Both the position numbers and the translations under genes were made by a program. Below, in pieces: positions 1 to 45,828 of a stretch of 45,828 nucleotides of DNA. Numbering within the stretch: the stretch's first letter is position 1; each line of letters begins with the position of its first letter. The notes beneath the pieces were generated by a model that ran no database searches, was not told the DNA's origin, and saw only the letters and a program-made list of their open reading frames with translations. The stretch spans positions 1-45,828 of the forward strand of contig RDOA01000027.1 of NCBI GenBank assembly GCA_011364925.1. Reading direction: 5' to 3'. The DNA is from Promethearchaeota archaeon (GTDB taxonomy: Archaea; Asgardarchaeota; Lokiarchaeia; Sigyniarchaeales; SOKP01).

Positions 1-129
1 TTAATCAAGATTCATAGCTTTTTCTTTTCTTTTTATTTGGCAAATCGGTATGTTTTATATAGAAGTTCAACGAAATATTCTAATATAGGTAATCCAATTT
101 GGAGCAATAATCTAAAAGAATTGATTTTA

Positions 130-756
130 TTGAACGAAACTCAGAATAAACTTATTGAATGTCCTGAATGCGGGAAGAAAAACGACTCTGTGGCTAAATT
201 CTGCAAATTTTGTGGAGCAAATATGGCACTACCCGATTTTCAACCCTTTGAAATTTCTCAGACCATGCAAATCAGAAGGGGAGTTTATTCAATCTGTTGC
301 GTAATCTTTATAGTATTAGTATTTTATCTGGCTCTTGTGGTATTTCCGAATGCTATGCCCCCTGCTGCAGCAGTAATTGCGTCGACTCTCTTTATGATAC
401 TTCTTGGAGGAGTAAGTTTCATTAGTTTGATATACATATTAGTGATATATCGCAGTGCAGGTAAGCGTAGAATCTTTTCTATATCGCCTAAAGGTATTCG
501 AGTGGTGCTTCCAAGAGAACCTGTATTCGAAATTAATTGGTCAAAATTTGATACAATTGAATTAAAAAAATGGACTGGTTCTCAAAACCAAAAATTGTAT
601 CGATTTTATTTCATGTTACATGGAATAGTTCGTGAAGAAATTCTTATAAAAGGATCTATGCATTTTAGTGGAGCGAATTGCAGGACAATTGTTTCTAAAT
701 TACACGAATATGCACTAAAAATGAACAAGCAATTTATTCAGGGTAAAAAAAGATAA
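130..756 (+). CDS. Zinc-ribbon membrane protein
   Basis: CPECG...CKFCG zinc ribbon followed by two hydrophobic helices; in-frame TTG at 130 preferred over the ORF-track start at 37. Confidence 0.65.
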   Translation: MNETQNKLIECPECGKKNDSVAKFCKFCGANMALPDFQPFEISQTMQIRRGVYSICCVIFIVLVFYLALVVFPNAMPPAAAVIASTLFMILLGGVSFISLIYILVIYRSAGKRRIFSISPKGIRVVLPREPVFEINWSKFDTIELKKWTGSQNQKLYRFYFMLHGIVREEILIKGSMHFSGANCRTIVSKLHEYALKMNKQFIQGKKR

Positions 757-768
757 TACTTTTTCAAC

Positions 769-1857
769 TTATATTCTTTTTATTTTCAAATCTTTCTCAA
801 AAAAACCCGATGAGATTAAGTTTAATTTATTTTTATCTAAGTGAGTATATAACTCAATAGAGGAATTTTTATTAATGTGATTATCTTTATTCTTTCTATT
901 TTCAAGTAACCTTTTAAGTGTTAAATAAACTGAGTATTTCGAATTATCACATCCTATCCACCTTCTGTTTAATTTATCAGCGACAGTCAAAGTAGTTCCA
1001 GAACCACAAAAAAGATCCGCGATTAAATCATCTTCATTACTTCCTATTTTAATTATCCTTTCTATTAAGTTGTGGTGTTTCTGAGTAGGAAAACCAGTCC
1101 ATTCTTTTGAGGCTGGCTGTAAACACGGTATTCTCCAAACATCATCAATTTTTTTATCCGTAACTGTACGGTAAATTACGTGACCATTTTCGTCCTTAGC
1201 GTTTTTCAGTACACCATTTACCATTTCTCTTTTAAGTTGTTTAATTGGTTTGCTCCGAGGGATTCTTTCTTCGTTAAAAGTATAGTTTGATGACTTAGAA
1301 TAGACCAAAATGTTATCGTGTGCACGCGGAAGATTTTGTTTTCCCGCAGAGTACTTATTGTAATAATACCAGATAATTTCATTTATGAATCGGTTCCTCC
1401 CAAATACTTCGTCCAGAATTAATTTAACATAATGACTTGCGTGCCAGTCTAAATGAATAAACAACAATCCTTGTTTAGATAAGAGCTTTTTAAAAACTAC
1501 AATCCTTTCATATAACATTTGTAAGTACGAGTCTAAATCTTTATTCCAACAATCAAAATAAGCTATTGAATCATATTTAGAATCTCCTTCTAAAATCCTT
1601 ATGTTGTAATTAGATCCAGAAAAGAAAGGAGGATCGATGTATATCAAATCAATTTTTTCTTCAAAATCATTTATGAGGTAGTATGATACATTTAGGTTAT
1701 CGCCCCAAAATAACATATTTTCCCATGTTTGATTCTTATCAACCTGAGATGTTTGAGGATTTAAATTAATTATTTCGTAATAATCTCGAAATGCATTTTT
1801 TAACCTAGCGATATTATTTAAAAATTCCCTCTTATTTTCCCAGATTAGCTTTACCAT
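769..1857 (-). CDS. Site-specific DNA methyltransferase (N6-A/N4-C, beta class)
   Basis: IDLIYIDPPF catalytic motif precedes the DLFCGSGTT SAM-binding motif; FPTQK motif present. Confidence 0.9.
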   Translation of the reverse strand: MVKLIWENKREFLNNIARLKNAFRDYYEIINLNPQTSQVDKNQTWENMLFWGDNLNVSYYLINDFEEKIDLIYIDPPFFSGSNYNIRILEGDSKYDSIAYFDCWNKDLDSYLQMLYERIVVFKKLLSKQGLLFIHLDWHASHYVKLILDEVFGRNRFINEIIWYYYNKYSAGKQNLPRAHDNILVYSKSSNYTFNEERIPRSKPIKQLKREMVNGVLKNAKDENGHVIYRTVTDKKIDDVWRIPCLQPASKEWTGFPTQKHHNLIERIIKIGSNEDDLIADLFCGSGTTLTVADKLNRRWIGCDNSKYSVYLTLKRLLENRKNKDNHINKNSSIELYTHLDKNKLNLISSGFFEKDLKIKRI

Positions 1858-1887
1858 TATAACTCATTAATTTATGATTGAATCTGA

Positions 1888-3159
1888 TTAGAGGATTGAT
1901 ATGTTAAATATCAATATTGTCAACCATGTCATTGAAATTAGGATACTTATTGTCACGAGAATATAAACGATAAGGTGAAGGACATATACTTTTTTGTTTT
2001 TCTTTTCATCCAAAGCTCTTGTAGAATAGAAAATCTTGTTCAATATTGCAGCAGATAATCCAATTGTTAACATCATTAGTGCGTTTCCTTCGCTAATTGA
2101 AGCTTTGTAAAACGAAAGTGCTACAAATAGAGAAGACGCACCTCCAGAAAGTAAACCCATTCCAAACACTATAATATAATAAGCGAGAAAAGGTAGTTCA
2201 AAAAAACTTAACACGATCGACAAAACTAAACCAATCAAATATGTTCCTGCAAAAATCAAAGCGCTTTTGATTGATAAGGGATTTTCTATTTTTTCTAAAG
2301 TTAGCTGAGTCTTTTTCCTTCTTAAAACTAAAAATGAACCAATTAAACCTATAAATGAAGTAACTAGAATAGGATATACAGCATAACCTAATAAATTTGG
2401 CGTGATCACTAACACAATAATCATCCTAATTAGCATTGTTTGAATTACAAGCCATATTGAAGAAGAAGATGCACCCGCTTCCGCTAGCTCAATAGTTGTA
2501 GCCTCACTGTGAGCAAAACCACCTAGAAACGAAATGTAATAAAGGTTTCTTTCGCTCGTGCTTTTTAATAAGAAGTAACTGAAATATTTTACCGCTAAAA
2601 TTATAATAAATATTATTATGATTGATTTAACACCAATACCAAAAATTTCCAAATTATCAGGAATCAAGATATAAAGCAATACTACAATCGCTATAAACTC
2701 AACAGTTCCCGTCCACTCAATATCTTTTAAGCTTCTAATTTTATTAAACTGCTTTTTAGTAGAAAGAATAATTAGAAAAATTACAGAGATTGTAATAGCA
2801 AGATATTCATTGTAATAACACATAGCCCCCACTATCATTGCTAATAACATTGAAAGTGTAGATGTATATCCAATATCTCCTTTACGAAATAACCTATGGA
2901 TAGAACCAATCAACAAAAAAATAATCATTCCGCCAAAAAATAAAACGGTAATAATAAATCCCTCCGATGTCGGTAAAAAAACTTCGTTTAGAATGATTAA
3001 AGATGTTGAAATCATTGAAAAAAAGATATGATCTCGAGCACCGTATTGGGCTTCAACCCTCGTACGCTCTATCCCTATAACAAAACCACAGAAAAACGAA
3101 ATAATGATTTTTAAAAATAAAATGTAAAATTCTTCTATTGGTATCATTTGGAACATCAA
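1888..3159 (-). CDS. MgtC/SapB-DUF4010 family membrane protein
   Basis: N-terminal GFVIGIER...GARDH MgtC-like motif, GGFAHSEATT motif, many TM helices. Confidence 0.75.
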   Translation of the reverse strand: MMFQMIPIEEFYILFLKIIISFFCGFVIGIERTRVEAQYGARDHIFFSMISTSLIILNEVFLPTSEGFIITVLFFGGMIIFLLIGSIHRLFRKGDIGYTSTLSMLLAMIVGAMCYYNEYLAITISVIFLIILSTKKQFNKIRSLKDIEWTGTVEFIAIVVLLYILIPDNLEIFGIGVKSIIIIFIIILAVKYFSYFLLKSTSERNLYYISFLGGFAHSEATTIELAEAGASSSSIWLVIQTMLIRMIIVLVITPNLLGYAVYPILVTSFIGLIGSFLVLRRKKTQLTLEKIENPLSIKSALIFAGTYLIGLVLSIVLSFFELPFLAYYIIVFGMGLLSGGASSLFVALSFYKASISEGNALMMLTIGLSAAILNKIFYSTRALDEKKNKKVYVLHLIVYILVTISILISMTWLTILIFNISIL

Positions 3160-3217
3160 AAAAATCTCGTTTTTATGAAATGTTCGAATAAATTTAAAAA
3201 TAAAACAAGAAGAAAAT

Positions 3218-3928
3218 TTAATCTTGTTTTCCAGAAAAAATTTCTTCCAATTCTTTATCTGAGAGGAAACCCTTTACAGACATCACTTCCCGAATCTTTT
3301 CAATAACTTGAGGCGCTCCTTTTGCCTCTTCAATATAACCCTCTAAGGATTTAATCTTTAATCCCATTGCTTCTATTTCTTTATTTTTTGCAACTATGTC
3401 ATTTTTCGTCCTGATGATTTCAGCTTCTTTACCATTTAATTGGTCTTTTAATTCGTCCCTTAAACTTTCAATTTCAACATATTTATCAGAAATCGTTTGT
3501 TGCAAATCTTTTTTTATGCTTTCAAGTTCTCTATCTTTTTGCTCATAATCTTCTTTTAATGATGCAACTTGAGGTTCAAGGTCCTTTAATTTTATTTCTG
3601 CATTTGAATATTTGTTTTTAAAATCTGAATGTTCGTTTCTTAAGCTCTCTAATTCCGTTCGCATCTTGTCATTTTCCTCCTTTAGAGAACTCAAATCTTC
3701 TTTAACAGAGTTCAGTTCTTGTGTTGTGTTACTTAGTTTTGATTCGTTGTTAGATAACTCTGTTTTAGTTTGGCTTAGTTCTTTAGAAATATTATCAATG
3801 TTTTTTTCCCTCTGTTTTAATTGTTTTTCTATATCTTCGATTTTTGCTCTTAAGTCCAATAAAAATCGCCCTTCTACTTTCTGGGATTTTTCTGGATTTT
3901 CTGACGCTTTTTCCCAGTCAATTGAAAT
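3218..3928 (-). CDS. Coiled-coil protein, paralog A (probable ATT start)
   Basis: Long E/K-rich heptad region; frame is open upstream of the ORF-track start to ATT at 3928 (ISIDWEK...QKVEGRFLLDLRAKI), matching the neighbouring paralog. Confidence 0.75.
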   Translation of the reverse strand: MSIDWEKASENPEKSQKVEGRFLLDLRAKIEDIEKQLKQREKNIDNISKELSQTKTELSNNESKLSNTTQELNSVKEDLSSLKEENDKMRTELESLRNEHSDFKNKYSNAEIKLKDLEPQVASLKEDYEQKDRELESIKKDLQQTISDKYVEIESLRDELKDQLNGKEAEIIRTKNDIVAKNKEIEAMGLKIKSLEGYIEEAKGAPQVIEKIREVMSVKGFLSDKELEEIFSGKQD

Positions 3929-4045
3929 TTCTCTTACACCTTTATTTATTTTCTTTTTACTTCATTATTTTTAATTTATAATTTTAGCATATACAATAAA
4001 TATTTTATTCAAATTATTTATTCACTCATATATCATCTGTTAAAA

Positions 4046-4708
4046 TCACTCGAAATCCTTTAAGATATTATCCATCTCTCGGTCACTAATAAAACCTTTA
4101 TGAACCATAGTATCTCTAACGCGGTCCAATATTTTAGGTGCAGCATCTACTTCAGTGAGTTTTTTCTCAAGCAATTTAACTTTTATTATTAATTCTTCTG
4201 TTTCAGCTTGATTTTCCTTGATGACTTGATTGAATCCATTAATTTCTTTTTTCGCATTTTCTAAATCTTCTTTATGGTTCTCAATGGTTTTATCTTTAAA
4301 TTTAATGCTTTGTTCCATCTCAGCGTTTTTCTCTGAAATAAATTTTAAATCATGCTCTAAGTTATTTATTGTATCGTTAGCTTCTTTTAAATTTGATTCT
4401 AGTTCCTCTAATTTTGGTCTCAATCGAGTTAACTCAATATCAGTATTTAATTTACTTTCAGACACATTATCTAAATTCTTTTTAGCCGAGGAGAACTTTT
4501 CACTGATTTTAACTAAACTTTTTTCTCTCCCAGTTAGTTTATTCTGAGTTTCTTTTAGTTCTTCTTTTGTTTTATTCAACTCTTCTTTTAGTCTTGCGGA
4601 TTCTCGTTCTAACTCATTAATTTTAGCCCGTAAATCTAACAGTATTCGACCCTCAACTTTTTGCAGTTTAGACGGATTTAGTTCACATTTCTCCCAATTT
4701 ATGCTAAT
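4046..4708 (-). CDS. Coiled-coil protein, paralog B (probable ATT start)
   Basis: Frame extends to ATT at 4708 (ISINWEK...QKVEGRILLDLRAKI) behind AGGTGGAGG; C-terminus KGFISDREM matches paralog A KGFLSDKEL. Confidence 0.75.
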   Translation of the reverse strand: MSINWEKCELNPSKLQKVEGRILLDLRAKINELERESARLKEELNKTKEELKETQNKLTGREKSLVKISEKFSSAKKNLDNVSESKLNTDIELTRLRPKLEELESNLKEANDTINNLEHDLKFISEKNAEMEQSIKFKDKTIENHKEDLENAKKEINGFNQVIKENQAETEELIIKVKLLEKKLTEVDAAPKILDRVRDTMVHKGFISDREMDNILKDFE

Positions 4709-4932
4709 AAGCCTCCACCTTTAACTTGAAATTGTCATTTATTTTACTTGTAGTTTGATGATATATGTTCAAAATTACCTTTGAGATTTTCTCTTAGTTG
4801 TTAAGAACTTATATTAATAGTCTCTTTTTCATTTATTAAACTTTGCTAAGCTATTTATTTTTTATAAGGAGTATTTATTATATCGAATACAGATATTCAT
4901 TAAAATAAAAATACCAGAAAAAAATTTCTCAA

Positions 4933-5733
4933 ATGGCAAAATTAAGTTTTGGGTGTGCGGGTTGGGATTATAAAGATTGGGTTGGAACCTTTTACCCTAA
5001 ACCACTTGAAAGGAACAACCATTTGGAATTTTACTCGAAATTTTTTGATATTATTGAAGTTAATTCCACCTTTTACAATCTTCCCACCAAAGCAATGGTT
5101 TCTAACTGGTATCATCAAGTTCCCTTAAATTTCAAGTTTATAGTTAAAGTATGGCAGAGAATTACTCATAACTTAAATGATCCCGATCTTGATTATCTTA
5201 TTTCTCAGTTTTTCACGCAATTAACCCCCCTGAGAGAAAAAGTTTTGCTCTTTTTATTCCAATTCCCTCCTTGGTTTAAATTTACAGAAAAGCACGCTTC
5301 ACAACTGAAATTTTTATTGAATCAACTCCCTCAAGAACATAAGTATGTGATAGAATTACGCGATAACTCTTGGTTTAATGAAGAGATCGTTTCAGAGATA
5401 ATTGATGGAAAGAGAATAATTTTAGGAACAACTTACATGCCTGGAATTGAAGCTTACTATTATAATAACCAAAATATATATTACATTCGTCTTATAGGCG
5501 ACCGAGAGTTAAACGAGTTTAATCGAATTCAGAGGAATCAAGAAGAAAGCGTAAATGGTCTTCTTAGAAGCTTACAAAATCTTGAAAACAAGCCTAACAT
5601 TTTTGAGATTTTTATAATCGTTAACAACCATTTTATGGGTAACGCACCTGAATCCATCAATCTATTAAAGAAGATGTTAAATCTACCAGTAAAAGATTTC
5701 GATCAACAGAAAAAATTGTCCGATTATTTCTAA
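4933..5733 (+). CDS. DUF72 family TIM-barrel protein
   Basis: GCAGWDYKDW, EVNSTFY, FQFPP, ELR and NNH motifs typical of DUF72. Confidence 0.9.
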   Translation: MAKLSFGCAGWDYKDWVGTFYPKPLERNNHLEFYSKFFDIIEVNSTFYNLPTKAMVSNWYHQVPLNFKFIVKVWQRITHNLNDPDLDYLISQFFTQLTPLREKVLLFLFQFPPWFKFTEKHASQLKFLLNQLPQEHKYVIELRDNSWFNEEIVSEIIDGKRIILGTTYMPGIEAYYYNNQNIYYIRLIGDRELNEFNRIQRNQEESVNGLLRSLQNLENKPNIFEIFIIVNNHFMGNAPESINLLKKMLNLPVKDFDQQKKLSDYF

Positions 5734-5770
5734 TCTAAAATTCTAAAAAGAAAAAATAAAAAGTAAAAAT

Positions 5771-6472
5771 TTAGAGAATATTTGCGAAGACACTTACCCC
5801 GAATCCCCAAAGTAGAATTCCTTGGACAAAACCAAAGACCATAATAACGAAAGCAATAGGAGGCCATGAGAGAAATTTGGAAATCATTTGCGGTATTTTA
5901 ATGAAAAATTTAGTTACAACGGCAACGAGAGCGGTCACAATGAGGAAAATGATAATTAATACCCATTTTGGGTCAATATAACCGGCAATCCATTTTACAA
6001 CATAGTCAGGCACAGATAAAGCTAAAATCACAACCGTGGCTGATCCTGCAATAAGACCAAGGAGACTAGTAAGGGGAAAATCCTTTACAGGTTTAAAGAA
6101 CATTGCTATTCCAACAATAATCAAAAAAATACATGTAAAATGATCTGCCTGATTTGCAGTAACATCACGATAGGCAAAGCTTGGGGGAATATTTTGAATT
6201 AATCCCATAGACCCCGCCCAGATATCAAGTATTCCAATGATTACACCCGAGTAAGATATAATTCTTAATATAATTCTCATTGATTTGGAAATTAAAGATT
6301 CTTTTCCCTCATCAGATTTTCTGGTAAAGAACGAACCTCTTCGTTTCCGCTCGAAACCCAACCAAGATAAAAAGACAATACCGCTAATGAGAACAAAAAT
6401 TCCTGCTGATTCTGAAACCCAATTGAAAAATCCGCTTATATAGGGCCAAATAACATCGAATTGTAATATCAT
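5771..6472 (-). CDS. Hypothetical membrane protein
   Basis: 233-aa ORF with about 6 hydrophobic segments. Confidence 0.7.
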   Translation of the reverse strand: MILQFDVIWPYISGFFNWVSESAGIFVLISGIVFLSWLGFERKRRGSFFTRKSDEGKESLISKSMRIILRIISYSGVIIGILDIWAGSMGLIQNIPPSFAYRDVTANQADHFTCIFLIIVGIAMFFKPVKDFPLTSLLGLIAGSATVVILALSVPDYVVKWIAGYIDPKWVLIIIFLIVTALVAVVTKFFIKIPQMISKFLSWPPIAFVIMVFGFVQGILLWGFGVSVFANIL

Positions 6473-6593
6473 TTCTCAACATCACATACAAATTAACTAA
6501 AATTTAATTATTACATCGAGTAAGCTTTTTTATACTTATCGTTAGATCCTTCATATTATAAAACCTTAAATATTTGAGGTCTATCATTTTTGT

Positions 6594-7883
6594 ATGGATA
6601 CTATAGATAACTTAAAAAAGTTAGGACTAAAAGAAAATCGTAAGTATTTAATTCTGATAATATGGCTTTTAGTAAATATCACAATTATTCAGCTCCCATT
6701 TGGTATCACAGTCGAGATTTTTAGCGTTAAAGTAGATTTATTAGATTTAATTGGTGTTGTAACTTATATCCCCTTTCTAACATTCTTAATATTCGTGTTC
6801 TTATATTCTCTTATTGCTAAAAAAGATGTTAAAGAAGTAGCTTCGTGGAAGATATTATTAACTTTCTTTTTAACGCTTCCATTAATGTTTTTCTTGATCC
6901 CAATAATGGTAGGTATCTTTTTATTCTCTATCTTCTCTTATATATTCTTTACATCGTGGTTCATCTTATATGGTGGGTATCTTTCAAGTAAAAGATTGGA
7001 CAATAACCTCAAGAAGCGTGTACATAGCACTTTTTACAGAACAATTCAATTTTTTGGCGGTTCGACCCTTTCAATTGTTCTATTAGTTGGTTATGTGTTA
7101 GGTTCCCAGACTATTGGTAATTTAGTAGGATTAACCTTAACTCAAGCTGTTTACGATACATTGAACTATGTTGTAATTTTCATCGGGACTATAATTCTTA
7201 TGTTTATTATCGTTGGAATTGTGTTCATGGTTAAAAAAATCTTTAACGCTTGGTTAGGCATGTTTTCTCTAATGGTGGTAATATATACATTTTATTTGAT
7301 TGTTAAGATCTTCTTAGCTTTGAGAAGTACGGGTGGAGAAGATACTTCACCTACTACACAAGTAATAATGTTGATTTTAGATCTGTTAATATTACTCTAT
7401 TCTGTGAGTACTTTAATGGGTTCTCAAGCTGAGCTTTTAAGCAAAAAGCTAAAAAATAAACGGATAGGAGTTGATTCTGTTTTAATCTGGCTCGTGTTTT
7501 CAAAAGTAGCTTATGAATTTATCCATAATTATCCTTTTACATTGTTTAGTGGTTTCGCGTATATTAATTACATTGACTTATTAGATGAGAGTATAATTAA
7601 CTTGAGTAAAAATATCGGAGTTCTCTTTTTCTTTCTGATTCTTTTAGTAGCATTAGGCTTTTATCAAATAAGAAAATACAACCTTAACGAAAGAAAATTT
7701 AAGGATAAAATAGATCAAGAAGTTAAAGATTTATTAAGCCCTATAGAATTTGTTGAACAAGTAAAAGAACCTCTCCATGAAACTGAACCCTTAAATGAGG
7801 AAGAGAGTGTAAAAGTTGATTCCCACGAAGAAGAACCCCCCACTGAATATAATGAAGAAGATTTTTCAGAAGATCTTTTTTAA
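6594..7883 (+). CDS. Hypothetical polytopic membrane protein with acidic C-terminal tail
   Basis: 429-aa ORF, about 10 TM segments, E/D-rich tail. Confidence 0.7.
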   Translation: MDTIDNLKKLGLKENRKYLILIIWLLVNITIIQLPFGITVEIFSVKVDLLDLIGVVTYIPFLTFLIFVFLYSLIAKKDVKEVASWKILLTFFLTLPLMFFLIPIMVGIFLFSIFSYIFFTSWFILYGGYLSSKRLDNNLKKRVHSTFYRTIQFFGGSTLSIVLLVGYVLGSQTIGNLVGLTLTQAVYDTLNYVVIFIGTIILMFIIVGIVFMVKKIFNAWLGMFSLMVVIYTFYLIVKIFLALRSTGGEDTSPTTQVIMLILDLLILLYSVSTLMGSQAELLSKKLKNKRIGVDSVLIWLVFSKVAYEFIHNYPFTLFSGFAYINYIDLLDESIINLSKNIGVLFFFLILLVALGFYQIRKYNLNERKFKDKIDQEVKDLLSPIEFVEQVKEPLHETEPLNEEESVKVDSHEEEPPTEYNEEDFSEDLF

Positions 7884-8014
7884 TCAGTTTTTACTTTCTT
7901 TTTTATTTTATTAACTTTTTATTGAAGAAAAATCACAAATTTGTATGAGATTAATCCTTTAATAAATAGTTTTATTAACCAGTAAATTAAAACAAATCAC
8001 ACTTATATTTATAG

Positions 8015-8551
8015 GTGCCATCTCTGATGAGTGAAACTGAGAATTCAATTGATAAGGAGTTGTTTCTCGAGAAATTCGAAAAAATGTCGTTAAAAATCGA
8101 GCAATTAACTCACGAAATTTCTAAAATGAAAGATAAGTTGGATAAAACCAACAAGATTAATAGGAGCTTCGGATTAGAGGCAATAAGAAATTCAAAGCCT
8201 TTAACATTTGCAAAAGAGGTTCATGGGATAAAAAGCCCTACAAAAAGATATATCTTATCAATTAGAACAGTTTCAGAGTTATGGAAAGGCAGAAAAAACG
8301 ATTTTTTGATTACTATTAGGCAACAAGAGAGAGAAACGCATATGGACTTGAAAGCTCTTGGAATTAGAATTCCTATTGATGACATGAAGAATCTCACAAC
8401 CTTAGCAAAGGAAGTTCTTTCATTGCTTTATATTTCAAGTGAATTAAAAGGTATCGAAATCACCGAGATTTTAAGGGAGATTATTTCTGAAATCAATAAA
8501 GATGGAGATTCTATGGTCCGAGAAATCAAGCAAAATATGATGCTTCAATAA
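8015..8551 (+). CDS. Hypothetical protein with N-terminal coiled coil
   Basis: 178-aa ORF; no family recognised. Confidence 0.6.
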   Translation: MPSLMSETENSIDKELFLEKFEKMSLKIEQLTHEISKMKDKLDKTNKINRSFGLEAIRNSKPLTFAKEVHGIKSPTKRYILSIRTVSELWKGRKNDFLITIRQQERETHMDLKALGIRIPIDDMKNLTTLAKEVLSLLYISSELKGIEITEILREIISEINKDGDSMVREIKQNMMLQ

Positions 8552-8559
8552 TAGACATA

Positions 8560-9315
8560 TTACTCTTTACATATTTCAAATAGCATTTTAAGTGCTTTTA
8601 ATCCTCTTGTAGTAATGTGATAAGTTTTATCTTGATCACTAACTTCAACAAATCCAGCATTTTTTAATTCTTTAAGATGAAAATGAAAATGACCTCCTTT
8701 TAATCCTAAAATTCTTTCTAAATGAGAATAATGATTACTTCCTCTTGTAAGCTCTTTTAAGATTTTTATGCGCATCTCGTTTCCTAACACTGACATAAGT
8801 TTGCTCTCATGTTTTTCATTCCCTTCAAACGAATCGAATTCCACTTCTCTTTTGAGCATTTCGTTGAAACTTGAAGTTGCTTTACTATTTGATATAAATA
8901 ATAAATCTCTAATGTTTAATAACATAGATTTAGCGTTCTCTATACAAGATTCATCATTACAAATCCCAGTTTTAAAATATGAGTCTGCAATGTCGATATA
9001 TTTATTTACTAACATTTTTGCATCTTGATATCCTTTCTCTGAAAGGACTCTCAAAATTTTCATGGTTGCTTTTTGGATTGATGTAGAACATTGATTTAGC
9101 ACCTCACAATTAGGAGGTCTATTATCCAAGAAGATGTTTACCATTTCTTCTGTGGATTTTAATAATTGGGTACTCATTTCTGTTTTAATTTGATTTCTTG
9201 AAGTGAGATCATAATCTACCTTCATTTTAAGAAGAATATCTTGAAGTGATGCTAGTTTATTGTTTAAATCCTTAAAATTATGATCGTTATTCACTGTAGT
9301 ATCATGATTTTCCAT
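8560..9315 (-). CDS. ArsR-like winged-helix regulator with Cys-containing N-terminal domain
   Basis: C-terminal LGNEMRIKILKEL...HFHLKELKNAGFV...YHITTRG wHTH; four Cys upstream. Confidence 0.8.
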   Translation of the reverse strand: MENHDTTVNNDHNFKDLNNKLASLQDILLKMKVDYDLTSRNQIKTEMSTQLLKSTEEMVNIFLDNRPPNCEVLNQCSTSIQKATMKILRVLSEKGYQDAKMLVNKYIDIADSYFKTGICNDESCIENAKSMLLNIRDLLFISNSKATSSFNEMLKREVEFDSFEGNEKHESKLMSVLGNEMRIKILKELTRGSNHYSHLERILGLKGGHFHFHLKELKNAGFVEVSDQDKTYHITTRGLKALKMLFEICKE

Positions 9316-9336
9316 TTTTTATCACTATAATAATCT

Positions 9337-9365
9337 GTAGTAAATACTACTATATTTATATAGTA
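9337..9365. promoter_or_regulatory. Overlapping palindromes in a divergent promoter (candidate operator)
   Basis: GTAGTA-AA-TACTAC (9337-9350) and TACTATAT-TT-ATATAGTA (9348-9365) between the regulator and Fe-S genes. Confidence 0.45.
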
Positions 9366-9399
9366 TGAATGATTGCCATAATTTATAAAATTAACTAAA

Positions 9400-10521
9400 A
9401 TGATGTTAATGAATGAACAAGGATTAGAAATTTATAAAAAATTACGCCAACATCTAGATAATCAACCAGTTGGATATCCTGAAACTGAATCTGGAGTTGA
9501 GATTCGAATTTTAGAACACCTTTTCACTCCAGAACAAGCTGAAATTGCACTAACTCTTGGATTTTATCCAGATAAGCTCCAAAAAATCCATAGGAAGTTA
9601 AAAAAATATGGTTTAGAGGAATTAGAACAGAAATTGGACGAGATGTATTTTAATGGTTTAATTAATCGAGGAATTCGAAATGAAAACAATATAGATATCA
9701 AGTATTATGCTTCAGCTCCACTTGCCATTGGTATGTTCGAATACCAATTAAATCGTCTGAAACCTGAATTCTTTAAAGATGTAAAGCAGTATTTCGATGA
9801 AGCATTTATGGAAGAGTATAACAGAATACACATCCCTCAATTGCGTACCATTCCTATAGAGCAAACGGTTGATCACGAGCAAACTATTGCCACATATGAT
9901 GACTTAAAAAAAGTAATTGAAACTATTGGAGGACCAATAGCAGTTGCAGAATGTATTTGTAGAAAGGGTATGGACCTTCTCGGAGAATCATGTAAAAAAA
10001 CTGATTTACGAGAATCTTGTTTTTCCTTCAGGACGGCCGCTAAATTATACATTGAGAAAGGTCTTGGAAGAGAAGTTAGTAAGGAGGAAGCTCTTGATAT
10101 CTTAAAAAAAGCTCAAGAAGATGGTTTAGTTCTTCAACCTGGAAACTCTCAGCGCCCTATGAACATTTGTACATGCTGTGGCTGTTGTTGCGAAGTATTA
10201 ACACATCAAAGCAAACTTGAAGAACCAGCTCAATTCTTTGCAACCAATTTCTATGCTAAAGTTGATCCAAACGAATGTATCGGCTGTGGAACATGCGAAG
10301 AACGATGTAATATGGATGCTGTTCATGTAGAAGATGCTATTGCGGAAGTAAACTTAGCACGTTGCATCGGTTGTGGTGTTTGCGTGCCAACATGTACTTC
10401 CGAAGCAATAAAACTATATAAAAGGGAAGGGGAAACCGTACCACCAAAAAATACCATAGAGACTTACATGGCTATAATGGACAAAAAAGCCGAATTAGCT
10501 AGAATAGAAAAAACCAATTAG
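9400..10521 (+). CDS. 4Fe-4S dicluster-binding protein
   Basis: CICR, ICTCCGCCC and two CxxCxxCxxxC ferredoxin motifs. Confidence 0.88.
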   Translation: MMLMNEQGLEIYKKLRQHLDNQPVGYPETESGVEIRILEHLFTPEQAEIALTLGFYPDKLQKIHRKLKKYGLEELEQKLDEMYFNGLINRGIRNENNIDIKYYASAPLAIGMFEYQLNRLKPEFFKDVKQYFDEAFMEEYNRIHIPQLRTIPIEQTVDHEQTIATYDDLKKVIETIGGPIAVAECICRKGMDLLGESCKKTDLRESCFSFRTAAKLYIEKGLGREVSKEEALDILKKAQEDGLVLQPGNSQRPMNICTCCGCCCEVLTHQSKLEEPAQFFATNFYAKVDPNECIGCGTCEERCNMDAVHVEDAIAEVNLARCIGCGVCVPTCTSEAIKLYKREGETVPPKNTIETYMAIMDKKAELARIEKTN

Positions 10522-10572
10522 TCAAAGAATCGGGAATTAACATTAAAAATCGATTTAACTACCATTTAGATT

Positions 10573-10594
10573 TCGTGAAACAGAAGTTTCACGA
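10573..10594. other. Perfect 9-bp hairpin downstream of the Fe-S gene
   Basis: TCGTGAAAC-AGAA-GTTTCACGA; function unknown. Confidence 0.4.
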
Positions 10595-11089
10595 TCTTAA
10601 ATTATTAATGGCATAATAGTGTTATAAACCATTTATTGGAATCAAGAAATCTAATTGTCCTAATATACAATTTAAGCAATAAATTACGCACTAATTTGAT
10701 TTTTATCATCCCTTTTTGAAAGCTTTTAAAACCCATTAAAAGGGATAAGACGCTATTTTTTGATAAGTATCAGTAAATGACCTTTTATGTTCTCATATTA
10801 CGCATAAATACAAACGAAAACATTTATAAATAAAGTTGATTTTATGTGATTTCAAATAAAGCAATTTACTCAAATAAAAAAAAGTAAAATCTATTAGATA
10901 TTCCGATTAAATCCATAATAATGTTAACCAATTTACAAGATTTCAATATTGAGTTTACAAAAAACTTTGTTAAATTATATACCTATAAAGATGGAACATT
11001 TCGGAATAAGATCTATTTCAACTCTTTTATTTTGAACTATTTTAATAACTACTAAAGTGAAATGATAAATAAATCGAGCATGCGAAGAA

Positions 11090-13039
11090 ATGAATACTCA
11101 GACTGAAAATAAGATTGGAAAAAATGTCGATTTAAAAAAGAAGGAAAATGAGAATGGTCTATGCCTTGGACCTATAACCAACTTAGAAGAATATGTTAAA
11201 AAAGACTGGTGGAAAAGACTTTTTAATTCCTATTACCTGAAAACCGATGGGGATGTTGTTGAAGATAAAAAAATAACATCATATGAAGCTGATTTGTTTT
11301 CAAGAATATTAAATTTAAATACCGAACATCGTATTTTGGATCTTTGTTGTGGTCAAGGACGCCATTCGATTGAGTTAGCAAAAAGAGGATATAATGATAT
11401 TGAAGGATTAGATCGTTCAAGGTATTTAATACAGAAAGCAAGAAGCACAGCGAAAAAAGAGGCTGTAGTATGCAAATTTCGTGAAGGAGACGCTAGAAAA
11501 TTACCATATTCTCCTGATACTTTTGATTTTATTATGATCTTAGGGAATAGTTTTGGATATTTTGAAGCGATAGATGATGATTTTAAAGTATTAAAAGAAG
11601 CTTTTCGTACTCTTAGACCATGGGGGAAAATTCTAATTGATATTACAGACGGCGAATACGTAAGAAATAATTTTCAGGAGCGTTCATGGGAATGGATTAA
11701 TAAAGAATATTTCGTATGCCGCGAAAGATCTCTGTCTTTAGATAAACAAAGATTAATTTCACGGGAAGTAATCACTCATGTTAATAAGGGAGTTCTCGTA
11801 GATCAATTTTATGGGGAGAGATTATATTCCCAAAATCAAATTTTAGACCTATTAGAAAAAGCAGGTTTTAGTGAAGTAACATTTCATGGGTTTATCAAAC
11901 CCGAATCTCAACGTGATCAAGATTTGGGAATGATGGAAAGAAGGCTTTTGGTAAGTGGTGTCGTAAAAAAAGAGTGGACATCTGTTAAGAAAAAAGCTGT
12001 TCCATCAGACAAAAATATCGTGGTAATTCTAGGAGATCCTAATAAACCAGATTTGCTTAAGCCGCTTACAATCTTTGATGATGATGATCTTTTCACCATT
12101 GATCAGTTGAAAGCAGCTTTAAAAAAGGTTGAGGGATATAATTTTATTTTTTTAGATGAACATGACACTCTAATCCAAGAATTACAAAAATTAAAACATA
12201 AAATTGACTTTGTTTTTAATTTATGCGATGAGGGTTATTACAACGTACCAAGAAATGAGTTACATGTTCCGGCTTTATTAGAGGTACTTAAAATTCCTTA
12301 TTCTGGTTCCGGTCCACAAAGTCTTGCTTTCTGCTACGATAAATCATTAGTAAGAGGTATCGCCAAAGAGTTAGAAATTCCTGTTTCAGAGGCAATTTAC
12401 ATTAAACCCGAGGATAAAATCATTGACTTACCATTATATTTCCCAGCTATAGTTAAACCTAATTTCGGAGATTCTAGTTTTGGTATAACTCAAAAGAGCG
12501 TGGTCAACAATGGAGAAGAACTTCTTAACGCTATAAACGAAATAAGAGAGAAATTTGGGTATGACAAGCCAATTTTAATTGAACAATTCCTCACTGGAAA
12601 GGATCTAACATTAGGAATTATTGGTAACCCTCCTGATAATTATAAAGTTCTCCCAATTATCGAAGAGGATTATTCTGCTTTACCAAATGAATTGCCTAAG
12701 ATATGTGGATATGAAGCTAAATGGTTACCAGATTCACCTTATTGGAATATCACATCAATACTCGCTGAAATTCCAGAAGAAACAAGACTATTTATTGAAT
12801 CTTGTTCCTTAAAATTATTCGAACGGTTAGAATGTAATGACTATGTAAGATTTGATTGGAGACTGGATGGTGAAGGAAATCCAAAACTACTAGAAGTAAA
12901 TCCAAATCCCGGATGGTGTTGGGATGGACACCTAGCCAAAATGGCTAAATTTGCAGATATATCCTATAAAGAGATGTTAAAGATGATTATTGATGCTGTA
13001 GAACGACGTTTAGATATTTCAAAAGAAAAATCAAACTAA
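11090..13039 (+). CDS. Class I SAM methyltransferase fused to a D-Ala-D-Ala-ligase-like ATP-grasp domain
   Basis: ILDLCCGQGRH motif I; C-half PYSGS, DKSL, VKP..GDSSFGI, RFDWR, LEVNPNPG. Confidence 0.85.
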   Translation: MNTQTENKIGKNVDLKKKENENGLCLGPITNLEEYVKKDWWKRLFNSYYLKTDGDVVEDKKITSYEADLFSRILNLNTEHRILDLCCGQGRHSIELAKRGYNDIEGLDRSRYLIQKARSTAKKEAVVCKFREGDARKLPYSPDTFDFIMILGNSFGYFEAIDDDFKVLKEAFRTLRPWGKILIDITDGEYVRNNFQERSWEWINKEYFVCRERSLSLDKQRLISREVITHVNKGVLVDQFYGERLYSQNQILDLLEKAGFSEVTFHGFIKPESQRDQDLGMMERRLLVSGVVKKEWTSVKKKAVPSDKNIVVILGDPNKPDLLKPLTIFDDDDLFTIDQLKAALKKVEGYNFIFLDEHDTLIQELQKLKHKIDFVFNLCDEGYYNVPRNELHVPALLEVLKIPYSGSGPQSLAFCYDKSLVRGIAKELEIPVSEAIYIKPEDKIIDLPLYFPAIVKPNFGDSSFGITQKSVVNNGEELLNAINEIREKFGYDKPILIEQFLTGKDLTLGIIGNPPDNYKVLPIIEEDYSALPNELPKICGYEAKWLPDSPYWNITSILAEIPEETRLFIESCSLKLFERLECNDYVRFDWRLDGEGNPKLLEVNPNPGWCWDGHLAKMAKFADISYKEMLKMIIDAVERRLDISKEKSN

Positions 13040-13051
13040 CTGCTACTTAAT

Positions 13052-14344
13052 ATGGATCTTTTACTTCTTATAACCATTTTTATAATTTTTTTTATAATTC
13101 TAATTAGTTATTCTATAAAAGATTTAGATTTTGTAGCTATTTCATTTATTGGTTGCTTAATCGCGGGTACGATAACTGGATTAAGTAAAGGCTTAAACAT
13201 TTTTGATTTTATCAATTACATTGAATGGGAGGCCATAATAGTAATCTTATGCATGAGCATAATCACTAAAATTGCCCAAGATTCAAATATTTTAGAATTT
13301 TTAGCCGTTAAACTTTTTAAAATATCAAAAGGGAGCAGAACAATATTTTTTTATTTGATTTGCATTATAACAACACTTTTAGCATCGATTATCAGTGATG
13401 CAGTAGTAGTTCTGATATTAGCTCCAGTAGTAATCAGACTTTGTCGCTTCTTACAGATAAAAGCTGGTACATATTTACTTGGAATAACTATTTGTATTAA
13501 TATTGGTTCAATTATAACACCGTTTTCGAGTGGAGAAAACATAATTATTTCCACCCAATTTGGGCTTGACACATTATATTTTATACAGTATTACTGGATC
13601 TTTTCTTTTTTCTTATTATTTGTTACGGCCTTTTTAATAGATAGATTACTCTTACGTAAAGAGCCTGTTATTGATGACTTTAATAAAAAAAAGGTATTAG
13701 ATTTAATAAATGCTGATGTAATGATTTCTAATAAAAAGATGTTCTATTTTAACAGTGTAGCAATAATTATTACAGTTGTGTTATTTGCGGTTTTACCGTT
13801 GCTTTACTTAACAGCGGCATTTTCAGCATTCATCCTAATTTTAGTTAATAAAAAGTTCACACGTAAGAAAACTGGTGAATTTTTTGTAGATATTGAATGG
13901 GAAATTATCTTTTTCTTTATATCTTTATATGTTGTAATTGGGTGTCTCTTAGAAGCTGGTTTTAATGATCTATTTAGCGGGATACCCTTTTATTTATTAA
14001 CTCCTCTTCTTCTAAGTTTATCTATTCTGATCATAGTTAGCTTAATTTCTGGTTTTGTAGCAAACACTCCGACTGCATTGGTTTTTATTCCCATTATTAG
14101 CTTATTACTTAAGGACTTTCCTTCGGTTCCCTTATTCTTTGCATTTATCATTGGAATAAATATTGGGGGTAATTTAATTCCCCAAGGAGCTGCATGTGAT
14201 ATGATAACTCTCAAAATTGCTCAAAAGAACAATGTTGAAAACCTTAGTTATAAAAGATTATTAAAGGTAGGTGGATCCATGGCAATCGTTCATATAATCC
14301 TCTCGATAGGATACTTATCAATTTTAACATTATTTTATGGCTAA
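13052..14344 (+). CDS. ArsB/NhaD/SLC13 (IT superfamily) transporter
   Basis: NIGSIITP, SGFVANTP and NIGGNLIPQGA motifs; about 11-12 TMs. Confidence 0.8.
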   Translation: MDLLLLITIFIIFFIILISYSIKDLDFVAISFIGCLIAGTITGLSKGLNIFDFINYIEWEAIIVILCMSIITKIAQDSNILEFLAVKLFKISKGSRTIFFYLICIITTLLASIISDAVVVLILAPVVIRLCRFLQIKAGTYLLGITICINIGSIITPFSSGENIIISTQFGLDTLYFIQYYWIFSFFLLFVTAFLIDRLLLRKEPVIDDFNKKKVLDLINADVMISNKKMFYFNSVAIIITVVLFAVLPLLYLTAAFSAFILILVNKKFTRKKTGEFFVDIEWEIIFFFISLYVVIGCLLEAGFNDLFSGIPFYLLTPLLLSLSILIIVSLISGFVANTPTALVFIPIISLLLKDFPSVPLFFAFIIGINIGGNLIPQGAACDMITLKIAQKNNVENLSYKRLLKVGGSMAIVHIILSIGYLSILTLFYG

Positions 14345-14391
14345 TTAGCGGAAAGATTCATTCTAAGAGTATCTTTATAATTAGATAATAA

Positions 14392-15156
14392 TTAGGAATG
14401 CTTATTCATTCTTTTTTTAGCCACATATTCTTTAAATTTTCTCTCTCTTTCAAGATCGTCTAGATCAAACTCAACCTTAAAAGTGGGTTTTATTAATTTA
14501 TTAAAAATGAAGGGAACTAATCCAATGAACAAGAGATATAATCCTAAGATAGCATAAATTATTAGACTGAAGTTAGCATAATCTAAAGCATCAAAAGGGA
14601 TGATAAAATCAACAAAATACTCCGTAGTTTCGTTATATACTACAGTATCATTTTTCATTACAAAATGATATGTCACCTTTCCTGTTGAATTGCACACATC
14701 TCCTTTTTTCATCATATAACCCGAATTAAAGTAAATATTTGAGATGGGATTTTTATAAGACTCAGAATCATGTTCAATTACTCTTAAGTTTTTTAGATGC
14801 AATTGCCATCTAAAAGAGAATCCTATTGTTTCTATGTTTTCGCTAGCAATCATAGAAATAGAAGTATAAACCATATACCCAAACATTACATCTCCGGTTT
14901 GGACATCCTTGAAAGCTGTTCGAACGATATCAAGTTCTACAAGAATCCCCGCAGATTCGTTTCTATAATCATTTATATAGGTCTTTTCAGCATGAAAATA
15001 ACCTATATGGAATGTTTGCTCAACTTTAGTAGTATCAAACCAAAAAGGGATATATGGAAGTAATAATGAAATTGTTATAAGAGTTAAAAAAATGTAAGCT
15101 CTATTTCTTTTTTTAAAACCCGCATTTATTTTATCTACAATTTCTTTATCGTTCAA
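14392..15156 (-). CDS. Hypothetical protein, two TMs flanking a probable extracellular domain
   Basis: N- and C-terminal hydrophobic helices, several N-x-S/T sequons between them. Confidence 0.6.
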   Translation of the reverse strand: MNDKEIVDKINAGFKKRNRAYIFLTLITISLLLPYIPFWFDTTKVEQTFHIGYFHAEKTYINDYRNESAGILVELDIVRTAFKDVQTGDVMFGYMVYTSISMIASENIETIGFSFRWQLHLKNLRVIEHDSESYKNPISNIYFNSGYMMKKGDVCNSTGKVTYHFVMKNDTVVYNETTEYFVDFIIPFDALDYANFSLIIYAILGLYLLFIGLVPFIFNKLIKPTFKVEFDLDDLERERKFKEYVAKKRMNKHS

Positions 15157-15429
15157 CTTTTTTACCCAGAAACAGGGTTTACTGCTTCCTTAAATTTAAT
15201 ATGCATGAAAACTCATCTAAACTTAAAAACATTTCTTCAAGTTTCATCTTTAGGCTCTTGGTCATTTTCTAAACTCGGAAAAATAAAGTTAAGTTCGATT
15301 TTGACACCCTTTTTTAAAGAACTTGAGTTCTTCTGAGACTAATTATATTTAGGAATTATTAAATATATCAAGAACATTCTATTGATTAGTTGTTATTTTG
15401 AAAACTTTATTTTGTTGAGATGAGATTTA

Positions 15430-16221
15430 ATGGATTATGAAGATATATTGTTTGAAAAGAAAGATGGAATTGCTAGGATAACCATCAATCGTCCTCAACG
15501 TTATAACGCTTGTACGCAACAGACCGTCCATGAACTGATTGACGCGTTTAATCGATGTATGGAAGATGAAATAGGTGTTGTTGTGTTTACTGGTGCTGGA
15601 GAAAAGGCATTTTGCACAGGAGGAGATCAGACCACCCGTGAAAAAGGAGGCTACAAAGGAGGTTACATGCTACCATTAGAGGTGGGCTGGCAACATGTGA
15701 CTCGATTAATTCGTACTTTACCCAAACCTGTCATCGCTCGAGTAAATGGATACGCGATTGGGGGAGGTCATGTGTGGCATGTTGCATGTGATCTAAGTAT
15801 TGCTGCAGAACACGCTCAACTTGGACAAGCAGGTCCCCGTGTTGGCTCATTTGATCCTGGATATGGAACGGGAGATCTAATGCGTGCTGTTGGAGTAAAA
15901 CGAGCGAAAGAGATATGGTTTCTTTGTCGTAGATATACTGCTCAACAAGCTCTAAATATGGGTTTAGTTAATGCAGTAGTACCATACGAAAAATTAGATG
16001 AAGAAGTTGAAAAATGGTGCCAAGAAATATTAGAAAAAAGCCCGACTGCTTTGAAGATGTTGAAATTTGCGTTCCTCGCCGAATCAGATGGGACGCACGG
16101 TATTACACAATTAGGTGTTGGAGGGTTGTCTCTCTATTATGGTACTGAAGAAGCTGTGGAAGGTAAAGATGCGTTTGTAGAAAAACGCAAAGCAGATTTT
16201 ATGAAATTTAGGAAGAAGTGA
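15430..16221 (+). CDS. MenB/BadI-like crotonase-family enzyme
   Basis: FCTGGDQ, GYAIGGGH, GPRVGSFD motifs of the MenB/BadI subfamily. Confidence 0.85.
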   Translation: MDYEDILFEKKDGIARITINRPQRYNACTQQTVHELIDAFNRCMEDEIGVVVFTGAGEKAFCTGGDQTTREKGGYKGGYMLPLEVGWQHVTRLIRTLPKPVIARVNGYAIGGGHVWHVACDLSIAAEHAQLGQAGPRVGSFDPGYGTGDLMRAVGVKRAKEIWFLCRRYTAQQALNMGLVNAVVPYEKLDEEVEKWCQEILEKSPTALKMLKFAFLAESDGTHGITQLGVGGLSLYYGTEEAVEGKDAFVEKRKADFMKFRKK

Positions 16222-16228
16222 GGAGATA

Positions 16229-17080
16229 ATGGAAATCAAAAATGTATGCGTAATTGGTGCTGGAGTGATGGGCTCAGGAATCGCACAGTTAGCTTCAATA
16301 TATGGATATCAAGTAAATTTAGTCGATATTAATGAAAACATTCTAGAAAAGGCGAAGAGCAGTATCGAAAAGAACTTGAATAGATTTTTCGTGGCAAAAG
16401 GAAAAATCTCCGATAATGAAGCGGAAGAAATTCTTAATAGAATCCGATTAGTAGCGGAAAGAGAAGACGCGATAACGGATGTTCAAATCGTAATTGAAGC
16501 TGTCTTTGAGGATATGGATTTAAAACAGCAGCTATTTTCCGAGCTTGATGAAAAATGCGATGAGGACATCATACTAGCGTCTAATACTTCATCATTGAGT
16601 ATAACCGATATTGGAACAAAAGCAAAAAATCAAGAGAGAATAATAGGAATTCATTTCTTTAATCCTGCTCCAGTAATGAAATTAATAGAATTAATTAAAG
16701 GAAAAAACACTTCAAATGATGTTTTGGAAACCGCCATGAAATTTTCTGAAAGTTTGAATAAAACCGTTGTTACTGTAAACGATTCGCCTGGATTTATAAC
16801 AACTAGACTAATTTATGTTTTATGCAACGAGGCAATAAACATGAAGAAAGAGGGTATTGCGAGCACTGAAGATATTGATACTGCGGTAAAATTAGCTTTT
16901 AACTTTCCAATGGGACCGTTGGAACTGTCTGATTTAGTAGGTAATGACATTTATCTTCACATTGGAGAATATTTGGCCAAAGAACTGGGAGAACATTATC
17001 AACCAAGTCCATTATTAACGAAAATGGTCAAAGACAATTATTTTGGTCGAAAAACAAATAAGGGATTCTATAATTATTAA
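16229..17080 (+). CDS. 3-hydroxyacyl-CoA dehydrogenase
   Basis: GAGVMGSGIA, IEAVFE, SNTSS, HFFNP, PMGP motifs. Confidence 0.92.
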   Translation: MEIKNVCVIGAGVMGSGIAQLASIYGYQVNLVDINENILEKAKSSIEKNLNRFFVAKGKISDNEAEEILNRIRLVAEREDAITDVQIVIEAVFEDMDLKQQLFSELDEKCDEDIILASNTSSLSITDIGTKAKNQERIIGIHFFNPAPVMKLIELIKGKNTSNDVLETAMKFSESLNKTVVTVNDSPGFITTRLIYVLCNEAINMKKEGIASTEDIDTAVKLAFNFPMGPLELSDLVGNDIYLHIGEYLAKELGEHYQPSPLLTKMVKDNYFGRKTNKGFYNY

Positions 17081-17108
17081 AAATTTTTAAGAATTAAAAA
17101 AAAAAGGC

Positions 17109-17354
17109 TTAGAAGTATCCATAATTCCCATAATAAACATTTCTTTTCGCAACATCCGGGGAAACTAACTCTTCCAGATATTTTGCGTTATATTTTCCTT
17201 TCTTTAACAATTTTAATAACGCTTTTTTAACTGGCTTTTGTTCTTCCTGTGGTTTCGCAAGTTCAGCTTGGTCTTTTTTAAGTGGAAATTCCTCTAAAAC
17301 TACTACTTCAAATCTTAATTCCGGTTCCACTTTCTTTAAAAGCACTTGTTCCAT
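17109..17354 (-). CDS. Small hypothetical protein
   Basis: 81-aa ORF preceded by an AGGAGGT SD site. Confidence 0.6.
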   Translation of the reverse strand: MEQVLLKKVEPELRFEVVVLEEFPLKKDQAELAKPQEEQKPVKKALLKLLKKGKYNAKYLEELVSPDVAKRNVYYGNYGYF

Positions 17355-17380
17355 GATGATTTACCTCCTTTTTGTAATTT

Positions 17381-17620
17381 TTATAGATCTTTTAAGCCAA
17401 ATTTGAATTTGTCAGGATTTAAATAATAATATCCTTCCGATTTTTTCCATCTTTTAAGCGATCGATCTTTATCAACCTGCTCCAATTCTTCTTTTTCAAA
17501 GGGGAATTTTACAGGCTCAAGTTTTACCTCATCTCTGAGACTTTCCTTCAAAACTTCATATAAAGACTGATCTAACTCAAAATTGACTCTACTTTTACTT
17601 TCTACCATGTATTTCGCCAC
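17381..17620 (-). CDS. Small hypothetical protein
   Basis: 79-aa ORF co-oriented with the downstream small gene; ATG preceded by GAGGTG. Confidence 0.55.
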   Translation of the reverse strand: MAKYMVESKSRVNFELDQSLYEVLKESLRDEVKLEPVKFPFEKEELEQVDKDRSLKRWKKSEGYYYLNPDKFKFGLKDL

Positions 17621-17814
17621 CTCTCCCGATAGTTTTTCGGGTTTTCGTTAATATAAAATAGGGTAATAGTATATATTTAGTTTTTAATTGCGAACTTGAA
17701 TTGGACTTTTAAATTATGATTAAACCGTTCCAATATTTAATTATTTAAGGGGAAATAGTGAGTTTTTTTTAGGGTAGTATTTTTAATTATTGTTAATCAA
17801 TTCAATTTTAGATA

Positions 17815-17997
17815 GTGAAAATAGTGCCAAACAAGGAAATAATATGTGAAAATTGCGGAGAAAATCCCAATGGTATGATTTATGAATGTTATGAGTGTAG
17901 TAACCAAATTTGTGATAACTGTGCTAACATTTGTGACAAATGCAATGAAAGTTTCTGTGATGGTTGTTATCACGATCATATAATCGCTTGTAAATAA
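17815..17997 (+). CDS. Small Cys-rich zinc-finger protein
   Basis: 60 aa containing five CxxC pairs plus HxH. Confidence 0.6.
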   Translation: MKIVPNKEIICENCGENPNGMIYECYECSNQICDNCANICDKCNESFCDGCYHDHIIACK

Positions 17998-18402
17998 ATG
18001 ATAGGAAGTTATATTATTGTAGTTTTTTTACCGGAGAGAATAACTATTCAAGTTGGGGCTTTGGGGAATCTTGACTTCATTAGAGGATATTATTTATACG
18101 TTGGATCTGCTATGGCAAAAAAGGGCCCAAATACTTTAGAAAATAGAATTAAAAGGCATCTTTCAGAATCTAATCAAAAAAAACTCTTTTGGCATATAGA
18201 TTACTTGTTAACAAAGGGAAGTTGTAAAATTTCCAAAATATACCTAATACCTAGCACTATTCGGTTAGAGTGCACTATTTCTAACGAGATCCTAAGGGTA
18301 TCGGATAATTTCGTCAAAGATTTCGGTTCCAGTGATTGTCGATGCCCAAGTCATCTTTATTATTTCACAAAATTCACAGGGTTGGAAGAATTATCTAATT
18401 GA
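17998..18402 (+). CDS. DUF123 / GIY-YIG (Uri) nuclease family protein
   Basis: GSY..YLYVGSA, RIKRH, WHIDYL, FGSSDCRCPSHL. Confidence 0.85.
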   Translation: MIGSYIIVVFLPERITIQVGALGNLDFIRGYYLYVGSAMAKKGPNTLENRIKRHLSESNQKKLFWHIDYLLTKGSCKISKIYLIPSTIRLECTISNEILRVSDNFVKDFGSSDCRCPSHLYYFTKFTGLEELSN

Positions 18403-18829
18403 TTTTATCTCTGTCGATTACTTTCAATTCCATTATAATTCTTCCCCAACCACCGCACTTTAATCCGATGTCAACGCATCCGAGTCTTTTAAAACTCATC
18501 TCGTTAGGATCGACTCCAGCATGCATTAATTCGACCGCAGAATGAATTAATGTGTCAAGAACCGATAAAGCAAACATACATATTTTTTTAGGACTTAGTT
18601 TTGTAAGTAGATTACCCGTTCCATCAAAATAGATTTTGTCGCCCTTTTTGTGTTGACTATTACATCCGTGCGAATCAATAACTTCAATAACAATAGTTTT
18701 ATTCAACAAAGGTAAGGATTTTGCGAGTAAATCGAGATTATTTGGGTTATCGAGAAAAATTTTGAACTCTTCGTCTGTATATCCTAAATGTTCTTTGATA
18801 TTTTCCTTCATATCTTCGCTTAATTTCAT
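18395..18829 (-). CDS. Conserved Cys-containing hypothetical protein (TIGR04076-like)
   Basis: GCNSQHKKGD, ICMFA, GCVD pattern. Confidence 0.6.
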   Translation of the reverse strand: MKLSEDMKENIKEHLGYTDEEFKIFLDNPNNLDLLAKSLPLLNKTIVIEVIDSHGCNSQHKKGDKIYFDGTGNLLTKLSPKKICMFALSVLDTLIHSAVELMHAGVDPNEMSFKRLGCVDIGLKCGGWGRIIMELKVIDRDKIN

Positions 18830-18876
18830 GTATTTTCAACTATTTTTGTGAGAGTTTAATATTAGAAATTAGGAAG

Positions 18877-19395
18877 TTATGGAATAAAAATGGATGCTCC
18901 AAGAAAAATTAAAATTAGTGAAAGAACGCAGATTATTATAATTTCAATAATAATGCCCGATCGTTTATATGTTCTCTGAGGAAGCCAAAAAAATAGCTTT
19001 TTTCTTGACCAATCAACCATTCGATGGAAGTAATAATTATCCCCCCATTTAGATTCTGGATTCTTGGATTTTCTCTTCTTTTGAATAGGTCGTAGTATAA
19101 ACCAGTCCCAAAGATCAATAACATTAGCGAATAACAAGCTTAACCAATATGGAAGAAGGAAAATAATTGTTGAGAGGATGGATAAAGCATATATGATGTA
19201 ATGCCATATGAGCCAAAACTTATCATCTTTTCGAGCTTCAGGCGTATGGTAGGTAATGACCGAGAAATCATCAACTAAGATATGAGATATAAAGGCTAGG
19301 ATAATTGTGAATATGATATTCCAAGGAAATAGTAAGAAAGCAAAGCATAAAATTTGAATTATTACCGCAACAAGGTTGTGGGTTATTGTCTCCAA
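18877..19395 (-). CDS. Membrane protein, possible metal-dependent hydrolase
   Basis: N-terminal TH and SHILVD motifs among TM helices. Confidence 0.5.
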   Translation of the reverse strand: METITHNLVAVIIQILCFAFLLFPWNIIFTIILAFISHILVDDFSVITYHTPEARKDDKFWLIWHYIIYALSILSTIIFLLPYWLSLLFANVIDLWDWFILRPIQKKRKSKNPESKWGDNYYFHRMVDWSRKKLFFWLPQRTYKRSGIIIEIIIICVLSLILIFLGASIFIP

Positions 19396-19527
19396 CGTAA
19401 TCTTTACTTATTTTATTAAATTATAATCTGTATTTATTTGAATTATCTCAAATTCTTAAAATTTTTTAACTTTGCAATTCATTTTAACATAACAAATTCA
19501 AACTTAAAATTTTTGATGTGATTTGAA

Positions 19528-20472
19528 ATGGGAATGTTAGATGGAAAAAATGCCATCATAACTGGCGCTGGTCGAGGCTTAGGGAGAGAAGAAGCGTTAC
19601 TTATGGCAAAGGAAGGGTGTAATTTACTGATTAATGATCTAGGCGCAGGATTTGATGGTAAAGGGGCAGAAGCTAAAGTAGCTGACCTTGTTGCTGAGGA
19701 ATGTAGAAAATTAGGAGTTAAAGCAATTAGTAATTATGATTCAGTTACCGATTTTAATAAAACGAAAGCAATGATTGATCAAGCAGTGTCCGAATTTGGT
19801 AGACTCGATATTGTAGTGAATAACGCAGGCATCCTTAGAGATCGTATGCTTTTTAACATGAGTGAAGAGGAATTTGATGATATTATAGCTGTTCACTTAA
19901 AGGGCACATTTAATATGACTCGACACGCAGCAGCTTATTTTAGAGAAGCGGGGAAAGCTGATCCTGGCTTAAAAAATTTTGGACGCGTAATTAATACCGC
20001 TTCTGATGCTGGACTTTTGGGAAATATGGGACAGACTAATTATGGAGCCGCAAAGGCAGGAATTGCTGCATTCACAGTAATTTCCTCTATGGAATTGAAA
20101 AAGTATGCTACAGTAAACTGTGTTGTTCCCGTTGCGAGAACGAGACTTACAACTGATGCGACCCCAACCATGATTGATGTAATGAATAAACTGGATGAAT
20201 CAGGTTTTGATGTTTTTGATCCCGCTAATGTTGCTCCTATGGTTGTATTCTTGGCTTCAGAAGAAGCAAAGAAAATTTCTGGAGAAGTATTTCGTGTTGT
20301 TGGCGATCGAGTTTTCCTCTTTCAAGGTTGGCATACGCATAACCAAATAAATAATGGGGGTAAGCCCTTTACGCCACAAATTTTAGCTGAGAGAGTTAAA
20401 TCCGAATTAATGAAGGGTGCTCCTAGGAAAGAAACATTAATGGACTCAATTGGGTCATTAATAAAAATGTAG
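19528..20472 (+). CDS. SDR oxidoreductase (MFE-2/3-hydroxyacyl-CoA DH-like)
   Basis: TGAGRGLG, NDLG, NNAGILRD, YGAAK. Confidence 0.92.
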   Translation: MGMLDGKNAIITGAGRGLGREEALLMAKEGCNLLINDLGAGFDGKGAEAKVADLVAEECRKLGVKAISNYDSVTDFNKTKAMIDQAVSEFGRLDIVVNNAGILRDRMLFNMSEEEFDDIIAVHLKGTFNMTRHAAAYFREAGKADPGLKNFGRVINTASDAGLLGNMGQTNYGAAKAGIAAFTVISSMELKKYATVNCVVPVARTRLTTDATPTMIDVMNKLDESGFDVFDPANVAPMVVFLASEEAKKISGEVFRVVGDRVFLFQGWHTHNQINNGGKPFTPQILAERVKSELMKGAPRKETLMDSIGSLIKM

Positions 20473-20514
20473 TTAAAATGTCTTTCAATATCTTTAATTT
20501 TTTTTTATTATCTA

Positions 20515-20796
20515 TTATCGCTGTAATTTGTTAACGATTTCTTGAAATACATGATAAATAATTAGGATAACTTTATCGAAATCTTCATCTGATAATTCGG
20601 TGTCATTATTTTTTAGAGTATTTAAGATATAATTTAACTTGTTCAATGCGTTCTTAAGGCTTTTAGTTTCCTCAGTTATAGACGCCTTCTTCAATTCACT
20701 TTTTAAAAAGATAATTTCACTTAGAAGTAAATTTACTAATTTCTCTCTTCTTGGTTCAAATAAGTCCGAATACTGCCACTTTGTTACTTTACTCAT
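20515..20796 (-). CDS. Hypothetical helical protein
   Basis: 93-aa ORF with upstream GGAGG. Confidence 0.55.
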   Translation of the reverse strand: MSKVTKWQYSDLFEPRREKLVNLLLSEIIFLKSELKKASITEETKSLKNALNKLNYILNTLKNNDTELSDEDFDKVILIIYHVFQEIVNKLQR

Positions 20797-20920
20797 AACT
20801 TTTCCACGACCTCCATGGTTCTTACTAAAATGAATTGAAAAGGATATTAAACTCTTAAAGAGTCCAATTTTTGCACTTTTCTAACTTTATGTATATATAA
20901 ATAAAGAGGAAAGGATAAAA

Positions 20921-22348
20921 CTACTTTTTCAGTCTTCGAAAAGGTGGTTTTAATCCATCAGGGAGTGGAGAAGTATAAATTTTATCTCTGTGCATATATT
21001 CGTGTTCTTTACATGCTTTCTCGACTAATTCTGGATTATTCATAAATTCAAGAGATGAAACAGCCAATACTTTTGCAGCGGTTAACATTCCCTTATGGCC
21101 AATACTCATTCCAGATGTGGCTACATTTTGCCAAGAATGCCCCGGAGAGCCCATTATTTCACAAGCGGTTCCAAACTCCCCAAGTGGCACTTTCCACGAC
21201 ACATCAGCAACATCCGTGCTTCCTGGAAGCACGTTACCTTCTCCTATTGGTGGGATTATTACTTTGTTCAAAGGCTGGCTGAGAATCGCTTTTGCCAATT
21301 CCATCATGTTAGGAGGGATCAACCGATAATATCCATCAAGAGAATCTTTTGGTATCGATTTTTTTAACTCGTTTGCGAAAGCTATATCTTCTTTGTTAAA
21401 TCTTGGTGCCCCAACAGTTCTCATTGAATTTGAAATTACCTCTGAAACTATGGGAGTATACATCGTATTGTACGTACCGCTTAAAAAATCGATATCCATA
21501 GTAGTTTCTGTCATCAAAGTAGCTCCTTTTGCTATGTTTACTAATCTCGCGTATAATTCTTCTACCTGATGTCGTTCTGGAGCACGAACAAAGTAGTGAA
21601 CTTCAGCTTCGGCAGGAACTACATTTGGAGCGTCACCTCCATGAGTTATAACATAGTGAAGCCTTGCGTCGGAAATCATGTGTTCCCTCATAAAGTTTGC
21701 CCCTATATTCATTAACTCTACACCATCTAACGCGCTTCTCCCATTCTGAGGGTCTCCTGCTGCGTGGGCTGTTCTTCCATGAAATTTGAACTTAACAGAA
21801 TTCATTGCTAAGCATGTCATTAAATTTAGCATGTTAAAGTTCCCAGGATGCCATGCAAGAGCTATATCTACATCGTTGAACAAGCCTTCTCGTATCATAT
21901 AACCTTTTGCGTTAAATATTTCTTCAGCAGGACACCCGTAAAATCTAATTGTCCCTTTAACGACTCCTAAATCTATCGCTTCTTTTACAGCTATTACTGC
22001 TCCTAACGATCCTGCCCCTAAAAGATTATGTCCGCAACCATGACCCGGTGCCCCTTCGTTTATTACTTCTCTATAAGGTTCTGCTTTTTGACTAAGACCC
22101 GGAAGCGCGTCATATTCTCCTAATATTCCAATTACGGGTTTTCCTTTACCATAATCTGCGTAAAATGCTGTAGGCATGTCTGCAACATTCGAATTTACTG
22201 AAAAACCTGCTTCGTCTAATGTTTTAATCAGGAGTTGTGACGATTTAAACTCTTCCAAACCCAATTCCGCAAATCCCCAGATCTGATCGCTAACATCTAT
22301 TAATATATCTTGGTTTATTTTAACGCTCTTGATTGCTTGTTTAAACAT
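20921..22348 (-). CDS. M20 amidohydrolase, AbgB-like
   Basis: GEYDALPGL, GHGCGHN, PAEE, WHP, GSTDVADVSW, PGHSWQ. Confidence 0.88.
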   Translation of the reverse strand: MFKQAIKSVKINQDILIDVSDQIWGFAELGLEEFKSSQLLIKTLDEAGFSVNSNVADMPTAFYADYGKGKPVIGILGEYDALPGLSQKAEPYREVINEGAPGHGCGHNLLGAGSLGAVIAVKEAIDLGVVKGTIRFYGCPAEEIFNAKGYMIREGLFNDVDIALAWHPGNFNMLNLMTCLAMNSVKFKFHGRTAHAAGDPQNGRSALDGVELMNIGANFMREHMISDARLHYVITHGGDAPNVVPAEAEVHYFVRAPERHQVEELYARLVNIAKGATLMTETTMDIDFLSGTYNTMYTPIVSEVISNSMRTVGAPRFNKEDIAFANELKKSIPKDSLDGYYRLIPPNMMELAKAILSQPLNKVIIPPIGEGNVLPGSTDVADVSWKVPLGEFGTACEIMGSPGHSWQNVATSGMSIGHKGMLTAAKVLAVSSLEFMNNPELVEKACKEHEYMHRDKIYTSPLPDGLKPPFRRLKK

Positions 22349-22489
22349 GATTAATCAATATGCAAGTTGATTATATTTGAACTAAAAAATGAATGTTATT
22401 TATTATTCTTTGTTTTAAATTTTACACTTAAATACAATCAAACCATAAATATCAATTAATATACTCAAAAAATTCATCAGTGATAAAAT

Positions 22490-23530
22490 ATGAGCGAAGA
22501 AGAAATAAACATTAAAAGAGTTCAATCAACACGGGAACGATTGTATTGGATCGATCACGCGAGAGGCTTTATAATGCTTTTGTTAGTTATTACGGAGTTT
22601 CTCCCCAATACTTTCAGAGAGGCATCTGAGATCACTCGATTCTTTCTTGCGCATCCCCCTAATCAAACAATAGTTACATATATGAATTTTTACGATATTG
22701 GTGCTCCTGCGTTCATTTTTATAATGGGTTTACTTATGCCACTGTCTTTTGCACATAGAAAAGAACGAGATGGCGTCAATAAAGCCGTTAGACATATGAT
22801 TATACGATATGGGATAATCTTAGTTTTAGGTTTAGTTGTGATTCTAATAGATCATGGTGAAATGATAACAATGGTTGGAGATGTTCCTATTATTATTTGG
22901 GATGTTCTCCCAACATTAGGGTTGGTAGGACTTATAGCTTTACCATTACTTTGGTTAAAAACAAAACCTCGCGCCATTGTAGCTACTGCTATGCTAGTCT
23001 TCTACCAATTTATGCTTTTATTTGGTGGTTGGAGAGAATACGCGATCTACTCCATTCATGGCGGTATATTTGGAACTATTTTTGGATTCTCTGCAATGAT
23101 GATTTACGCAACATGTTTAGGGGATGTGCTATTACTAAATAAAGAGTATTCGGATAAAAAAAGATATCTAATTTACGCAATTGTGGGTGCTGTTGCTTTA
23201 GTTGCTGGTTTCCTACTCTGGTTGATACCGGGATGGTATCCAAATAAACGTCAGGTAACCTTAACATATATATCAATCAGTTTAGGAGCGACAATATTAT
23301 TATCGTTCATTACTATTGGCATCGATAAATTAGTTGAAAAGCCGATATTCATTTTAGACAGTTATGGGAAATCTCCGTTTGTCATTTATGTGATAGCAAT
23401 TGTCTTAGAATTTTTAATATCAGATATTATTGGATACGAGATGGATATTCTAATATTCATAATCATGATAATCGTGATGTCCGCCATTGCAATCCTGCTT
23501 GATAAGTGGGGCAAAATCATAAAGCTATAA
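22490..23530 (+). CDS. HGSNAT/DUF5009-like membrane acyltransferase
   Basis: RLYWIDHARG, D..APAFIFIMG, PNK motif; polytopic. Confidence 0.7.
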   Translation: MSEEEINIKRVQSTRERLYWIDHARGFIMLLLVITEFLPNTFREASEITRFFLAHPPNQTIVTYMNFYDIGAPAFIFIMGLLMPLSFAHRKERDGVNKAVRHMIIRYGIILVLGLVVILIDHGEMITMVGDVPIIIWDVLPTLGLVGLIALPLLWLKTKPRAIVATAMLVFYQFMLLFGGWREYAIYSIHGGIFGTIFGFSAMMIYATCLGDVLLLNKEYSDKKRYLIYAIVGAVALVAGFLLWLIPGWYPNKRQVTLTYISISLGATILLSFITIGIDKLVEKPIFILDSYGKSPFVIYVIAIVLEFLISDIIGYEMDILIFIIMIIVMSAIAILLDKWGKIIKL

Positions 23531-23660
23531 TCTTATTTTTTTCCTTTTATGTGTACTTTTTTTTAAACTCAAAAATTCTAAACTTAAATAATATTAAATC
23601 TTAAATATCACTAACAAGATTATTCTAATAATTCTTAATATATTATTTAAGATGAGATGA

Positions 23661-24017
23661 ATGAGTGAAGGAAGGATTCAAGAGGTTCTGGAAAGTCTTA
23701 AATCGATAAAAGGAGTCCATGGAGCAGCAATTATCGAAAAATTTGGATTGATTAAAGGTAGTGCTTTACCAGGTTGGGTAGATCCAGAGGCAGTTGCCGC
23801 TATGGTTACGCTTATCTTAAAAGCTTCTCAAAGAGCAACAAAGGAACTAGAACAGGGGCAGTTTTACAACGCAATAATCGAAAGTGCTAAAGGAAGAATA
23901 TTGTTTTCTGAGATAAAAGGTAATATATTGACTATTATTGCAACTACTGATGCAAAACTGGGTATTATTAATTTGAAACTTGGCGCAGCAGTAGAAGTTC
24001 TTCGAGAGCATTTATAA
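23661..24017 (+). CDS. Roadblock/LC7 (MglB-like) domain protein
   Basis: 118 aa, GVHGAAII..GL, central helix, AKLGII C-terminal helix. Confidence 0.85.
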   Translation: MSEGRIQEVLESLKSIKGVHGAAIIEKFGLIKGSALPGWVDPEAVAAMVTLILKASQRATKELEQGQFYNAIIESAKGRILFSEIKGNILTIIATTDAKLGIINLKLGAAVEVLREHL

Positions 24018-24044
24018 GAAAGATGGTATATTCTTTACTTTTAC

Positions 24045-25499
24045 TTATTTTTTCAGTAATGCTAACATTAAATCTCTTGTCAATGTAGGATCGGCTTGTC
24101 CTTTTGTTTTAGCCATCACTCTCCCGATTAAAGCTTCCAATGCCTTAGGATTCTTGACATAATCCTGAACTATCTGAGGATTTTCTTTTATTACCTCTCG
24201 ACAGTGTTTTTTAATGATTTGTTCGTCAGATAGGCGCGTTTTACCTCTCTCTTTAATAATATGTGAAATAGATATCCCTTGCATCATATCATCTACAAAA
24301 CCTTTAGCAATTTTAGTAGTGATCTTTCCATCCCTAATATATTTAATTAAATCTTCCAAATGTTTAGGGGTAATCTTGGTTTTGTCAATTGTAGTAGTGT
24401 GTTCATTTAGCCATCCAGAAATATTATTCATTAGCCAATTACAATATTGTTTATATTCCGTAGACCCAAAAGTGGGATCAGCGTTTGCGCCTTCTTCATA
24501 GAAGTCAGCAATGCGTTTGTCTAAAACTAAATTCTCAGAATCGAATTCAGATAACATATATTCTCTACGTAGTCGTTGAGCCCTCTCATTTGGCATTTCT
24601 GGAAGATATTCCTCGACTTTTTGTACAAAATCTTCGTCAATTTCAATTGGAACAAGATCTTGTTCTGGAAAATATCGATAATCCTCTTCAAATTCCTTAG
24701 ATCGTAGCGAAATTGTAATTTTTCTTTTATCATCCCAGTGTCTTGTCTCTTGAGTTAATACTTTTCCTCGTTTAATAGCGTTTTTCTGTCTTATAATCTC
24801 GTGTCTTAACGCTCGTTCAACTTCTTTAAAACTATTAATATTTTTTACTTCGCTACGCGCGTGACCTTTAATGGAAATGTTAGCATCAACTCTAACCGAA
24901 CCCTCTAACTCTAAATTCGAGATTCCAGTGTACTGAACGATAGATTTTAATTGCTTAAGAAATTCTCTCGCTTCTTCTGGCGAACTAATTACGGGGTCAG
25001 TTACAATTTCAATCAAACATACACCAGATCGATTATAGTCAACTAAAGTAAATGGTGAAGAAGCTATACTTCCCTTATGAACTAATCGAGCAGGATCTTC
25101 TTCGAGATGAATCCTATTTAGATTAATGTCTTTTTTATGGTTATTCAATCTGATCGTGATTTTTCCCCCATCTGCAAAAGCTCTTCCTCCCGCTTTGTTA
25201 TATTGGCTAATTTGAAATCCTTTAGGTAAATCTGGGTAGTGATAATTCTTTCTAAAGAACCAAAACTGGTTATTAATATCACATTCCAAAGCTATGGCTA
25301 ATCTTGTAGCAAATTCGATTGTTTTTATATTTATTGTTGGAAGTGAGCCGGGTAAACCTAAGCATATTGGACAGACAAATGTATTAGGTTCAGCACCACG
25401 ATAATCATTACTACAACTACAAAAAAGCTTTGTTTTAAGATTAGTTAATTGGATATGGACTTCTAATCCAATAATAACTTCATGATCTTGACTATTCAG
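24045..25499 (-). CDS. gatB: Asp/Glu-tRNA amidotransferase subunit B (probable CTG start)
   Basis: Frame continues upstream of the ORF-track start through IGLEVHIQL, TKLFC, PNTFVCPICLGLPG to CTG at 25499; RKNYHYPDLPKGFQISQ, HLEED, DYRYFPE. Confidence 0.93.
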   Translation of the reverse strand: MNSQDHEVIIGLEVHIQLTNLKTKLFCSCSNDYRGAEPNTFVCPICLGLPGSLPTINIKTIEFATRLAIALECDINNQFWFFRKNYHYPDLPKGFQISQYNKAGGRAFADGGKITIRLNNHKKDINLNRIHLEEDPARLVHKGSIASSPFTLVDYNRSGVCLIEIVTDPVISSPEEAREFLKQLKSIVQYTGISNLELEGSVRVDANISIKGHARSEVKNINSFKEVERALRHEIIRQKNAIKRGKVLTQETRHWDDKRKITISLRSKEFEEDYRYFPEQDLVPIEIDEDFVQKVEEYLPEMPNERAQRLRREYMLSEFDSENLVLDKRIADFYEEGANADPTFGSTEYKQYCNWLMNNISGWLNEHTTTIDKTKITPKHLEDLIKYIRDGKITTKIAKGFVDDMMQGISISHIIKERGKTRLSDEQIIKKHCREVIKENPQIVQDYVKNPKALEALIGRVMAKTKGQADPTLTRDLMLALLKK

Positions 25500-25500
25500 A

Positions 25501-26988
25501 TCATCCGCCTCCAGAATGTAGTGAGGGAGTCTTTCGAAAAATGCCTAACTCTTGTTCTAATTGATACCCGATGTTTAGAATTCCTTTCTCGTCGAAGTAA
25601 TTCCCAATTATTTGAAAACCTATTGGTAAATTGTTACTATCAAAACCACATGGGATCGAAAGAGCGGGGATTCCTGCTAAATTGATAGAACAGGTCAGAA
25701 TATCTTGAGTATACATTTCTAGAGGATCTTTAATCAATGACCCAACTTTAAATGCCGTCGATGGCATCGTCGGACACACAAGAGCGTCACACTGCTTAAA
25801 AGCTTCAACAAAATCATTTTTAATTAACGATCGCACTTTTAATGCTTTGATATAGAACATATCGTAATACCCTGCTGAAAGGGCATAAGTCCCTAAATAA
25901 ATCCTCCTTCTTACCTCAGGTCCGAAATTTTTTCCCCTTGTTCGACTTATCGTGCTATAAACATCACCAGATAGATCATCGCTCCCTTTTCCATACCTTA
26001 ACCCATCAAATCTCGCTAAATTCGAGCTTGCTTCACACATACATACTAAATAATATGTGGCAATCGTAAACTCTAAATGAGGTATTGAAATTTCAGTTGT
26101 AGTTGCTCCTAAGCTTTCCAATTTTTCGATTGATTTATAAATGGCGTTTTTTACTTCGGATTCGATCCCCTCTCCAAAAAATTCTTTAGGCACTCCAATA
26201 ACACATTTTTCAAGAGGTTTCTTCAACTCTTCTGTGTACTTATCCGCTTTAATATTCACGGATGTAGAATCAAGGGGATCCTTACCAGATATAATCTCAA
26301 GAACTAAAGCTGAATCGCGAACGCATTTTGTAATTGGTCCAATTTGATCCAAAGAATTGGCAAACGCTACTAATCCATAACGCGATACTCTACCATAAGT
26401 CGGTTTTAAACCCACAACTCCACAAAAGGCTGCTGGACATCTAATACTACCTCCAGTATCGCTACCTAACGCAAAAATAGCTTGGCCTGAAGCGACTGCG
26501 GTAGCAGATCCTCCACTCGATCCCCCAGGAACTCTTGTTAGATCCCAGGGATTATAGGTAGGACCATAGCAACTATTCTCTGTAGAACCCCCCATCGCAA
26601 ACTCATCCATATTAGTATTACCAACATGAATGGCATTTTCAGCTTCGATTAATTTCTCTATTACTGTTGCGTTGTAGGGAGGACGATAATCTTGTAAAAT
26701 TTTTGAACTGCAAGTCGTAGGAAAATCTCTAACACAAATAAGGTCTTTATTTGCTAAAGGTAAACCAAACAGTTTCCCTATTTTTTTTCCTTTTTTTAAT
26801 TGATCATCATAGTATTTTGCTTTGCTTAAACTCTTTTCAATATTAAGAGTAACAAACGAATGAAGTTGTGGCTCAACTTCATCTATCCTCTTAGAGCACG
26901 ATTCGAGAATATCTCGTATTTTAATGTTTCCATCTTTAATCTTCTCGATTAATTCGTATCCCATGTAATCATAGAGTTTAATTGACAC
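25501..26988 (-). CDS. gatA: Asp/Glu-tRNA amidotransferase subunit A
   Basis: Amidase signature GGSSGGS, GSDTGGSIR; SSNLARFDG, EVRRRI. Confidence 0.95.
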   Translation of the reverse strand: MSIKLYDYMGYELIEKIKDGNIKIRDILESCSKRIDEVEPQLHSFVTLNIEKSLSKAKYYDDQLKKGKKIGKLFGLPLANKDLICVRDFPTTCSSKILQDYRPPYNATVIEKLIEAENAIHVGNTNMDEFAMGGSTENSCYGPTYNPWDLTRVPGGSSGGSATAVASGQAIFALGSDTGGSIRCPAAFCGVVGLKPTYGRVSRYGLVAFANSLDQIGPITKCVRDSALVLEIISGKDPLDSTSVNIKADKYTEELKKPLEKCVIGVPKEFFGEGIESEVKNAIYKSIEKLESLGATTTEISIPHLEFTIATYYLVCMCEASSNLARFDGLRYGKGSDDLSGDVYSTISRTRGKNFGPEVRRRIYLGTYALSAGYYDMFYIKALKVRSLIKNDFVEAFKQCDALVCPTMPSTAFKVGSLIKDPLEMYTQDILTCSINLAGIPALSIPCGFDSNNLPIGFQIIGNYFDEKGILNIGYQLEQELGIFRKTPSLHSGGG

Positions 26989-27176
26989 AAAATCACTAAA
27001 AGAGAATCATTAAGAGCAGTTAATCCTTATATTTTAAACTTATAAATGCTAGTACACTAAAAACTTTACGCATTCTTCATCCTCTCTATTTTGATATTAA
27101 AGTTTAAATCTAATACTGTCTATTTTCTAGATTGATTTTTCATATAATATAGACACCAAAGTAAAAGGTGGTTTAA

Positions 27177-28079
27177 ATAACAATCTTAAATTCTGAAGGT
27201 AAAATTAATAATAATTATTATCTAATAGATGCTATGCCCATGGGATTACCCAAATTTCTCTCAATTTATGTTATCGAACACGATGGCATGCGACTAATGA
27301 TAGATGTTGGAGAAACATCAAAAGCAAGAACAGTCATTAAAAAACTCAAAGATTTTGGGCTCTATCCTATTCATAAAATTGTTATTACCCATACTCATTG
27401 GGATCATGCTCAAGGCCTTTCTAAATTGAGTAAACTAATGCAAGACATAGATGTGGAAATATTAGCTTCGGAAAACGCGATTGATAACTTAAGACATCCC
27501 GAAAAAATGATTGAGGGTTACGAAGGAATTGGTGTAAATCCTTTTGAAGATAAGGTTACCCCCTTAAAAGAAGGCGACATAATTGATTTGAATGGATTAG
27601 AATTGAAGGTTATGAATTTTTCTGGACATACTATGGATTCTATTGCGTTATTTGACGAATCAAATAAAAATATTTTTATTGGGGATGCTGTTACTATGAG
27701 ATTAGATGAAGATGCTTATTTTATCCCTCTCATGCCACCTGACTTTCATGAACAGGATCTTCTCAACTCTTTTAAGAAATTACGCAATATGAAAGATAGA
27801 CTAAATTCAATCTCTTTAGCTCATTTTGGAGTGTGGAAAGATAAACATTTTGAACAAATAATAACAGAAATGGAAGATCTATATTTTAAAGTAAAAAACC
27901 GTTTAATAGAATGGTATAGCGAAGATACTTCAATTGAAATTATTACTAATAAATATTGTAAAACTTTGATGCCAAATTCTAAATTCTGGAATGAAAAAAT
28001 ATTTGAATTTATTGTAAGTATGATGTTAAACGGTTTGAAGATAAGTGGAATGATAGAGGAAAAATCGATTTCACTCTAA
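27177..28079 (+). CDS. Metallo-beta-lactamase fold hydrolase (possible ATA start)
   Basis: THTHWDHAQG, GHT, GDA, AHFG motifs; frame open from ATA 27177 after GGTGG, first ATG at 27234. Confidence 0.8.
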   Translation: MTILNSEGKINNNYYLIDAMPMGLPKFLSIYVIEHDGMRLMIDVGETSKARTVIKKLKDFGLYPIHKIVITHTHWDHAQGLSKLSKLMQDIDVEILASENAIDNLRHPEKMIEGYEGIGVNPFEDKVTPLKEGDIIDLNGLELKVMNFSGHTMDSIALFDESNKNIFIGDAVTMRLDEDAYFIPLMPPDFHEQDLLNSFKKLRNMKDRLNSISLAHFGVWKDKHFEQIITEMEDLYFKVKNRLIEWYSEDTSIEIITNKYCKTLMPNSKFWNEKIFEFIVSMMLNGLKISGMIEEKSISL

Positions 28080-28097
28080 CTTCTAATTTTTTTAGAA

Positions 28098-29399
28098 TTA
28101 AGGTGTTTTTCTTATCATAGTCCTTGGGAAAGGAATTGCGTCTTTTATATTATCCAATCCACACATCCATTGAACAACACGTTCCACCCCTAATCCATAC
28201 CCAGAATGAGGCACGCTCCCATATTGCCGCAATGCAAAGTACCAACTATAATTTTCAGGATCTTCACCATCAGCTTCCAATCTCTTCTTCATATCTTCAA
28301 CCAGTAGACTTCTTTGGGAACCTCCTATAATTTCACAGTATCCTTCAGGAGCTAACGCGTCAAAACAAAGCGCTTCTTTAGGATTTTCTGAACTAGGAGG
28401 TTTATAGAAGCCCATAATTTCAGTAGGATAATGTGTAACGATCACTGGAACTTTAAAATGTTCTGCGATTTTTGCTTCCTCTATCGTTCGTAAATCTTTA
28501 CCCCATGGGACATCCATATGATATTCATTATTAAGAATATCTAATGCTTCAGAATACTTAATAGTAGGATATTTAGATTCCGCATAATGTTCCAGTAGCT
28601 TAATATCTCTTTCTAAAATTTCAAGTTCCTTTCTATTATGTTTTAAAACTTCCTGTACAATGAATCTGATTTCATCTTTAGCAATCTCAGTAACTTCCTC
28701 GAGATTCATCCACGCCGCTTCCATTTCTGCCATCCAAAATTCCGCCAAATGCCTTGATGTTTTTGATCTTTCTGCTCGAAAAGTAGGGCCCATATTGTAT
28801 ATTTTACCAAGAGCAAAGATTCCAGCTTCAGCGTACAATTGCCAAGTTTGACTAAGGTACATTTTATCTTCGAAGTATTTCACCTCAAAAAGCGTTGCGC
28901 CTCCTTCGGATTGACTTGGTTGAAAAATTGGTGCGTCAAATTCGTAATACCCTCGACTCCTAAAAAATTCGTGAATTGCCCCTACTACTGTGTGTCGAAT
29001 TTTTAAAACCGCACTTAGTTTTCGGGATCTTATCCAAAGATGCCGATTATCATATAAAAGCTCTGGGGATTGGTGTTCTGTAATAGGGAAAGGTTCAGCG
29101 ACTTGGACAATTTCCAAGTCTGTTACAGCTACTTCATATCCAGTGGGTGCTCTTTCGTCCTTTTTTAATTCGCCTGAAACTTTTAATGAAGATTCAATCG
29201 TAAGTTTTTCAGCCTTTTCAAAGAGTTCAGGATTTTTACTTTTCGAAATCACGCACTGGATGATGTCGGACTCATCTCTAAGCACGATAAATACAAATTT
29301 GTTACTTTTTCGTTCTCTATAGACCCATCCTCTCAAATTTACAGTTTGAGGTTTTTTACTTATGGCTTCCTCGATCGTTAGGTAATTTGATTCAGTCAT
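28098..29399 (-). CDS. asnS: Asparaginyl-tRNA synthetase (class IIb)
   Basis: OB-fold RGWVYR, YLSQTWQLY, FRAERSKTSRHLAEFW, EIIGGSQR, PHSGYGLGVER. Confidence 0.88.
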   Translation of the reverse strand: MTESNYLTIEEAISKKPQTVNLRGWVYRERKSNKFVFIVLRDESDIIQCVISKSKNPELFEKAEKLTIESSLKVSGELKKDERAPTGYEVAVTDLEIVQVAEPFPITEHQSPELLYDNRHLWIRSRKLSAVLKIRHTVVGAIHEFFRSRGYYEFDAPIFQPSQSEGGATLFEVKYFEDKMYLSQTWQLYAEAGIFALGKIYNMGPTFRAERSKTSRHLAEFWMAEMEAAWMNLEEVTEIAKDEIRFIVQEVLKHNRKELEILERDIKLLEHYAESKYPTIKYSEALDILNNEYHMDVPWGKDLRTIEEAKIAEHFKVPVIVTHYPTEIMGFYKPPSSENPKEALCFDALAPEGYCEIIGGSQRSLLVEDMKKRLEADGEDPENYSWYFALRQYGSVPHSGYGLGVERVVQWMCGLDNIKDAIPFPRTMIRKTP

Positions 29400-29513
29400 A
29401 GTCCTAAATTTATAAATATTGATGAAAATAAATAGTTATTTTCTATAGAGAAGAATTGCTTATATAAAATATGATCGTAAATTTTGACGCAGAAAATTCA
29501 AAATTTGAAGGTT

Positions 29514-30062
29514 TCAAACGATAAATATTGCTGCTGCTAAAGTACATGCCCATTCTTCTTCCTCTCGGACTATAGCGTGAGCAGTAACACTTTTTGTCTC
29601 TACAATTTTTCCACCCATTTTATAAACTTCCCTCTTCTCATCATAATTCAGATCAGGATCGAATTGCACTCCGAGCGTTGACGCAAGCATTTCTGCTGCT
29701 AAATCTTCTGCCATGTCAGCCACATTCTCAGGTCTTTTTCCAAAATCATGATATTCACTTAAATAACCGTATTGACCTTTGTCTGCAGGTTTTGCTACTC
29801 CAATTGACGAGGCAATAACCCGATTATATTCATTAGATTCTTCTCTAGCGAGTACGCAATATATGATTTGACCAGGACGTAGTTGCTTTAAACCATCTTC
29901 TTTTTGAATTTCAATACAATAAGGTGGTAAAATAGAAGATACACTTACTAAGTTATATTTCTCAATTCCTGCATCTCTAAGTGCTTGTTCAAAAGCTGCT
30001 AGCTTCTTTTTATGATATCCTTTACCTGATACAAAAAATACCTTTTTGGGAACGAGTGACAT
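29514..30062 (-). CDS. pdaD: Pyruvoyl-dependent arginine decarboxylase
   Basis: FEQALRDAGIEKYNLVSVSSILPP containing the SS autocleavage site; GYLSE. Confidence 0.9.
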   Translation of the reverse strand: MSLVPKKVFFVSGKGYHKKKLAAFEQALRDAGIEKYNLVSVSSILPPYCIEIQKEDGLKQLRPGQIIYCVLAREESNEYNRVIASSIGVAKPADKGQYGYLSEYHDFGKRPENVADMAEDLAAEMLASTLGVQFDPDLNYDEKREVYKMGGKIVETKSVTAHAIVREEEEWACTLAAAIFIV

Positions 30063-30309
30063 CTTATAATTATAAAGCTATTATAATAATAAATTAATTA
30101 TATAATAAAACTTATTTATATTTAAATTTAATTCAAACTCAATATAGAAATGTAAATATAAATAATTAAGTACATGAATATTATCCTAATTCATAAATAC
30201 AGAGGATATCTCTTTTATTTGAACGAAATCTAAAAGAAGGTAATATAAAATTAACTCAGTTTAAACAATTTTTAATTTAAAAATTTTTAATTAGGATTGT
30301 TTAAAAAAT

Positions 30310-31320
30310 TTGAAAAATATTATTATTACTATGAATAATAAGCCGAACGATGAATATTTACAAAAAAAAATTACGCCATTTAATGTGTATCAAAATAAAA
30401 CTGTAGAAGAAATGCTTAATTCATTAAAGGAATGTGGATTTCAAGGCAGAAATCTCGGAGTGGCACTTGACATTTTGCATAAGATGGTATCAAGTTCTGA
30501 TATTTTAACAGTTTTAACGTTGTCTGGAGCGATGGTTCCAGGAGGCATGGGAGAAATAATTTGCGCTTTAATAGAGAATAATCTTATAGATGTTATCGTT
30601 AGTACTGGTGCAAATATTATCCACGACTTAGTGGATGTCTTTAACGATGTTGGTCATTATGTGGGAACATCTTATATTGATGACGGTGAACTATTTCATC
30701 ATCGGATCAACAGAATTTATAATGTTTTTTTACCAGAAGGTAACTATAAAAGTACTGAAAAAGAAATTCTCTCAATTATTAAGACAGAGTTTAAACAGAA
30801 GACTATTGAAATTACACCCTCCGAATTTTTAAATAAATTAGGTTCTAAGATAAATAAACGATGTATTTTGTCAGTAGCTTCAAAATTTGGAGTTCCAATC
30901 TTTGTTCCGGCATTTTCTGATTCTGAATTAGCACTAGATTTGACTCTCTTCTCTTTGAGGGAAGGATACCAATTTAAATTCGATATTCTTGGAGACATTT
31001 TGAAATTTTACGAAATAATAAAGAGCTACAATGAACATGGAACTTTGATAATCGGTGGTGGCGTTCCTAGGAATTGGAGTCAACAAATTTTTCCATTTTT
31101 AGACCAAGTTGAAAAAGTAAGTGATTTAGGATATAAATATTCTGTAAGAATTCACACTGCAGTAGAATACGATGGAGGATTGTCGGGATGTACCGTCTCT
31201 GAATCAAAATCTTGGGGTAAATATTCTTTAGAATCTAAGTATGTTAGTGTGTGGTGTGATGCTACAATCGCTTTACCGATATTGGTCACGGGATTATTTC
31301 AGAAACTCAAATTAGTATAA
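30310..31320 (+). CDS. Deoxyhypusine synthase family protein
   Basis: GFQG, STGAN, RINRIYNV, GGGVPRN, DGGLSG, SWGK with the catalytic Lys. Confidence 0.88.
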   Translation: MKNIIITMNNKPNDEYLQKKITPFNVYQNKTVEEMLNSLKECGFQGRNLGVALDILHKMVSSSDILTVLTLSGAMVPGGMGEIICALIENNLIDVIVSTGANIIHDLVDVFNDVGHYVGTSYIDDGELFHHRINRIYNVFLPEGNYKSTEKEILSIIKTEFKQKTIEITPSEFLNKLGSKINKRCILSVASKFGVPIFVPAFSDSELALDLTLFSLREGYQFKFDILGDILKFYEIIKSYNEHGTLIIGGGVPRNWSQQIFPFLDQVEKVSDLGYKYSVRIHTAVEYDGGLSGCTVSESKSWGKYSLESKYVSVWCDATIALPILVTGLFQKLKLV

Positions 31321-31390
31321 TAAGAAATGTAAAAAAATTGATTAAAAAAAACCTATTTTTTAATCTTTTGTAGATCTGACAGTAATCTAT

Positions 31391-31516
31391 TTAGCTATAG
31401 ATATCGTCGTCGTCTTCCTCTTCCCAATCGTCGTCGTCTTCATCCCAATCTTCGTCTTCATCCTCATCTGAGTAATCAAAATCGTCGTCATCGTCATCAT
31501 TAAATTTTTTACTCAT
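31391..31516 (-). CDS. 41-aa hyper-acidic microprotein (below ORF-track cut-off)
   Basis: MSKKFNDDDDDDFDYSDEDEDEDWDEDDDDWEEEDDDDIYS*, upstream AGGAGTG SD, mixed GAT/GAC/GAA/GAG codons. Confidence 0.75.
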   Translation of the reverse strand: MSKKFNDDDDDDFDYSDEDEDEDWDEDDDDWEEEDDDDIYS

Positions 31517-31901
31517 ACTATCAACACTCCTCTTTTATCCTAACCTTTTATTTTTAGTGAGTTTTAAATTAAAATTAACTTAAGTATCTAATTATCTACA
31601 ATATAATTTCAAATATTTAAACATTCCTCTTTTAAAAGCTTGAATTCCTTCAAGACTTATACAGTTTAAGAGATATTTTATTTGATTTAAATTTATGAAC
31701 TTAGCATATGATTAACCCCAATATAAAATTATCGTTATTTTTAAAGGAATTAACCCTTAGCATATTTTCGGCTAGTCCGGTTTCAAATTTTTCAAAACGA
31801 GTTAAAAGAGGGAGAACAATTCCAGTTCATGCATTTTTTAAAAAGAGTCTGACTTTTATTTAACAGTTTCTTATTTTACAAAACAGGAGGTATTTCCGAT
31901 C

Positions 31902-32681
31902 TTACCTATTTTTTTCAGTTAAATACTTAGAAAAAATGTTCATATAAAGACACTCTTCTGGTGGCATTTCAGGAGTAAATATTGGTTCTTCAGTAAATTC
32001 TACATTGCTATCCCTAATAATTACGACAGGAGTTCTTTGATCTGTTTCACTAAGTAAAAATTGTGCAGCACTCGCCAAATCATCCGCTATTGCTCTCATT
32101 GTAATTTCCATAGGACGATTGAATAGATCAGGATATCCTATTAAATTTTCTATTGGTTCAAATCCTGCAGTTGCGATGGCAATACCTATTGTTCCCTTCC
32201 TTAAAGGCTGGACTCTTGAATCTGCAATAATTAAACCTATTTTTTCGAGATTATATCTCTTTTTCAAGCTTTCCCGATATTCCCAAACTATTTTCTTTAA
32301 ATTGTTCGGAAGTAAAACGACATTATTAGGTCCAGCATTAGATTGATCGATGCCTGCGTTTGCAATCAAAAAGTCATTAACTTTAGCTAAAATCACATGC
32401 CTCATTCCACCCAATATCATTGAAGATTCTCTTAAAATGAGTTCTACATATCTCTCATCCATATCAAATTTTTTAGAGAGTGATTTTGCTTCTGAAGAAA
32501 TGTTTTTTACGTCTGATAAATTCACTACTCTCCCTTGAGAGGTAGCTACGACTTTTTCGGCTATAACGACTATGTCTCCTTCTTTTAACGATTTTCCTTG
32601 GTCTTCTAAAACAGAAATAATTATATCAAGAAGTGGGTCTCCTTTTTTTATCAGCGGAAGTTTTAACGCAAATAACTCCAT
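31902..32681 (-). CDS. CofE-family gamma-glutamyl ligase
   Basis: LPLIKKGD, AEKVV, ANAGIDQSN, DSR..PLR.G, DLF, ADDLA; ATG 32681 preferred to avoid overlap with folP. Confidence 0.85.
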   Translation of the reverse strand: MELFALKLPLIKKGDPLLDIIISVLEDQGKSLKEGDIVVIAEKVVATSQGRVVNLSDVKNISSEAKSLSKKFDMDERYVELILRESSMILGGMRHVILAKVNDFLIANAGIDQSNAGPNNVVLLPNNLKKIVWEYRESLKKRYNLEKIGLIIADSRVQPLRKGTIGIAIATAGFEPIENLIGYPDLFNRPMEITMRAIADDLASAAQFLLSETDQRTPVVIIRDSNVEFTEEPIFTPEMPPEECLYMNIFSKYLTEKNR

Positions 32682-32736
32682 TATAATAAAAAGAATTAAA
32701 CTTATTTGATATACTTTTTTTAAAATATCGTAAATC

Positions 32737-33600
32737 ATGAATGGAATTTATGCAAAATTCTTCGATCACCTAGAAATTGGAGATAATTATCCTACTATCG
32801 TTATGGGTGTACTAAATTTAAGTCCAGAGTCTTTCTACAAGGGTTCTATCTACGACAATAAGAAAAAAATAGATTTCGCCACTACGGAAATGATCGGAAA
32901 TGGTGCAACGATCCTGGACCTTGGGGCTAGATCAACCGCTCCTTGGTCGGAAAAAATTACAATTGATGAAGAAATTAAAAGAATGGAATCAGCAGTGAAA
33001 ATTGTATGTAATATTATCCCAGATAATATCATTCTATCTATTGATACTCAATATAGGAGAGTAGCTCAAAGAGCGTTGGAGATATCAAACGAATTTATGA
33101 AAAAAATCTTAATAAATGATGTAAGTTGTCTGAAAACCGACCCAGAATTAGGTGATTTTGTCGTGGAAAACGATTTACCAATCGTGCTTATGGCTTCAAA
33201 AAAAGTTCCAGGAGATTTATTAACGACTTCTGAAATTTTATCTGAATTTAACATAACATTTGAATTATTAGAGCATAACGGTTATGACCTAAAAAAAATT
33301 ATTATCGATCCTGGAATAGGTAGATGGATTGATGAGAAGACGCCTGAATTTGACTTAAAGATTTTAGGAAATTTAAATAAACTTCGCTCTCTAAATAAAC
33401 CAATATTAGTAGCGATATCCAGAAAATCCTTCATAGGGGCTACATTAAATATTGCAGAACCAGAAAAAAGACTGAATGGAACGCTCTCAGCGACAGCCAT
33501 AGCAGTATATAAAGGAGCACATATAGTTCGAACTCATGATGTAAATCAACAATTAATGGAAATTATAAAAATTGCTGAGGAGATTAGAAAAAACCAATAG
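32737..33600 (+). CDS. folP: Dihydropteroate synthase
   Basis: MGVLNLSPESF, SIDT, INDVS, DPGIG, SRKSFIG, RTHDV. Confidence 0.9.
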   Translation: MNGIYAKFFDHLEIGDNYPTIVMGVLNLSPESFYKGSIYDNKKKIDFATTEMIGNGATILDLGARSTAPWSEKITIDEEIKRMESAVKIVCNIIPDNIILSIDTQYRRVAQRALEISNEFMKKILINDVSCLKTDPELGDFVVENDLPIVLMASKKVPGDLLTTSEILSEFNITFELLEHNGYDLKKIIIDPGIGRWIDEKTPEFDLKILGNLNKLRSLNKPILVAISRKSFIGATLNIAEPEKRLNGTLSATAIAVYKGAHIVRTHDVNQQLMEIIKIAEEIRKNQ

Positions 33601-33882
33601 ATCTGCTATGAATTCTCTAATAAAATTGGGAGGAATAAAAGGCTTCAAAATTACAATATAAAGAAATCTAGAACAGAAATTGAAATTCTAAAGATATTAG
33701 TAAGTTTTTATGTTTTTGTGTTTATCTCTTCTGCGATTAGATAATCTAAAGCGTAAACAAAATGGGCTAACATTTATAATTACGCAATACCATACATTAT
33801 TTGTAAATTGTTAAATTATCATCTAAGTTTCAACTATATTTGATAGATTTACCTTTACAAAACACAGAATAAATCGATTCTT

Positions 33883-35947
33883 ATGTCTGAGGATAAGAAT
33901 AATTCTTACGATGCCGATGACATCCAAGTACTAAAGGGCCTGGACGGCGTAAACTAATTTATAATTCATGAATAGTAGCCAAAGGCGCAGGCCTGCTATG
34001 TATATTGGGGATCAAGGCAAAAAAGGGCTCCATCATTTAATTTATGAAGTTCTGGATAATGCCGTTGATGAAGCAATTGGTGGATTTGCCAATGAAATCA
34101 AGGTTACTCTTTTTAAGGACAATTCTGTACAAATTTACGATAATGGACGGGGGATACCTATTGATACACATCCAGAATTTAACAAACCAGCCCTTGAAGT
34201 AATCATGGAGCATTTACATTCTGGAGGTAAATTCGATAACAAGAGTTATAAAATTTCTGGGGGACTACATGGTGTTGGACTTTCCGTTGTCAATGCATTA
34301 ACAGAATGGATGGATGTAGAAATTTGCAGAGATGGGTTGTTGTATAAACAAAGATTCTCTAGAGGGAAAAAAGAGACAGAACCAGAAATAACTAAGAGTA
34401 ATAGTAAAGAAACCTACACAAAGATTACATTTTATCCAGATGACGAGATATTTGAATTTGAAAACAATGAGGAGATTTTTAGTCCTTCGTCAATTTCTAG
34501 TAGAATGCGAGAGTTAGCTTTCCTTACTCCTCAAGCTCGATTTGAACTACATAATAAAATCATAGACGAAAAAGAGGAGTTTTATTATGAAGGTGGACTC
34601 AAAGAATTTATTGCGTATTTAAACAAAGATAGACAACCCCTTCATAATGATATTATTTACATAAGTGATTCTGCTGAAGATGAAGATGGTGCCCTTATCT
34701 ATTGTGATTTAGCGATGCAGTATAATACGACTTATCAAACGAATATTCAAACCTACGCTAACACGATTAATACCATAGAGGGAGGCACTCATCTTACGGG
34801 CTTTAAATCGGCTCTTACAAGGACATTCAATTCTTATATTGAAAATTTCATGGATAAAAAGAACAAAGAACATGTTTTATCAGGTCCTGATACAAGGGAA
34901 GGATTATCTGCTGTGCTTTCTATTAAGCTGCCAAATCCACAATTCGAAAGTCAAACGAAAATAAAACTCGGTAATCCTGAAGTTAGGCAAGTTGTAAGTC
35001 AAATTGTCACAGAGAAATTGGCTCAATACTTAGAAGAACACCCTGAGAATGCTAAAAAAATAGTGATGAAAACAATTAACGCTAAATTAGCAAGAGAAGC
35101 CGCCCAAAAAGCACGGTCATTAATTCGTAGAAAATCGATTCTGGATGGTGCTAGAATGCCCGGAAAGCTAGCCGACTGTTCCTCGAATGATCCAAGAGAG
35201 TGTGAAATTTTCATAGTTGAAGGCAATTCTGCAGGTGGATCCGCAAAACAGGGGAGGGATAGAGCTTATCAAGCGATTTTGCCTTTAAGGGGTAAAATTT
35301 TAAATGTAGAAAAAGCACGAATGGATAAAATACTGCAAAATAATGAAATCCAATCAATTATTAAAGCCTTGGGAGTAGGAATTCAAGAATTCTACGATGT
35401 TAACGGTGATGAAAATGGTAATGGAGAGGAAGAAAATGCTGATGATGCCGAAGACCTAGAATCTGAATTTGATTTAACCAAGCTGAGATACCATAAAACG
35501 GTTATTATGTGCGATAGTGACATAGATGGGCACCACATCGAAACTCTTCTATTAACGTTTTTCTTTCGATACATGCGGCCATTAATTGATGAGGGTCATT
35601 TGTATCTTGCAGTTCCACCCCTATATAAAGTTTCGTATAAAAAAGATAAATTTTATGTCCTTTCAGATAAAGAGAAAGAAGAACAAATTAAAGAACTGAA
35701 GGAAAAGTATAAATTAAAAAATACTGATACAATTAAGATTCAGCGGTACAAAGGATTGGGTGAGATGAACCCCGATGAACTATACCAAACTACGATGAAT
35801 CGAGAAACTAGAACCTTAAAGAAGGTAACATATGAAGATTATATCGAAAATGATTTAATCTTTACAAAATTGATGGGAAGAGAGGTATTATCTCGTAAAA
35901 AGTATATATTCTCCAATTTTGATAAGGCAACAGAATTGGATATTTAA
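33883..35947 (+). CDS. gyrB: DNA gyrase subunit B, split by a 31-nt intron: join(33883..33951,33983..35947), 677 aa
   Basis: Exon 1 MSEDKNNSYDADDIQVLKGLDGV joins RRRPAMYIG; EVLDNAVDE, GGLHGVG, PLRGKILN, QRYKGLGEM. Confidence 0.93.
33952..33982 (+). other. Putative BHB intron in gyrB (31 nt)
   Basis: In-frame TAA plus frameshift; bulges UA|A and AA|A, central GGCG/AGCC (one mismatch), exon stem GGCCUG/CAGGCC. Confidence 0.82.
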
Positions 35948-35987
35948 TTTTAGCTTTTTGGCTTTTTATTGAAAATAAAATTAGGTT

Positions 35988-38450
35988 GTGATTATGACTA
36001 CAGAAAATATTAGGGAAGTATCTTTAAAAGAAGAAATGAAAAGTAGTTATATTGACTACGCTATGTCTGTTGTTATCGCTCGGGCAATACCTGATGTGAG
36101 AGACGGACTGAAACCCGTGCATCGAAGGATAATTTACGCAATGGCAGACAATAATTACTTCTACAATCAACCTCATGTGAAATGCGCTAGAATTGTTGGA
36201 GAGACAATGGGGAAGTACCATCCTCACGGGGACGCGGCAGTTTATAATAGTTTAGTTCGAATGGCACAAGATTTCTCAATGCGATATCCTTTAATAGATC
36301 CTCAAGGAAATTTCGGTTCTATTGACGGCGATCTTCCCGCTGCTATGCGATATACTGAAGCAAGGTTAGCAAGAATATCGATGGAATTGATTGAGGATTT
36401 AGACAGCGAGACTGTAGACTTTCAGCCTAATTTTGACGATAGTCTGCAAGAACCAGTCTTTTTACCAGCTAAACTTCCTAACATGTTAATCAACGGAACA
36501 AAAGGGATCGCAGTAGGAATGGCTACGGCTATGCCTCCTCATAATTTAACAGAAGTTTGTAATGGGATTATAGCAACAGTAGACGATCCTGAAATATCCA
36601 TTGAAGAATTGATGGAAATTATAAAAGGTCCAGATTTTCCAACTGGAGGAACAATTACAGATACAGATGGTATTTACGACGCATATACAACTGGTACGGG
36701 AAATCTAACTTTAAGAGGAACTGTTGAACTTGAAACTAAAGGGGGTAAAGATAGTTTAATTATTACTGAGATTCCTTATCTAGTAAATAAAACTGTTCTC
36801 GTTGAATCCATTGCCAGATTAATCAAAGATGGAGTATTAAAAGACATTCGAGATTTACGAGATGAGTCTGATAGAAAGGGAATGCGAGTTGTAATAGAAC
36901 TCAGTAAAAACGCTCAACCCGTTATTATCAAAAATATTCTTTTTAAAAGAACCAAACTCCAAGCAACGATTAGTATAAGCAATTTAGTACTTATCAACGA
37001 AGGTAAACAACCAAAGATTCTCAATCTAAAAGAGTTAATCGAGGAATATATTGAGCACCGACTTAAAGTAATATATAAACGGACTGAATTTTACCTTAAA
37101 AAAGCAAAAACAAGGCTTCATAGAGTTGAAGGGCTCTTAATTGCTCTAAATAATATTGACGATGTCGTTAAAATCATCAAGAGCTCTAAAGACACTGATG
37201 ATGCGAAGGAAAAATTAAAAGATGCTTACGATTTAAGTGATATTCAAGTCCAAGCAATACTAAGTATGCCACTCTCCCGTTTAACTAATTTAGAACAGCA
37301 AAAATTAGTGGATGAGGAAAAATCACTTAAAGAAAGCATTAAAAAATATGAACAAATTTTAGCTAGTAAAAAACTCCGATTAGATATCATAAAACAAGAA
37401 TTAACAGAATTAAACGAGAGATATGGAGACAAAAGGAAAACTAAAATCGTGATTCTTAATCAAAACGAGAAAAAGGAAATCCGAAAGCAAGATTTAGTGA
37501 AAAAGGAACCTACAATTATAATTTTCACTAAAAATCAATATATTAAAAGAATTTCAGTGGAAGAATATAAGGCGCAAAGGCGTGGTGGGCGTGGTAAAAA
37601 AGGAATGACCGTTCGCGAAGAGGATATAATTGACGATCTCTTTGTATGTTCTACTCACGACACAATTTTAATATTTACTTCTAAAGGGCGAGTTTATTCG
37701 TTAAAATGTTTTGAAATTCCACTACAGAAACGTACTGCAAGAGGAAAGCCAATTGTTAATTTAATTCCACTACAAACTGAAGAGAAGATTTCTGACATGA
37801 TCCCTATTCGTAACTTCAACACTAACGAAATGCTAATAATGACAACAAAAAACGGTATAATAAAGAAAACCCCTTTAAGGTTATATGCTAAGTTTAAAAC
37901 CACGGGAGTAAGAGCTCAAAGAATTAGATCGGACGACGAATTAATAAGCGTTAAAAGGCTTTCAAACGATATCCAAGATATTTTTATTGCAACAAAATTA
38001 GGATATGCCATTAGATTTGACGAAACTGAGTTGCGCGTTTTAGGAAGAACATCAATGGGCGTGAAAGGAGCTGAGTTAAGGGAAGGAGATGAAGTAATTG
38101 ATAGCCTACTCGTTACTGATGATAATATTATCTTGACATTAACAGAAAAAGGTTATGGGCAACGAACCCTCTTAAAAGAGTATAGAAAAACTGGACGCGG
38201 AGCGAAAGGAGTTAAGAATATTACATTGGATCCAATTAAAAAAGACAAGGTTATCGCAATAAAAATGGCAAAACAAATGGATATTTTGATCGGAACAGAG
38301 CAAGGACAAGTCATTAGAGTAGATGTCGACTCGATAAGGATAACTCATAGAAAAGCTAAAGGAGTTAGGTTGATAAAATTATATGCTAATGACTCCGTTG
38401 TAGCTATAGGCAAATGTGCTACACAAATCGAAGAACAAGAAGAATCATAA
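35988..38450 (+). CDS. gyrA: DNA gyrase subunit A
   Basis: RAIPDVRDGLKPVHRR, YHPHGD, AAMRYTEA (catalytic Tyr), GyrA-box QRRGGRG, beta-pinwheel repeats. Confidence 0.96.
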   Translation: MIMTTENIREVSLKEEMKSSYIDYAMSVVIARAIPDVRDGLKPVHRRIIYAMADNNYFYNQPHVKCARIVGETMGKYHPHGDAAVYNSLVRMAQDFSMRYPLIDPQGNFGSIDGDLPAAMRYTEARLARISMELIEDLDSETVDFQPNFDDSLQEPVFLPAKLPNMLINGTKGIAVGMATAMPPHNLTEVCNGIIATVDDPEISIEELMEIIKGPDFPTGGTITDTDGIYDAYTTGTGNLTLRGTVELETKGGKDSLIITEIPYLVNKTVLVESIARLIKDGVLKDIRDLRDESDRKGMRVVIELSKNAQPVIIKNILFKRTKLQATISISNLVLINEGKQPKILNLKELIEEYIEHRLKVIYKRTEFYLKKAKTRLHRVEGLLIALNNIDDVVKIIKSSKDTDDAKEKLKDAYDLSDIQVQAILSMPLSRLTNLEQQKLVDEEKSLKESIKKYEQILASKKLRLDIIKQELTELNERYGDKRKTKIVILNQNEKKEIRKQDLVKKEPTIIIFTKNQYIKRISVEEYKAQRRGGRGKKGMTVREEDIIDDLFVCSTHDTILIFTSKGRVYSLKCFEIPLQKRTARGKPIVNLIPLQTEEKISDMIPIRNFNTNEMLIMTTKNGIIKKTPLRLYAKFKTTGVRAQRIRSDDELISVKRLSNDIQDIFIATKLGYAIRFDETELRVLGRTSMGVKGAELREGDEVIDSLLVTDDNIILTLTEKGYGQRTLLKEYRKTGRGAKGVKNITLDPIKKDKVIAIKMAKQMDILIGTEQGQVIRVDVDSIRITHRKAKGVRLIKLYANDSVVAIGKCATQIEEQEES

Positions 38451-38465
38451 ATTTTGAATTTCGTT

Positions 38466-38825
38466 CTATTTATTAAGATATGGAATCAAACAGAGAAATA
38501 TGAAATCTTCCTGACCAAGGTTTTTTATTCCATGCTTCTCATTTGGAGGAATATATACAACATCTCCTCTTTCTACGATTTTTTCTTCTCCTGAATCGTT
38601 GAAAAACTTGCCTTTTCCACTTAAAATATAAATTTCGTGATCTTGAGAATGACTATGTAGTGGTACGTTTGTTTCTGCCCTAAGTTCAAAGCGTCTCATA
38701 GCAAAGTTATTGGCACCATCGTGTTCCTTGTCAATTAACCATCGAACATATACATTTTCTACGGGAGTACCATCGCTTAATACTGCGGGTTTATTCTCCA
38801 CTTGCCTATAATTTTTAATTCGCAT
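38466..38825 (-). CDS. Cupin domain protein
   Basis: PLHSH..HEIYILSG and GDVVYIPPNEKH motifs; internal ATG 38825 avoids overlap with the divergent gene. Confidence 0.85.
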   Translation of the reverse strand: MRIKNYRQVENKPAVLSDGTPVENVYVRWLIDKEHDGANNFAMRRFELRAETNVPLHSHSQDHEIYILSGKGKFFNDSGEEKIVERGDVVYIPPNEKHGIKNLGQEDFIFLCLIPYLNK

Positions 38826-38894
38826 AATTGAAATAATTTTTAATCTGATAAAATAATATCTTATATTAATTGAATTTTCTATCAAGACTTTAAT

Positions 38895-39824
38895 ATGAAA
38901 ACAGAGTTTAATATCGGTTTCGATTGTTCTCATCAGAACAAGTTAAGTATCGAGGATCCAGGCTTTAATGATTTTATAGAATATCTCTTCAACTCGGATT
39001 TAAAGTTGGGAAAAATCGAAGCAGGAATCACATATGAAAAGTTGTCAGACTATAACGTTTTCATAATAGGAGTTCCTTTTGCTGGATCTTATATTACCGT
39101 CGAAGAAATCGACAGTTTGACCCAATACGTGAAAGATGGCGGGTCGCTTCTCATCATTAATGATAAGGGGGGAGAGTTCGAAAATAAGAATAATTTAAAT
39201 GAGCTAACGAAAATTTTTGGTATTAAATTCAATCCAGATCAGCTCTTTGATAACGATCATTTTTCTAAGGATATTTCTCGCCCGATAATTAAAGATTTTA
39301 AAAAACATTTTATAACTCGTGATCTTACCCAAATTATTCACTCTAACGGATGTACTATCCAAATCGATAAATCAGTAGAAACTGAAGATATAGATGTGTC
39401 AGCAATCGCGTTCTCCTCTGAGGATTCCGCTTGGCACAAAATATTTAATGGGGAAGTATGGTTAGATGAACCTGTAGAAAAAGCTCCCGTTATCGCTATC
39501 AGTCATTACGGTATGGGAAAAGTGGTAGCTATCGGAAATTTGTCTCTTTTTTCAGGATTTCATGCGTTATACGGTATACAAGCTGCTGATAATTTTAGGT
39601 TGATTTCTAATATCATAGCTTGGCTTATGAATAAAGCCCACTCCAAGGAAGCACAGTTATCTCAGCCAATTTTTATCACTATTCCTGTTGAACAAGATTT
39701 ATACTATTGGATGAAAGAAAAACTAGATGAAGAACGCTGGCAGAATGTTGAAGAAATCATAAACTTTGCTCTAAAAGTAGTTAAATTTAGAATGAGAAAG
39801 CAAGAAAGCCTAGAAGATTTATAG
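38895..39824 (+). CDS. GIFT/DUF4350-like (class I GATase-like fold) protein
   Basis: FDCSH.N, YVKDGGSLL, NLNELTKIFGI, GMGKVVAIG, DNFRLISNIIAWL pattern of GldG/IFT52-type domains. Confidence 0.6.
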   Translation: MKTEFNIGFDCSHQNKLSIEDPGFNDFIEYLFNSDLKLGKIEAGITYEKLSDYNVFIIGVPFAGSYITVEEIDSLTQYVKDGGSLLIINDKGGEFENKNNLNELTKIFGIKFNPDQLFDNDHFSKDISRPIIKDFKKHFITRDLTQIIHSNGCTIQIDKSVETEDIDVSAIAFSSEDSAWHKIFNGEVWLDEPVEKAPVIAISHYGMGKVVAIGNLSLFSGFHALYGIQAADNFRLISNIIAWLMNKAHSKEAQLSQPIFITIPVEQDLYYWMKEKLDEERWQNVEEIINFALKVVKFRMRKQESLEDL

Positions 39825-39844
39825 GGAATATTAATTAGATAATT

Positions 39845-40408
39845 TTGAAAAATAAGGTTTTGAGTATGATTAAAACAGAAAAAGAAGAAATTTTAATTGG
39901 TTTGCTATCGGATACACACATTCCAGCAAGAACACATAGCATGCCTGATAGAGTGCTTGAGGATTTTAAAAATAGAAAGGTCGATTATGTGTTTCATTTA
40001 GGAGATTTCACTTCTTTTGAGGTATATGAGAGATTAATAGAAGCATTCGGGAGAGATAAAGTAGTCGCGGTTAAAGGAAACATGGATTTTGACTCCAAAA
40101 TAAAAAATTCCCTGCCCGATACTTTGGAGTTTAAGATTTACGAACATCATGTTCTGATGCTCCACGGAATGGGTGGTCCAAACATGATAATAAGAAGATT
40201 GATTAAAAACTTAGACTTGCTCAATTCAAATTACGATCTAATAATCTTTGGGCATACACATAAACCAGTTAACGAAAAACATAACGGTATTCTATTTTTT
40301 AATCCCGGAACTACAACTCCTATAGATAATAAACTTACCGTAATAAGTTCTTACGGCTATCTTAGAATTTCAAAAAATAAGATTGAACCTGAAATTATAT
40401 ATCTTTAA
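39845..40408 (+). CDS. YfcE/MJ0936/Vps29-like metallophosphoesterase
   Basis: SDTH, HLGD, GNMD, HG, GHTH, NPG. Confidence 0.88.
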   Translation: MKNKVLSMIKTEKEEILIGLLSDTHIPARTHSMPDRVLEDFKNRKVDYVFHLGDFTSFEVYERLIEAFGRDKVVAVKGNMDFDSKIKNSLPDTLEFKIYEHHVLMLHGMGGPNMIIRRLIKNLDLLNSNYDLIIFGHTHKPVNEKHNGILFFNPGTTTPIDNKLTVISSYGYLRISKNKIEPEIIYL

Positions 40409-40438
40409 ATTATCTAAAATAAGTAAGATGGTTGAAAA

Positions 40439-41174
40439 TTAGAAACTTTCCATTGTTGTACCCGATAATTTCTTATAATGATTAAGCACAGCTTGTCGAG
40501 CTGCGTAGACAAAAGCTCTTTTCACGTTTACCCCCGTTATCGCTATGGTTTCATATATTAAGCAGTGATTAAGCTTGGCGGTGTCGAGCACCTGTCGTAA
40601 CTTCGATATCTCTATTATACCTTCTAAATCTCTTTTATTTGCTAAAACAACGATTGGAACCTCAGGTGGATCGAAAGGTTTCGGTGGAATTAGCTTATCT
40701 CCGTAAAACTTAAGCAGTTCCTTGAGAGACCAGATGTTCTTGAGTAGTTAATCCCTAATTATTAACTAATTCTCCCCATTGGTCAATCAAAGAATCCCAT
40801 GTGAATATTACCGCGTCTGTACCTTTAAGAACCGTTTGGCGCTGGAATTTGTGGCGTCTCTGACCGGCAACTGTCTGTATAGTTTCTCGAGACGAGAAAT
40901 CTAATATACCTGAAATACCACGTTAGATACGCGTGCTACAACCCGGTCAAAGAATAATGTTCGGCCCGTTGGGTCTTGGATTTGCTGCATCTAGTGAGAA
41001 ACACCAAAATAGTAATTTCATATCACCTGAAGCAAGTCCCTTTATAAATAACAATCGAAAAGATTATTATTCTTTATTGTAGACCCACTCAAGTGCCGTA
41101 GTTTTTCCGCCTAAACTTGGTCCGTAAAAGCAAATTTTAAAGACTAAGGTTCCATCGCCCCTACGCGATGGCAT
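40439..41174 (-). CDS. MglA-family small GTPase, 5 exons: complement(join 41174-41072, 41041-41022, 40990-40904, 40874-40770, 40738-40439), 204 aa
   Basis: Spliced product has G1 YGPSLGGKTT, GRTLFFD, YTVAGQ, LANKRD, ETIA; SD GGAGGTGA upstream; absent from the ORF track. Confidence 0.9.
40739..40769 (-). other. Putative BHB intron 4 of the GTPase (31 nt)
   Basis: In-frame TAG plus frameshift; central GGAG/CUCA (one mismatch), bulges AA|U and AG|A, stem UAGUUAAU/AUUAACUA. Confidence 0.85.
40875..40903 (-). other. Putative BHB intron 3 of the GTPase (29 nt)
   Basis: In-frame TAG; central GUAU/AUAC, bulges AU|U and AG|A, stem UUUCUCG/CGAGAAA. Confidence 0.88.
40991..41021 (-). other. Putative BHB intron 2 of the GTPase (31 nt)
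   Basis: Frameshifting; central GGUG/CACU, bulges AU|A and AG|A. Confidence 0.82.
41042..41071 (-). other. Putative BHB intron 1 of the GTPase (30 nt)
   Basis: In-frame TAA TAA; central AUAA/UUAU, bulges AG|A and AA|A, 9-bp intron stem. Confidence 0.82.
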
Positions 41175-41181
41175 TCAAGTT

Positions 41182-41189
41182 TCACCTCC
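41182..41189 (-). promoter_or_regulatory. Shine-Dalgarno site of the GTPase gene
   Basis: GGAGGTGA 7 nt upstream of ATG 41174. Confidence 0.7.
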
Positions 41190-41346
41190 AATATTCTTAA
41201 TTGTATTCATATCTAAATTAACCATTATCATAATTATATCATACTTAATTAAATATATTAAATGAATAAAACTATAGTAATTTAAAAATATGTTTTCCAA
41301 AAAAAATACGCAATGGATTAACATATAAACATATCAAAATAGGAAT

Positions 41347-42723
41347 TTAGTCGCCTAAAGAATTTGAACTACGCTTCCTACTAAGACTAAATAAATAACT
41401 ATCCATCATTGAACGAAAAACAATAGGGCTTAAGTTCAATGCATATACTAATTTATCTGGAATGATTTTTCCATCTTCAAGATAGCTACTTAAATCTGAT
41501 TGTATATAAACCTTGTTCTTTATCTCAAACAATGATTTTACATCATCTAAGAGCTTTTTATTTGACGAATAAATCCTACCTTGATTACTGCCAATATAGG
41601 TACCATCACCATCATAAAAGCCCAAAAGCCACGCATGAGCCATGCGGCCTGAGTGTGTAGTAAACCATTGGATACTATTAAACCTTGCTTCCTTCTTAGC
41701 GTTTATAATAAATGACTTGATGACCTGGGGTACACCGATTTCCCCTGATTTTAAACCATGAAAATCAAGACTCTTTAAACTTTCTGCTATTTGACTAGAA
41801 GAAAACCTTATCTTTGAGGTCCTACCAGTTCGAACCTTACCTTTATAAGTCCAAAATCTCCTCTGCTGAGTAATTCGAGAAGAATCTAAACCCATGGAAT
41901 AACAAAAGTGTCTAATAATCACCTCATCTTTAATTGCTAATTCTATCGAGATTCTTGGTCGTGTTGATGACAAGCTTCCGTCTGCAGACAAGAAACCTAG
42001 CCAATATGCTTTAAATATCAAATTAATTTCATTAAAGAAATTTTTGCGCTTTATCGAATAGTCCTTTTCATGCCAATAATGTAAATCTGGATTATGCAAT
42101 TTGTATCGATTTATGTTCTCCAGAAGATTCATTGCATTACTTCTAAAAATGTTTTTTAAAGATTTCTTAAATTCTTCTAAACGTTCTAAAGTAAACTTAT
42201 AATCTGGATTATACCAACGCTTTGACTGTGGATTATTAATTGTATCCAATACCCGATGTATAAAATCTTTATCCCCTGCCAATATCAAGCTAAGTTCTTC
42301 ATTAGTAATAGCTACTTCGCCAGAAATTCTTCCTAATTCATTTTCAAGCTTTTCAATGAATTTTAGAGTACTCAAACCAGAATTAAGATTCTTATATTCT
42401 TGGATAATATCAATACAGCATACAACTTTAGCACCGAAGTTCCCTGCTAAATTCTTCTCAAGGAGACCCAGACTAGTCTCTGTATCTTCAAACCTGAATT
42501 CTGGATTGTAGTCTCTATTTTTTGAATTATTTATTTTATTTTTAACCCTTGCTATGTAATGAAAATTACTACCTCTCCATAATCTTGAAAGATCTCGATC
42601 AGAAAAACGCTTTATACGATCTGGGAAGATTTCAGCTAGGATTTCAGAATGAACGCGTAGTTCTTGACGCAAATCTTCAATTAAATCTAAAGTTGAATAG
42701 ACGGTATCATTAGTATAAGTCAT
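41347..42723 (-). CDS. Free-standing double-motif LAGLIDADG endonuclease-like protein
   Basis: AYWLGFLSADG and AWLLGFYDGDG motifs; about 220-aa N-terminal extension. Confidence 0.8.
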   Translation of the reverse strand: MTYTNDTVYSTLDLIEDLRQELRVHSEILAEIFPDRIKRFSDRDLSRLWRGSNFHYIARVKNKINNSKNRDYNPEFRFEDTETSLGLLEKNLAGNFGAKVVCCIDIIQEYKNLNSGLSTLKFIEKLENELGRISGEVAITNEELSLILAGDKDFIHRVLDTINNPQSKRWYNPDYKFTLERLEEFKKSLKNIFRSNAMNLLENINRYKLHNPDLHYWHEKDYSIKRKNFFNEINLIFKAYWLGFLSADGSLSSTRPRISIELAIKDEVIIRHFCYSMGLDSSRITQQRRFWTYKGKVRTGRTSKIRFSSSQIAESLKSLDFHGLKSGEIGVPQVIKSFIINAKKEARFNSIQWFTTHSGRMAHAWLLGFYDGDGTYIGSNQGRIYSSNKKLLDDVKSLFEIKNKVYIQSDLSSYLEDGKIIPDKLVYALNLSPIVFRSMMDSYLFSLSRKRSSNSLGD

Positions 42724-42825
42724 AATTATTAGAATAGCAGTCTATTTAAGGAAAAAAAGTATTTTCCGTTGAAGCGAATTAAGGATTTTTTGAATAAATA
42801 CTAGTAGTCGTAATAAATTTTTAGG

Positions 42826-43974
42826 TTAATAAAAAGGATTATGATATTGACTCTGTTCTGGAGAGCCTAAAGTTTTTAACTTGAGTTCTTTATCAATCAA
42901 TCCCTCAATGTGACAGAGATATTCATACTCGTCTTTTAAACAAAGTGTAATTGCAACTCCGAGTTTGTTCATACGGGAAGTTCTTCCGATACGGTGAATG
43001 TAATTTTCTGGATATTTTGGGATATCATAATTAAAAACGTGAGAAATGTTATCAATATCTAGTCCCCTTGCGGCAACATCTGTTGCAATGAGTAAGTTAA
43101 TTCTATGATCTTTAAAGTTGTTCAAAATCTTTTCTCTCTGGAATTGTGATAAATCCCCTGAGATAAGATCGACCTTGTAGTGGAAACTTTTTAAAGATTT
43201 TAATTTATTACTCAACCAAGTTGCGGTCTTTTTAGTATTAACGAATACTAATAAGTGTTTAGGCTTCTCTTTTCTAAGGATTTTAAGGAATGTTTTTAAC
43301 TTATCGCTGTAATTATCAATCATATAATAAAATTGCCGAGTATTTCTGACCGTAAGATTGTCCCTGCTTAAATTAATGAATTCAAATTTATTTTTAGAAT
43401 ACTTTTTTACTAACTCCCTTATACCGTAGTCAAACGTCGCAGAGAATAGCATGAATTGATAATTCGTGTGAATCTGATCCAAGATATATTTAACATCTGG
43501 GGCAAATCCCATATCAAACATTCTATCAGCTTCATCAACGACGACAAATTGAATATCATTTAACCTTAACTTTTTTCTCTTGTATAAGTCAATTATTCTT
43601 CCAGGAGTCCCAATAATGATGTTAATGCCGTTTTCGAGTTTTGTGATTTGATTATTTATTGATACTCCTCCATAAATAGGATACGCTTTAACTCTTGAGT
43701 TTTCCAAATCTCTAATTACTTCATAAATTTGATTTGCTAGTTCTCTCGTAGGAGCTAAGATTAGAGCTTCATTTTTTTTATACTTCAATTTTTCTATGAT
43801 TGGAAGCAGAAAAGCTAATGTTTTACCGCTACCTGTTCGGGCTTGAGCCATAACATTTTGGCCCTTTAAAATTAGAGGGATTGCCTTTTGTTGGACAGGT
43901 GTTGGGGTATGAATATTGACTTTTTTCAACGCGTTTGCGTTGTGATGGTTAATTCCTAATTCTGTAAAATTCAA
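42826..43974 (-). CDS. DEAD-box RNA helicase
   Basis: Q motif, ARTGSGKT, PTRELA, TPGR, DEAD, SAT, ARGLD, HRIGRTSR. Confidence 0.95.
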   Translation of the reverse strand: MNFTELGINHHNANALKKVNIHTPTPVQQKAIPLILKGQNVMAQARTGSGKTLAFLLPIIEKLKYKKNEALILAPTRELANQIYEVIRDLENSRVKAYPIYGGVSINNQITKLENGINIIIGTPGRIIDLYKRKKLRLNDIQFVVVDEADRMFDMGFAPDVKYILDQIHTNYQFMLFSATFDYGIRELVKKYSKNKFEFINLSRDNLTVRNTRQFYYMIDNYSDKLKTFLKILRKEKPKHLLVFVNTKKTATWLSNKLKSLKSFHYKVDLISGDLSQFQREKILNNFKDHRINLLIATDVAARGLDIDNISHVFNYDIPKYPENYIHRIGRTSRMNKLGVAITLCLKDEYEYLCHIEGLIDKELKLKTLGSPEQSQYHNPFY

Positions 43975-44114
43975 TTTATATGTTCACTAAAAAATACTTT
44001 CTTTTTCACTCTTATTCATGTATATAATATTTTAATGTAAGATAAAGTTTTCTAAAATTCAACTTATTGATTAAAACGGTATAGTTTGTTTAATTTTTAT
44101 TAGTTTTATTAATA

Positions 44115-45828
44115 TCAAATCTTAAAAACTACTTCTTTTGCTAATGTATCTAATTTACTCAATTTCTGAGCGATGAAAGTTCTTACTTTATCAGGTGTTA
44201 TTTTTGGATTGTTTGACGCTAAATCTTGCACAACAGATTGATATTTTTGGCCTTTTTTTGCTAATTTTCTGTGAGTTTCGTTCTCGTGGTTGTATAGAGG
44301 AATAGGAAAAGAGAAAGGTCTTTTATGGATATGCCTGCTCGATTTAATTAATTTAATCTTCTTAGAAAAGATCGGAGCGTTAAAAATTGCGGCTAAGTAA
44401 TGTGCTTCATTCTGTGAATCTGTGGAATAGTAATAGTTTTCTGAACAGATTACCGTAATCTTTTCTTCATTGTCGATGACAGCAGATTTTAAGTTTGAAC
44501 CGCTAGCGTTGTATACAACAATATACTGTTTCATTTTAACTTGTTTAGTCAACTTGTTCCAGTAGTTTAAATTTGAGAATAGAGTATTAATATTACTGGT
44601 TTCTTTTTTATTTGTTTGATAAAAAGAATTAAGTTTTCCATAAAATTCTAAAGCTCGTGGATTATCCCTAAGGTAATCTTTATCCATTTCAAATTTTCGA
44701 TTAATCGGTAAAAAAACATCCTTAAATTGTTTAATATAAAAAGGGACCATATCTTTGTTTAAAAAAGTCTTAAATCTAAAATTATTTTCAATTTTTACAT
44801 TATGAAAAGAGTATCTCCATTGTTTTTTAGCCCGAGAATTAGCTTCGGGATCAGACGATATTTGAAGGTATTTATCTTGACTCTTTTCAGTTTTAAAGAA
44901 GACTAAAGTACGCGGAACTAAAGTCGCTCCTTGGAAGAATTTAGATCTGTATTTACTAGGGGATAAGGTATCTAGGAATCTAATTTCCGCTTCAGGTAAT
45001 ATAATTTTTGCTCCATTTTCGCTAATTTCTAAACTAGTATATTTAGTAGTTCGTTGGAGATTAAAATCACTGTCGTAAATTTTAGTTTCGATTGGATATT
45101 TCTCCGAAATCAGAACTTCGGTTGCTTTTCCTATATATTCTGCTTTCAAACAAATATGCTCTACATTAAAAGTATAACTATTAGGAAAATCCCAAATTTC
45201 AATATTATTAAAAATTGAAAATGTGCGAAACTTATAGCAGTGATCTCCATTTAAAATGCTTTTAGTAAGGACAAAAAAGATGGTTCCTCCTATTTTTAAA
45301 TACGATAATGGAATAGCATAGAAAAAAATTGCAGCAAGTTCAATGTGTGTTATATATTGGCTAGGAGGTTTTATTTCCAGATCCTCCGATAATGTTCGAA
45401 TTTTGATTTGATACGCTTTATTAGTAATGTCTTTATATGTTAACCAAGGGGGGTTCCCAATAATTAGATCAAATGATTTATACAATTCGGAAATATTAAA
45501 CTTAAAATTCTTTTGATATTGATTTGGAAAAAGAGCATCTATTAAATATACATTAATTTTTGGAAATACTTTGGGTTCTACACCATAATTTTCAATAAAT
45601 AATAATAAGATATTTACTTTTGCAGTAAAGGTTGCCAATGGATTAATATCGAATCCAAAAAGGTTTTCTATTGCTTTAAATTTCTGCGTTTCTTTTGCGC
45701 TGGAGTTCATAATTTTAATAATAAGCTCTATTAAAAAGCCTCCTGAACCACAAGATGGATCTAAAGTTTTTTCGCCAAATCTATATGAGTTATCAATCAT
45801 TTCTCTTACTAGATTTGGTGGTGTATAG
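44115..45828 (-). CDS. N6-adenine DNA methyltransferase (gamma class, type IIG-like), 5'-truncated by the window edge
   Basis: Frame open to the edge (YTPPNLV); DPSCGSGGF, GNPPW, C-terminal TRD-like region. Confidence 0.85.
   Translation of the reverse strand, partial: YTPPNLVREMIDNSYRFGEKTLDPSCGSGGFLIELIIKIMNSSAKETQKFKAIENLFGFDINPLATFTAKVNILLLFIENYGVEPKVFPKINVYLIDALFPNQYQKNFKFNISELYKSFDLIIGNPPWLTYKDITNKAYQIKIRTLSEDLEIKPPSQYITHIELAAIFFYAIPLSYLKIGGTIFFVLTKSILNGDHCYKFRTFSIFNNIEIWDFPNSYTFNVEHICLKAEYIGKATEVLISEKYPIETKIYDSDFNLQRTTKYTSLEISENGAKIILPEAEIRFLDTLSPSKYRSKFFQGATLVPRTLVFFKTEKSQDKYLQISSDPEANSRAKKQWRYSFHNVKIENNFRFKTFLNKDMVPFYIKQFKDVFLPINRKFEMDKDYLRDNPRALEFYGKLNSFYQTNKKETSNINTLFSNLNYWNKLTKQVKMKQYIVVYNASGSNLKSAVIDNEEKITVICSENYYYSTDSQNEAHYLAAIFNAPIFSKKIKLIKSSRHIHKRPFSFPIPLYNHENETHRKLAKKGQKYQSVVQDLASNNPKITPDKVRTFIAQKLSKLDTLAKEVVFKI

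Follow-up and report, generated by a model that had tools for sequence, protein, structure and literature searches.

Two genes in the window, by which we mean the whole 45,828-nt stretch of DNA analysed here, are interrupted by five inserts that we regard as very probably relaxed bulge-helix-bulge (BHB) introns spliced from mRNA by EndA and RtcB. The broader reading is that in Lokiarchaeia the tRNA endonuclease and ligase routinely process core-gene mRNAs with several introns, and that these ORF-less mini-introns pass between species at the DNA level, either as immunity partners of free-standing LAGLIDADG nucleases or as their passengers; we consider it somewhat more likely than not. If it is correct, a single such nuclease causes introns to pile up in the 5' half of the gene next to it, and protein-coding BHB splicing operates in many genes, including one of five exons, of the closest archaeal relatives of eukaryotes. 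Multi-intron mRNA processing could then exist without a spliceosome, and core-gene calls in these genomes would be truncated. The same reading would offer a testable answer to how BHB introns that lack an ORF arrive and spread, with one nuclease, a predicted target at GTPase codons 102–105, and natural intron-plus and intron-minus GTPase alleles.

The source, a genome of 3.9 Mb, had been taken for a probable Asgard archaeon, and the relatives of its gyrB, which are Promethearchaeota, bear this out: the organism is a Promethearchaeota (Lokiarchaeia) archaeon. On the plus strand, gyrB (33883–35947) comprises exon 1 (33883–33951; 23 codons for the conserved N-terminal arm), a candidate BHB intron (33952–33982; 31 nt, phase 0), and exon 2 (33983–35947), with a spliced product of 677 amino acids. 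The small GTPase gene (41174–40439, minus strand) encodes an MglA-like protein, with Arf and Ras Pfam hits found in an intact ortholog. Its exon 1 (41072–41174, 103 nt) holds the P-loop and is followed by intron 1 (41042–41071; 30 nt, phase 1, with in-frame stops), a 20-nt micro-exon 2 (41022–41041), intron 2 (40991–41021; 31 nt, phase 0), exon 3 (40904–40990, 87 nt), intron 3 (40875–40903; 29 nt, phase 0), exon 4 (40770–40874, 105 nt), intron 4 (40739–40769; 31 nt, after codon 105), and exon 5 (40439–40738, 300 nt). The spliced GTPase has 204 amino acids, and both spliced products are without internal stops. The spliced GTPase is about 95% identical to its relatives; the best stored protein is 94.6% identical, and none equals the spliced form.

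Insert lengths of 31, 30, 31, 29, and 31 nt had been claimed in the initial annotation, and all five inserts are present as described. In DNA alignments with 17 same-genus GTPase genes and 24 intron-less gyrB genes, each insert is an exact gap relative to the orthologs, and the gaps fall precisely at the predicted intron boundaries in both genes, the outcome that the annotation had anticipated for such an alignment. Its single cut rule, after bulge nucleotide 2, likewise recovers the ortholog protein in 5/5 cases. With seven BHB registers scored per insert by an ad hoc score, the top-scoring register gave ortholog residues for all five, and for GTPase intron 3 this register is the only placement that does so.

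The BHB architecture originally described is confirmed with one qualification: two of the central helices have 3/4 pairs, and the exon-exon stems are interrupted. The central helix is perfect (4/4 pairs) in GTPase introns 1–3, and it has 3/4 pairs with a G-A mismatch in gyrB (GGCG/AGCC) and GTPase intron 4 (GGAG/CTCA). Intron stems are good, exon-exon stems contain mismatches or internal loops, and the BHB-constrained fold, with its exon stems interrupted, lies 0–2.5 kcal/mol from the minimum. On account of the two central G-A mismatches and the interrupted exon stems, we class the motifs as relaxed BHB. The chance of such scores at random coding sites, calculated for the best of seven registers over 20,000 draws with the ad hoc score, was 0.002, 0.006, 0.006, and 0.015 for GTPase introns 1 to 4, respectively, and 0.074 for gyrB, so that the gyrB score by itself is not significant (p about 0.07). 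Introns of the group I, group II, or spliceosomal kind would show a ribozyme core that is hundreds of bases long, or GT-AG termini. The window inserts are none of these, being single hairpins of 29–31 nt of which none begins with GT; the central helix, the cut position, and the presence of a two-subunit EndA and RtcB all agree with the BHB class. In the pathway that we propose, the pre-mRNA would fold so that exon nucleotides −6 to −3 pair with intron nucleotides −6 to −3, the two-subunit EndA would cleave each bulge behind its second nucleotide, and RtcB would join the exons to yield mRNAs for GyrB and the GTPase.

An intron occupies the same bond of gyrB in 13 other genomes (30–53 nt long, 14 copies in total). 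Across the 14 genomes, 94% of the cells of the structure are paired, with 96% pairing in the central helix. Five pairs show two-sided, compensatory changes; 0/500 shuffles reached the observed level, and slid controls gave 27–48%, these figures being open to inflation by the relatedness of the sequences. The gyrB intron of 52–53 nt at loci L077, L080, L083, L089, L091, L096, and L106 consists of the 30–33-nt form with an extra GC-rich hairpin.

Introns are present at each of the other sites in other assemblies as well. The site of GTPase intron 1 is also occupied, by a different sequence, in L369, and that of intron 2 in L086, L101, L369, and L371. A homologous intron 3 is found in L371, and homologs of intron 4 in L366, L369, and L371, with a conserved stem and helix and a variable loop. 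Copying of the window introns within the genome was rejected, given that no copy of any of them was found elsewhere in the genome within six mismatches.

The initial account of the GTPase locus was incomplete in that an adjacent homing-endonuclease gene, just outside the region it covered, was missed. This free-standing gene for a two-motif LAGLIDADG endonuclease (41347–42723, minus strand; 458 amino acids) sits between a DEAD helicase gene and the GTPase gene, 172 nt upstream of the GTPase start. Its LAGLIDADG motifs (42006–41977 and 41631–41602) keep the invariant acidic residues; a search of PDB sequences gave no match. In 50 intron-less loci the helicase gene directly precedes the GTPase gene, and the nuclease ORF is present in none of them. 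A close ortholog of the nuclease occurs in 4/135 family genomes, which belong to three genera, and in each it adjoins the GTPase gene. All four of these genomes have a GTPase insert at codons 102–106, compared with 2 of about 96 others; the Fisher value for this association (4e-6) overstates it because related genomes are not independent. Five further loci retrieved by the nuclease sequence all carry an intron at codon 102 or 105, so that nuclease-bearing loci have an intron at codons 102–106 in 9/9 cases. The prediction was then made that close relatives of the nuclease would be accompanied by the window's codon-105 intron, and this was found at three loci, with nucleases 68–79% identical; nucleases less closely related to it are accompanied by different introns, again at codon 102 or 105. 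Nuclease loci have from one to four introns in the GTPase gene. All 13 mapped GTPase intron sites lie within the first 105 of 204 codons, a 5' bias that may be due in part to the conserved N-terminal motifs. Of the exon bases that adjoin the codon-105 intron, nearly all are the same in L369; the identity is otherwise about 75%.

These gene associations suggest that the adjacent nuclease gene probably explains the hotspot, with GTPase intron 4 as its probable partner, and we consider nuclease-driven spread of introns at the GTPase gene to be likely. The LAGLIDADG enzyme would cut intron-less GTPase alleles near codons 102–105, an intron at these codons would shield the carrier allele, and break repair would copy the nuclease gene, the 5' half of the GTPase gene, and the introns in between into the recipient, thereby creating a hotspot. 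The pattern fits collaborative homing with hitch-hiking upstream introns. This process has been described for cyanophage S-PM2, with the nuclease F-CphI and an intron in psbA (Zeng 2009, via PMC6083498 and PMC2988022); self-cleavage is prevented by the intron, and the whole stretch from the cut to the nuclease gene is copied during repair (PMC6083498). Both systems have a free-standing nuclease gene beside a conserved gene and an ORF-less intron that blocks, or here would block, self-cleavage. Flanking DNA is co-converted in the F-CphI system and may be so at the GTPase locus, where cleavage is predicted from the gene pattern. The phage system differs in its group I ribozyme and Endo VII-type enzyme; in the present one the gene is cellular and archaeal, the intron has 31 nt and would be spliced by proteins, and the nuclease is of the LAGLIDADG type.

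A nuclease that is incidental to the hotspot is the most serious alternative, although we consider it improbable. Ancient introns would have been lost repeatedly from the 3' side through cDNA recombination, with the nuclease simply sharing their ancestry. Two genomes with an insert at codons 102–106 and no nuclease favour this possibility, as does the position of most other introns, which are also near 5' ends and have no nuclease neighbour. However, the carriers come from three genera, their two sites, which are 9 nt apart, are occupied by three or more different intron sequences, and in L373 an intron is found at codon 105 even though the nuclease gene lies 3' of the GTPase gene. Moreover, precise loss from gyrB should leave sister-like flanks, whereas the 5' flanks of close pairs that are discordant for the intron are not alike.

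Several additional features were noted at GTPase loci. The nuclease gene of L373 (2501–4745) is a relative that is convergent with the GTPase gene, and the codon-105 intron there is unrelated. When ten intron sites were located on GTPase alleles that lack the introns, they showed a tendency to fall within hairpins whose loop has 7 nt (p about 0.01, shift control). This would agree with target sites that mimic an anticodon loop, but it is no more than suggestive. The codon-105 intron of the window (40769–40739) and the codon-102 intron of G018 (L077, 16825) have 16/20 core bases in common by eye; this match may be due to chance in AT-rich DNA or to a shifted copy. In G074:C10 the 5' end of the GTPase gene (20888–21004) is about 2.5 kb from the rest (23551–24177), possibly because the first exon was replaced or a longer segment inserted. 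Locus L119 (848 and 3426, minus strand) has two GTPase N-termini, one copy with three introns.

At 12 gyrB loci with the intron, a search for a neighbouring nuclease gene gave none, and the extra ORFs there encode a peptidase, a chemoreceptor, and a longin, and a LAGLIDADG profile search found none beside the genome's five other introns; homing is therefore not a general explanation. In a GyrB tree the intron is present in 13/62 rows and requires 11 changes, with clustering no greater than that of shuffled labels. In the 48 bases 5' of the gyrB site, the nearest sequence to an intron-bearing copy is another intron-bearing copy in 14/14 cases, compared with 5.5/52 for the remaining sequences in the same test; outside the paired region the value for intron-bearing copies is 11.5/14. 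Downstream of the site, the nearest neighbours of intron-bearing copies mostly lack the intron. This affinity confined to the 5' flank suggests that the gyrB intron may have been transferred between lineages together with its 5' flank. In the window, the gyrB leader and exon 1 (33820–33951) are a near match to those of G009 (L070), whose downstream gyrB is of another clade. At L107 (about 15180–18100) the nuclease forms the C-terminal portion of a 974-amino acid ORF, and another LAGLIDADG protein, whose N-terminus is acidic, is encoded about 4 kb upstream of gyrB.

The presence of five introns in 46 kb had been taken to imply many more genome-wide; this was overstated, with four of the five being in one gene and a census pointing to approximately 10–25. 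For the census, 1,395 genes were compared with 2.7 Mb from two relatives by a protein-to-DNA aligner without a motif term. It yielded eight frame-breaking inserts of 29–31 nt, all of them BHB, namely the five of the window and those of uppS, cobO, and a C11 gene; two further breaks, in aIF2-gamma and an iolM-like gene, were confirmed by motif. Among 1,234 genes of the relative G017 there are four introns peculiar to it. The genome has roughly 3,500 ORFs, from which we estimate 10–25 introns per genome. Frame-breaking census inserts of 24–60 nt had a median BHB score of 11, compared with 7.5 for the null and 6.5–7.5 for in-frame indels, copies at one site not being independent in these medians; the inserts of G086 and G081 were positioned from match coordinates. 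The genome-wide BHB scan proposed at the outset, when backed by homology, retrieved four introns already known, with no mirror hit at the strict level and none new, whereas ab initio it was uninformative (5,136 true versus 5,170 mirror geometries). A search for introns common to this genome and the reference genome gave only noise, and shared introns are therefore undercounted. Among 66 neighbouring loci, introns occur only in gyrB (13/66) and the GTPase gene (6/36), with none in 20 other families, and the GTPase gene is interrupted in about 20/103 family genomes. The window is an intron hotspot. The bulge nucleotides of the census introns are strongly A-rich, and most introns of other genes lie within the first 60 codons. 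Different BHB introns are found at the same bond in aIF2-gamma of G000 C53 and EF-1alpha of G017:C11 (167345), paralogous translation GTPase genes in which the P-loop lysine codon is split after ten identical exon bases.

Given that the genes are broken by inserts with the shape of archaeal tRNA introns, their mRNAs almost certainly must be spliced. The genome has one full ortholog each of gyrB and the GTPase gene. The spliced GTPase matches the ortholog consensus at 190/200 residues, and its pN of 0.095 and pS of 0.85 are similar to those of intron-less pairs; by these sequence measures the interrupted genes are under purifying selection. It is very unlikely that they are pseudogenes broken by hairpin elements or that only truncated products are used. 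The gyrB intron does contain an in-frame ATG at 33968, which opens an ORF of 659 amino acids and was taken by gene callers as a false start, so that unspliced mRNA could give a truncated GyrB, and interrupted GTPase genes occur in about one-fifth of family genomes. However, an in-frame stop follows this ATG in L070 and L085, and the ATG is absent in L116. The lack of a second full ortholog, the single-copy nature of the inserts in the genome, and the conservation of every exon, including the 20-nt micro-exon, with saturated synonymous sites, also argue against this view.

The genome encodes an intact RtcB and two EndA paralogs, one with the catalytic Tyr, His, and Lys and the other, by inspection, without the His. 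Together with purifying selection and the compensatory changes, these enzymes support the proposal that the tRNA machinery splices mRNA, a step that we infer. It is very unlikely that removal takes place instead at the DNA level, or that enzymes different from EndA and RtcB carry it out. The relaxed motifs and an enzyme assignment made from geometry would allow for it, but the cut register fits the EndA rule in every case, and a search of metagenome contigs found no intron-less allele of this genome's sequence and no exact spliced junction.

Translational bypassing, whereby the ribosome hops over a hairpin without RNA cutting, as in T4 gene 60 and the mitochondrial byps, is likewise very unlikely. 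The inserts do form hairpins some 30 nt in length, many of which have a stop close to the 5' end, and T4 gene 60, like gyrB, encodes a topoisomerase. Bypassing fails, however, because matching take-off and landing codons are present in only 2/35 census inserts (and 1/5 window inserts); moreover, 12/35 census inserts split a codon, and the conserved exon-intron central helix would have no role. Assembly artefacts, conceivable for a metagenome assembly, are refuted by homologous or same-site introns in unrelated, independent assemblies at all five sites, with a Logan contig, which may stem from the same reads as the genome, being 100% identical across all four GTPase inserts.

Splicing by EndA and RtcB would place these introns beside the BHB intron of the crenarchaeal cbf5 pre-mRNA (Watanabe 2002; Yoshinari 2006; Yokobori 2009, PMC2738675), whose relaxed motifs are processed by a two-subunit EndA (PMC2738675). 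Both are short ORF-less introns in coding regions, often within a conserved motif, with a relaxed BHB, a cut after bulge nucleotide 2, a hetero-oligomeric EndA, and patchy gain and loss. Unlike cbf5, the present introns occur in an Asgard host and affect many unrelated genes. A single gene may have up to four of them and a micro-exon of only 20 nt, one gene family has no fewer than 13 sites, and a nuclease gene lies next to the GTPase gene. The splicing of cbf5 has been shown experimentally, whereas that described here is drawn from sequence comparison. In Haloferax, a BHB intron lies in the 5' UTR of HVO_1309, and cbf5 was named as the sole other mRNA case (Schwarz 2020, PMC7714728); HVO_1309 is also an EndA substrate in mRNA, but it is a single case with a canonical substrate in an untranslated region. 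Two studies of non-canonical introns in Asgard archaea deal with tRNA genes only (Valentin-Alvarado 2024, PMC11291895; Goswami 2026, 10.64898/2026.10.13.758758); the latter did not settle how the introns arrive and detected no mobile-element signal of a general kind. The present introns resemble these in repeated gains at BHB-compatible sites, little sharing of sequence across sites, and a two-subunit EndA, and differ from them in interrupting protein-coding genes. Our literature search, whose coverage mostly excluded subscription journals, yielded no report of BHB introns in Asgard mRNA, and cbf5 is the only archaeal coding-region case confirmed in the literature searched. Elsewhere in the window, a 649-amino acid ORF (11090–13039) encodes a fusion of a methyltransferase and a D-Ala-D-Ala ligase-like ATP-grasp domain.

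Follow-up and report, generated by a model that had tools for sequence, protein, structure and literature searches.

The window, i.e. the whole stretch of 45,828 nucleotides that was analysed, carries on its minus strand a small GTPase gene (41174-40439, 736 nt) that is split by four inserts of 30, 31, 29 and 31 nt, in order from 5' to 3'. Without these 121 nt, 615 nt are left, which encode 204 aa and a stop. An earlier note on this DNA had proposed such a hidden five-exon gene and was right to do so, as each of the four inserts is a clean gap in the DNA alignment with intron-free orthologs (204-206 aa). The spliced product that it gave and both of its junction peptides are correct, the Shine-Dalgarno sequence that it had called strong is GGAGGTG, and the exons, which it had described as having no other lesions, contain no further stop or frameshift when checked against the orthologs. 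Directly upstream lies a gene for a LAGLIDADG protein. The genome of the window is called G000, and G008, G005, G018, G053 and similar names denote relatives in the same genus. The features are as follows, with the intron boundaries in bulge-helix-bulge (BHB) register:

41347-42723, minus strand: predicted gene for a free-standing, monomeric two-motif LAGLIDADG endonuclease, 458 aa, directly upstream of the GTPase gene
41183-41189, minus strand: Shine-Dalgarno sequence GGAGGTG, 8 nt upstream of the ATG
41072-41174, minus strand: exon 1, 103 nt, with the start codon and the G1 P-loop GPSLGGKT
41042-41071, minus strand: predicted BHB intron 1, 30 nt, an in-frame insert that contains two TAA; inner stem 9 bp, central helix ATAA/TTAT
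41022-41041, minus strand: exon 2, 20 nt
40991-41021, minus strand: predicted BHB intron 2, 31 nt; central helix GGTG/CACT; site also filled in G005 and L231
40904-40990, minus strand: exon 3, 87 nt, with switch I and RTLFFD
40875-40903, minus strand: predicted BHB intron 3, 29 nt; central helix GTAT/ATAC; immediately upstream of G3 TVAGQ
40770-40874, minus strand: exon 4, 105 nt, with G3 TVAGQ
40739-40769, minus strand: predicted BHB intron 4, 31 nt, after codon 105; central helix 3 bp and an outer G-A mismatch, inner stem 8 bp
40439-40738, minus strand: exon 5, 300 nt, with G4 NKRD and the stop; 93% identical to the G008 ortholog
40727-40785, minus strand: presumed target region of the endonuclease, approximately codons 100-109, split by intron 4; deduced from co-occurrence in G018 and G005

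The spliced protein is about 95% identical to that of G008. Relatives of the same genus have one ortholog each, mostly as an open frame of 204-206 aa, and database searches, queried with the G008 ortholog or with exon 5, place the protein in an orthologous cluster, some members of which bear the labels Lokiarchaeota and Promethearchaeota; we regard the host as an Asgard archaeon of the Loki type. Among solved structures MglA proteins match best, with an E value of 1e-22 compared to 4e-8 for Rab7, and in the alignment of the spliced product the G1 loop, the RTLFFD motif with its arginine, TVAGQ and NKRD are all in register with MglA, with TVxGQ replacing DxxGQ as in that family, so the MglA-like identity suggested before holds. 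No MglB roadblock gene is adjacent, and the locus is thus not an MglA-MglB module; the immediate neighbours of the GTPase gene are a YfcE phosphoesterase gene and the LAGLIDADG gene. The conserved genes that converge on it (38895-40408, plus strand) are an IFT52 GIFT-domain gene and that of the YfcE-type phosphoesterase. MglA-like GTPases are already known in Asgard archaea (10.1101/2024.02.28.582541), and the protein in itself is therefore ordinary. Against close orthologs the exons have a pN of about 0.06 and a pS of about 0.75, and are thus under strong purifying selection, which is seen along the long terminal branch; dN/dS (<0.02) is far below 1 and, because dS is saturated, an upper bound only. 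Two of the checks that had been proposed for the gene thus came out in its favour, i.e. the low dN/dS of the exons and the colinear alignment of the spliced product with intron-free orthologs. An assembly error can be excluded, because a contig from an independent study (X2) spans 40200-40930 and carries introns 3 and 4 with only one difference, and another contig (X1), possibly the source itself, spans all four introns with none.

We tried all registers around each gap for a BHB fit, and in all four inserts the register that preserves the ortholog sequence also pairs the last bases of the exon with the end of the insert, forming a central helix. Each of the four has the BHB geometry, with two 3-nt bulges and an inner hairpin, and a cut after the second base of the bulge restores the 204-aa frame; the central pairs number 4, 4, 4 and 3 in introns 1 to 4. 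In a generic BHB test, shuffled versions of each insert succeed in 0.4-2.1% of trials and random genomic 29-31-mers in 1.0%. Genus-wide, 36 distinct inserts of 27-34 nt with conserved flanks were gathered without any structure filter, and 33 of them pass the test, versus 5.4 expected; the insert lengths are tightly confined to 28-33 nt across the collected loci. When the whole transcript is folded, the central helix has a probability of about 0.9 in intron 2, 0.4-0.7 in intron 3 and 0.85 in intron 4. The helix of intron 1 (about 0.02) is predicted to form rarely, because it consists of A-U pairs only and competes with a longer inner stem. Although exon 2 has a mere 20 nt, motifs 1 and 2 share none of the bases that they require. 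Group I, group II and spliceosomal introns are excluded by the length of 29-31 nt, the lack of a GT start and the lack of any Rfam match in 39500-42000.

The BHB is the substrate of the archaeal splicing endonuclease (PMC2738675), and the genome encodes a catalytic EndA subunit with the Tyr, His and Lys motifs, a structural EndA subunit and RtcB; the two-subunit type of EndA is said to cut non-canonical introns (PMC5829648). Each insert would fold as a BHB together with its exon flanks, the two-subunit EndA would cut after the second bulge base, and RtcB would then join the exons. We are highly confident that the two enzymes splice the gene four times in this manner and give a 615-nt mRNA, although this is read from DNA. 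Without splicing, translation would yield a peptide of 35 aa only. This mechanism and the endonuclease next door are additions to what the earlier note contained.

Inserts of the same kind are found elsewhere in the genus. We compared 109 distinct orthologous genes for the GTPase; in nine of them there are 14 inserts, 29-32 nt long and all BHB-shaped, which occupy eight sites, and ten of these inserts belong to the eight alleles other than that of the window. All eight distinct insertion sites lie within codons 13-105 (p about 0.005, calculated by hand and ignoring conservation, and conservation is also slightly higher in the N-terminal half). On the tree, the intron-bearing alleles are dispersed over terminal branches whose sisters are intron-free. 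For the rest of the genome we used a splice-aware aligner without any structural assumption to compare about 1500 genes of G000, those for which 2.4 Mb of G008 provide an ortholog, and the resulting census is a lower bound, since de novo genome-wide BHB scans are too noisy for counting. Three genes of G000 stood out, each with a BHB insert: a 29-nt one that shifts the frame within the P-loop of aIF2-gamma, a gene present only once (C53:19149-19121, minus strand), a 30-nt one with a stop in a FAD-oxidase-like gene (C11:66682-66653, minus strand) and a 29-nt one in the T-arm of tRNA-Tyr (C41:839-867, plus strand), which is absent from G008. The reverse comparison gave one BHB intron in G008, of 28 nt, in an rpl11-like gene (C28, about 32185-33032); this intron is absent from G000. 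The baseline is thus 3 introns in about 3040 gene comparisons, or about 1 per 1000 genes. The window itself has a 31-nt BHB insert in gyrB (33952-33982, plus strand), the removal of which gives a 677-aa GyrB from the ATG at 33883 and restores the motif GLDGV-RRRPAMYIG across the junction. In tRNA-Gly and tRNA-Tyr of G000 there are introns of the same size class, with automatic placement being ambiguous for all but a few tRNA genes. A 30-nt intron in an alpha-mannosidase gene is present in four copies (L274, L275, L276 and L294), in which the CGTG/CACG helix is kept and the inner stem varies. Per gene, BHB introns are a rarity, and a gene with four of them is a hot spot. Of 37 genomes of the genus, about 11 have their aIF2-gamma gene interrupted at this position, and the EF-1alpha and EF-2 genes, which like that gene are single-copy and needed for translation, also hold such inserts in the genus. 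No other indirect evidence for splicing of these mRNAs is as strong as the inserts in genes of this kind.

The LAGLIDADG gene is inserted between a DEAD-helicase gene and the GTPase gene. It is absent at the intron-free loci, and in many of those the DEAD-helicase gene abuts the GTPase gene. The protein matches PF14528 with 35.2 bits, above the cut-off, both motif aspartates (248 and 373) are present in the alignment, and the model (pLDDT 87.8) has a fold that matches I-DmoI, I-AniI and PI-SceI. With two LAGLIDADG helices, the acidic residues and the family fold, the predicted product fits a monomeric homing endonuclease. Its closest homolog, with 52% identity, is in G018 at the same location. 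About 200 aa at the N-terminus (residues 1-205) are an extension, which seems to hold an internal repeat and gives no Pfam match above the cut-off. A sigma-70 promoter scan gave counts at chance level, with a model that is not apt for archaea. G000 has a second LAGLIDADG-domain ORF, which is located downstream of a thiolase-like gene, where a contig ends (C37:1-1061, minus strand), and tblastn finds no similarity between it and the enzyme of the window.

An endonuclease or a remnant of one lies upstream of three of the eight intron-bearing alleles and of none of the 75 intron-free ones (Fisher p 6e-4, which overstates the case as the genomes are kin), in a sample whose metagenome loci favour intron-free alleles because they were ranked by tblastn score; the other five intron-bearing alleles have no trace of it. 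The same tendency is found for EF-1alpha, where the enzyme adjoins 3/7 interrupted versus 0/32 intact genes, and for aIF2-gamma with 2/11 versus 0/26, four of the former and eight of the latter interruptions being deduced from match limits or stops instead of read directly. By a hand tally, about 17 of the 36 loci in the genus that have a homolog of the endonuclease flank a BHB intron. They involve nine host genes, and the introns are mostly at the end nearest the enzyme; compared to the baseline this is an excess of more than 100-fold. The host genes elsewhere are those of alpha-mannosidase, EF-1alpha, aIF2-gamma, EF-2, phosphofructokinase, a FwdA-like protein, a 4Fe-4S protein and one more, names that we presume to be right partly from recognised motifs. 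At about half of the endonuclease loci there is no intron nearby, and these may be cases of intronless homing. No endonuclease adjoins the gyrB insert or the aIF2-gamma and C11 introns of G000. Every endonuclease examined is situated outside the host gene. In four genomes (L267, L268, L270 and L271, in G014, G009, G042 and G056) homologs lie beside intron-free small GTPase genes, and several of these homologs are fused to leucine-rich repeats. The endonuclease family may favour targets that code for GTPases.

Two of the relatives give an indication of where the enzyme would cut. In the allele of G018 codon 102 is followed by an intron, at 9 nt from the position of intron 4, and that of G005 has a homologous intron at the G018 site (18/31 bases identical) together with the C-terminal remnant of an endonuclease upstream. 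The G005 allele is a mosaic: in codons 1-45, 26 informative sites follow G000 and 10 follow the sisters, whereas in codons 111-195, 62 follow the sisters and 2 follow G000. The promoter of G005 matches that of G000 at 89% identity, and there are similar 5' patches in G018 and G053. The 5' half also diverges more from the nearest sister in intron-bearing alleles than in intron-free ones (mean -0.069 versus -0.018, p 0.01). Such mosaic tracts are what would be expected when a break within the gene is repaired from an endonuclease-bearing donor. The foreign 5' tracts of G005, G018 and G053 have the form that co-conversion would give them and allow either direction of transfer.

The arrangement is that of collaborative homing, a free-standing endonuclease beside a gene with an ORF-less intron, and the introns have probably accumulated in this way, by cleavage, protection and co-conversion. 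The LAGLIDADG enzyme would cut intron-free alleles near codons 100-109, and an intron in the target site would shield the donor, as intron 4 would protect the allele of G000. Repair would copy everything between the endonuclease and the cut site, including the introns of the 5' half, and as co-conversion carries all that lies between enzyme and target the introns would become stacked there. They would then persist after the endonuclease has decayed.

There are other ways to explain the split gene. Short hairpin insertions could recently have inactivated it and left a pseudogene, as four lesions in 0.7 kb would suggest, and the gene may be dispensable in a genome with GTPase paralogs of 26-37% identity. 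The earlier note had argued against this, and we agree that it is very improbable: ordinary lesions are absent, the exons have been under purifying selection, each of the four inserts is complementary to the exon end in BHB register, and the same inserts occur in single-copy genes that translation needs. Even harder to believe is that the ribosome hops over the inserts by programmed bypassing of the T4 gene 60 type. The inserts do form hairpins with stops near their 5' ends, but the take-off and landing codons match in only one of the four, bypassing has no need for a 4-bp helix between exon and intron, and the same elements are found in tRNAs, which are not translated.

Other explanations accept splicing and differ in how the introns arrived. 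They could have come from tRNA-type introns that were reverse-spliced or copied into this mRNA or gene, with the endonuclease a co-resident of a recombination hot spot that does not drive their spread. The tRNA introns of the genome have the same size and layout, the endonuclease is missing from most intron-bearing alleles, and the four introns of the gene share no detected common sequence ancestor (the best p is about 0.04, of many pairs); a preprint moreover reports repeated gains of Asgard tRNA introns with no general route of arrival, mobile elements included (10.64898/2026.10.13.758758). Reverse splicing alone does however not explain the excess of introns beside endonuclease genes in nine host genes, or the remnant in G005 and the foreign tracts that enter the gene from the endonuclease side, and we find it rather unlikely as the full account, although it may be responsible for the first origin of each intron. 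Alternatively, deletions in larger BHB introns that once encoded the endonuclease, like those in crenarchaeal rRNA genes, could have left the mini-introns behind; this route is known for rRNA introns and has been proposed for cbf5 (PMC2738675, PMC4496867). It is improbable here, with no long ORF-bearing insert among the 109 orthologous genes, lengths kept to 28-33 nt and all examined endonucleases outside the host gene. We thus consider it very likely that the locus is a functional five-exon gene for an MglA-like GTPase, with introns that are spliced by the host and have probably been spread by collaborative homing.

We also lean, with less confidence, towards a more general statement, namely that mRNA splicing by the tRNA machinery is routine in Lokiarchaeia, with several events per gene, and that a family of free-standing LAGLIDADG enzymes ratchets host-spliced mini-introns into conserved genes, those of P-loop GTPases above all, through recurrent collaborative homing. 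If it is true, the five-exon gene and the introns in aIF2-gamma, EF-1alpha, EF-2 and gyrB would make mRNA splicing routine in Asgard archaea, it would raise the question of how splicing fits with translation, and gene catalogues of Asgard archaea would miss or split conserved genes. Prokaryotes closely related to the eukaryotes would then have a working route to protein genes of several exons, with neither spliceosome nor ribozyme; the finding does not show any ancestry of spliceosomal introns. The 2026 preprint on Asgard introns deals with tRNAs only and calls the spread of BHB introns the central open problem (10.64898/2026.10.13.758758), to which the link with the endonuclease is a testable answer. 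In our literature search, subscription papers aside, there was no primary report of coding-sequence BHB introns in Asgard archaea, nor any paper pairing such introns with free-standing endonucleases.

What is particular to this locus is the combination of four introns in 615 nt with an intact enzyme alongside. The GTPase shares G1, RTLFFD, TVxGQ and NKRD with MglA of Myxococcus and Thermus (PDB 5ymx and 3t12), its best PDB matches, and differs from them in having no neighbouring roadblock (MglB) gene. For a spliced intron within an archaeal coding sequence, the pre-mRNA of cbf5 in Crenarchaeota (Watanabe 2002; Yokobori 2009, PMC2738675) is the only case in the literature that we searched; as of 2020 the reported mRNA cases were cbf5 and Haloferax HVO_1309, the second one, where the BHB is in the 5' UTR (PMC7714728). 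The cbf5 intron is, like those described here, a short, ORF-less BHB in coding sequence that is removed by EndA (16-44 nt there, 29-31 nt here). It is however one ancient intron in one gene, and its splicing has been demonstrated, whereas here there are four introns in a 615-nt gene and eight sites among the relatives, patchy on the tree, in Asgard archaea, linked to an endonuclease and with splicing read from DNA. The BHB introns of 16S rRNA in Thermoproteales, with LAGLIDADG enzymes and co-converted hairpin introns such as Pog.S1213 and S1205 (PMC4496867), likewise include introns shorter than 50 nt that have spread through co-conversion with a LAGLIDADG, and several are stacked in one gene, but the enzyme is encoded in an intron and the host is an rRNA, whereas here the enzyme is free-standing and the host an mRNA. 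The collaborative homing of cyanophage psbA, with a free-standing endonuclease plus a group I intron that has no ORF (Zeng, Bonocora, Shub 2009, reviewed in PMC3984707), has in common with the present locus that the endonuclease is free-standing by a conserved gene and that an ORF-less intron sits in the presumed target; the difference is that the gene here is a chromosomal one of an archaeon, the intron a host-spliced BHB of 30 nt instead of a ribozyme, and the enzyme a LAGLIDADG protein with predicted cleavage.

Follow-up and report, generated by a model that had tools for sequence, protein, structure and literature searches.

How a coding exon of only 20 nt is kept and correctly joined to its neighbours when no cloverleaf holds the pieces together is a question that tRNA biology does not pose. 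It is raised by a small GTPase gene (41174-40439, minus strand) within a 45,828-nt stretch of archaeal DNA, in the following termed the window, that lies on contig 35 of a MAG of 3.9 Mb and 112 contigs from a Loki-type Asgard archaeon of the Promethearchaeota. The gene reads as five open pieces in differing frames, and this one ordinary gene would need four BHB splicing events, two of them 20 nt apart. For these two, a sequence-only reading had claimed that the outer stems of the introns on either side of a 20-nt micro-exon make use of the same nucleotides and cannot form at once, and that this implies ordered or regulated splicing through RNA refolding.

A small GTPase gene in five pieces

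The gene belongs to the Arf/Ras superfamily of small GTPases, an uninterrupted orthologue scoring 34.6 bits against the Pfam Arf model (cut-off 22.3). Within the same genus, orthologues are present in 29 of 42 genomes, mostly as a single open frame of about 205 aa, while the public orthologous loci used for comparison stem from Promethearchaeota/Promethearchaeia MAGs, Loki_b31 and Loki_b32 among them. The first ORF of the interrupted gene agrees with the N-terminus of uninterrupted orthologues in 35 of 35 residues. Alignment of the DNA with uninterrupted orthologues revealed four clean inserts of 30, 31, 29 and 31 nt (121 nt together) that are absent from 62 of 77 orthologous loci. As automated boundary scoring could not be relied on for inserts that were split in the alignment, only rows with full-length inserts, together with inspection by eye, were used. 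When the inserts are removed by the BHB cut rule, which places the borders of the first two at 41072/41071, 41042/41041, 41022/41021 and 40991/40990, an ORF of 615 nt and 204 aa with a single terminal stop codon results, the product of which aligns with intronless orthologues gap-free and at 96% identity (Table 1).

The micro-exon of the sequence-only reading is real, as established by the inserts found on either side of it in the orthologue alignment (30 and 31 nt, flanking the GLASGD codons), by the BHB boundaries and by the intact spliced ORF; in the orthologues, an 18-nt coding stretch aligns with the micro-exon. With regard to the fourth insert, 40739-40769 is the sole placement that restores the orthologue residues DQWGEN. 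The initial MAFFT placement at the site used in other species yielded DQLLKN instead of this conserved stretch as well as a poor motif, and was rejected. A spliceosomal-like GT-AG reading, in which introns 2 and 3 seemed to run from GT to AG, was likewise discarded, as the alignment excludes it for intron 3, where orthologues retain Val-Tyr, and for intron 1.

Two further observations concern the position of intron 4. It is located 9 nt downstream of the insert site in loci L014, L023/L068, L098 and L101, an offset that could have come about by sliding of an intron or by separate gains at closely spaced sites, and removal of 31 nt at either site leaves the frame open in this genome.

Table 1. 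Exons, introns and pairing strands of the GTPase gene (all on the minus strand; exon and intron borders follow the BHB cut rule; a slash within a bulge marks the cut).
Feature	Positions	Length (nt)	Description
Exon 1	41072-41174	103	start codon, P-loop GPSLGGKTT, through base 1 of a Glu codon
Intron 1	41042-41071	30	1 + 9-bp arm + 5-nt loop + 9-bp arm + 4 + 2
Intron 1 central helix	41077-41074 with 41047-41044		AUAA with UUAU; bulges AG/A and AA/A
Micro-exon 2	41022-41041	20	bases 2-3 of the Glu codon and GLASGD codons
Intron 2	40991-41021	31	5-bp inner stem after one U/U mismatch
Intron 2 central helix	41027-41024 with 40996-40993		GGUG with CACU, one G.U; bulges AU/A and AG/A
Exon 3	40904-40990	87	
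Intron 3	40875-40903	29	central helix GUAU with AUAC; bulges AU/U and AG/A; weak outer helix (-5.1 kcal/mol)
Exon 4	40770-40874	105	
Intron 4	40739-40769	31	central helix GGAG with CUCA, 3 of 4 pairs; 8-bp inner stem; bulges AA/U and AG/A
Exon 5	40439-40738	300	includes the stop codon
Stem A, exon-1 strand	41081-41090		pairs with 41039-41030
Stem B, exon-3 strand	40978-40989		pairs with 41039-41028
Exon-3 AGACCCA	40970-40976		pairs with exon-1 UGGGUCU (41087-41081); long-range helix enclosing both introns

BHB motifs and splicing enzymes

All four inserts follow one layout: exon positions -6 to -3 form a 4-bp helix with intron positions -6 to -3, each strand carries a 3-nt bulge, an inner hairpin begins directly after the first bulge, and the exons are complementary to each other beyond the motif. 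The motif definition was taken from a preprint on Asgard tRNA genes (bioRxiv 10.64898/2026.10.13.758758). Introns 1 and 2 both possess the helix and the bulges of this definition, and cutting after bulge nucleotide 2 yields the correct mature sequence; for cbf5, cuts have been predicted between bulge residues 2 and 3 (PMC2738675). Of the flanking helices, h' (within the intron) comprises 9 bp in intron 1 and 5 bp in intron 2, and h (between the exons) has 10 bp at intron 1 and 10 of 12 pairs at intron 2, the two h helices being mutually exclusive.

On the side of the enzymes, the genome encodes two proteins matching PF01974 (100 and 70 bits), located on contigs 29 and 22, and one matching RtcB (560 bits). 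The chains nearest to the first EndA paralogue are 3p1z_B, 3ajv_B, 2cv8_A and 2zyz_B, which we take to be catalytic subunits of crenarchaeal two-subunit enzymes, while those nearest to the second are 5x89_A and 1a79_A. The presence of two paralogues fits the heterotetrameric enzyme type. EndA of this type is reported to cut relaxed motifs that lack the outer helix, also outside of tRNA (PMC5829648; PMC2738675). From the common layout we infer that the four inserts are BHB introns that would be removed from the pre-mRNA. A BHB motif scan of the entire 3.9-Mb genome with ORF-merging and codon-score filters gave flat counts over lengths of 22-49 nt with no peak at 29-31 nt, a result indicating that noise dominates such a scan in an AT-rich genome.

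A 31-nt BHB insert is also present in gyrB (33952-33982, plus strand). Its removal restores GLDGV-RRRPAMYIG in frame, its central helix has three of four pairs, and a 7-bp helix (GGGCCUG/CAGGCCU; -13.9 kcal/mol) connects the exons.

Two stems share the micro-exon

Stem A consists of exon 1 GAGUGGGUC (41090-41082) paired with micro-exon GACUUGCUU (41038-41030) over 9 bp, five of them Watson-Crick and four G.U, and is extended by U41081.G41039 to 10 bp (41090-41081 with 41039-41030), five of which are G.U. Stem B joins UUGCU-U-CA of the micro-exon (41035-41028) to UG-C-AGCAA of exon 3 (40989-40982) by 7 bp around one U/C mismatch, and an extension by GGA/UCC (41039-41037 with 40980-40978) brings it to 10 of 12 paired positions (41039-41028 with 40989-40978). 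Apart from these slight extensions, the coordinates and pairings of the sequence-only reading proved exact, and the stems are indeed the outer exon-exon helices of adjacent BHB introns. They have nucleotides 41035-41030 in common (41039-41030 when extended) and therefore cannot coexist. Of the 20 nt of the micro-exon, intron 1 takes up one in its 3' bulge and intron 2 takes up six in its central helix and bulge, such that two helices of about 10 nt each have to share just 13 free nt and the overlap becomes a geometric necessity.

Both stems were compared with a null model in which synonymous codons were resampled for the same peptide according to the codon usage of this genome (20,000 draws). 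A duplex at least as stable was obtained with P = 0.006 for exon 1:exon 2 (stem A), P = 0.003 for exon 2:exon 3 (stem B) and P = 5e-5 for both stems jointly. The 156-nt region as a whole (41110-40955) folds with a z-score of -4.0, and none of 200 shuffled versions folded equally well. For the five introns of the window, that in gyrB included, outer helices amount to -14.1, -10.0, -5.1, -11.9 and -13.9 kcal/mol, as compared with a mean of -3.6 kcal/mol for exon-exon duplexes at random sites of intronless orthologues, 2.3% of which reach -9 kcal/mol or below. Outer helices thus appear as a regular property of these introns.

Stems A and B across orthologues

An insert at the intron-2 site is found in five genomes (G000, L014, L100, L108 and L111). 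The interiors of these introns are unrelated and unalignable, and the central helix still pairs with exon GGUG in each case, by four pairs with CACU, UACC and CAUU and by three with CACA. The five carriers occupy ranks 1-5 of 79 with regard to the exon 2:exon 3 duplex (-10.6 to -10.9 vs. a median of -3.7 kcal/mol), although related genomes are not independent and rank tests overstate significance. In the stem segment, i.e., the micro-exon together with the initial 13 nt of exon 3, 27-31 of 31 nt are identical among carriers, while the flanks beyond diverge normally and the rest of the gene exhibits 70-76% identity in nine of ten carrier pairs (89% in the close pair L108/L111). Among non-carrier pairs of similar divergence, the stem segment reaches at least 93% identity in just 2% of cases. 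The five carriers are scattered on a gene tree from which the stem region had been left out. This pattern would be better explained by purifying selection that acts on the exon side of the motif than by recent transfer. A co-conversion tract as the source of the identical flanks of intron 2 is unlikely, since identity ends at the stem segment and the interiors cannot be aligned. The occupation of the intron-2 site would be compatible with repeated gain where exons already pair as well as with an old intron and many losses.

Stem A behaves differently. Among the orthologues examined, intron 1 occurs outside of this genome solely in L100 (JAEOTH010000183, isolate YT1_053), the comparison thus comprising two genomes (n = 2); a search of metagenome contigs for further carriers with a pattern spanning the loop to the 3' end of intron 1 produced a single match, in unrelated sequence. 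In L100, an insert of 30 nt occupies each of the two sites, the 20-nt micro-exon is the same, and intron 1 is laid out in the same way, several arm pairs having changed on either side, as read by eye. Stem A of L100, however, comes to no more than a scattered 7 of 10 pairs (-2.1 kcal/mol). On the other hand, L108 and L111 lack intron 1 and form 9 of 10 stem-A pairs. Taken together, stem A is not tied to intron 1, even though that of this genome holds rank 1 of 79. A conserved RNA switch would be expected to keep both helices conserved or covarying in the carriers, whereas stem B is present in five of five and stem A is missing in L100.

Across the Promethearchaeota, inserts of 29-33 nt are observed at no fewer than 12 sites of this GTPase gene (mature coordinates roughly 30, 38, 56, 68, 103, 123, 135, 202, 210, 223, 306 and 315), while most genomes have none. 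Insert-bearing loci include L046, L055, L057, L068, L098, L100, L101, L108, L110, L111, L114 and L014, and the gene looks like a hot spot for insert gain and loss. Locus L069 (1100-1300) lacks the first ~20 codons including most of the P-loop and starts with MGGKTT; this allele may be a truncated copy or possess an unrecognised upstream exon.

Folding of the unspliced and half-spliced RNA

Folding was evaluated thermodynamically, i.e., for RNA considered apart from ribosomes, proteins and temperature. Prefixes of 80-135 nt, in which exon 3 is missing, form stem A. Once exon 3 is present, stem A is replaced, and the full 156 nt adopt stem B together with a helix between exons 1 and 3 (-43.5 vs. 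-36.1 kcal/mol). According to both the minimum-energy fold and pair probabilities, the partners of the first 30 nt of exon 3 are the micro-exon (for 40989-40978) and exon 1 (for 40976-40970 and 40967-40962), and one unpaired exon-3 base separates stem B from the 7-bp exon 1:exon 3 helix. The minimum-energy fold of L100 has the same stem-B architecture. The exon 1:exon 3 helix is found in 24 same-genus orthologues, too, with 5-7 of 7 pairs, and as these are mostly intronless, the Trp-Val and Asp-Pro codons largely account for it; going by this distribution, the helix would be permissive and not evolved for a role in splicing.

Both BHB cores can be enforced jointly in the stem-B fold at -37.9 kcal/mol, and neither motif has to await removal of the other intron in order to form. 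The stem-A conformer reaches -34.4 kcal/mol with the BHB of intron 1 alone and -28.1 kcal/mol with both cores. In the unspliced ensemble, the BHB pairs of intron 2 have a probability of ~0.9. The central helix of intron 1, 4 bp made up of A and U only, is not part of the ViennaRNA minimum-energy state (probability ~0.02), in which the inner hairpin is 2 bp longer instead, and the canonical intron-1 motif within the stem-A conformer costs 1.7 kcal/mol. It is assumed here that BHB motifs often need the enzyme for stabilisation. After removal of either intron, a stem-B-type fold is still more stable by 6-9 kcal/mol; with intron 1 removed, stem A can persist as a hairpin. The refolding anticipated from the sequence alone is thus recovered in so far as stem A forms first and is then replaced by stem B, but both BHB cores fit into one and the same fold.

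Proposed processing of the micro-exon junction

The reading that we favour, with a confidence slightly better than even, is that of two adjacent tRNA-type introns, in which stem B is selected and stem A specific to this genome, a splinted fold follows upon stem A, and splicing order is biased and non-obligatory with no sign of regulation. EndA would cleave after nucleotide 2 of each 3-nt bulge and RtcB would join the exons, such that 30 and 31 nt are excised and the 20-nt micro-exon is retained. Stem B would serve as the conserved, selected outer helix of intron 2, while stem A, peculiar to this genome, would form first on the nascent RNA and present intron 1 as a full canonical motif. When some 30 nt of exon 3 have been made, the more stable fold would take over, with exon 3 acting as a splint along which the micro-exon and exon 1 are paired next to each other, and both BHB cores may coexist. 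In the splinted fold, the conserved outer helix of intron 2 would be in place, and an intron 1 not yet removed would offer its core motif at a three-way junction. According to the folding model, splicing is probably biased toward intron 1 first, during transcription, a kinetic order suggested by the succession of the stems. The sequence-only reading is retained to this extent: the pairing makes an order bias plausible, in line with the prefix folds, while neither an obligatory order nor regulation finds support.

An unlikely variant that still deserves consideration describes the micro-exon as bistable, taking part in one full motif at a time or in the exon-3 splint, with the consequence that the 20-nt exon is never freed between cleavage and ligation. 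If true, a bistable micro-exon would represent protein-only, structure-based definition and ordering of mRNA exons in the archaea most closely related to eukaryotes. Stem A, being statistically unusual (rank 1 of 79; P = 0.006), could conceivably have a real function and hence bring about a real ordering.

A strictly obligatory order, as the strong form of the original claim, appears rather improbable. Here, the mutually exclusive full outer helices would demand that one intron be removed and the RNA refold before the second cut, which could constitute a regulatory checkpoint. Such an order would agree with both stems surpassing the synonymous-codon null, with the strong enrichment of outer helices at introns of this gene family, with the clear succession of stem A and stem B in prefix folding and with the order-dependent, energy-ranked BHB processing of multi-intron pre-tRNAs (PMC3728597). 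Against it stand the geometry of the micro-exon, where overlap is forced in any case, L100, which lacks stem A in spite of having the two introns together with the same micro-exon, and L108 and L111, where 9 of 10 stem-A pairs occur without intron 1. Furthermore, the most stable fold accommodates both BHB cores, the two EndA paralogues point to the relaxed type that reportedly accepts motifs without an outer helix (PMC5829648), and persistence of stem A as a hairpin means that removal of intron 1 does not by itself free the micro-exon.

Equally low is the probability that we assign to a role of the alternative helices as tethers, which would hold exon ends together for ligation by RtcB and prevent loss of the micro-exon or a frame-shifting mis-join of exon 1 to exon 3. 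Skipping of the micro-exon would cost 20 nt and break the frame, exon 3 pairs adjacent to both other exons with a single unpaired base between the helices, and exon-exon helices are enriched even though the presumed enzyme type should not need them for cutting. However, the idea is purely inferential, and outer helices are weak at intron 3 of this gene and at intron 1 of L100.

Even less probable is an incidental stem A, where coding and stem B would dictate the micro-exon, exon-1 Glu-Trp-Val codons would wobble-pair by chance with its G/U-rich strand and intron 1 would be a relaxed core motif. While this would explain that half of the pairs are G.U, that L108 and L111 with their shared micro-exon sequence arrive at 9 of 10 pairs without intron 1 and that the stem is missing in L100, it has to be set against the P-value of 0.006 upon synonymous resampling and the first rank among 79; moreover, at -11.4 kcal/mol the stem would form in nascent RNA whether selected or not. 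Finally, a decaying pseudogene or small mobile DNA insertions that never leave the RNA, as four interruptions within one 615-nt gene might suggest, are highly improbable given exons without frameshift or stop that are 96% identical to intact orthologues, one structural cut rule for all four inserts, similar inserts at 12 or more sites of the gene in more than 10 other genomes and conserved synonymous sites beside intron 2.

Relation to known systems

In the searchable literature, tRNA-type splicing within an archaeal protein-coding gene is reported for cbf5 only. The BHB intron in the cbf5 pre-mRNA of Crenarchaeota resembles the case described here in being a tRNA-type intron in a protein-coding gene with the same cut position, in its association with a two-subunit endonuclease of relaxed specificity and in a conserved flanking exon that keeps the motif while the intron interior varies (PMC2738675). 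It differs in that cbf5 contains one intron at one site in one gene, whereas the GTPase gene has four introns, two of them 20 nt apart, and at least 12 insert sites in the Promethearchaeota. What the GTPase gene would add is a micro-exon, a strand common to two stems and constraint on synonymous sites.

Multi-intron pre-tRNAs of some archaea and of Cyanidioschyzon merolae likewise exhibit several BHB motifs per transcript and very short exons, and their order of processing is set by formability or stability of the motifs (PMC3728597). In contrast to the GTPase transcript, in which exon-exon pairing within coding sequence forms the scaffold and strict nesting does not apply, the exons of pre-tRNAs are held by the cloverleaf. 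Heavily interrupted tRNA genes of Asgard archaea share the lineage, the motif, repeated gains at motif-permitting sites and two EndA paralogues in most genomes; as far as term searches of the preprint showed, it deals with tRNA genes, with no mention of mRNA (bioRxiv 10.64898/2026.10.13.758758).

The stronger part of the case lies with the exon sequence. Synonymous exon sites are constrained toward building the splice motif, 27-31 of 31 nt being identical in genes that otherwise share ~73%, and this constraint is a direct signature, open to testing, of mRNA splicing that depends on RNA structure in Asgard archaea. The weaker part is the specific claim that splicing is ordered or regulated.

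Neighbouring genes

Upstream of the GTPase gene lies a single-copy ORF of 458 aa (41347-42723, minus strand) that contains a LAGLIDADG_3 domain (Pfam E = 1.5e-8) and stops 172 nt short of the gene. A homologue at this position is present in 3 of 80 public loci (L101, L068 and L110), all of which have a GTPase insert; GTPase inserts occur in ~11 of the 80 loci overall, corresponding to roughly P = 0.002 for the co-occurrence if loci are taken as independent. A homing-endonuclease-like protein is possibly linked to intron-bearing alleles. Another neighbouring ORF (38895-39824, plus strand) has a hit to Pfam family PF23355 (IFT52 GIFT domain, E = 7e-12); this family is associated with eukaryotes, which fits an Asgard genome.
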